Shown here piece after piece: positions 1 to 32,000 of a stretch of 32,000 nt of DNA. Below the pieces are notes generated by a model. The model was not told the origin of the DNA. It saw only the letters and a program-made list of their open reading frames with translations, and searched no databases. Source of the stretch: Corynebacterium amycolatum (GTDB taxonomy: Bacteria > Actinomycetota > Actinomycetes > Mycobacteriales > Mycobacteriaceae); assembly GCF_049243625.1 (NCBI RefSeq), contig NZ_CP046975.1; one strand, given 5' to 3'. Numbering within the stretch: the first letter of the stretch is position 1; every line of letters starts with the position of its first letter. The position numbers and the translations under genes are program-made.

Positions 1-876
1 GACAACGCGCTCAGTGACCGGCATGACGCCCATCGACGAACGAGTAAAGAAGCCGAGCGAGGTCACTGGCCAGACGCGACGGAAGAAGTCGATTGGGCTA
101 ATGCCATGAATCTTCAGCACAGCTGGGTACACAACTGCGATAACCAGGAACAGGCCAATGTAGATGGCAATGGCGAACTTGCCCAGGCTGCCAAGTGCTT
201 CCCAACCGTACTCAGCGACAGCATGACCGATCAGAGCCGCAGTACCGATTGGTGCCAGACGGATAACCCACCACAGCACCTTCTGCACGATGGTCAAAAG
301 AGAGCCGGAGAACTCGATGAACGGTTCAGCCTTCGGGCCGACCTTTACTGCGGCAATACCGAAGACAATCGCGATGACCAGCAGCTGCAGGACGTTGAAG
401 TTCAGCGAGCCGGATACAGCACCGTCAGATTCGCTGATCTTCACACCAAGGCCGAGGAAGTTCTGCGGGACAATGCTCTGCAGGAATCCCCACCACGAGC
501 CCACAGAATCCGGTTCCTGTGCAGCCGAGGCATCGACGCCGGAGTTAACGCCCGGCTTGATAAGCAAGCCCAGGCCAATGGCAATAACCACCGATACAAA
601 GGATGTGATGGCGAACCAAATAAGCGTCGAAACAGCCAGCTTGGCTGCGCCTGCGACCTGGCGCAGGTTGGCAATCGACACCACGACTGCGGTGACCACC
701 AGCGGCGGAATGAGCAGCTTCAACAGCGTGACGTAGGTACTGCCGACCTCGTCCAGCGCTGTGCGCAGCGAGGAGTCATCGCCAGTACTGCGGGCCATGA
801 AGCCCAAAATGAGACCAATAATCAGGCCATAGACAACTTGGGCACCGAAGCCGGTCGCCCATGTGAATTTATTCAC
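1..876 (-). CDS. Dicarboxylate/amino acid:cation symporter (DAACS) family transporter, 5' part; the gene continues past the left window edge
   Basis: Absent from the ORF track because it leaves the window. The reverse frame starts at GTG 876-874 with GGAGGA 5 nt upstream. It reads VNKFTWATGFGAQVVYGLIIGLILGF...LLKLLIPPLVVTAVVVSIANL...LAPIGTAALIGHAV..., multi-TM with a DAACS-like pattern. The + ORF 106..948 is its antisense shadow. Confidence 0.75.
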   Translation of the reverse strand, partial: MNKFTWATGFGAQVVYGLIIGLILGFMARSTGDDSSLRTALDEVGSTYVTLLKLLIPPLVVTAVVVSIANLRQVAGAAKLAVSTLIWFAITSFVSVVIAIGLGLLIKPGVNSGVDASAAQEPDSVGSWWGFLQSIVPQNFLGLGVKISESDGAVSGSLNFNVLQLLVIAIVFGIAAVKVGPKAEPFIEFSGSLLTIVQKVLWWVIRLAPIGTAALIGHAVAEYGWEALGSLGKFAIAIYIGLFLVIAVVYPAVLKIHGISPIDFFRRVWPVTSLGFFTRSSMGVMPVTERVV

Positions 877-1196
877 TTTTCCTCCTGGAAGTTTATCTGT
901 CTGAAAACACTTATGGCGCGCTTTAGGTCATCTGACATATGCGCGTGATGGGGTATCCGAGGGCCGCTGGGCTCAGCTTCGAAGAGGTAGGCGCAACGGG
1001 GGCGGAAACCTGAAGTGTTTAGCGACAGGAGGAAGTGGAAATTCGGCCGTAATCGAGCCAACGCCGCTTTGTGAGCATTTTCATGTTGGTCATTTCTATC
1101 TTGCAAGTCCGGTTAAGAGACAAACGATAAGACTGCCACGATTGATGTTGTGACACCAATTCCCAACGCAGGCTCACAGCCAAATATTCCGAATCT

Positions 1197-2840
1197 TTAA
1201 TTCGTTTTCTCAGCCTGCTTGCGCAGCTGCAGCACCTTTAGCGAGCAGAGGAAACCGATAGTTAGCGCACCGACGGCGGAATACAGCGCAAACTGTGTGG
1301 CATGTGCAAACGCATTTGTCAGCGGGATCAATACAGCGTCGGAAGCGCCCTGCGCCCGCAGACCAATCAGGATAGAGCCGGCGGAATCCTTCAGCCCCTG
1401 CCCCATCTGCTCCAGTCCCGGCGACAACTTCGCAATCTCGCGATCCAGCCCAATCGTCAACGCCATACCACCGAGTGCCGCACCGAGAGCAGAACCAATC
1501 TGCCGGATTGTCGACTGCGTCGCCGACGCCTGTCCCGACAGACGCACCGGAATATCGCCGAGCACCAGCGAGGTCAGTTGCGCCGACGCCAGGCCAAGGC
1601 CCAGACCGTAGATAATCAGCGCAAACACAACTAGCCACAACGGCAGGCCAACACGCTCTTCCGCCGCCAACTGCAGCGAACCAAAGACCTCGAGCCCCAG
1701 CCCCACAATCACGACACCGGCCGGGGTGATCCGGGCTGCTAGATGACGCGCCATGGCACCTGCGAAAAACGCGCCGAGAGCCATCGCTGCCAGGACCAGG
1801 CCAGTTGCAATCGTCGACAAGCCAATCGCCGACACCAAGTAGAGCGGCAGCACGAAGACCAGCGCGAACTCACCCACCGCGACGAGCATCGCCGTCGTAT
1901 TCCCCCAGCTAAACGTGGCGTAGGAGAACATCGACACGTCCAACAGCGCAGGATCCGCGTTCTTCCGACGACGATTCTCCCACAGCACGAAGGCGACGAG
2001 CACCACCGCACCAACCAAGAGCGTGACGACGGGCGCGGAGGGAAAAGCAAACCCAATCTTGGCACCCTGAATGATGCCGAAGACGACGGCACCAAAGCCG
2101 ATTCCAGATAGCAGCAGGCCGAGAACGTCGAAACCACCAGCGCCATTGGTCTCGCCCGCGGTGTTCGGCACCCAGCGCAGCGCAAGGAGGAAAAGCACCA
2201 CGGCGATGGGCACATTGACCCAGAAGATGGCTTCCCAACCAGCGAATTGAGTAAGGACGCCACCCAAGAGCGGGCCGACTGCTGCGGCACCGGACATGAC
2301 CGCACCCCAGATGCCGAATGCGGTGGCGCGATCTTTGTCACGGAACAGTGCGTTAACGCTGGACAGTGTCGACGGCAGAATGCACGCGCCACCAATGCCC
2401 TGGATAACGCGGGCTATGACCAACGGGGCCAAGGATGTGGAAAGCGCGGCCACAACGGAGCCGCCCGTGAAGATGACCAGACCGACGAGAAAAAGGGTTC
2501 GACGGCCAAAGCGGTCACCAGCACGGCCAGAGGTTAGCAGCAGCGCGGCGAAGACGGCGGAGTAGATAGTGGTAATCCACTGCGCACCGACGATGTCGAG
2601 GCCCAGCTCCGAAATGATAGTCGGCAGTGAGACACCAACAATGGTGCCGTCGAGGACAATCATGCCTAGGCCAACCGCAAGCACGAGCAGGCCCCACCAG
2701 CGCTGTGGCGAGGCCGAGAACTCAGCAATCTGATCCTCGTTGGCGATTGCCGTGACGGCGGTGCCCTCCGCTTTCTCTGTAGCACCGGGTTGTGCGTCGG
2801 CTGAGACGTCGGCGCTGCTCAAGGAAGGTTTCGTACTCAT
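1197..2840 (-). CDS. MFS transporter, DHA2 (14-TMS, EmrB/QacA-like) family
   Basis: ORF 1197..2960. It is highly hydrophobic with MFS motifs (LDGTIVGVSLPTI, GRAGDRFGRR) and about 14 TM segments. The ATG at 2840 (MSTKPSL...) is preferred over the upstream ATG at 2960, which adds 40 non-membrane residues; the start is uncertain. Confidence 0.8.
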   Translation of the reverse strand: MSTKPSLSSADVSADAQPGATEKAEGTAVTAIANEDQIAEFSASPQRWWGLLVLAVGLGMIVLDGTIVGVSLPTIISELGLDIVGAQWITTIYSAVFAALLLTSGRAGDRFGRRTLFLVGLVIFTGGSVVAALSTSLAPLVIARVIQGIGGACILPSTLSSVNALFRDKDRATAFGIWGAVMSGAAAVGPLLGGVLTQFAGWEAIFWVNVPIAVVLFLLALRWVPNTAGETNGAGGFDVLGLLLSGIGFGAVVFGIIQGAKIGFAFPSAPVVTLLVGAVVLVAFVLWENRRRKNADPALLDVSMFSYATFSWGNTTAMLVAVGEFALVFVLPLYLVSAIGLSTIATGLVLAAMALGAFFAGAMARHLAARITPAGVVIVGLGLEVFGSLQLAAEERVGLPLWLVVFALIIYGLGLGLASAQLTSLVLGDIPVRLSGQASATQSTIRQIGSALGAALGGMALTIGLDREIAKLSPGLEQMGQGLKDSAGSILIGLRAQGASDAVLIPLTNAFAHATQFALYSAVGALTIGFLCSLKVLQLRKQAEKTN

Positions 2841-3118
2841 AGGATTAATGCTAGAAGTGTCCAAGCACTGATTCATCAACCGAAAGTCGTAATTTTCCGG
2901 AGCTTTGGTTCGTTGAGCACGGGAGACGCTTTGCTTCATCGAGCTCAGAGATGAGGGCATCGAGAACGCGGGACAACTTCTTTGAATCCGCGCAATGGCA
3001 GCAGAACCTGCTGGCTATAGGGCTTTTATCACCACGCAGTGGCAGATTGCTATGATGCTATGAGGTCTCGGGCGCTAATTAATAGCGCTTAATTGCCGCT
3101 TCGCAGTGCCCGAGCCTT

Positions 3119-3192
3119 GCCCCTATAGCTCAGTCGGTTAGAGCAGAGGACTCATAATCCTTTTGTCCCAGGTTCGAGCCCTGGTGGGGGCA
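3119..3192 (+). tRNA. tRNA-Met (anticodon CAT), elongator type; tRNA-Ile2 (lysidine) cannot be excluded
   Basis: Cloverleaf read by eye. Acceptor GCCCCTA/TGGGGGC, D-arm AGCTCAGTCGGTTAGAGC, anticodon loop CTCATAA, T-arm CCAGG-TTCGAGC-CCTGG, discriminator A. No encoded CCA. The anticodon stem lacks the three G-C pairs of initiator tRNA. Confidence 0.9.
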
Positions 3193-3195
3193 CTA
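3151..3195 (+). repeat. attL: element-proximal copy of the 45-bp direct repeat (3' half of the intact tRNA-Met)
   Basis: ctcataatccttttgtcCcaggttcgagccctgGtgggggcacta matches 9382..9426 except at positions 3168 and 3184. Confidence 0.85.
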
Positions 3196-4084
3196 CCGCA
3201 CCTACCGCGTCCTGCAGCGACACGGACAGGTGTTCGAGGTCACCTGCCACTACCCCCGCGTAATGCCGGAGCGTAGTGGTCGCATCAGCGTGTCCAAGGT
3301 GCGCTGCAACAACCTGCGGAGCAACACCCGACCGCAGTGCGAGGGTCGCGCAAGTATCACGGAGCGCATGAGGAGTGATTTTCCTCACACCCGCACGGGC
3401 ACACGCAGGCTGTAATGCCCTTGCCGTCCAGTTCGTCCTGTGCACCGGAGTACCAACAGCCGAGGTAAACAGCAGCTCGGTTTTACAGCTGGCGGCGCAC
3501 ACTCGCAGTCGCTCCATCACAAAACGCGGGAGGTACACCCGACGACGCTGATGCGTTTTGCCGTCAGAGCGCAGCCACCCGCCACCACGAGCAGGGATAA
3601 GACCGCCCGAGACCATGATGTACTCATCGTGCACCGACGCGGGTTTTAGAGCTGTAACCTCGGAAAATCGCAAGCCCCCGTAGACCAAGACCTCAAAAAT
3701 CAGCAGGTCACGACCAGACAGCTGTGCGGACACTCGCTGTACCTCATCCGGGGAAAGCGGGTCAGGCAGCGCCCTAGTGGCAGGCGGCATTTTCACTAGC
3801 TTCGCCGGCGAGGACTTCACATAGCCCTCAATCTCCGCCAGCCGGTACACCTGGCGAACAATAGAAAGCGACTGTCGCACCTGGTGGTAGGCGTGGGGCG
3901 CAGCCTCTATCACCCAACCCTGCACATCTCGGTAAGTGATTTGATCGAGACGGAAACTTCCAAACACAGGCTGTAAATACTGCTCCAGCAACCAGCGGTA
4001 ATCCTCAGCGGTTTTCTCTGCAACAGGATGCATCGACAGCCACTCAGCCGCATAATCGCTAAAATACGGTGCCTGACCAGCCAC
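3152..4084 (-). CDS. int: Tyrosine recombinase / phage-type integrase
   Basis: 310 aa. Catalytic signature GGLRFSEV (Arg), HALRDT (H-x-x-R), LGHADATTTLRHY (His and Tyr). GTG start at 4084 overlaps the xis stop by 1 nt (TAGTG). The last ~14 codons are antisense to the tRNA 3' half. Confidence 0.9.
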   Translation of the reverse strand: MAGQAPYFSDYAAEWLSMHPVAEKTAEDYRWLLEQYLQPVFGSFRLDQITYRDVQGWVIEAAPHAYHQVRQSLSIVRQVYRLAEIEGYVKSSPAKLVKMPPATRALPDPLSPDEVQRVSAQLSGRDLLIFEVLVYGGLRFSEVTALKPASVHDEYIMVSGGLIPARGGGWLRSDGKTHQRRRVYLPRFVMERLRVCAASCKTELLFTSAVGTPVHRTNWTARALQPACARAGVRKITPHALRDTCATLALRSGVAPQVVAAHLGHADATTTLRHYAGVVAGDLEHLSVSLQDAVGAVVPPPGLEPGTKGL

Positions 4085-4260
4085 TATTTTTCACGCACCC
4101 TACCAGACGCATACGCGTCCACACTCTCAGGGACATAACGAACGAGCTCGCCAACCTGCATATACCGCGGACCAACACCACGGTCACGCCACCGCATGAG
4201 AGTCTGACGGGACACACCCAAACGGCGAGACACCTCGCCGGGGGTCAAAAGGGAAGTCAT
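4084..4260 (-). CDS. xis: Excisionase / MerR-like helix-turn-helix DNA-binding protein
   Basis: MTSLLTPGEVSRRLGVSRQTLMRWRDRGVGPRYMQVGELVRYV is a typical Xis-type HTH. It lies directly upstream of int and is translationally coupled to it. The ATG at 4260 is preferred to the TTG at 4287. Confidence 0.75.
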   Translation of the reverse strand: MTSLLTPGEVSRRLGVSRQTLMRWRDRGVGPRYMQVGELVRYVPESVDAYASGRVREK

Positions 4261-4313
4261 TTGTAAACCAACTTTCAAAAGAAACAAAATCAGAACTAAA
4301 ACAAGGTAAAGGT

Positions 4314-4333
4314 GCGCCCGCCGTAGCGGGCGC
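4314..4333 (-). terminator. GC-rich hairpin followed by a T-rich tract on the minus strand, between the tra operon and xis-int
   Basis: gcgcccgc-cgta-gcgggcgc is a perfect 8-bp stem. The minus strand continues acctttaccttgttttagttctgattttgtttcttttg. A second hairpin, aggggc-tttc-gcccct, lies at 4429..4444. Confidence 0.4.
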
Positions 4334-4463
4334 GGTCAATGAGGAGACACAAGAAACTGCAGGGATACCCGACCTAGACGACGGAGAACAAAACCACCTG
4401 GTCACCCGCCCTATCGGGGCAGGGACAAAGGGGCTTTCGCCCCTCTGTACACCCCTCTGTGGA

Positions 4464-4910
4464 CTAGGCAGACACCAGACGCACAACGCACCGACCAGAG
4501 GTCACCGCACCTGTGGTGCGATTCACATCCTCATAGGCCAGGCAGATGCGCTCCGTAGGGGCGGCATACCTAGCCGTAACCGGAGAAACCTGCAGGTCAA
4601 CCGGGTTTTTCGGCATACCGTACAGGCGCTCCTCACTTTCCAAAACCTCTCGCGCCTGCACACAACTCCGCTCCCGAGCCTCGTCGATGTACACACTGCC
4701 GGACGGCTGATAGTTACAGTCTCGCTCTACACGGGCACGAGCGCGGTCAATACGACACTGCCCAAAATCCTGAAACAGACCGCCGCATTTTTCCGGCTCC
4801 CCCGGAGTCACGTTCTCTGGTGCCTGGTCACCACCACCCTGAGCAACCACCAGACCGATACCAGCGAACAGCGCGAGCACACCGCCAGCGATTTTCCGCC
4901 CCCTACTCAT
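4464..4910 (-). CDS. Hypothetical secreted or membrane-anchored Cys-rich protein (148 aa)
   Basis: The N-terminus MSRGRKIAGGVLALFAGIGLVVAQGGG looks like a signal peptide or anchor. The mature part has six Cys. The ATG at 4910 overlaps the stop of the FtsK-like ORF (GATGAGTAG). No family recognised. Confidence 0.55.
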   Translation of the reverse strand: MSRGRKIAGGVLALFAGIGLVVAQGGGDQAPENVTPGEPEKCGGLFQDFGQCRIDRARARVERDCNYQPSGSVYIDEARERSCVQAREVLESEERLYGMPKNPVDLQVSPVTARYAAPTERICLAYEDVNRTTGAVTSGRCVVRLVSA

Positions 4911-5787
4911 CAGACTCACCTACTAGTGGAGTGTGCTGATCGAAGACGTACCGCCCGATGCGGTCGTAGTACTCGTCATAGTCCATATCCGGAGACTGAA
5001 ACCAGGTGAAATCCGGCTTGCCGATTTCGCGAAGCACACCGCGACCTGGCTGTAATGCAATCATTCGAGCAACGACCTCGGGTTCTACCTGGTCAAACAT
5101 CATTTTGATGCTGTCCGTGTTGTCCTGCGCGTAGGAGATTCGACGACCATACTGCGACCGGTCATGCAACGTTTTCGCTTCCGCACGCTGCAGAATCGTA
5201 AAAACGCGAATGCCGACCTTTGCGCCCTCGCGGAGTAGTCGACCGACAGCGCCAGTAAAAGATGCTGCCTGCTTTTTATCCCAGGCGGTCATCGACTCAA
5301 TCAAACCGGAATATTCCTCAAGCACGCAGAAAATGATTGGCTGGCTTACCGAGAAGTCGTCGATTTTCTCTCGGCGACCGAGGTTCGCCATGCGGCTTTC
5401 CATTTCGGCTACCACCGCGTTAACCAGCGCAATTGCCGCTTTTAACGACGCTTCTGAGGTACCAAGAACAAAGTCCTGCGGTCTGCCGGAATACTCCCAC
5501 CAGGGGCGCAATAACCCAAAGGCGGGGTCGATGCCAACTACCTGAATATCGGAGTGTTTTGCCAGCTGAATTAAAATCGATTGGCTGCCCTTACTTTTAC
5601 CTGAGCGGGTGATGCCCGCAATAAACGTGTGGTAAGACGCATATGGGTCGAAACATACGAGATGTCCGTCCTCGTCCTGCGCCCACCAGAGGGGTGCCCC
5701 TGTATCAGTCAAGGAAATCGACCCCCAGCTTCTTCTCAAAAGCATCACGGGTGATGGCATACAGGCGCATTTGACCAGGACGCTCAC
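4903..5787 (-). CDS. FtsK/SpoIIIE-family DNA translocase ATPase domain (TraB/TraSA-like), lacking its own membrane anchor
   Basis: Walker A is FIAGITRSGKSKGS and Walker B-like is IIFCVLEEY. The maximal ORF overlaps the upstream ORF by 83 nt in another frame. The real start is unclear: ATG 5760, ATG 5745, or TTG 5712 overlapping the upstream stop. Confidence 0.8.
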   Translation of the reverse strand: MSVLVKCACMPSPVMLLRRSWGSISLTDTGAPLWWAQDEDGHLVCFDPYASYHTFIAGITRSGKSKGSQSILIQLAKHSDIQVVGIDPAFGLLRPWWEYSGRPQDFVLGTSEASLKAAIALVNAVVAEMESRMANLGRREKIDDFSVSQPIIFCVLEEYSGLIESMTAWDKKQAASFTGAVGRLLREGAKVGIRVFTILQRAEAKTLHDRSQYGRRISYAQDNTDSIKMMFDQVEPEVVARMIALQPGRGVLREIGKPDFTWFQSPDMDYDEYYDRIGRYVFDQHTPLVGESDE

Positions 5788-6229
5788 GCTCTACCTGGTA
5801 GTCGCGAACCCCCTCAATATCTGCGTACGCGCCGAGCTTTTCGACACCCTCACGAAAACCCTTTTCGCTCATACCCTGTGGGAGCCTGCACACCAGGGCA
5901 ACCCCACGGGAATCTTTCAGGCGACGGACTACGGTCGGGGTCAGCCGTGACACCTCTTGCTTTTCCTCGCCATCTTCAGTGCGCACTGTGCGGACCGTTT
6001 CGACGTAGCAGCCGACCGCCTCCAGTGCTGTATGCAGCTTTTTATCCGTGCCGAACCTGCGGAAAAATTCGCGCTCGCCCGCGCGAAGATCGTCCTTATC
6101 ATCCTTGCTCAGTCCATGTAGCTGCTGGCGGTTTTCACCCCACGACTCAGCCAGGCTGATTACCGCAAGGATGCCGCCGACAATCAGCACAAGGAGAAAC
6201 AGGCTTCCAAAATCGATGCCATTACTCAT
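5705..6229 (-). CDS. Membrane-anchored protein resembling the N-terminal (TM plus linker) part of an FtsK/TraB-like translocase
   Basis: MSNGIDFGSLFLLVLIVGGILAVISLAE forms one TM helix. The C-terminus ends ...MRLYAITRDAFEKKLGVDFLD immediately before the ATPase domain in a different frame. The ATG at 6229 has GGGGAGG upstream and overlaps the preceding stop by 8 nt. Confidence 0.6.
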   Translation of the reverse strand: MSNGIDFGSLFLLVLIVGGILAVISLAESWGENRQQLHGLSKDDKDDLRAGEREFFRRFGTDKKLHTALEAVGCYVETVRTVRTEDGEEKQEVSRLTPTVVRRLKDSRGVALVCRLPQGMSEKGFREGVEKLGAYADIEGVRDYQVERERPGQMRLYAITRDAFEKKLGVDFLD

Positions 6230-6491
6230 TTTCAGCGCCTCCCCACAGACCAGCCGCAGCCTCGTCACGTCCGCGAGCGGTCAGAGTGAGGCGCTCGATT
6301 TCGGGATGGAAATAGTCGCGCTCTCCATGAACCCAACCTCGGCGGATAAGCTCCACTACGACCTCTCCTATCTCCATATCCGACACGTCAGACATGCAAA
6401 TAAGTAGCTCGCCATAGGTCATCGGAAAACCCTTGGACAGCCACTCTTCTAGCAGTCCTACAATTTGCCGCTCAATCGATATAACGCTCAC
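6222..6491 (-). CDS. Small winged-helix-like DNA-binding protein (89 aa), hypothetical
   Basis: GTG at 6491 with GAGGA 4 nt upstream. VSVISIERQIVGLLEEWLSKGFPMTYGELLICMSDVSDMEIGEVVVELIRRGWV resembles a MarR/ArsR-type wHTH. The domain call is by eye only. Confidence 0.5.
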   Translation of the reverse strand: MSVISIERQIVGLLEEWLSKGFPMTYGELLICMSDVSDMEIGEVVVELIRRGWVHGERDYFHPEIERLTLTARGRDEAAAGLWGGAENE

Positions 6492-6597
6492 AGCGTCCTC
6501 CAATCTTATTTTGGGTGGAATACCTTTTTGGTGATTCCTAGTCGCTCCCCCAACCACTCGCCGGGGGATGCGGTACAAACCACCAGACAAAAGCGGC

Positions 6598-6972
6598 TTA
6601 GCGAGCTAGCTGCTCGGAGAAATCCACGACCTGCTGCAGCTCACCGATGCGAAGCGTAGGGCGCATTTCCGCGAACGTGCTGTCACGGTCAGACGAGGCG
6701 CGCACCACCAAGTCGCAGTTTTTTCCAGCCGCAAGCAACTTGCCTGCAGGCAGTGCAAACGGCTCGGTGCTCTGCACAGTGACCGTCATCTGCTGCCCCT
6801 GCCACAAAGCAGGAACGTCCGCGATGCGGTGAATCTCACCACCGTCATCATCAAGCGCGGGCTTGTCAGTCGGACGCCGATTTTCCCACTGCATCATCTG
6901 GCGAGACTCCGCATCAGCAAGAACCACCAACTTCACGCCTGCAGCCGGAACAGTAAACGAATTGAGCGCCAT
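6598..6972 (-). CDS. Hypothetical protein (124 aa), first gene of the tra-side operon; possibly a Pra-like activator (speculative)
   Basis: ATG at 6972 with GAGAGGAAG upstream. MALNSFTVPAAGVKLVVLADAESRQMMQWENRRPTDKPALDDDGGEIH... has no TM segment and no motif I can assign with confidence. Confidence 0.5.
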   Translation of the reverse strand: MALNSFTVPAAGVKLVVLADAESRQMMQWENRRPTDKPALDDDGGEIHRIADVPALWQGQQMTVTVQSTEPFALPAGKLLAAGKNCDLVVRASSDRDSTFAEMRPTLRIGELQQVVDFSEQLAR

Positions 6973-7139
6973 TTTGGCTTCCTCTCTACTAAACAAAACG
7001 GACCACATCCGCCGTTCCCGTTTGGAACTATTTGTAGTATATCACACTTCTTGTTTCGCTCGCTCCAAAATGTACCACCCGGCACATGTGAGCGCAACAC
7101 AAAGAATCAACCTGCTAGATTTGTACCGCCCGCATCACA

Positions 7140-7145
7140 TAGACT
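7140..7145 (+). promoter_or_regulatory. Candidate -10 box (TAGACT) for a leaderless transcript of the 7153..7572 gene
   Basis: A TANNNT hexamer ends 7 nt before the ATG at 7153, and no Shine-Dalgarno is present. This arrangement is common for leaderless actinobacterial mRNAs. Confidence 0.3.
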
Positions 7146-7152
7146 CAGCCAC

Positions 7153-7572
7153 ATGAGCACTAGCGACTACCGCCGACTGGCGCAAGAAAAAGAAGATGCA
7201 ATCCGCGAACTGCAAGCCCAAATCGAGCACACTCGCGACATCATCGAAGCCAACCGCGAAGCCTTAAAGACGCTCACTAGCTTGGCTTTTGCCGACTTCG
7301 GCGTACCACAACGCCGAGTCGCACAGTGGGCTGGAGTATCGCCGACGCAAATCCACCGGTGGAACAAGGAAGTCCAGGAATCCCTGGCAAATCGTCACAG
7401 TGACGATAAACAGTCCGACGTATCTACCACCGCCAACACTGATTTTGTACCTAAAATTTTCGACGCCCGGCAATCCGGTCACACCGAGGAGATAACCGAG
7501 ACGGAACAAGCAAAAATCGAAGCCAGATACAACCGTGACGCACTACTGCGTCGCCTGGCGGAGAGTAACTGA
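7153..7572 (+). CDS. Helix-turn-helix regulator (139 aa), the only plus-strand gene of the element
   Basis: MSTSDYRRLAQEKEDAIRELQAQIEH... (coiled coil) is followed by FGVPQRRVAQWAGVSPTQIHRWNKE (HTH). It is divergent from the 6972 operon. Its 3' end overlaps the rep 3' end by 30 nt. Confidence 0.6.
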   Translation: MSTSDYRRLAQEKEDAIRELQAQIEHTRDIIEANREALKTLTSLAFADFGVPQRRVAQWAGVSPTQIHRWNKEVQESLANRHSDDKQSDVSTTANTDFVPKIFDARQSGHTEEITETEQAKIEARYNRDALLRRLAESN

Positions 7573-9279
7573 TCCGCGCATACCCACCGGCAGTTTTTTA
7601 TCGCCTGAACGATACGCATTTAGCGCCCTGAACAGGTCTTTTGCCATACCTGGTGCATCATCCATCAGTAACCACCCCGCACGCCATTTACCCAGCATGC
7701 GGCGTTTTGTACCAAACTGCGCATGCGCCCAGCGGGCGAGAACTCGTCCGAAAAAAATCATTTCATCAGCAGTGATTAGTGCCACAGCCATAACTTTTTT
7801 CAGTCCAAAAACGCCCCAAAAACGCCCGATGCCCGCACCCGACTCAATCCACTGCGCAGGCGCAACATTCTGATACCCCTTTGATCCACCATCCGCGCTT
7901 TTCGCCGCATACTTTGAAAAATAAAAACTTGCATGACGCGAGGACTCAAAACTCTGCCGCGTGTGGTGCACACCAGTGCCCGCCATCAGATGCCGCGCAC
8001 GCTCCCCCGAGCTTTGATCGGCAGCAACAATTTTTGCCCATGTCGCAGCAAGCCAGCCAGTAAAATCCACCTGCACCTTTTCGCTGGTCACAGGGCTTTT
8101 CACGGTACACGCCCCCTCTGGCACCACCATCAAAAGATGATAGTGAGGGGCACCCCTACGCTGGAACTCACGCTTCCACACTCCCAGCAGCTCGCGTCCC
8201 CAGTCACGCTGAAACTGCAACCTCAACCGATTCAGGTGCGCATACACGGTTTTTGCATCGGGAGCGACCGCCTGCCAATCCCCCGGATACGTCAACGTCA
8301 CCATGGCGATTTCGCCAGGTTGCTCCAAAAACGCGTTCCAGTCCAATTCGGAAAACGTTGCAATCATTCGAGTGCGCGATTTTTGCGACCACTCAGTAAT
8401 TCGACGGTCTTCCTCGCGTCGCTCACAAGCATCCAGCTGCTCTAGGTAGACCGCCCATTTTTCATGTTCGTGCTGGTTATGGGCGTTTTTCAGGTTCTCG
8501 GTTGCCATCCTTTTTAGAGTCGGCAGAGTGCCCTCTGCCAGCTCTCGGGCATGCCTCAGCGACTCCAGCGCCGCATCCAGCTTTTCCGCAGCAGGGATAA
8601 CCCCAAGCCCCCGCCACTCGCGCATCAGTACCGTGTGCTCACGAATCGCATCCGCACGGACATCTACGTCCGTCGAGGTATCCAGTACGCCCTCTAGCTC
8701 GGTTAGCCGACGCTCTACCGCCACAACGCGCTCTTTATGCCGCGCACGTTCCCTCTCAATCTTCAACAATGCCTTTTGCTGATCTTGCATCTTGCGGTCA
8801 CGTTCCCGTGCCCGCTCATCCCTCTTCTCCCGAAGATTAAAATCGTAGGCACCCAGCCTCAGTAGCGCCGGGGAAATTTGAATCGTCGCCACTTTCCCCT
8901 CTTCCCCTTCCCACGTCCGTGAGGTCAACGTTTCCGCCGCGTCCCGGCATTCTTCTACCGTGGGAAATCCCCTATCTACCTCGGAGTTTTCCTCCCGGGT
9001 GCGAATTTGTCGTGTTTTGGCACATATGGATAAACCATGTGCCAGCTCGTCGCCTGCGGCTCCTCGCCACGCCCCGCCGTCGGCTACACCTACGCTACCG
9101 CGCGCGGTCGCTCCCACACCTACCGCGCCACTCCGCTGCCGCGGGCGCTTGCGCATGCGACCTTCGGTCGTTCGCGCGCCCTTGCCCCTGCGCTCTGCTC
9201 CCGGCTCGTCGCTGCACACGTCCACTACGGCTCCGCCTGGCTGGGCAGTGGGGGTAGAAAACATTTTCGACAACTGCAT
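7543..9279 (-). CDS. rep: Replication initiator, RepSA/pSAM2-like HUH rolling-circle Rep with a long N-terminal extension
   Basis: Core motifs are MVTLTYPGDW, GVWKREFQRRGAPHYHLLMVVPEG (HUH = HYH) and FYFSKYAAK (candidate catalytic Tyr). The N-terminal ~290 aa are Arg/Gly-rich and then coiled-coil. The true start may be internal. Confidence 0.8.
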   Translation of the reverse strand: MQLSKMFSTPTAQPGGAVVDVCSDEPGAERRGKGARTTEGRMRKRPRQRSGAVGVGATARGSVGVADGGAWRGAAGDELAHGLSICAKTRQIRTREENSEVDRGFPTVEECRDAAETLTSRTWEGEEGKVATIQISPALLRLGAYDFNLREKRDERARERDRKMQDQQKALLKIERERARHKERVVAVERRLTELEGVLDTSTDVDVRADAIREHTVLMREWRGLGVIPAAEKLDAALESLRHARELAEGTLPTLKRMATENLKNAHNQHEHEKWAVYLEQLDACERREEDRRITEWSQKSRTRMIATFSELDWNAFLEQPGEIAMVTLTYPGDWQAVAPDAKTVYAHLNRLRLQFQRDWGRELLGVWKREFQRRGAPHYHLLMVVPEGACTVKSPVTSEKVQVDFTGWLAATWAKIVAADQSSGERARHLMAGTGVHHTRQSFESSRHASFYFSKYAAKSADGGSKGYQNVAPAQWIESGAGIGRFWGVFGLKKVMAVALITADEMIFFGRVLARWAHAQFGTKRRMLGKWRAGWLLMDDAPGMAKDLFRALNAYRSGDKKLPVGMRGSVTLRQATQ

Positions 9280-9381
9280 AATGAAAACACCTAGTGTAAT
9301 AGGAGGAAATTTTTACAAAACGGCGGTTACCTAAAACCGCAGGTCAGCCCCGCTCCTCATTTTTGAGTAGCGACTCACTAC

Positions 9382-9426
9382 CTCATAATCCTTTTGTCGC
9401 AGGTTCGAGCCCTGCTGGGGGCACTA
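9382..9426 (+). repeat. attR: distal copy of the 45-bp repeat (orphan tRNA-Met 3' half)
   Basis: ctcataatccttttgtcGcaggttcgagccctgCtgggggcacta. The upstream sequence has no acceptor or D-arm, so this is only a tRNA fragment. Confidence 0.85.
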
Positions 9427-9543
9427 AATGCCCTGGTGAGAGAACTTCCGCGGTTCGACTACCGGGGCTGTTCCCTTTTTGTTCCCTATTTCTCGTCGCC
9501 TGTTTTCTTGTCGCACTCTAGTCTCGGAACTGTCCCCGCCCGC

Positions 9544-10116
9544 TCACGCCCACTTACCCGACATCCGGTTGTAACAGCTGGCACACAGGGAGATGTACTT
9601 CGGCGCTTCGAGTGCCTCAATTTCCACGGTCTCGCCGTCGAGAATAATGCTGCCGTCCGGGTTTAACCGCGCCGTAAAGATGGCCTTCTGCCCACAGGTG
9701 CAAATTGTCTTAATTTCCTCAATGGTGTGGGCGACTTCAAGCAATCGCTGGGAGCCCGGGAAGGCATGCGTGCGAAAGTCGGTACGCAGGCCATAGCAGA
9801 GCACCGGAGTACCGCGAAGGGTAATGCCCAGCAACTGGTCAACCTGGTCAGGGGTGAGAAACTGTGCTTCATCGATGATTAGGCAATCGTGGCCGTCGGC
9901 AAGCGAGGAAAGGTCATCGCCGTCGTGGATGAGGTGCGCGCGTTCCGCAATTCCGATGCGGGAGTGCACGTCGCCGTCAGCCAAAGTATCCACGGCCGGT
10001 TTGGCGATCAACGGTCGCATATCGCGCTCGCGGTAGTTGTGGGCGACGCGAAGGACCTCGATGGATTTTCCGCTGTTCATGGTCCCGTAGCGGAAGTACA
10101 GTTTTGCCATAGCCAT
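9544..10116 (-). CDS. tdk: Thymidine kinase
   Basis: MAMAKLYFRYGTMNSGKSIEVL (P-loop), IIDEAQFL, and the C-terminal Zn ribbon CTCG...CASC. Start taken at ATG 10116 rather than the ORF-track start at 10182. Confidence 0.9.
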   Translation of the reverse strand: MAMAKLYFRYGTMNSGKSIEVLRVAHNYRERDMRPLIAKPAVDTLADGDVHSRIGIAERAHLIHDGDDLSSLADGHDCLIIDEAQFLTPDQVDQLLGITLRGTPVLCYGLRTDFRTHAFPGSQRLLEVAHTIEEIKTICTCGQKAIFTARLNPDGSIILDGETVEIEALEAPKYISLCASCYNRMSGKWA

Positions 10117-10204
10117 CGATTGTAGGGCATCGATTCGCGGGCTCTGACAGGCGTGAAACCGGGCGGCCAACGCGGATTTCAATTCGCGACTATCCTATAT
10201 TTTT

Positions 10205-11209
10205 ATGCAGCCGAATCCTGACCTGAATGAGAATCCAACCGTCGTTGTATGCGGATCGATCCACCTAGATACCCTGGTCCAGGTCGATAGCGTCCCCGCC
10301 GAAGGTGGCACGCTCATCGTTGATGACGGCACTAATTCGCTAGGCGGTAAGGGCGCTAACCAGGCCGTTGCCATTGCTTACGACGGTGTCCGTGCTGTCA
10401 TGGCCGGTACGGTTGGTGAGGATCGCGCTGCGGACGTCGTGGTCGAGGAACTCAACGCACACGGCGTAGATGTCCACTCCATTAAGACTTCCTGGGATTT
10501 GCCGACCGGCAGCGCTTTCGTTGCAACGAACCGCAAGGGCCGCCCGGTCATTTTTGTCCAGCGCGGTGCCGACGCACTGACGGACCCCACCGATTTCGTC
10601 GATGAGTTCGCATCAGCGGATGTCGTGCTCGCACAGGGCGAGCTCCTCCCGGAAGCAACTGAGGCCATCGCGTCCGTCGCATCCATGTACAGCGCGCGAC
10701 TGGTACTGAACCTCAATCCGGTCGTAACCGTTACACCTGCGCTGATTGACCATGCAGATCCGCTGATTGTCAATATGAAGGGCGCCTGGGAAACAATCCG
10801 TCGCCTGGACATCGCCGAGGGTATCCGCGCTACCGACTACCGCGCACAGCTCGAGGCACTACTGCAGTACTGCCCCAGCGTCATCATGCTCCGCGGCGAC
10901 CACGGCTGTCTCTTCGCACAGCACTCCGACGGTATCGATGACGAGCCGACAATCTACGAGCACCCCGCGCTCAAGCTGCCAGAGGAGAAGATTGTCGACG
11001 GCACTGGCTCCGGCGATGCGTTCGTCGGCACGCTCACCGCGGAACTGGCTAAGGGTACCTCGCTTTACGACGCCATCCCTCTGGCCACCGCCGCGGGTGC
11101 AGCAGCCGTACAGGCGGTCGGCGCATGCTCCGCGTTTGTCCGCCGCGAGAAGCTGCTAGAGATGGTCGAGGCGGAGGACTTTCCCCAGATTAAGGAGTAC
11201 GAGGGCTAA
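10205..11209 (+). CDS. PfkB-family carbohydrate kinase (ribokinase-like)
   Basis: 334 aa with GGKGANQAVA near the N-terminus and DGTGSGDAFVG near the C-terminus, the PfkB signatures. Confidence 0.8.
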   Translation: MQPNPDLNENPTVVVCGSIHLDTLVQVDSVPAEGGTLIVDDGTNSLGGKGANQAVAIAYDGVRAVMAGTVGEDRAADVVVEELNAHGVDVHSIKTSWDLPTGSAFVATNRKGRPVIFVQRGADALTDPTDFVDEFASADVVLAQGELLPEATEAIASVASMYSARLVLNLNPVVTVTPALIDHADPLIVNMKGAWETIRRLDIAEGIRATDYRAQLEALLQYCPSVIMLRGDHGCLFAQHSDGIDDEPTIYEHPALKLPEEKIVDGTGSGDAFVGTLTAELAKGTSLYDAIPLATAAGAAAVQAVGACSAFVRREKLLEMVEAEDFPQIKEYEG

Positions 11210-11278
11210 GGGCCGTCAGCAGCCTGGTGTGCGAGCTGGCACCGATTAAGTCAGTGCCAGTGGAGCCAGTGGGAAAAC

Positions 11279-11956
11279 CTACCCAGCATTGTCTGGCAGA
11301 ACGGGCTCAAGCGCCAGCATCACTAAATACCAACTCAGCGAGTACCCGATGAGGAAGACATAGGTAGCGATCGCGTAGATCTTCGCCGGAAAAAAGAAAA
11401 TGGCCGCGGGCACGATGAGAAGCGCCAAAACTGCGAGCGCAGTCCGCGGCAGGTTTTTGACGGTCATGCTGGTGGCCGTTGCCAGGGTTCGGCGTAGCGA
11501 CGATTGACCGTCGGAAAGCGAGCACAGCGAGTAGACCCACGCGGTAATTCCCAGCAGTATTAGCGCCCCGGAGGTAACTCCTGCGGCGAAGATTAGGCCG
11601 ACAGTGCCGAGGTCCGCGCGCGAGATAACGTAGAACTCATAGCCGATGGCACCGGCGAGAACCAAGGTGAACAGCCACCACAAGGTTGGTGTGCGCCAAT
11701 TGTCCAACAGGGCGCGTAAGTAACGCCGTACGGGCCTCGAGCCCTCGTCACGGACCATATCGCGAGCGACCACTACTCCAGCGCGAGTTGCTGCGCCTGC
11801 AGTGACTATCGGGATGGATGCGACGATCATCAGCAGGTTGATGATTACAAGGTCTGCTAACAGCGACCAGGCTGCGTAGAACTTTGTATCGGTGCTGAAA
11901 AATCTATCCACGAGTTCATATCCTAATAAAGGCTGATTAACAGACGAAAGCCTCAA
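11279..11956 (-). CDS. DUF624 (YesL-like) membrane protein associated with sugar ABC importers
   Basis: Polytopic membrane protein (..LADLVIINLLMIVASIPIVTAGAATRAG..) directly downstream of the permease genes. The track start is a TTG inside the 11946..11976 hairpin, so GTG at 11911 is a more likely start. Confidence 0.55.
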   Translation of the reverse strand: MRLSSVNQPLLGYELVDRFFSTDTKFYAAWSLLADLVIINLLMIVASIPIVTAGAATRAGVVVARDMVRDEGSRPVRRYLRALLDNWRTPTLWWLFTLVLAGAIGYEFYVISRADLGTVGLIFAAGVTSGALILLGITAWVYSLCSLSDGQSSLRRTLATATSMTVKNLPRTALAVLALLIVPAAIFFFPAKIYAIATYVFLIGYSLSWYLVMLALEPVLPDNAG

Positions 11957-11976
11957 CCTACGCGGTTGAGGCTTTC
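11946..11976 (-). terminator. Perfect 13-bp stem-loop between the permease genes and the DUF624 gene
   Basis: gaaagcctcaacc-tacgc-ggttgaggctttc. It has no strong U-tract, so it may be an I-shaped terminator or attenuator. Confidence 0.45.
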
Positions 11977-12026
11977 GCTTTCGTAAAACGCGGTGCTTGG
12001 CGCCCTATGCGCTAACGCTTAGGCGA

Positions 12027-12941
12027 CTACCCCTTAACGGCGCCCGCAGCAACACCCTCGATAATGTGCTTCTGGGTAGCGACGTAGAAGATCACAATCG
12101 GAATGATTGCGAGCACCAGCATTGCCATCATCGCGCCAAGGTCACGGTTACCGTTGGAGCCAACGAAGCTCTGCACGACAACCGGGATGGTCTTGTACTT
12201 AGTGGACAGGCCAATGACCAGGTACGGCAGCAGGTAGTCGTTCCATACCCACATCGCGTTAAGAATTGCGACTGTCACTGCAGTCGGCTTGAGCATGGGC
12301 AAAACGATGCGGAAGTAGTTCTGCATCGGAGATGCGCCGTCAATCATCGCGGCTTCCTCGATATCGATCGGGATCGACTTGATGAAGCCGGCAAACATGA
12401 ATACCGACAGACCAGAACCAAAGCCCAAGTAGAGAACCACAATGCCGATTGGGTTGTTCAAATGCAGCATGTCGGCGATCTTGACGGTCGGGAACATCAC
12501 CATCTGGAACGGGATGACCATCGAGAACACAAACAGGTAATACAGCAGCGAGGTCCACCACGTCTTCACCCGCGTGATGTAGTAAGCCGTCATCGCAGAG
12601 AAGAACACAATCGCAATAACCGAGAGGATCGTGATGACAAAGGACCACACGATCGCCCAGCCGAAGCCCTCCTTCATCAGGCCGACGGCGTAGTTTTCGA
12701 ACCCGACCCACATGTCACCTAGTGGCAGCTGGAAGGGGTTATCTGAAATTGCGAACTTGGACTTGAACGAGTTGAAGATAATGAACGCGATTGGCCCCAA
12801 GAACACGACGGTCAAAAACACCAGAATCGCGTAGATGATGACCTTAGATACGCCTCCCACCTTGGCCTCGTCCTGCTTAGCGGGCTTGGACTTTGGGAGC
12901 TTGGTGGTCGTTTCAGTGGTCATTGCAGCGTCGACAGACAT
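12027..12941 (-). CDS. Carbohydrate ABC transporter permease (MalG/TusG-like)
   Basis: 304 aa, 6 TM, EAA-loop-like IDIEEAAMIDGASPMQNYFRIVLP. The ATG directly follows the upstream TAA. Confidence 0.85.
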   Translation of the reverse strand: MSVDAAMTTETTTKLPKSKPAKQDEAKVGGVSKVIIYAILVFLTVVFLGPIAFIIFNSFKSKFAISDNPFQLPLGDMWVGFENYAVGLMKEGFGWAIVWSFVITILSVIAIVFFSAMTAYYITRVKTWWTSLLYYLFVFSMVIPFQMVMFPTVKIADMLHLNNPIGIVVLYLGFGSGLSVFMFAGFIKSIPIDIEEAAMIDGASPMQNYFRIVLPMLKPTAVTVAILNAMWVWNDYLLPYLVIGLSTKYKTIPVVVQSFVGSNGNRDLGAMMAMLVLAIIPIVIFYVATQKHIIEGVAAGAVKG

Positions 12942-13787
12942 TTATGCCTCCACTTCCTTGCTGCGAGTAGCACGCAGCTGCAGCATCGCGATCGCTACGA
13001 CCACGACGACGAAAATTACTGCCTTGGCTTGACCAACGCCCTCCACACCAACTCGGTTGAACATGGTGTTGACGATGTTCAGAGCAACCATTTCTGTCTC
13101 TGAACCCGGCGCACCATTGGTCAGGGCCAAGTTTTGATCGAAGAGTTTGAAAGTGTTCGACAGGGTCAAGAAGAGGCAAATGGTAATCGATGGCATGACC
13201 ATCGGGATAGTAACGTGCCGCAGAATCTCCCAGCGTCCAGCGCCATCAATCTCCGCAGCTTCAATGAGCTCCGGCGGGACATTCTGCAGACCGGCAATAT
13301 AGATAATCATCATGTAGCCGACCAGCTGCCAGTTGATGAGGATGATCAGACCGGCGTAACCGAACTTCCAGTCGGACACAATCGTCGTACCGTACGATGC
13401 CAGCACGGCGTTGATCATCGACTGCCAGGTGTAACCGAGCACAATGCCACCGATAAGGTTCGGCATGAAGAAGACTGTTCGGAAGAAGTTCGTACCCTTC
13501 AGCTTGCGCGTCAGAATCCATGCGATCCAGAACGCGAACAAGTTCACAGTAATGATGGAAACAACAACCACCATGAGAGTAAATCCGAAGGAAGCGACGA
13601 AGCCCTCGCGCTCACTAAAGGCCTTCTGGTAGTTCTCGATACCAACCCACTGCGCATTAGTGATGGTTGTGAAGTCAGTAAATGATAGGAAGAAACCGAT
13701 TACGAACGGCACCAAGAACGCGATTGCAAAGGCAATCAGCGTGGGTAGCACGAAAATTGGGAAATACTTTTTCAATGTTGCTTGCAT
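12942..13787 (-). CDS. Carbohydrate ABC transporter permease (MalF/TusF-like)
   Basis: 281 aa, 6 TM, EAA loop ELIEAAEIDGAGRWEILRHVTIP. Confidence 0.85.
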   Translation of the reverse strand: MQATLKKYFPIFVLPTLIAFAIAFLVPFVIGFFLSFTDFTTITNAQWVGIENYQKAFSEREGFVASFGFTLMVVVVSIITVNLFAFWIAWILTRKLKGTNFFRTVFFMPNLIGGIVLGYTWQSMINAVLASYGTTIVSDWKFGYAGLIILINWQLVGYMMIIYIAGLQNVPPELIEAAEIDGAGRWEILRHVTIPMVMPSITICLFLTLSNTFKLFDQNLALTNGAPGSETEMVALNIVNTMFNRVGVEGVGQAKAVIFVVVVVAIAMLQLRATRSKEVEA

Positions 13788-13812
13788 TTACAACACCGCT
13801 CCTAAAGCTAAA

Positions 13813-13869
13813 GGCGGAGCCCGGTGCCTCGAGACCGGTTTAACAGGTCACCGAGCCCCGAGCTCCGCC
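13813..13869 (-). promoter_or_regulatory. Intercistronic stem-loop between the SBP and permease genes
   Basis: Outer stem ggcggagc/gctccgcc, with inner stem ccggt-gcctcgag-accgg. It lies in the 179-nt SBP-permease gap. Confidence 0.35.
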
Positions 13870-13966
13870 TTGCCATTGGTTGAACTCATTCCGTCGGTTG
13901 TTCATGCACGAGAAACTTTCGCTTCACACTCACCGATGGAATGGCTCACCTTTGATTTGCTGGTAT

Positions 13967-15295
13967 TTAATTGTTTGGAGATTCCGCATTCCAGCTGTCG
14001 GCGAAAGTCTCGACAACCTTGTCCCACGGCATCTTTCCGGAAGCGTACTGCGCCAGCGCTGCGCCAAAATCATCCTTGAACTGCTGAGACGGGAAGTACT
14101 GGAAGTCCCACGGGATGGTGGTCAGATCCTCGTTCTCAATTGCTGCGGCAACTTCCTTGGCCAGCGGGTCATTCGGGGTGTCGGCTTCAGTGAAGTTCTG
14201 GAACGGAGCGATGAATCCAAGATCCTCGACGACGTACTTCTTGCCCTCATCGGTGTTGAACAGCCAATTGACGAAGTCCTTCGTTGCCTTTTGGGAAGCC
14301 TCCGAAGCCTTGGAGTTGACCGTCAGGTAGTTTTCAGTACCAACCGAGATGCCGGTCTTATCCTCGTCCTTCAGACCCATGTACATAGGCATGAACTTAA
14401 TCTTGTCCTGCTTGACCACGTTGCCAGAGACATCGTTGATCTGGGACCATGCCCAGTTGCCATTCTGAACCATAGCGGCCTTGCCCTGAGCGAACTCAGC
14501 CATCGAGTCGGACACAGCCTTCGACGGGGCCAGAGTCTTTTCGACAGTGGAGTTATTCAGGTACAAATCAAAGAGGTTCTTGAACTCCTTGTTGTACTTG
14601 AACTTCACATCAGCGGTTTCCTTGGTGCCAAGGTCCTCGAATTCATAATGAACCGGCCCGTTGGCCAAGTGCGTCTGCCAGCGCCAATCCTCACCGGATG
14701 CGAGCGAGGTGGAAGCGAAGGTGCCGGAGATTCCCAGCTTGTCCTTCTTGGCCTGCATGTCCTCAGCGACTTCCTTCAGCTTTCCGAAGGCCTTGATTTC
14801 GTCGATGCTCTTGGCCTTGGCATCAGGCATCGCGAAGTACTTGTCCATGATCTCTTCGTTATAGATCAGGCCAAATCCCTCGACTGCAAACGGGACGCCG
14901 TATACCTTGCCGTCCTCCCCCTTCAGCGGCTCAATGCCCTCGTTGAGGTTTTGTGCAATTTCAGTGTCAGACATGTCTGCCATGTATTCCTGCCAAGTAC
15001 GCAGGCCCGCCGGACCATTGACTTGGAACAGTGTTGGCGCGTCCTTTTTACCAATCTCGGCCTTCAGAGTCTGCTCATAGGAATTCGAAGCAGCGGTAAC
15101 GACCTTGACCTGAACACCAGTCTTGTCAGTGTATGCCTTCGCAATCTTCTGATATGCGGCATCCTGCTCCGGCTTGAAGTTAAGGAAGTAGACACCACCA
15201 TCTGCAACCGCATCATCACTCGAGCACGCAACCAAACCAGCGGTTGCCATCAGGCCTGCTGCACACAGAGCTGAAAGGCGCTTGAAGTTCTTCAC
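13967..15295 (-). CDS. ABC transporter extracellular solute-binding lipoprotein (family 1, sugar-binding)
   Basis: GTG at 15295 with AGGGAG 8 nt upstream gives VKNFKRLSALCAAGLMATAGLVACSS, a signal peptide plus lipobox. The rest resembles a family 1 sugar SBP. The ORF-track start at 15367 adds 24 unlikely residues. Confidence 0.85.
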   Translation of the reverse strand: MKNFKRLSALCAAGLMATAGLVACSSDDAVADGGVYFLNFKPEQDAAYQKIAKAYTDKTGVQVKVVTAASNSYEQTLKAEIGKKDAPTLFQVNGPAGLRTWQEYMADMSDTEIAQNLNEGIEPLKGEDGKVYGVPFAVEGFGLIYNEEIMDKYFAMPDAKAKSIDEIKAFGKLKEVAEDMQAKKDKLGISGTFASTSLASGEDWRWQTHLANGPVHYEFEDLGTKETADVKFKYNKEFKNLFDLYLNNSTVEKTLAPSKAVSDSMAEFAQGKAAMVQNGNWAWSQINDVSGNVVKQDKIKFMPMYMGLKDEDKTGISVGTENYLTVNSKASEASQKATKDFVNWLFNTDEGKKYVVEDLGFIAPFQNFTEADTPNDPLAKEVAAAIENEDLTTIPWDFQYFPSQQFKDDFGAALAQYASGKMPWDKVVETFADSWNAESPNN

Positions 15296-15776
15296 TATAT
15301 TTTCTCCCTTGAGAAGAAAGGCCACTTCAATGGCACCCTCCGAGTAATTCGGACGGATATTTGCCAACAGCCGTGGCCTAATTGGATTATCCCGCCCTGC
15401 GGCTAGAAGTAGCCTTTCATGCGAACTTCGATGCCACCCACGCGGGCATTCGGTCTCACCAAAATCTTACTTGACCAAAACCAATTTAGGTTGGCCTTCA
15501 GTCAGCTGTGAACAAATGCAAAGGAGAAAAATAGTAAAAGCTCTCGAAAACACACCTAGAATTAGAGCTGTTCTCGAGCTGTTTTCACTGAACAGAGCCA
15601 TCTACCGACACCAAAGCAAGCACCTGGCCGCGACAATCACACACAGACCCGACAACCACCCGACCGCCAAAAGTACCCCTGTTTGGCCTGTATGTATATT
15701 TTTATATACATTCTGGTAGGTCGTTTGGTTGTCACTTTTGAAATAATCGTACGCTCAACAGTCTGCTTTTAGAGAG

Positions 15777-17000
15777 CTACTCGACCTCATCGCTCGCCGG
15801 AAGATATACGGACTCGTCGCGATGCCCGGGCAACACTCGGGCCACGTAGCTCTGCACCGCTTCTTGAAGCGGCACATCCGCACGGCGTTTTTCCGCTATG
15901 TACCAGCGATGTTCCAAGACCTCGTGGAAAATCTGCGCATCCTGCAGCCTTCCACGCAGCCCCTCGGGCACAGCCAGGATTGTGGCCTCGAAAACTTCAC
16001 GCAGCCATCGGTGCGCAACTTGCTCTAGCGGGATCCCTTCCAGACCTTCCGACAACCGAAAGGTCTGCATACTATTGAGCATCCTCCTCGCTTGCCCCTC
16101 TTGCACGTCCAATCCTGTCAGCCGCATCAGCTGCCGATGATGATGGCCTGCGTCAACCACCCGTGGTCGGAACACAACGCGGCCACCATCACTCGTGACT
16201 TTCAGCTCACCGACATCGAAACCGAGGTCATTGAGCCTGCGCATCCGCTCATCGACAAGCCAAGGCTCCTCAACACCGATGGATTCTTCCCCCGTCAGCT
16301 CTTGCCACAGATCTTCATAACGCTCAATAATGCGTCTACCCACCGCAATTACATCCATTTCAGGATCCAGGAATCCGCCGGCCTGCAGATCCATGAGCTC
16401 CCCGATGATATTGGTATGGGCAACGTCGACATCGTAGAGCCTGCGGGAATCTGAGAGCGTACCTTGCAAATCTCCCGTCTCCGCGTCGACAAGGTAGGCG
16501 GAAAAGGCATCTGCGTCACGACGAAACAGAGTGTTCGACAGCGACACGTCACCCCAGTAAAAACCAAGCAGATGCAGACGAACTAGCAGAACTGCTAAAG
16601 AGTCAATCAGGCGAACCACAGTTTCGCGGGTGACCTGTTGAGAAAAAACTGCACGATACGGCAGCGAATACTCGAGATGTTCTGTGACGAGTGCGGCAGT
16701 TAACGGTTCGCCATCTGCATCCTTACGGCCGGTAATTACCGCGAGCGGGCGAACCGATGGAGCACCGAGCCTGATCAGGTCACGCAACATTCGGTATTCA
16801 TGATGAGCAGTGAACTCACCAATTTCTTTCACTGCAATGACGCGGTCGTCTAAGTTGACGAATCGGACAATGTGCCGGGAAATTCCCTGAGGTAGGGCGG
16901 CTAACAAATCATCTGGCCACTGTTCCAGAGGTATATGCCAAGGAAGGCGCAAAAGCTTCGAAGCCACCGTTGTCGCGGCTATTTTCATAGTTTCCGACAC
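15777..17000 (-). CDS. DUF4032 / lipopolysaccharide-kinase-like domain protein
   Basis: 407 aa. GFYWGDVSLSNTLFRRDADAFSAYLVDAETGDL resembles the catalytic and DFG-like region of Kdo/WaaP-type kinases. GTG start with AGGAG 5 nt upstream. The family name is from memory, not a search. Confidence 0.55.
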   Translation of the reverse strand: MSETMKIAATTVASKLLRLPWHIPLEQWPDDLLAALPQGISRHIVRFVNLDDRVIAVKEIGEFTAHHEYRMLRDLIRLGAPSVRPLAVITGRKDADGEPLTAALVTEHLEYSLPYRAVFSQQVTRETVVRLIDSLAVLLVRLHLLGFYWGDVSLSNTLFRRDADAFSAYLVDAETGDLQGTLSDSRRLYDVDVAHTNIIGELMDLQAGGFLDPEMDVIAVGRRIIERYEDLWQELTGEESIGVEEPWLVDERMRRLNDLGFDVGELKVTSDGGRVVFRPRVVDAGHHHRQLMRLTGLDVQEGQARRMLNSMQTFRLSEGLEGIPLEQVAHRWLREVFEATILAVPEGLRGRLQDAQIFHEVLEHRWYIAEKRRADVPLQEAVQSYVARVLPGHRDESVYLPASDEVE

Positions 17001-17061
17001 GGTGGCTCCTAAAACTGTCCTGCTGCCCTACCAGCTACTCATTTCATCTAAACGTAGGAGT

Positions 17062-18198
17062 TTAAGCTGGAAGGCGCATACCAGTCGACTTAGAGAACAG
17101 GTGCAGCATGCCCGGGCGAATCTTGCCGTAAACTACCGAGCCCAACTTCGGCGCGGTGCGCGGGGCGGTACGAATAACCACCTGACCGTGCTCCTCTTCG
17201 TCCGGATTAGAGGAGGATCCGGAACTCAGTGCTCCACCACCGACGAGGTCGCCATACATGAATGCATCGGAGCCCAATTCCTCGACCAAATTGACCTGCA
17301 CCGGAATGACGTCATCGCCCGGCCCCTCGACCAGGTCAAATGCCTCCGGACGGAAGCCCACAATAATCTGGTTCTGATCCTCCGGCACGATTGCAGCAAG
17401 TGTTGCTTCCGGCAGCTTAATCTTGGCCTCACCCAACGTGGCGTAACCATTCGAGACGTTGAACGTGCCCAGGTTCATCGCAGGTGAGCCAATGAAGCCT
17501 GCGACGAATTCGTTTGCCGGGGTTTCGTAGAGTTCACGCGGAGTACCGACCTGCTGCAGAACACCGAAGTTAATAACGGCGATGCGGTCGCCCATGGTCA
17601 GCGCCTCAGTCTGATCGTGGGTGACATACATCGTGGTCACGCCCATCCGACGCTGCATGGCCGCAATCTGTGTGCGGGTTTGAACACGCAGCTTCGCGTC
17701 CAGGTTCGACAACGGCTCGTCCATCAGGAACACCTGCGGCTTGCGCACAATCGCACGCCCCATTGCCACACGCTGACGCTGACCACCGGACAGAGCCTTA
17801 GGCTTGCGGTCCAGGAACTGAGTTAGATCCAGAGTCTTTGCAGCCTCTTCGACACGACGGTCAATCTCGTCCTTGTCCACACCAGCAATCTTGAGCGCGA
17901 AGCCCATGTTCTCGCGCACCGTCATATGCGGGTACAGTGCGTAGTTCTGGAAGACCATCGCAATATCGCGATCCTTGGGCGAGACATTGGTCACATCACG
18001 ATCTCCAATGAAAATCTTGCCCTCATTGACTTCTTCCAGACCGGCAAGCATGCGCAGTGTTGTGGACTTACCACAACCGGAGGGGCCCACCAGAACCAGG
18101 AACTCACCATCGGCAATTTCCAAGTTGAACTTGTCCACAGAAGGCTTCGTCGCACCAGGGTAAATGCGAGTGGCATCAGAAAAAGTCACAGTAGCCAT
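17062..18198 (-). CDS. Sugar ABC transporter ATP-binding protein (MsiK/UgpC/MalK/SugC family)
   Basis: Walker A GPSGCGKST, signature LSGGQRQRVA, Walker B VFLMDEPLS, and a C-terminal MalK-type regulatory/TOBE-like domain. Confidence 0.9.
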   Translation of the reverse strand: MATVTFSDATRIYPGATKPSVDKFNLEIADGEFLVLVGPSGCGKSTTLRMLAGLEEVNEGKIFIGDRDVTNVSPKDRDIAMVFQNYALYPHMTVRENMGFALKIAGVDKDEIDRRVEEAAKTLDLTQFLDRKPKALSGGQRQRVAMGRAIVRKPQVFLMDEPLSNLDAKLRVQTRTQIAAMQRRMGVTTMYVTHDQTEALTMGDRIAVINFGVLQQVGTPRELYETPANEFVAGFIGSPAMNLGTFNVSNGYATLGEAKIKLPEATLAAIVPEDQNQIIVGFRPEAFDLVEGPGDDVIPVQVNLVEELGSDAFMYGDLVGGGALSSGSSSNPDEEEHGQVVIRTAPRTAPKLGSVVYGKIRPGMLHLFSKSTGMRLPA

Positions 18199-18218
18199 GT
18201 GAATGCAAACCTTTCATC

Positions 18219-18281
18219 GGCAGGTACGTGCCGAACGATCCGAGTGAAAGTAACCGCAGGAACAGCTCCTACGTATCTGCC
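18219..18281 (-). ncRNA. Structured 5' leader of the MsiK-like ATPase gene (candidate msiK RNA motif)
   Basis: The outer stem is 11 positions with one mismatch: minus-strand RNA GGCAGAUACGU...ACGUACCUGCC. It encloses 41 nt and ends 20 nt before the ATG. The motif assignment rests only on gene context. Confidence 0.3.
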
Positions 18282-18295
18282 TCATAAGCTTACTC

Positions 18296-19570
18296 TTAAT
18301 CGAGCAGCCCCGTCACGAGCTCCGCAATCTTCGAGCGCTCCGAGCGCTTCAGCGTGATGTGTGCAAAAAGCTCATTACCCTTGAGTTTTTCAATCACCGC
18401 CTGTACACCGTCATGGCGGCCGACGCGCAGGTTGTCACGCTGCGCCACATCGTGCGTAAGGATGACCCGGGAATTGCTACCAAGACGCGACAGTACCGTC
18501 AGCAGTACGTTGCGCTCCAGCGACTGTGCCTCATCGACAATCACGAAGCTGTCATGCAGGCTACGACCGCGAATGTGAGTCAACGGCAGTACCTCTAGCA
18601 TGTCGCGCGAGGCAATCTCATCCATGACGTTCTCCGAGACCAGCCCCTCCAGCGTGTCGTAAACAGCCTGCGCCCACGGGTTCATCTTTTCGTCCTCACT
18701 ACCGGGCAGGTAACCAAGGTTCTGGCCACCGACCGCGTAGAGCGGACGAAACACCACGATTCGGCGATGCAGACCGCGCTCCAGCACCGACTCCAGACCC
18801 GCGCACAGCGCAAGCGCCGACTTACCCGTGCCGGCTCGGCCGCCGAGGGAAACAATCCCCACCGAGTCATCCAACAGCAGGTCGAGCGCCACACGCTGCT
18901 CCGCCGACCGCCCCTTCAGCCCAAACGCCTCCGTATCGCCCCGCACAAGCTTGACGACGCCCGGGGCGCTCACCCTTGCCAGCGCAGACTGGCTACCGGC
19001 GCTGAGCTGCACGCCGCAGTGCAGCGGCTGCTCCTGAACCTGCTCGAGCTCCAAAAAGCCATTGGCGAAGAGACGATCAATTTCCTCCGGGTCGACGTCC
19101 ACTTCCACCATTCCCGAGTACCCAGTCAGTACGACGTCCTGGGCGCGGTAATCGTCGGCAGGCAATCCCACCGCCCCAGCCTTAACGCGAAGCGGAATGT
19201 CCTTGGTGACCAGCACGACATCATGGCCATCGTGCTGAAGGTTAAGGGCGCAAGCGAGAATGCGGTGATCATTTTCGGCGGTGCGGAAGCCTGCGGGGAG
19301 GATGGAAGGATCGGAGTGGTTGAGCTCAATATGCATAAACCCGCCAAGGTCATTGGCGGGCACAGGCCGGTCCAGGTGGCCGTAGCGGTAGCGCAGCTCT
19401 TCGAGGAAACGGAGCGCTTCTCGGGCGAACCACCCCAGCTCTGGGTGGTGGCGCTTGGCCTCCAACTCACTCACCACGACCAGCGGAAGCACAACTTGGT
19501 GCTCGTCGAACTTCTTGGTGGCGTGGGGATCGGACAGCAGGACCGAGGTATCAAGCACGTAGGTACGCAT
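18296..19570 (-). CDS. phoH2: PhoH2: PIN-domain RNase fused to a PhoH-like ATPase
   Basis: The N-terminus [15 protein letters not shown] is the PIN start. The C-terminal PhoH domain has Walker [12 protein letters not shown] and IVDEAQSL. Confidence 0.85.
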
Positions 19571-19724
19571 GCCCTCAGGCTAAAAGTCAGAGGTAGAAAT
19601 TACGTGGTTGTGAGATGAATGCTTGGTTATCAGATGAACCACAGTTGGTTACGAGCTCTAATCCTCAAGTTGAACCCTAAGGAACTGGCCGAGCACCACT
19701 GCACGGCCACTCCACTGCCCTTTT

Positions 19725-19762
19725 AATGGCAACTAGTCGTTGCAATGGCGACTAGTCGTTGT
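19725..19762. repeat. 19-bp tandem duplication spanning the stop codon of the FtsX-like permease gene
   Basis: aatggcAactagtcgttgC followed by aatggcGactagtcgttgT, 17/19 identical. Confidence 0.7.
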
Positions 19763-21188
19763 GGCGAATCTGACGTCCCAGCAGCTTGCGGCGAAGTGGA
19801 TCGACAGCCAAGGTCGCAGCGCCAACTGCCAAAACTCCCAAGACGTACGCCAGCGCAACAACAAGTGAGCGTTGCCCAAAAGTGATTTCGTTCGCGACCG
19901 GACCGAACATGAACGCCCCCAACAGCGCACCCATGACAAAGCCGAAGATGCTGGTCACAAGCATGGGGAAGAATGTCTGCTTAAAAGTGACCGTGCGGTG
20001 GAAGGTGATTGGAGTACCGATGAAGTCCAGCGCCTTTGTCAGCGATGCCTCTTCATAGACAGCTGAGGCCTGAGTCAGCACGGTCGATACCAGCAGCAGA
20101 ATGAAACCGATTACGAAAGTGATAGTCACACCGGTTGCAATATCGTGCGCGAATGTGGCGTCTGCAACCTCTTCAATCTTGTCTTCGCCAGGCACCATCA
20201 TTGTGTAGCCAAGCAGCAGGGACAGGAAGGCCATGGAACTTACTCGACGCCACGATTCCTTAGCGTTAGTCGCTACTCGTCGCGTCGCCACAAAATCACT
20301 TGAAGTACCGAAGAAGCTGGAAATGCGGGCAACAAGCTGGATAAAGAAAGGCGCCACTAGGCCAATTGCCCAGACCATCAGGTACATCATCGCTGCGACA
20401 CCAATTATGGTCGAGAGGGTTCCACCCGCGATATTGGAGTTGCCAACCACGTACAGCACACCCGCACCGATAACAGCGGCCACAATCATGCGCCATGCCT
20501 TCATCGACTTGGGCACTTCTTTACGGCTAACGCCAAGCGGTGAAATCATCACCCTACGCAAACCAACCACAGCCGCAAAGAGCGCGAGAAGCACCACGGC
20601 ACCCCAGACGAGTGGGTAGCCCCACCAAGACAGCAGCATGTCCCAGGTATCCAGGTAGTCATTATCGAACTTGATCATCGCCCAGAATGGCGCGGTGGCA
20701 ACCGACAAGAGCGTGCCCACCACAAGCCCAACAGCCGCCAACACGAGGGTTTCGATAATAACCATGCGTGTAACTGCCCTGTTAGACAGACCAATCAAGC
20801 GCAGAGTTGCCAGTCGCTGCTCCCGCCCTGCAGCGCCAAGCACCGCCGACTGTGCCACCAGCGAAACCATTGCCGGAATCACAAAAACACAGGCCACGAG
20901 TGCCAGCTGCAGGTACATCTCGCCCTGACCTTGATTCATGTAATCCTCAGGCGTTGGGTTCGGCGGCAGCTTTGGCTCAGCCTGCCAACGGCGGTAAAAC
21001 ATGGCCGTGCCACCGACGACGACCAACGCCAACCAGGTACTCACGGTCATGGCCACCACGGACAATGCGGATAACCAGCCGTTTCCCGAATGGGATTCAC
21101 GCCCGGCGCGCTGCAGCCGCGTGCTCAGGTCCGCTAGTGCGCCGGTAGGGATTCTTTGAGGTTTTGGTGCTTCAGTTACGGTGCTCAC
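19752..21188 (-). CDS. ABC transporter permease, FtsX/MacB-like
   Basis: Polytopic membrane protein. GTG at 21188 overlaps the ATPase stop (GTGA), indicating translational coupling. The ORF track extends to 21263. Confidence 0.75.
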   Translation of the reverse strand: MSTVTEAPKPQRIPTGALADLSTRLQRAGRESHSGNGWLSALSVVAMTVSTWLALVVVGGTAMFYRRWQAEPKLPPNPTPEDYMNQGQGEMYLQLALVACVFVIPAMVSLVAQSAVLGAAGREQRLATLRLIGLSNRAVTRMVIIETLVLAAVGLVVGTLLSVATAPFWAMIKFDNDYLDTWDMLLSWWGYPLVWGAVVLLALFAAVVGLRRVMISPLGVSRKEVPKSMKAWRMIVAAVIGAGVLYVVGNSNIAGGTLSTIIGVAAMMYLMVWAIGLVAPFFIQLVARISSFFGTSSDFVATRRVATNAKESWRRVSSMAFLSLLLGYTMMVPGEDKIEEVADATFAHDIATGVTITFVIGFILLLVSTVLTQASAVYEEASLTKALDFIGTPITFHRTVTFKQTFFPMLVTSIFGFVMGALLGAFMFGPVANEITFGQRSLVVALAYVLGVLAVGAATLAVDPLRRKLLGRQIRHND

Positions 21189-21910
21189 TTTGTAACCTCC
21201 GCTCCTGCCAGCAGGCGGTCGTCGTGAATCAGGCCATCGCGGATCTCCACACGTCGACGACACCAGTCGGCCACCCTCACATCGTGAGTAACCATCACCA
21301 AGGTCGTGCCGGTCTGCTCCACCAACGCAATCAGTTGCTGCATGACCTCATGACCTGTGGACTGGTCCAACGCGCCAGTCGGCTCATCAGCAAAGATGAC
21401 ACCTGGCTCACCGGCCATCGCGCGGGCAATGGCCACACGTTGCGCTTGACCGCCGGACATTTGTCCTGGGCGACGGCGCGTGAGGTCTTTTAGGCCCAGG
21501 CGGCTGAGTACATCGTCGGCAAGCGCGAGTGACGTTGAGCGCTTCCTGCCCTGCAGAATCATTGGCAAAGCGACGTTTTCCCTGGCAGTCAGCTCGGGCA
21601 GGAGCTGGCCGTCTTGGAAGACGAAGCCGAAGTCGTGCAGGCGGAGGGCGGAGCGGTCGGCGTCGGAAAGCGAATTGATCTTGGTGTCACCGAAGATGAC
21701 GTCGCCGTCGTCCGGCAGCAACACGCCGGACATGCAGTGCAGCAACGTGGACTTACCAGAACCGGACGGTCCCATGACTGCAACGGTTTCGCCGGGCTCA
21801 ATGGTCAGCGAAATGCCGGTGAGAACGGGAGCGGAATTGTAGGACTTAGTGATGTCACGAATACAAAGTCGTGCGTTTCTTGGGCTGTTGTTCTCTGTCA
21901 TGACACTCAT
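21185..21910 (-). CDS. ABC transporter ATP-binding protein (MacB/LolD-like)
   Basis: GPSGSGKSTLL, MSGGQAQRVAIARA, IFADEPTGALD. Confidence 0.9.
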   Translation of the reverse strand: MSVMTENNSPRNARLCIRDITKSYNSAPVLTGISLTIEPGETVAVMGPSGSGKSTLLHCMSGVLLPDDGDVIFGDTKINSLSDADRSALRLHDFGFVFQDGQLLPELTARENVALPMILQGRKRSTSLALADDVLSRLGLKDLTRRRPGQMSGGQAQRVAIARAMAGEPGVIFADEPTGALDQSTGHEVMQQLIALVEQTGTTLVMVTHDVRVADWCRRRVEIRDGLIHDDRLLAGAEVTK

Positions 21911-22027
21911 TTCACTCGCACGGAGGCGATTTCAACACCGTGCCCACTTTCCTTTTGCGGTAGTGCTAGGTCTACCATGCCGGAAATTAATTCCTCCGCA
22001 CACAGAGCTTTCGTACCATAGGAAACT

Positions 22028-22822
22028 ATGGAGCTGAAGGATTATTTCCGCAAATATATCGGCGCGAACCGCCGCGAAAAAGCGCATAAACGCAGCTACG
22101 AGGAATCCGCCGCCGCCCGCATCGCCGAACTTACCGCTTCACGACGAACAATTGCCGAAGCCTTTGAGATTGAACGTCGCCGCATCGAAAATGACCTCCA
22201 CGACGGAGCTCAGCAATACATTGTTGCGGCTTCAATGAAATTAGGACTTGCGGAATTAGAGGCATCCAAGACTGGCAATGAGGAACTAATGCAGCTCCTG
22301 TCGGAAACGCGCGGCCATTTGGAGGATGGATTACGTGCTTTGCGACGAACAGTCCACGGAATTCACCCGCAGGTGTTGCGCGATCGCGGTCTGCAAGCGG
22401 CTGTTGAGGAAATTGCTGAAGGGTATGGCCCTCACGTTGTTGTGCACACTCCCTATCCCCTGCCGGAATTGGAGGAAAGCGTGCTCGCCGCGGCATATTT
22501 TTTCTGTGCAGAAGTACTGACTAATGCGGCGAAATATGCACCGAATGCCCCTGTTTCTGTGTTGCTCACCTCAGATCAAACACTGAATATTTCAATTACC
22601 GACCAAGGCCCCGGTGGTGCGAAGTTGGGGCGCGGATTGCGGGGCATGAAAGAGCGTCTAGCTACTTTCGACGGTGCGATGACCATGCACTCTCCCGAAG
22701 GCGGGCCAACGCAGGTAATAGCCAGAATTCCCTTGATGCTAAATCGCTGGGAATCGGGCATTGGAGAAATGGAAGGCGTGGATATGGAAAGCGTAGAGAA
22801 GAAAGGTGCGGAGAAAAAATGA
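22028..22822 (+). CDS. NarL-type histidine kinase (HisKA_3 plus HATPase_c) with no transmembrane or sensor domain
   Basis: H-box RRRIENDLHDGAQQ at about residue 55, then an ATPase domain (..NAAKYAP.., DQGPGG, GLRGMKERL). An in-frame TAG lies 9 nt upstream of the ATG. The stop overlaps the RR start (ATGA). Confidence 0.8.
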   Translation: MELKDYFRKYIGANRREKAHKRSYEESAAARIAELTASRRTIAEAFEIERRRIENDLHDGAQQYIVAASMKLGLAELEASKTGNEELMQLLSETRGHLEDGLRALRRTVHGIHPQVLRDRGLQAAVEEIAEGYGPHVVVHTPYPLPELEESVLAAAYFFCAEVLTNAAKYAPNAPVSVLLTSDQTLNISITDQGPGGAKLGRGLRGMKERLATFDGAMTMHSPEGGPTQVIARIPLMLNRWESGIGEMEGVDMESVEKKGAEKK

Positions 22823-23544
22823 AAATTGTCATTGCGGATGACTCGGCACTCCTGCGGGAGGGGGTCGCGGGGCTCGTCGAAAAGCGTGGACATGAAGTCA
22901 TTGCGATGGTCGATACTGCCCACGGCCTGGTGGCGGACATCGATGACCGTTTTGATGACACGGGCGAGTTGCCAGATCTGGTGATTACCGATGTGCGCAT
23001 GCCACCGAAGATGAGTGACGACGGCCTGCGGGCGGCGGTCGAGTTGCGCGAGCGTTATCCGCAGCTGAATGTGATGGTGTTGTCGCAGTATGTGGCGCCG
23101 GCGTATGCGCGTGAGTTGTTCTCGCCGGGCGGTGCTGGAGGTAGTGCTGGGGTTGGTACTGGGGTCGGCTCGAGTGGCAGCAGCTCGAGTGGCGGGACCG
23201 GGTATCTGCTCAAAGACCGCGTTGGCCAGGTGCTGGACTTCTTGGGTTCGCTCGAGGTCGTCGCAGGTGGTGGCGTGGTGATTGACCCTGATGTGGCGAC
23301 GGCATTGATGCAGTCCGGCAAATCGGGGCTAGCCAGTTTAACGGCGCGCGAACGCGAAGTGCTCGAGCTGATGGCACGAGGCAAGTCCAATAAGCAGATT
23401 GCCGATGACCTCGTGCTTTCCGGGGCGGCAGTGGCGAAACACGTGTCCAACATCTTTATGAAGCTGCATCTGGAGCCCGGCGAGGAAAACCGCCGTGTGC
23501 GAGCAATCTTGGAATTTCTCACGGCGACGTCGGGGCAGATTTAG
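22819..23544 (+). CDS. NarL/LuxR-family response regulator with a Gly/Ser-rich insertion in the receiver domain
   Basis: Receiver residues [13 protein letters not shown] and GYLLKD, plus a C-terminal LuxR HTH ([43 protein letters not shown]). Confidence 0.85.
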
Positions 23545-23665
23545 GGTCGGCAGCAATCGCATCGCTCGCAAAGGCGATGAAAAAATAAGTGTTGCTAGTA
23601 GCACAAGTCACACTTTAAAGTTGGCTCGTACGTTTGTTGTTTTCCCACCGAAAGGACGTGTCTAC

Positions 23666-25186
23666 ATGACTGTTTATGCCAACCCCGACACCCCCGATGC
23701 AATCTTCACGTACAAGGAGCAGTACGAGAATTTCATCGGCGGTAAGTGGACACCCCCAGTAGACGGGCAGTACATGGACAACTCCACCCCGATTACGGGC
23801 GAGGTTTTCTGCCGGGTACCGCGGTCTAACGAGAAAGACATTGAGCTCGCCCTCGACGCCGCACACAAAGCGAAGGACTCCTGGGCCGCGGTCCCTGCGG
23901 CCGAGCGGGCGCTGATCCTCCACCGCATCGCAGACCGCCTGGAGGAAAACCTTGAGAAGATTGCAGTCGCCGAGACCTGGGAGAACGGTAAGGCCATCCG
24001 CGAGACTCTCGCCGCTGACATCCCCCTCGCCATCGACCACTTCCGCTACTTCGCCGGCGCCACCCGCACGCAGGAAGGGCGCATCTCGCAAATCGACGAC
24101 AACACGGTCGCCTACCACTTCCACGAGCCACTCGGCGTCGTCGGCCAGATCATCCCGTGGAACTTCCCCCTCCTGATGGCCGCGTGGAAAATCGCCCCGG
24201 CCCTGGCCGCCGGCAACTGCATCGTACTCAAGCCCGCAGAGCAGACCCCCGCGTCGATTCTCATGCTCACTGAGATCATCGCCGATCTGATTCCTGACGG
24301 CGTCCTCAACATTGTCAATGGCCTCGGCACCGAGGCTGGTGCTGCGCTGACTGCAAGCGACCGGATTTCCAAGATTGCGTTCACCGGATCGACTGCCGTG
24401 GGCCAGCTGATTAACAAGGCAGTGTCCGACAAGATTATTCCGATCACGCTGGAGCTCGGCGGCAAGTCCCCGTCCATATTCTTCCCCGATGTCATGGACG
24501 CCGACGACGCGTTCCGCGAAAAGTGCGTCGAGGGCCTGGCCATGTTCGCGTTGAACCAGGGCGAGGTCTGCACCTGCCCGTCGCGAGCCCTGGTTCACGA
24601 AGACATCGCTGATGAGTTCCTGAAGCTCGCGGTCGAGCGCGTCAAGCAGATTAAGACCGGCAACCCGCTAGATACGTCGGTGCAGATGGGCGCCCAGGCC
24701 TCCCAGGAGCAGCTGGACAAGATCTCCGGCTACTTGGAATCCGGACCGAAGGAGGGCGCCGAGGTCCTCACCGGTGGCAACGTCGCCAAGCCCGAAGGAC
24801 TGGAGGGAGGATTCTACGTCGAGCCGACAATCTTTAAGGGCGACAACTCGATGCGCTTCTTCCGCGAGGAGATCTTCGGCCCGGTCCTGGCCGTAACAAC
24901 CTTCAAGACCCTGGAAGAGGCTCTCGAAATTGCCAACGACACCATCTATGGCCTTGGCGCTGGCGTGTGGAGCCGCAACCAGAACAACGCCTACCGCGCT
25001 GCCCGCGGTATCCAGGCCGGTCGCGTATGGGTGAATAATTACCACAGCTACCCTGCTCACGCAGCCTTCGGCGGTTACAAGCAGTCCGGTATCGGCCGCG
25101 AGAATCACTTGATGATGCTCGAGCACTACCAGGAGACCAAGTGCATGCTCGTCTCTTACGACGAGAACCCGACTGGCCTGTTCTAA
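23666..25186 (+). CDS. ald: NAD(P)-dependent aldehyde dehydrogenase (506 aa)
   Basis: ATG at 23666 with AAAGGA upstream. Motifs include [15 protein letters not shown] and EVCTCPSR (catalytic Cys). The symbol is tentative. Confidence 0.85.
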
Positions 25187-25348
25187 AAATCCGCTCCCTC
25201 TGGGCTGGGCAATCTTTCGATTCCGATTCACGTCCGATAAAGGTGTCGACAATTGCCTTGCCCGCCCCCAAAAAACGCCCTCCGCGCCTAGCCGGTTTCG
25301 ATAGTCGGCCTTAACCTGACGCACCAGGCGCTGGCGACTCCAAATTTA

Positions 25349-25380
25349 GAGGCCTAGCTCACGGCCGCCAGCTAGGCCTC
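25349..25380. terminator. Bidirectional terminator hairpin between convergent ald and the membrane-protein gene
   Basis: gaggcctagct-cacggccgcc-agctaggcctc, a perfect 11-bp stem, followed on the + strand by tctttctttctt. Confidence 0.55.
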
Positions 25381-25809
25381 TCTTTCTTTCTTCACTTGCC
25401 GGTACCACCTACGCATCCGATTAATCGCGGCGCTGGCGGCCCATCCGCCGAGAAAAAGTAGCGGGATGTAGAAGAACACGACATAGGCGACGACCAGGCC
25501 GTCCTGACCATCGGGCGACGTGGTGAGAAATAGGAATACCAGATCGCCAAGCGCGGCAATTCCTGCGCCGGTAGCTGCTGGGACAATGCTCCGCGCGCTG
25601 GTCATCCCCCGGGCCGACGAACCATCACCGGCAAAAACAGCTATTGCTCCGACCAGCACTACTGAGACCAGCATGGACACGATCCACGACGCAATTCCTT
25701 CGTCGTAGGCGAGATTGGGCTCCGGCAAGATTAGCCCACTCAAAACACTCCACGCGACCGCGGCGAAAAAGGACGCCAGCAAGGGGCGGGTTATATTGTC
25801 GAGCCTCAT
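25372..25809 (-). CDS. Hypothetical integral membrane protein (145 aa)
   Basis: From ATG 25809: MRLDNITRPLLASFFAAVAWSVLSGLIL..., four predicted TM helices. The upstream part of ORF 25372..25998 looks non-coding. Confidence 0.5.
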   Translation of the reverse strand: MRLDNITRPLLASFFAAVAWSVLSGLILPEPNLAYDEGIASWIVSMLVSVVLVGAIAVFAGDGSSARGMTSARSIVPAATGAGIAALGDLVFLFLTTSPDGQDGLVVAYVVFFYIPLLFLGGWAASAAINRMRRWYRQVKKEREA

Positions 25810-26104
25810 GCGTCCCAGGTTACGTGAGGAGACCTGCAGCGTGACTGAGTCTCTCTCCCCCCTCCAACGGAGAATCGAGTTACGCTCACAGGCGCAAAAC
25901 CCTCCGAGCATAGAGTGGGCTAAGTAGAAAAACCGACAACCCGGAAACTTGCGGGCTGCAAATGTGAAACTGTGCGAGCTTATGACACTTTCAGGCAATT
26001 TTCCGGGCCATTTTTGACATAACCACAGTCAGTAACTCGGATCGGCCCAACGCCACCGGTCATAAACGTGGCCAGTAACTCGCATTGGGACTAAACGGAA
26101 AAAG

Positions 26105-26578
26105 GTGCCCACCGGCGAAACGCCGACCAGACACACTTTTTGCTACTTAACCCATATTTCGGTCCACGAAGATACCTACGCGCTGGAGAAGCTGGCCGAG
26201 GTCAAGTCAGCGCGCAACCTCACCATGATTCTGACTCCTGGTAACCACGATCAGATTCACCCCAAGTTCCAGCCTGCGGTGCAGATGGAATGGATGGGCG
26301 CCTTCCAGAATGTCTTTGACCTCATCAGCCTGAATCTCCAGATTAAACAGGGCAAGAAGGCCTATCTCTTCAACCACTACCCCACGCTGATGGATCGGAC
26401 CGCGTCCAAGAATGCCGTCCGCTGGGCTCCGCACGCTAATCGTTGGACCGGCATCGTTCACGGTCACACGCATTCGTCCGTGACGCTCATGCCCGGCCAC
26501 GTCAACGTCGCGCCCGAAGCCCACGACCTGCAGATTATCCACAGTTCGACACTCTGGGACCTCCTGGATCAGGTCTAA
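26105..26578 (+). pseudogene. Metallophosphoesterase fragment lacking the N-terminal metal-binding motifs
   Basis: GNHD, LFNHYP and GIVHGHTHS motifs are present. The expected upstream DxHxGH and GD motifs are absent, and the ORF starts at a GTG only 45 codons before GNHD. Confidence 0.45.
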
Positions 26579-26701
26579 CCTTTAGCTTTACGACGGTCCC
26601 CGCGCCCCAGCCCAACCGCGCCACCTGCGGCTTCGGCTGGGGAACTCATAGCGCCCACGTCTCTAAGTACTCAGGTACTGGCTAGCTCGGGCAGCTTGGT
26701 G

Positions 26702-26718
26702 CCCCCCCCCAAAAAAAA
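26702..26718. repeat. Homopolymer junction C9A8
   Basis: g-ccccccccc-aaaaaaaa-ta, read directly from the sequence. Confidence 0.9.
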
Positions 26719-26840
26719 TAGTGCTCCATCGCCTCCTATGCGCCTGTCCACTTATGGCTTAACTGTCCGCCTATGGCCCAAAAGTGACCTGTGGCGCAAA
26801 TGTGTACATATGGTCGCGTACACAGAGCCAAACGTTACTG

Positions 26841-26871
26841 TCGAGCCATACGTCATCTTCGAGCCATACGT
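26841..26871. repeat. Tandem direct repeat tcgagccatacgt x2, 18-nt period
   Basis: tcgagccatacgt at 26841-26853 and again at 26859-26871. Confidence 0.7.
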
Positions 26872-27044
26872 GGCGTGCTGCCGCGATGCCGTGATGGCTC
26901 CTCTTCACTTGTCATTGCGCTATTGGGATTCTAGAACCCCCGCATAAATGGCGAGTAAGTGGCAACCTTTCGGCTCCAGCGCTCTGGCCCAAGACTCCAG
27001 CGACTTGTGGCCAAGGTATTCACCTATCGATGCGCTGGAGCGTG

Positions 27045-27170
27045 GCCATAAGTGAATACCTCATCGACATGTGAGAGACCCGGCCAATACCGTGCGCATA
27101 AGTGCCGAAAAACCATCGACAAGACCCCGAAACTTGGCCATAAGTGGCGGAATAGAAAATAGACCGCTCA
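27045..27170. repeat. Three degenerate ~42-50 bp tandem units, each beginning (G/C)CATAAGTG (iteron-like)
   Basis: CATAAGTG at 27047, 27097 and 27139. The first two units share ATCGACA and all three share AGACC. Related copies lie at 26943 (cataaatg) and 26956 (gtaagtgg). Inverted copies lie at 26749-26756 (cacttatg) and in the DAACS leader (908-921). Confidence 0.5.
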
Positions 27171-27282
27171 CTCCCACGGCCCAACCCCTCAATAACCAGC
27201 CGGGGCGCGTCGGGGAAAGACACGAATTTTGTCCTTTGGCCCGAATATTTAATGATTGTTTTAGTGGATTAACACTGCGAAT

Positions 27283-27320
27283 AAAAAACCAGGCCAGAGA
27301 AAAACTCTCTGACCTGGCCT
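27283..27320 (-). terminator. Rho-independent terminator downstream of tRNA-Asn
   Basis: Imperfect hairpin aggccagaga-aaaac-tctctgacctggcct, followed on the minus strand by a U-tract (tttttt). Confidence 0.55.
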
Positions 27321-27325
27321 AATTG

Positions 27326-27397
27326 CTCCTCCAGCTGGACTCGAACCAGCAACCCTTCGATTAACAGTCGAATGCTCTGCCATTGAGCTATGGAGGA
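27326..27397 (-). tRNA. tRNA-Asn (anticodon GTT)
   Basis: The reverse complement is TCCTCCATAGCTCAATGGCAGAGCATTCGACTGTTAATCGAAGGGTTGCTGGTTCGAGTCCAGCTGGAGGAG. Acceptor TCCTCCA/TGGAGGA, anticodon loop CTGTTAA, T-loop GGTTCGAGTCC. Confidence 0.9.
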
Positions 27398-27681
27398 ATA
27401 CTCACCGCCAAGAACTAGCTAAACCATACTTCGGCCACACCGTTCCTTGCGACGGATAGATACTTTACCCAGACCCCTTGAAACTCACAAATCGCCAGGT
27501 CAGAGGTTCATTTAGGCATCTTATTCCCATCGGCCATGACATTGTTGTGAGTTCTTGAAACCACACAATCCGTGCAATCCACACAATCCACGCAATCTCA
27601 CACAGCCCAACGAAGCCCCCAGCAGTACTGAAAACGCTTTCCATCATGCACTTTTCGTACCGCGTTCATACGATGGGACTT

Positions 27682-28839
27682 ATGTCTGAACAAACCAACG
27701 GAACCGAAAACACCGAGCAAACCGCACGCGTTGTTCGCGGTGTTATCGCACGCGAGAAGGGTGCACCGGTAGAACTTACAGATATCCACATCCCATCCCC
27801 GGGCCCGAACGATGTCATTGTTGACATCCAGGCCTGCGGCGTGTGCCATACCGATCTGGCTTACCGCGACGGCGATATCGCCGACGAGTACCCGTTCTTC
27901 CTCGGCCACGAGGCCGCAGGCGTAGTCTCCGAGGTTGGCGAAGAGGTCACGCATGTTGCCGTCGGCGATTTCGTTGTCCTCAATTGGCGCGCCGTCTGTG
28001 GCGAGTGCCGCGCCTGTAAGCGTGGTGAGCCACAGTACTGCTTTAGCACTTTCAACGCCTCCAAGCCCATGACGCTTGACGACGGCACCGTCCTCACCCC
28101 AGCACTTGGAATCGGCGCTTTTGCGGATGCCACCCTCGTCCACGAGGGCCAGTGCACCAAGGTCGATTCGGCAGCCGATCCGGCCGTTGCGGGTCTGCTT
28201 GGCTGCGGCGTCATGGCCGGCATCGGTGCGGCCATCAACACCGGCGAGGTCAAGCGCGGTGAATCAGTAGCCGTCATCGGCTGCGGTGGCGTTGGTACCG
28301 CCGCTATCGCCGGTGCCAAGCTGGCTGGCGCTAGCACGATTATTGCCATCGATATCTCGGATGAGAAGCTCGACACCGCCCGCGAATTCGGCGCGACCGA
28401 GACCATTAACTCTGCGGAGCTGACTAAGAGCGATAAGGGCACCGGGGAAGAGGATCCCGTCGTTAAGCGAGTGCGTGAGCTTACCGACGGTTTCGGTGCT
28501 GACGTCGTGATTGATGCGGTCGGCCGTCCGGAAACTTACAAGCAGGCGTTCTACGCCCGTGACCTGGCTGGACGTGTTGTTCTGGTCGGCGTTCCGGCGC
28601 CGACGATGGAGCTGGACATCCCGCTGGCGGATGTGTTTAGCCGCGGTGGTGCACTGAAGTCGTCCTGGTACGGCGACTGCCTGCCGGAGCGGGACTTCCC
28701 GATGCTGGTAGATCTGTCGTTGCAAAACCGCCTGCCGTTGGAGGGCTTCGTAACGGAGCGCATTGGCATTGAAGATGTTGATGAGGCTTTCGAAACTATG
28801 AAGGCCGGTAAGGTACTGCGATCGGTGGTGACGCTGTGA
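27682..28839 (+). CDS. mscR: S-(hydroxymethyl)mycothiol dehydrogenase / class III Zn-dependent alcohol dehydrogenase
   Basis: [47 protein letters not shown]...FLGHEAAG...[15 protein letters not shown] closely follows the MscR (Rv2259)/FadH pattern. An MBL hydrolase follows, as in mycobacteria and corynebacteria. The start could be ATG 27682 or 27673. Confidence 0.85.
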
Positions 28840-29468
28840 ACAAGGATTTGAGAGTCGACCACGTTCTCACGTCGGGCACGTTCTCGCTCGACGGTGGCAC
28901 GTGGGACGTAGACAACAACGTATGGGTGCTCGGCGACGACCGTGAGGTCATTGTCATCGATGCGGCGCATGAGGCGCAGCCAATTATTGATGCGGTGGAT
29001 GGCCGCAAGGTAAAGGCCATCGTGTGCACCCATGCACACAACGATCACATCACTGTGGCACCTGAGCTGCAGGAAAAGCTCGACGCTCCCCTGCTGGTCC
29101 ACCCGGGCGACCAGATGCTGTGGGAGCAGTCCTGGCCGAACCTGGCGCACGAGGACCTCGCACACGGTCAGCGCCTGGAGATTGCGGGCACGGAAGTTGT
29201 CATTATTAACACTCCGGGCCACTCCCCTGGCTCGTGCTGTCTGTACGTGCCGGAGGCCGCGGAGCTGTTCTCGGGTGACACGCTGTTTTCCGGCGGTCCT
29301 GGAGCGACCGGCCGGTCCTACTCGGATTTCGACACGATTATTAACTCCATCCGCGACAACCTGCTGACCCTGCCTGCGGAAACGACTGTCCGCACGGGTC
29401 ATGGCGATCACACGACGATTGGTCGCGAGGCTCCACACTTGGAAGAGTGGATTCGCCGCGGCTACTAG
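28836..29468 (+). CDS. MBL-fold metallo-hydrolase
   Basis: CTHAHNDH (the HxHxDH motif) and NTPGHSPGS. The GTG overlaps the upstream stop (GTGA). Confidence 0.85.
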
Positions 29469-29517
29469 TCGCTAGCTGCTGACGGGTGGCTGGCGCCTAG
29501 AAACTGCTAGCCACTAG

Positions 29518-31449
29518 CTACTCAAATACAACCTTGACCGCCTCTGCTTGCAGTTCGCGGCGGTACTGCTCCATCGCGAGCAAATCCGCGAACAGCGTGT
29601 TGTAGGCGGTTTCGTCGTCTGAGGGGCGCATCCGCGAGAGCATCGCTTTCAGCTGTGCAATCTGGTCACCGACCCACACTTCCTGCAGTCGCGCCAGAAT
29701 CGCCTGCGCATACGGGCGCAGCGTCTCCGCATCGACAGCGATTTGCTCCACCCCCAGCTCAGTCACGAGATGCTTGACGACGTCCTCCCGCGCCTGATCC
29801 ATAATTGCGGTCGCCCAACTATGTGGCTGTGTGGCCGCTTCCCCGCAGGCACCACCTGCAGCCATGATGGCGTCGAATACCGCTCGGTAGGTCGGATGCC
29901 CAAAGGTCTCGGGTGCGAGCGCATCGAATACCGGGCCGGTGGTGGCGGGCTCCTGAATTGCCAGCTTGAGGGCCTCACGCTGCGCATAGAGCACAGGGTC
30001 CCGCGGATTTGGATACGGCAGTGCCGAGTTGCGCCGGCGCCGCGCTTCCTCCACCTCTTCGCGGGCACGGGCCTCTTCTTGGCGACGCTGGTAGGGAGTG
30101 CGTTTTTCGCTCTGTGGCCGACTGGCCTCCTCGCGGACACGCTGTACCAGCTCGGCCTCATCATTCCAGCCGATCCAGCCGGCAACTTCGCGGGCATACT
30201 CATCGCGCAGCGCCGCGTCCTTGAGCTGGGCCAGGACAGGCACCACGCGGCGCAGCCCGGAGACCCTGCCATTAGCGGTGGTCAGGTCGTAGTCGGCCAG
30301 AAGCGTGCGGAGGACAAATTCGATCAATGGCCGTCGTGAAGCGACGAGATCGCGCACTGCGGCCTCGCCCTTCTTCTGGCGCAAATCGCACGGATCCATG
30401 CCGTCCGGCGCGACCGCGACGTATGACTGGCCGGTGAAGTTCTGCTCCCCCTCGAAGGCGCGCATGGCGGCCTTCTGCCCTGCCTCGTCGCCGTCGAAGG
30501 TGTAGATGAGTTCGCCGCGGAAGAAGTTGTCGTCGAGCATGAGACGGCGCAGCAGCTGGAGGTGTTCCTCGCCAAAAGCGGTACCACAGGACGCGACGGC
30601 CGTGGTCACACCCGAGGCGTGCATGGACATGACGTCGGTGTAGCCCTCAACGATCACGGCCTGGTGGCCAGCGGCAATGTCCTTCTTGGCCAAATCCAGG
30701 CCGAAGAGCACCTTGGACTTCTTGTACAGCATGGTCTCGGGAGTGTTCATGTACTTGCCCAGGTTGTCATCGTCGAAAAGCTTGCGGGCACCGAAGCCGA
30801 TGACATCGCCGGACATATTGCGAATCGGCCACATGAGACGACGGTGGAAACGATCGATCGGCCCCATCCGCCCCATCTTGGAAAGACCCGCCTTATCCAG
30901 CTCTTCGAAGCTGAAGCCCAGACGCTGCAGGTGCTTGGTTAGAGTGTCCCAGCCGGCCGGCGAGTAGCCACAGCCGAACTGTGCCGCGTGCTCGGCGGTG
31001 AATCCACGGTTTTCCAGAAACTCTCGCGCGGGTGCTGCCGCTGGCGTGGAGAACTGTTCGCGGTAGAACTTCTGTGCCTCGCGGTTTGCGGCGATGAGAC
31101 GCTGTCGGGTTCCCGGTTCCTCGCGACGACCTGTGCCGCCGCCCTCATAGTTAATGTGGAAGCCAATTTTCTCCGCACAGGCTTCGACAGCCTCCGGGAA
31201 AGACAGGTGTTCCATCTCCATGAGGAAGCTAAATACATCACCGCCCTTGCCAGTGGAAAAGCAGTGGTAATAGCCATGATTGGGGCGTACGTGGAACGAC
31301 GGCGTGCGCTCGTCCTTAAAAGGCGAAAGCCCTTTCAGAGAATCCGCGCCAGCCGGTTTGAGGTTCACGTATTCCGCAACGATCTCCTCAATCGGAGTCC
31401 GCTCGCGGATCGCCGCGATATCGGAGTCCGGAATTCTTCCCCTAGCCAT
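29518..31449 (-). CDS. dnaG: DNA primase
   Basis: From ATG 31449: MARGRIPDSDIAAIRERTPIEEIV. Zinc ribbon ..PFKDERTPSFHVRPNHGYYHCFSTGKGGDVFSF.., and a TOPRIM region EGYTDVM...DGDEAG. Confidence 0.95.
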   Translation of the reverse strand: MARGRIPDSDIAAIRERTPIEEIVAEYVNLKPAGADSLKGLSPFKDERTPSFHVRPNHGYYHCFSTGKGGDVFSFLMEMEHLSFPEAVEACAEKIGFHINYEGGGTGRREEPGTRQRLIAANREAQKFYREQFSTPAAAPAREFLENRGFTAEHAAQFGCGYSPAGWDTLTKHLQRLGFSFEELDKAGLSKMGRMGPIDRFHRRLMWPIRNMSGDVIGFGARKLFDDDNLGKYMNTPETMLYKKSKVLFGLDLAKKDIAAGHQAVIVEGYTDVMSMHASGVTTAVASCGTAFGEEHLQLLRRLMLDDNFFRGELIYTFDGDEAGQKAAMRAFEGEQNFTGQSYVAVAPDGMDPCDLRQKKGEAAVRDLVASRRPLIEFVLRTLLADYDLTTANGRVSGLRRVVPVLAQLKDAALRDEYAREVAGWIGWNDEAELVQRVREEASRPQSEKRTPYQRRQEEARAREEVEEARRRRNSALPYPNPRDPVLYAQREALKLAIQEPATTGPVFDALAPETFGHPTYRAVFDAIMAAGGACGEAATQPHSWATAIMDQAREDVVKHLVTELGVEQIAVDAETLRPYAQAILARLQEVWVGDQIAQLKAMLSRMRPSDDETAYNTLFADLLAMEQYRRELQAEAVKVVFE

Positions 31450-31569
31450 GAAAATAACCTTACCCAACCCGTCCAATCGACTCCGCCGTAGAGGTTTCGC
31501 TTAACGACGAGCCGCCCGCGCCCAACCCAAAAACGTTCCGGTGGCAACAGATATGGAAAGATACTAGCC

Positions 31570-32000
31570 ATGGCTGAGTGGAAGAAGATTGCGAGCGGCG
31601 TAGGCGCTGCCGCCCTGGTGCTAGCTGGTAGCTATCTGGGGCTCGATGGCGGAGATCAGAACTCTACGGCATCCGAGAACTCACAGGGGTCGCAGAATTC
31701 CGAATCGCAGACTTCCGCTGCGCCCAGCTCGAAATCGAGTCCGAAGCCTGGCACTAATTCGGGCAGCAACAAGACTGGCGCCAAGGGCGCCACCTGCGCA
31801 GTAGATACCCTGCCGCAGGAGGCCGACGATGTTATCGACCGCATCCTGACCGACCAGGACCACATCTATTCGCAGCACGACGGCAAGCACTTCGGCAACT
31901 ACGAGGGACGCCTGCCGAGGCAGCGCGGTGACTACTACCGCGAATACACCGTGACCACACCGGGTAATTCCAGCCGCGGCGCACGTCGCATCGTTGTCGG
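31570..32000 (+). CDS. Secreted guanyl-specific ribonuclease, RNase Sa/barnase (N1/T1) family, 5' part; runs off the right edge
   Basis: MAEWKKIASGVGAAALVLAGSYL (signal or anchor), a Ser/Asn/Gln-rich linker, then CAVDTLPQEADDVIDRI...YSQHDGKHFGNYEGRLPRQRGDYYREYTVTTPGNSSRGARRIVVG. This tracks the RNase Sa sequence closely. Confidence 0.85.
   Translation, partial: MAEWKKIASGVGAAALVLAGSYLGLDGGDQNSTASENSQGSQNSESQTSAAPSSKSSPKPGTNSGSNKTGAKGATCAVDTLPQEADDVIDRILTDQDHIYSQHDGKHFGNYEGRLPRQRGDYYREYTVTTPGNSSRGARRIVV

Follow-up and report, generated by a model that had tools for sequence, protein, structure and literature searches.

What kind of element, if any, occupies the tRNA gene near the start of a 32,000-nt stretch of Corynebacterium amycolatum DNA (contig NZ_CP046975.1, hereafter the window) is the question raised by this locus. 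The gene, with anticodon CAT, lies at 3119..3193 on the plus strand (ARAGORN; Rfam tRNA 69.4 bits); it is called tRNA-Met and may alternatively be a tRNA-Ile2. A repeat search, together with these tRNA predictions, confirmed the claim of a first-pass annotation that a 45-bp direct repeat, identical at 43 of 45 positions, brackets a block of ~6.3 kb here: the copies lie at 3151-3195 and 9382-9426 and enclose 6,231 bp (their spacing). The next-best repeats of the region reach only ≤30 nt at 64-70% identity, so the 45-nt repeat is far beyond chance. Its left copy is the 3' part of the tRNA gene and forms the attL core (3151..3195), which runs from the anticodon loop to the tRNA 3' end plus 2 nt; the right copy is the attR core (9382..9426). 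The two mismatches between them (3168 C/G and 3184 G/C) fall on both partners of a single T-stem base pair and are thus compensatory. At this pair attL carries the C...G allele of the element (attP type), whereas attR has the G...C allele found in attB of empty strains and corresponds to the 3' part that the host tRNA originally had, now displaced. Judged by sequence, the tRNA 3' part from about 3168 on is element-derived, and the crossover must fall inside 3151-3167.

Empty sites were found in the near-isogenic C. amycolatum genomes L009 (CP068168.1) and L013 (CP008913.1) and in L006; in all three, the tRNA 5' half is followed by one core and then directly by the tdk-side flank. Precisely 6,231 bp are absent from each, and flank identity to the window is 99.88-99.99% in L009 and L013 and ~99.2% in L006. 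It is virtually certain that 3151-9426 is a discrete integrated mobile element. The circular junction that the first-pass annotation had proposed to look for was also found, in close family members: three independent metagenome contigs (L093, L098, L099) join int, att and rep, each having one core flanked by the int 3' end on one side and the rep-proximal end on the other. The L099 junction is 97% identical to the attP predicted for the window, and two of the three contigs close into circles by terminal overlap (119 bp in L093, 55 bp in L098), although the circular contigs are related elements, 67-97% identical by segment, and a tandem array would assemble alike. Searches of IMG/VR and of JGI metagenome contigs did not turn up the attP junction. 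The integrated 6,231-bp element is probably active. The family occurs in isolates with several different Corynebacterium species labels, always in the same tRNA gene wherever flanks are readable, and modules are shuffled between its elements; this mosaicism points to an active, recombining family.

The integrase and excisionase recognized from the sequence alone were both upheld by profile searches. The tyrosine integrase (310 aa, 3152..4084, minus strand) matches Phage_integrase (6.5e-19), Phage_int_M (5e-11) and SAM_3 (6e-7) in Pfam and the PHROG integrase family (1e-45), with the motifs LRFSE, HALRD, LGH and RHY legible in its translation. It is 90-92% identical among family members, and the complementary strand of the att core encodes its 14 C-terminal residues and supplies the stop codon. 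Xis (58 aa from an ATG at 4260; 4084..4260, minus strand) matches HTH_17 (8e-10) and PHROG excisionase (3.7e-8), as well as NCBIfam 'excise' slightly under the cut-off (7.7e-6). Its open reading frame extends to 4287, and gene calls in relatives are 58-60 aa. Next to xis, an alignment of four elements revealed a conserved non-coding region (4288..4463, minus strand) with two invariant hairpins, ACAGAGGGG...CCCCTTTGT and GCGCCCGC-N4-GCGGGCGC. Its mean column identity of 81% across the four elements is above that of the neighboring orf151 (54-61% aa identity in relatives), and no covariation was seen in this alignment. We regard the region as a candidate cis site, possibly a single-strand origin, a clt-like site, or a terminator combined with the xis-int promoter.

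At the opposite end, a 578-aa protein (7543..9279, minus strand) had been read as an HUH initiator of the RepSA type. The HUH rolling-circle Rep stands, but its family is REP_ORF2-G2P (PF23343; 3.4e-12, 47 bits against a gathering score of 27.8), with no match to RepSA (PF20199) in the Pfam search. PF23343 was recovered in all 27 aligned relatives and RepSA also, weakly, in 13 of the 27, consistent with a distant kinship to RepSA at superfamily level only. The Rep motifs (AMVTLTYPGDW, RRGAPHYHLLM, Y453-FSKY) are present along with a clade-specific coiled-coil insertion of ~110 aa, roughly residues 170-290; the protein matches PHROG replication initiation at 1e-4, and homologs 30-40% identical occur on small actinomycete plasmids. 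In the rep-proximal end of the element (9280..9381, minus strand; alignment of four elements) lies a conserved hairpin, GCGGTTTTAGGTAACCGC, at 9323-9340. The motif was found only in Corynebacterium family members and may serve as the rep operator or as a double-strand origin.

The FtsK/SpoIIIE assignment, like that of Rep, holds in both profile and fold searches. The 280-aa motor ATPase (NCBI annotation; 4903..5745, minus strand) matches PF01580 with 28.3 bits against a gathering score of 24 and PHROG FtsK/SpoIIIE-like at 3e-17. GITRSGKS forms its Walker A and VLEE its Walker B motif; we detected neither a transmembrane segment nor a C-terminal winged helix. The open reading frame of the motor extends to 5787. 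Against the PDB, the family profile finds EccC (5e-13), FtsK (4e-12) and TcpA (2e-11). For the AF2 model of the motor (pLDDT 90.8), Foldseek ranked 2ius, the motor of E. coli FtsK, first (E 9e-14, TMq 0.69), slightly better than TcpA (1.5e-11), and neither fold nor profile scores separate FtsK/TraB from a TcpA coupling protein. The proposal of a single-protein translocase is not borne out, since the membrane-anchored N-terminal portion has a gene of its own, orf174 (5705..6229, minus strand). Its product has an N-terminal transmembrane helix (residues 2-31) followed by a ~100-aa alpha/beta domain, and aligns with the pre-motor region of fused 377-489 aa homologs (hhalign probability 94.2%, E 1.2e-7); its AF2 model (pLDDT 84) gave no significant Foldseek match. 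The partner gene lies directly upstream of the motor gene in the related elements L001 and L002 and in the Rhodococcus plasmid pREC02, with a 4-nt gene overlap in L001 and pREC02. We infer that orf174 encodes, in detached form, what is the N-terminal part in a TraB-like translocase, which would make the translocase a two-part pump of a 280-aa motor and a separate 174-aa membrane partner.

Four small open reading frames complete the element. The product of orf151 (4464..4919, minus strand) has several cysteines and an N-terminal signal or transmembrane segment (hydrophobic residues 7-29); it has no significant match in Pfam, NCBIfam or PHROGs and is a candidate envelope, spread or exclusion protein. 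The variable accessory orf122 (6222..6590, minus strand; 89 aa in the source-genome call), likewise without a family match in these three collections, has an 88% identical counterpart in L017; L001 and L002 lack it or carry an unrelated sequence, and L093 has no call. The acidic, conserved orf124 (6598..6972, minus strand) opens the long leftward gene string; it is 80-85% identical in L001, L002 and L017, is called as a 124-aa gene in all relatives, and has no family match. The only plus-strand gene, orf139 (139 aa, 7153..7572), points away from the orf124-to-int string and faces rep, whose 3' end it overlaps by 30 nt, and pREC02 has an analogous small convergent ORF. Its product, 56-92% identical in relatives, has a coiled-coil followed by a weak HTH, and all its signals (HTH_Tnp_1, HTH_23, IS66 TnpA-like) are sub-threshold. 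Of the two small HTH proteins noted in the first-pass annotation, then, Xis is significant but the 139-aa protein is not; it may be a Kor-like regulator. Throughout the element all genes are intact, and Int, Rep and the ATPase all have legible catalytic motifs.

This gene content is that of an actinomycete integrative and conjugative element (AICE). The operational definition (Ghinet et al. 2011, PMC3218068) requires a single block that encodes Int, Rep and an FtsK/SpoIIIE Tra protein and has int at its edge, and we are confident that the element falls under that definition. The AICE-like reading is further supported because the Rep and FtsK backbone recurs on 4-8 kb actinomycete plasmids and beside pSAM2-type genes in Streptomyces. 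Like characterized AICEs, the element has a tyrosine integrase and Xis, a tRNA 3' part as target with a tRNA-derived att core, an integrase gene at the edge adjoining att, a rolling-circle HUH Rep, and an FtsK/SpoIIIE-domain protein as its only recognizable transfer function. It differs in size, ~6.2 kb being about half that of characterized AICEs (10.9-17.3 kb, PMC2440964; 11.9-36.3 kb in a Streptomyces population, PMC9513070), and in its Rep, which is PF23343 rather than RepSA, RepAM or Prim-Pol. It also differs in having a 280-aa motor without a winged helix plus a 174-aa membrane partner, and in a gene order that places rep and int at opposite ends when integrated, facing each other across attP. 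In agreement with the first-pass annotation, no Nudix/Pif and no recognizable Spd homolog was detected in Pfam and NCBIfam searches, and GntR KorSA and Pra are likewise lacking relative to AICEs. It may, as was also suggested there, be a minimal or mobilizable variant. Finally, the host is a unicellular Corynebacterium, and no AICE was reported in the Corynebacterium genomes screened by Ghinet et al. (PMC3218068).

The closest plasmid counterparts are pREC02 (Rhodococcus erythropolis, 5,444 bp) and pDYM4.3k (Streptomyces sp. X335, 4,346 bp), which share the Rep family (38-40%) and the motor family (29-33%) but are free plasmids without an integrase or att site. Gene order in pREC02 is that of the element (small ORFs, transmembrane partner, motor, Xis-like HTH, Rep, convergent small ORF), whereas pDYM4.3k encodes its translocase as one protein of 445 aa and has annotated Pra-like and SpdD genes alongside. 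A motor homolog also sits in a GntR-FtsK-replication initiator-HTH-integrase module of a Streptomyces plasmid, and 54-bp repeats flank related elements of Rhodococcus marinonascens (6,636 bp, tRNA-Phe) and Actinomycetospora (9,496 bp, tRNA-Thr). Blon0288 of Bifidobacterium longum subsp. infantis resembles the element in its tyrosine integrase, tRNA 'Met' target, non-RepSA Rep, FtsK-type Tra and non-mycelial host, but its Rep family is a different one, Rep2 (Rep_2), and the likeness derives from a supplement listing (Ghinet et al. 2011).

Taken as a whole, the statement that the element is an integrative rolling-circle plasmid of the AICE type that moves itself through an FtsK-like pump is one we favor with moderate confidence. 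In such a life cycle, the steps of which are deduced from protein families, the integrase and Xis would recombine attL with attR inside a 17-nt stretch (3151-3167) that spans anticodon loop to variable region, releasing a circle and restoring the tRNA. Rep would nick the origin so that the circle replicates in rolling-circle mode, and the membrane-anchored two-subunit pump, its action modeled on TraB/TraSA of Streptomyces plasmids and AICEs, would move element DNA into a neighboring cell. There the integrase would insert it into the tRNA gene, the attP-borne tRNA 3' half replacing that of the host, with orf139, which points away from the genes for transfer and integration, as a possible regulator. 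Self-transfer through the pump, taken by itself, is a tentative proposal to which we give slightly less than an even chance. TraB has a C-terminal winged helix that reads DNA, unlike the motor of the element, and no clt-like repeat cluster was found in the element. Corynebacterium cells are unicellular and surrounded by a mycolate outer membrane. Only for mycelial actinomycetes has dsDNA transfer of the TraB type been described (PMC2440964, PMC5704250).

The main rival is mobilization by a helper type IV system. Rep would double as a relaxase, the ATPase would be a TcpA-type coupling protein, and Rep-bound ssDNA would be passed to the secretion system of the helper, a delivery model proposed for streptococcal integrative mobilizable elements (IMEs) with an RCR-type relaxase and TcpA (PMC5704250). 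These IMEs are likewise small and have a tyrosine integrase, and 83 of them share the gene set of integrase, rolling-circle-initiator-related protein and small FtsK-like ATPase (PMC5704250). They are, however, Firmicutes elements with Reps of the Rep_trans/MobT, Rep_2 and PHA00330 families, thought to depend on helper type IV systems (PMC5704250), and beyond the shared FtsK fold we found no sequence kinship of their proteins with those of the element. The unicellular host and the lack of further recognizable transfer genes in the element also suit an IME. TcpA of pCW3 is among the best matches of the motor, and TcpA, too, is not known to have a DNA-reading C-terminal domain. The slightly better score of FtsK argues against this reading, as do the closest relatives of Rep and motor, which lie on actinomycete plasmids or pSAM2-type modules, including the 4.3-kb Streptomyces plasmid with Pra-like and SpdD genes, and no type IV secretion genes were found within the window. 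We consider it unlikely, though still a serious alternative.

Less probable again is a non-transmissible integrative plasmid or recently immobilized remnant, in which the FtsK-like pair would serve segregation or dimer resolution and spread would be mainly vertical or by other routes. Transfer of the element is not directly evidenced, FtsK-family proteins also act in chromosome segregation (PMC3218068), and MOB-suite types related small plasmids as non-mobilizable, a weak point since the tool is blind to TraB-type systems. Yet near-isogenic strains differ in the presence of the element, the family spans several species labels at one tRNA gene, its modules have been exchanged, and every gene is intact. 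In Streptomyces plasmids, moreover, the only gene known to be essential for transfer is FtsK-like. An integrated filamentous (inovirus-like) prophage, with Rep as a gpII-type protein, the ATPase as pI/Zot and small membrane proteins as coat, would fit the naming of REP_ORF2-G2P after plectrovirus ORF2 and inovirus G2P, the 6.2-kb size, the N-terminal hydrophobic segments of two small ORFs, and distant Rep relatives (29-39% identical) beside Zot-type ATPases on 6.7-6.9 kb IMG/VR contigs (L112, L113), but we rejected it as highly improbable: the ATPase has FtsK_SpoIIIE and PHROG FtsK-like matches and an FtsK motor fold with no Zot match in profile or fold searches, its phage matches are only FtsK-like genes, nearly all of large Bacillus phages, Rep has no match among 50,697 phage records, and the whole backbone is common to plasmids.

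On the AICE-type reading, the element would be a pared-down relative of integrative conjugative elements known from Streptomyces, residing in a non-mycelial skin bacterium, a kind of host for which the literature consulted reported no such elements.

Integration of the element, its boundaries and its polymorphism among strains are directly evident, and the best-supported reading, which we consider probable when taken as a whole statement, places it with the integrative rolling-circle plasmids of the actinomycete integrative and conjugative element (AICE) type. The target is a tRNA gene with the anticodon CAT at 3119-3193 on the + strand (ARAGORN, Rfam); Rfam gave no match besides this tRNA. 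The bracketing 45-bp direct repeat described in the first-pass annotation was recovered by our repeat search, with copies at 3151-3195 and 9382-9426 that are 43/45 identical and lie 6,231 bp apart from start to start. All other repeats within 2000-11000 are 30 nt or shorter with 64-86% identity, so the 45-nt repeat is far beyond chance. The left core covers the tRNA from its anticodon loop (CTCATAA) onward and extends two bases beyond its 3' end. Its two mismatches to the right core (3168 C versus 9399 G, and 3184 G versus 9415 C) are the two partners of a single T-stem base pair, a compensatory C-G to G-C swap, and since they pair with each other, a foldable T-arm is encoded by both copies.

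Hosts were compared through an exact-protein look-up with the flanking thymidine kinase (tdk; 9544-10116, - strand), which returned ten NCBI loci. One of these (L005, GCA_054653755.1) is 100% identical to window 1-20116. The flanks of the element align to CP068168.1 (L009) with 99.88% identity over 3,195 nt and to CP008913.1 (L013) with 99.99% identity over 10,735 nt, and the alignments in both genomes overlap by exactly the 45-nt core, so precisely 6,231 bp are missing there. Exactly 6,231 bp are also absent from a third locus, L006, and the empty site sought in related genomes is thus present in three of them. This precise absence in near-identical strains identifies the element as a discrete insertion, and its gain or loss as a very recent event. 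At base level, the empty site passes from the 5' half of the tRNA through the G...C core variant into the tdk-side flank. The attB allele is therefore that of attR, and from 3168 onward the tRNA rebuilt at attL has the allele of the element, which points to strand exchange within 3151-3167, that is, between the anticodon loop and the variable region. Among the other tdk loci, the native tRNA has the T-stem allele C...G in L007, L010, L012 and L014 and the allele G...C in L008 and L011, as it does in the empty-site genomes L006, L009 and L013. Both alleles are native among C. amycolatum strains, so the attP of the element carries a naturally occurring tRNA allele.

The acceptor stem of this "tRNA-Met" contains the pairs C4-G69 and C5-G68, which we take to be the TilS identity elements of E. 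coli tRNA-Ile2, placing the gene presumably closer to ileX than to elongator tRNA-Met. The anticodon stem lacks the three G-C pairs that mark initiator tRNA. Given the two acceptor-stem pairs and the resemblance to ileX, the target may be a lysidine-modified, AUA-decoding tRNA-Ile rather than a tRNA-Met. Four bases past attR, at 9430-9451, a 22-nt stretch (GCCCTGGTGAGAGAACTTCCGC) is 82% identical to 3178-3199, which comprises the tRNA 3' end and the left junction of the element. The same stretch occurs in the empty-site strains; it may have been left behind by an older integration, belong to the terminator region of the tRNA or be a chance similarity.

The 3' side of the tRNA(CAT) gene is an insertion hotspot among C. 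amycolatum strains. At this site L007 and L014 carry an ArsR-CadD cadmium island, L010 a defence island (ThsB-TIR, SLATT, a ResIII helicase and an N6/N4 methylase) and L011 a pair of ABC exporters. We looked for a second core copy at these four loci and found none, and the gene calls between tdk and the MFS gene of these loci include no integrase. Outside the element the window is ordinary chromosome, with an MFS transporter (1197-2960), tdk, a PfkB kinase, a sugar ABC transporter, a PhoH/PIN protein, an FtsX/ABC pair, a two-component system, aldehyde and alcohol dehydrogenases, tRNA-Asn (27325-27397) and DnaG primase (29518-31476). The G+C content of the element is similar to that of its flanks. 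Within 3250-9500 the GC skew of the + strand is negative all along the element (-0.08 to -0.28) and close to zero over most of the flanking sequence, a pattern that fits its string of genes in one orientation and possibly also unidirectional rolling-circle replication.

All genes of the element but one (orf139) lie on the - strand. The integrase gene (3152-4084; 310 aa; Phage_integrase 6.5e-19, PHROG integrase 1e-45) abuts and overlaps attL, placing the recombinase at the edge next to att. The complement of the core (3152-3195, - strand) encodes the last 14 codons and the stop of the integrase, so the T-stem alleles change two integrase residues in family members; in L098, a metagenome contig with a related element, a P and a G are each replaced by A. 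Next in coordinate order come xis (4084-4260; 58 aa; HTH_17 8e-10) and orf151 (4464-4919; 151 aa), whose product has an N-terminal hydrophobic segment, several cysteines and no family match. The non-coding interval between these two genes (4288-4463) has a mean column identity of 81% in the family, above that of the adjoining coding sequence, and contains two invariant G+C-rich hairpins with no Rfam match. The FtsK_SpoIIIE-type ATPase, or motor (4903-5745; 280 aa), is followed in the coordinates by orf174 (5705-6229; 174 aa), by orf122 (6222-6590; 122 aa), which varies among elements, and by the conserved orf124 (6598-6972; 124 aa), which has no family match. On the + strand, orf139 (7153-7572; 139 aa; coiled coil and a sub-threshold HTH) is divergent from orf124 and convergent with rep (7543-9279; 578 aa; REP_ORF2-G2P). 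By tblastn, all of these ORFs except orf122 are kept in related elements; in NCBI records the proteins are filed under Corynebacterium amycolatum with generic annotation. The pC194-type nick motif CTTGATA is absent from the element, no clt-like clustered repeats were found in it, and the regions upstream of rep showed no common motif when compared across genera.

The assignment of the motor to the FtsK/SpoIIIE family was borne out. It scores 28.3 bits against Pfam FtsK_SpoIIIE (PF01580; gathering score 24) and 3e-17 against the PHROG "FtsK/SpoIIIE-like", and has no Zot match. In a 32-sequence family alignment most members are ~260-280 aa, a few are N-terminally extended, Walker A (GxTRSGKS) and Walker B (LEE) are invariant, and an extra C-terminal domain is absent. 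Single-sequence searches of the PDB with the motor and with Rep gave no significant match, and for the motor the matches came with the family profile: EccC (5e-13), FtsK (4e-12) and the pCW3 coupling protein TcpA (2e-11). In a Foldseek search with the AlphaFold model (pLDDT 90.8), the E. coli FtsK motor 2ius ranks first (E 9e-14, TMq 0.69), ahead of EccC and TcpA (1.5e-11).

The proposal of a single-protein translocase holds as to family but not as to architecture, as the 280-aa protein is a motor only, has no transmembrane segment, and its membrane part appears as a separate gene. Immediately upstream, orf174 encodes an N-terminal transmembrane helix, and its adjacency to the motor gene is kept in two loci with related elements (L001 and L002) and in the Rhodococcus plasmid pREC02, with a 4-nt gene overlap in L001 and pREC02. 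Word-indexed search found two close orf174 homologues and exhaustive HMMER search eight. By hhalign, the orf174 family aligns to the pre-motor N-terminal regions of fused homologues of 377-489 aa (probability 94.2%, E 1.2e-7), several of which begin with hydrophobic stretches as read from their sequences. Given this alignment, the conserved adjacency and the transmembrane helix, we read the translocase as probably split into a membrane-anchored subunit (orf174) and a motor subunit. Neither the orf174 profile against the PDB nor its AlphaFold model (pLDDT 84) in Foldseek gave a significant match, so that this step is based on hhalign and synteny.

The motor scores do not separate TraB from TcpA, and the main rival to the AICE-type reading is that the element is an integrative mobilisable element (IME), with an RCR-type relaxase and a TcpA-type coupling protein that use the type IV system of a helper. 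This mode of action is proposed for 83 small integrated elements of streptococci, which encode an RCR-type relaxase together with a TcpA FtsK-like coupling protein; the review that describes them also limits TraB-type transfer to multicellular actinobacteria (PMC5704250). No type IV secretion genes occur within the 32-kb window. The lineage evidence favours the actinomycete plasmid side, where the nearest relatives of the motor are found, and we regard an IME as unlikely.

The description of the initiator as RepSA-type proved correct at the level of the superfamily only. Rep matches Pfam REP_ORF2-G2P (PF23343; 3.4e-12, 47 bits, gathering score 27.8) and has no match to RepSA (PF20199) at E<=0.1. 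In a 27-sequence family alignment every Rep matches PF23343, and 13 of the 27 also give a weak RepSA match (best 2.3e-6). The three rolling-circle motifs are invariant across the alignment (AMVTLTYPGDW, RRGAPHxH and Y453-F-x-K), and conservation of the N-terminal 170 residues extends to the mycobacterial homologues, which shows the long ORF to be genuine. Members of the Corynebacterium clade contain an additional coiled-coil insertion of ~110 aa. On two high-G+C IMG/VR contigs of 6.7-6.9 kb, a distant Rep relative sits beside a Zot-type ATPase (L112, 2945-4051 and 4178-5602; L113, 3432-4304 and 4823-6037), so one initiator family is joined either to a filamentous-phage extrusion ATPase or to an FtsK-type ATPase. 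Both kinds of ATPase belong to the FtsK-HerA superfamily. An integrated filamentous (inovirus-like) prophage, to which the size, the naming of the Rep family after inovirus and plectrovirus proteins and these Zot-linked relatives would point, was rejected as very improbable from PHROGs, Pfam Zot, tblastn against phages and fold search, because FtsK-type matches take the place of a pI/Zot-type ATPase (Zot being detectable by the same method in L112 and L113), Rep has no tblastn match among 50,697 phage records, and the backbone is shared with plasmids.

Rep homologues with 76-98% identity occur in C. amycolatum, in several other Corynebacterium isolates and on many short Logan, ENA and JGI contigs, and a scan of one genome per species gave 76 Rep loci, mostly in Mycobacteriaceae. 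By tblastn against plasmids, Rep and motor homologues (27-40% identical) were found on small actinomycete plasmids. The 5,444-bp plasmid pREC02 of Rhodococcus erythropolis has the same gene order as the element: small ORFs, the transmembrane partner, the motor, an Xis-like HTH gene, Rep and a convergent small ORF. Its Xis-like gene (2908-3189) is 36% identical to the window Xis (E 0.003); of the small ORFs of the element, only orf174 and xis have similarity to pREC02 ORFs. A free plasmid with an Xis-like gene but without an integrase suggests either integrase loss or a common ancestor with integrative forms. On the 4,346-bp Streptomyces plasmid pDYM4.3k, a Rep of this family is accompanied by a 445-aa FtsK protein and by an annotated Pra-like activator and SpdD, and a large Streptomyces plasmid carries a motor homologue within a GntR-FtsK-replication initiator-HTH-integrase module, which is the arrangement of pSAM2. 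Integrated relatives include a 6,636-bp element in tRNA-Phe of Rhodococcus marinonascens, with a 54-bp repeat, and a 9,496-bp element in tRNA-Thr of Actinomycetospora. A Corynebacterium locus (L017) matches the window element in architecture and in target tRNA, and its cores lie ~6,260 bp apart. This record is labelled Corynebacterium vitaeruminis 1285_CVIT; its transfer-module proteins share 94-95% identity, and its integrase 90%, with their counterparts in the C. amycolatum element, and its tRNA-Asn gene lies ~9 kb away, the same neighbour on the same side as in the window, so the likeness reflects either recent spread between species or a mislabelled record. Elements of this family are mosaic: the int and rep sides of L001 are 82-85% identical to those of the window, whereas its transfer module is nearly devoid of DNA similarity (one 156-bp match at 74%), and in L002 and L118 the transfer module is 86-95% identical and int ~80%.

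The circular form anticipated by the first-pass annotation was found in family members, none coming from the copy in the window. From the window we predicted the attP junction ...GGTAGTGCCCCCACCAGGGCTCGAACCTGGGACAAAAGGATTATGAG|GTAGTGAGTCGCTACTC..., and junctions were located via exact-protein look-ups in ENA assemblies. Two ENA metagenome contigs, L093 (6,090 bp, terminal overlap 119 bp) and L098 (5,967 bp, terminal overlap 55 bp), are circularly permuted, with one core between the 3' end of int and the rep-proximal end, and a third (L099) contains the same junction, which over 174 nt is 97% identical to the predicted attP. These contigs point to excision in relatives, with the qualification that a tandem array may give the same contigs. 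Two patterns of the attP junction had no match in IMG/VR and JGI metagenome contigs. Logan contigs of 5,987, 5,941 and 6,267 bp were considered as circles and rejected, because each end stops 28-30 nt inside the 45-bp core. Termini of this kind, as in L001, L002 and L118, only reflect assembly-graph breaks at the repeat around an integrated copy. The L099 contig starts with TGTGTATAAGAGACAG and ends with CTGTCTCTTATACACAT, which we take to be Nextera transposase adaptor sequence, and its presence at both ends indicates untrimmed adaptor in that public assembly.

Taken together, Int, Rep and an FtsK-domain Tra in one block with a precise empty site uphold the AICE-like reading, and the element very probably falls under the AICE rule of Int, Rep and Tra (PF01580) with int at the edge (PMC3218068). 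As in AICEs, integration is site-specific and targets a tRNA gene, direct repeats flank the element, related genomes have a precise empty site, and the motor has the FtsK/SpoIIIE domain of AICE transfer proteins. Family membership and the plasmid/AICE lineage of the backbone suggest that Rep would replicate the element and that the FtsK-like pair would transfer it. It differs in several respects from known AICEs. At 6.2 kb it is smaller than pSAM2, pMEA300 and SLP1 (10.9-17.3 kb; PMC2440964) and than the AICEs of a Streptomyces population (11.9-36.3 kb; PMC9513070). Its HUH rolling-circle Rep matches PF23343 instead of the RepSA, RepAM or Prim-Pol types of AICE initiators, although part of its family has weak RepSA matches. 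The translocase is split and minimal, unlike TraB, which joins the membrane part, the motor and a C-terminal clt-reading winged helix in one polypeptide, and it has no DNA-reading domain. The AICE accessory genes (Nudix/Pif, Spd, Pra, GntR) are missing. Pfam and NCBIfam searches returned no NUDIX or Spd match for any ORF of the element, in agreement with the first-pass annotation, and the small ORFs showed no similarity to the annotated SpdD and Pra of pDYM4.3k. Spd proteins and the Nudix (Pif) immunity protein are frequent in AICEs but not universal, and since Spd proteins are poorly conserved, orf151 or a similar small membrane ORF could still be a Spd-type spread protein. Finally, the host is a unicellular Corynebacterium, and the supplement to a 2011 screen appears to give no AICE for the Corynebacterium genomes screened (PMC3218068). 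Our literature search found no description of this element, of pDYM4.3k or of AICEs in C. amycolatum. A stronger claim, that the 6.2-kb element is fully self-transmissible and uses a two-subunit FtsK-like pump, composed of a membrane anchor and a 280-aa motor, to pass dsDNA among unicellular corynebacteria with mycolate walls without type IV secretion, is conceivable but we hold it to be doubtful.

To our knowledge, few genetic tools exist for C. amycolatum, and the element could become a site-specific integration vector for this species; its naturally split FtsK-type motor could serve mechanistic work. If the element is only mobilisable, it would be among the few IMEs described in Actinobacteria, as far as we found in the literature, where a 2017 review counted a single canonical one (PMC5704250). 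Reviews confine FtsK/TraB-type conjugation to multicellular actinomycetes (PMC5704250, PMC2440964), and because near-isogenic carrier and empty-site strains exist, the host range of such transfer is directly testable in corynebacteria. Self-transfer through such a pump, if true, would bring Streptomyces-type conjugation to hosts outside the mycelial actinomycetes and reveal a nearly minimal set of genes for this process. The element represents a compact and apparently active family in human skin and clinical corynebacteria, and hints at how few genes may suffice for integration, replication and transfer.
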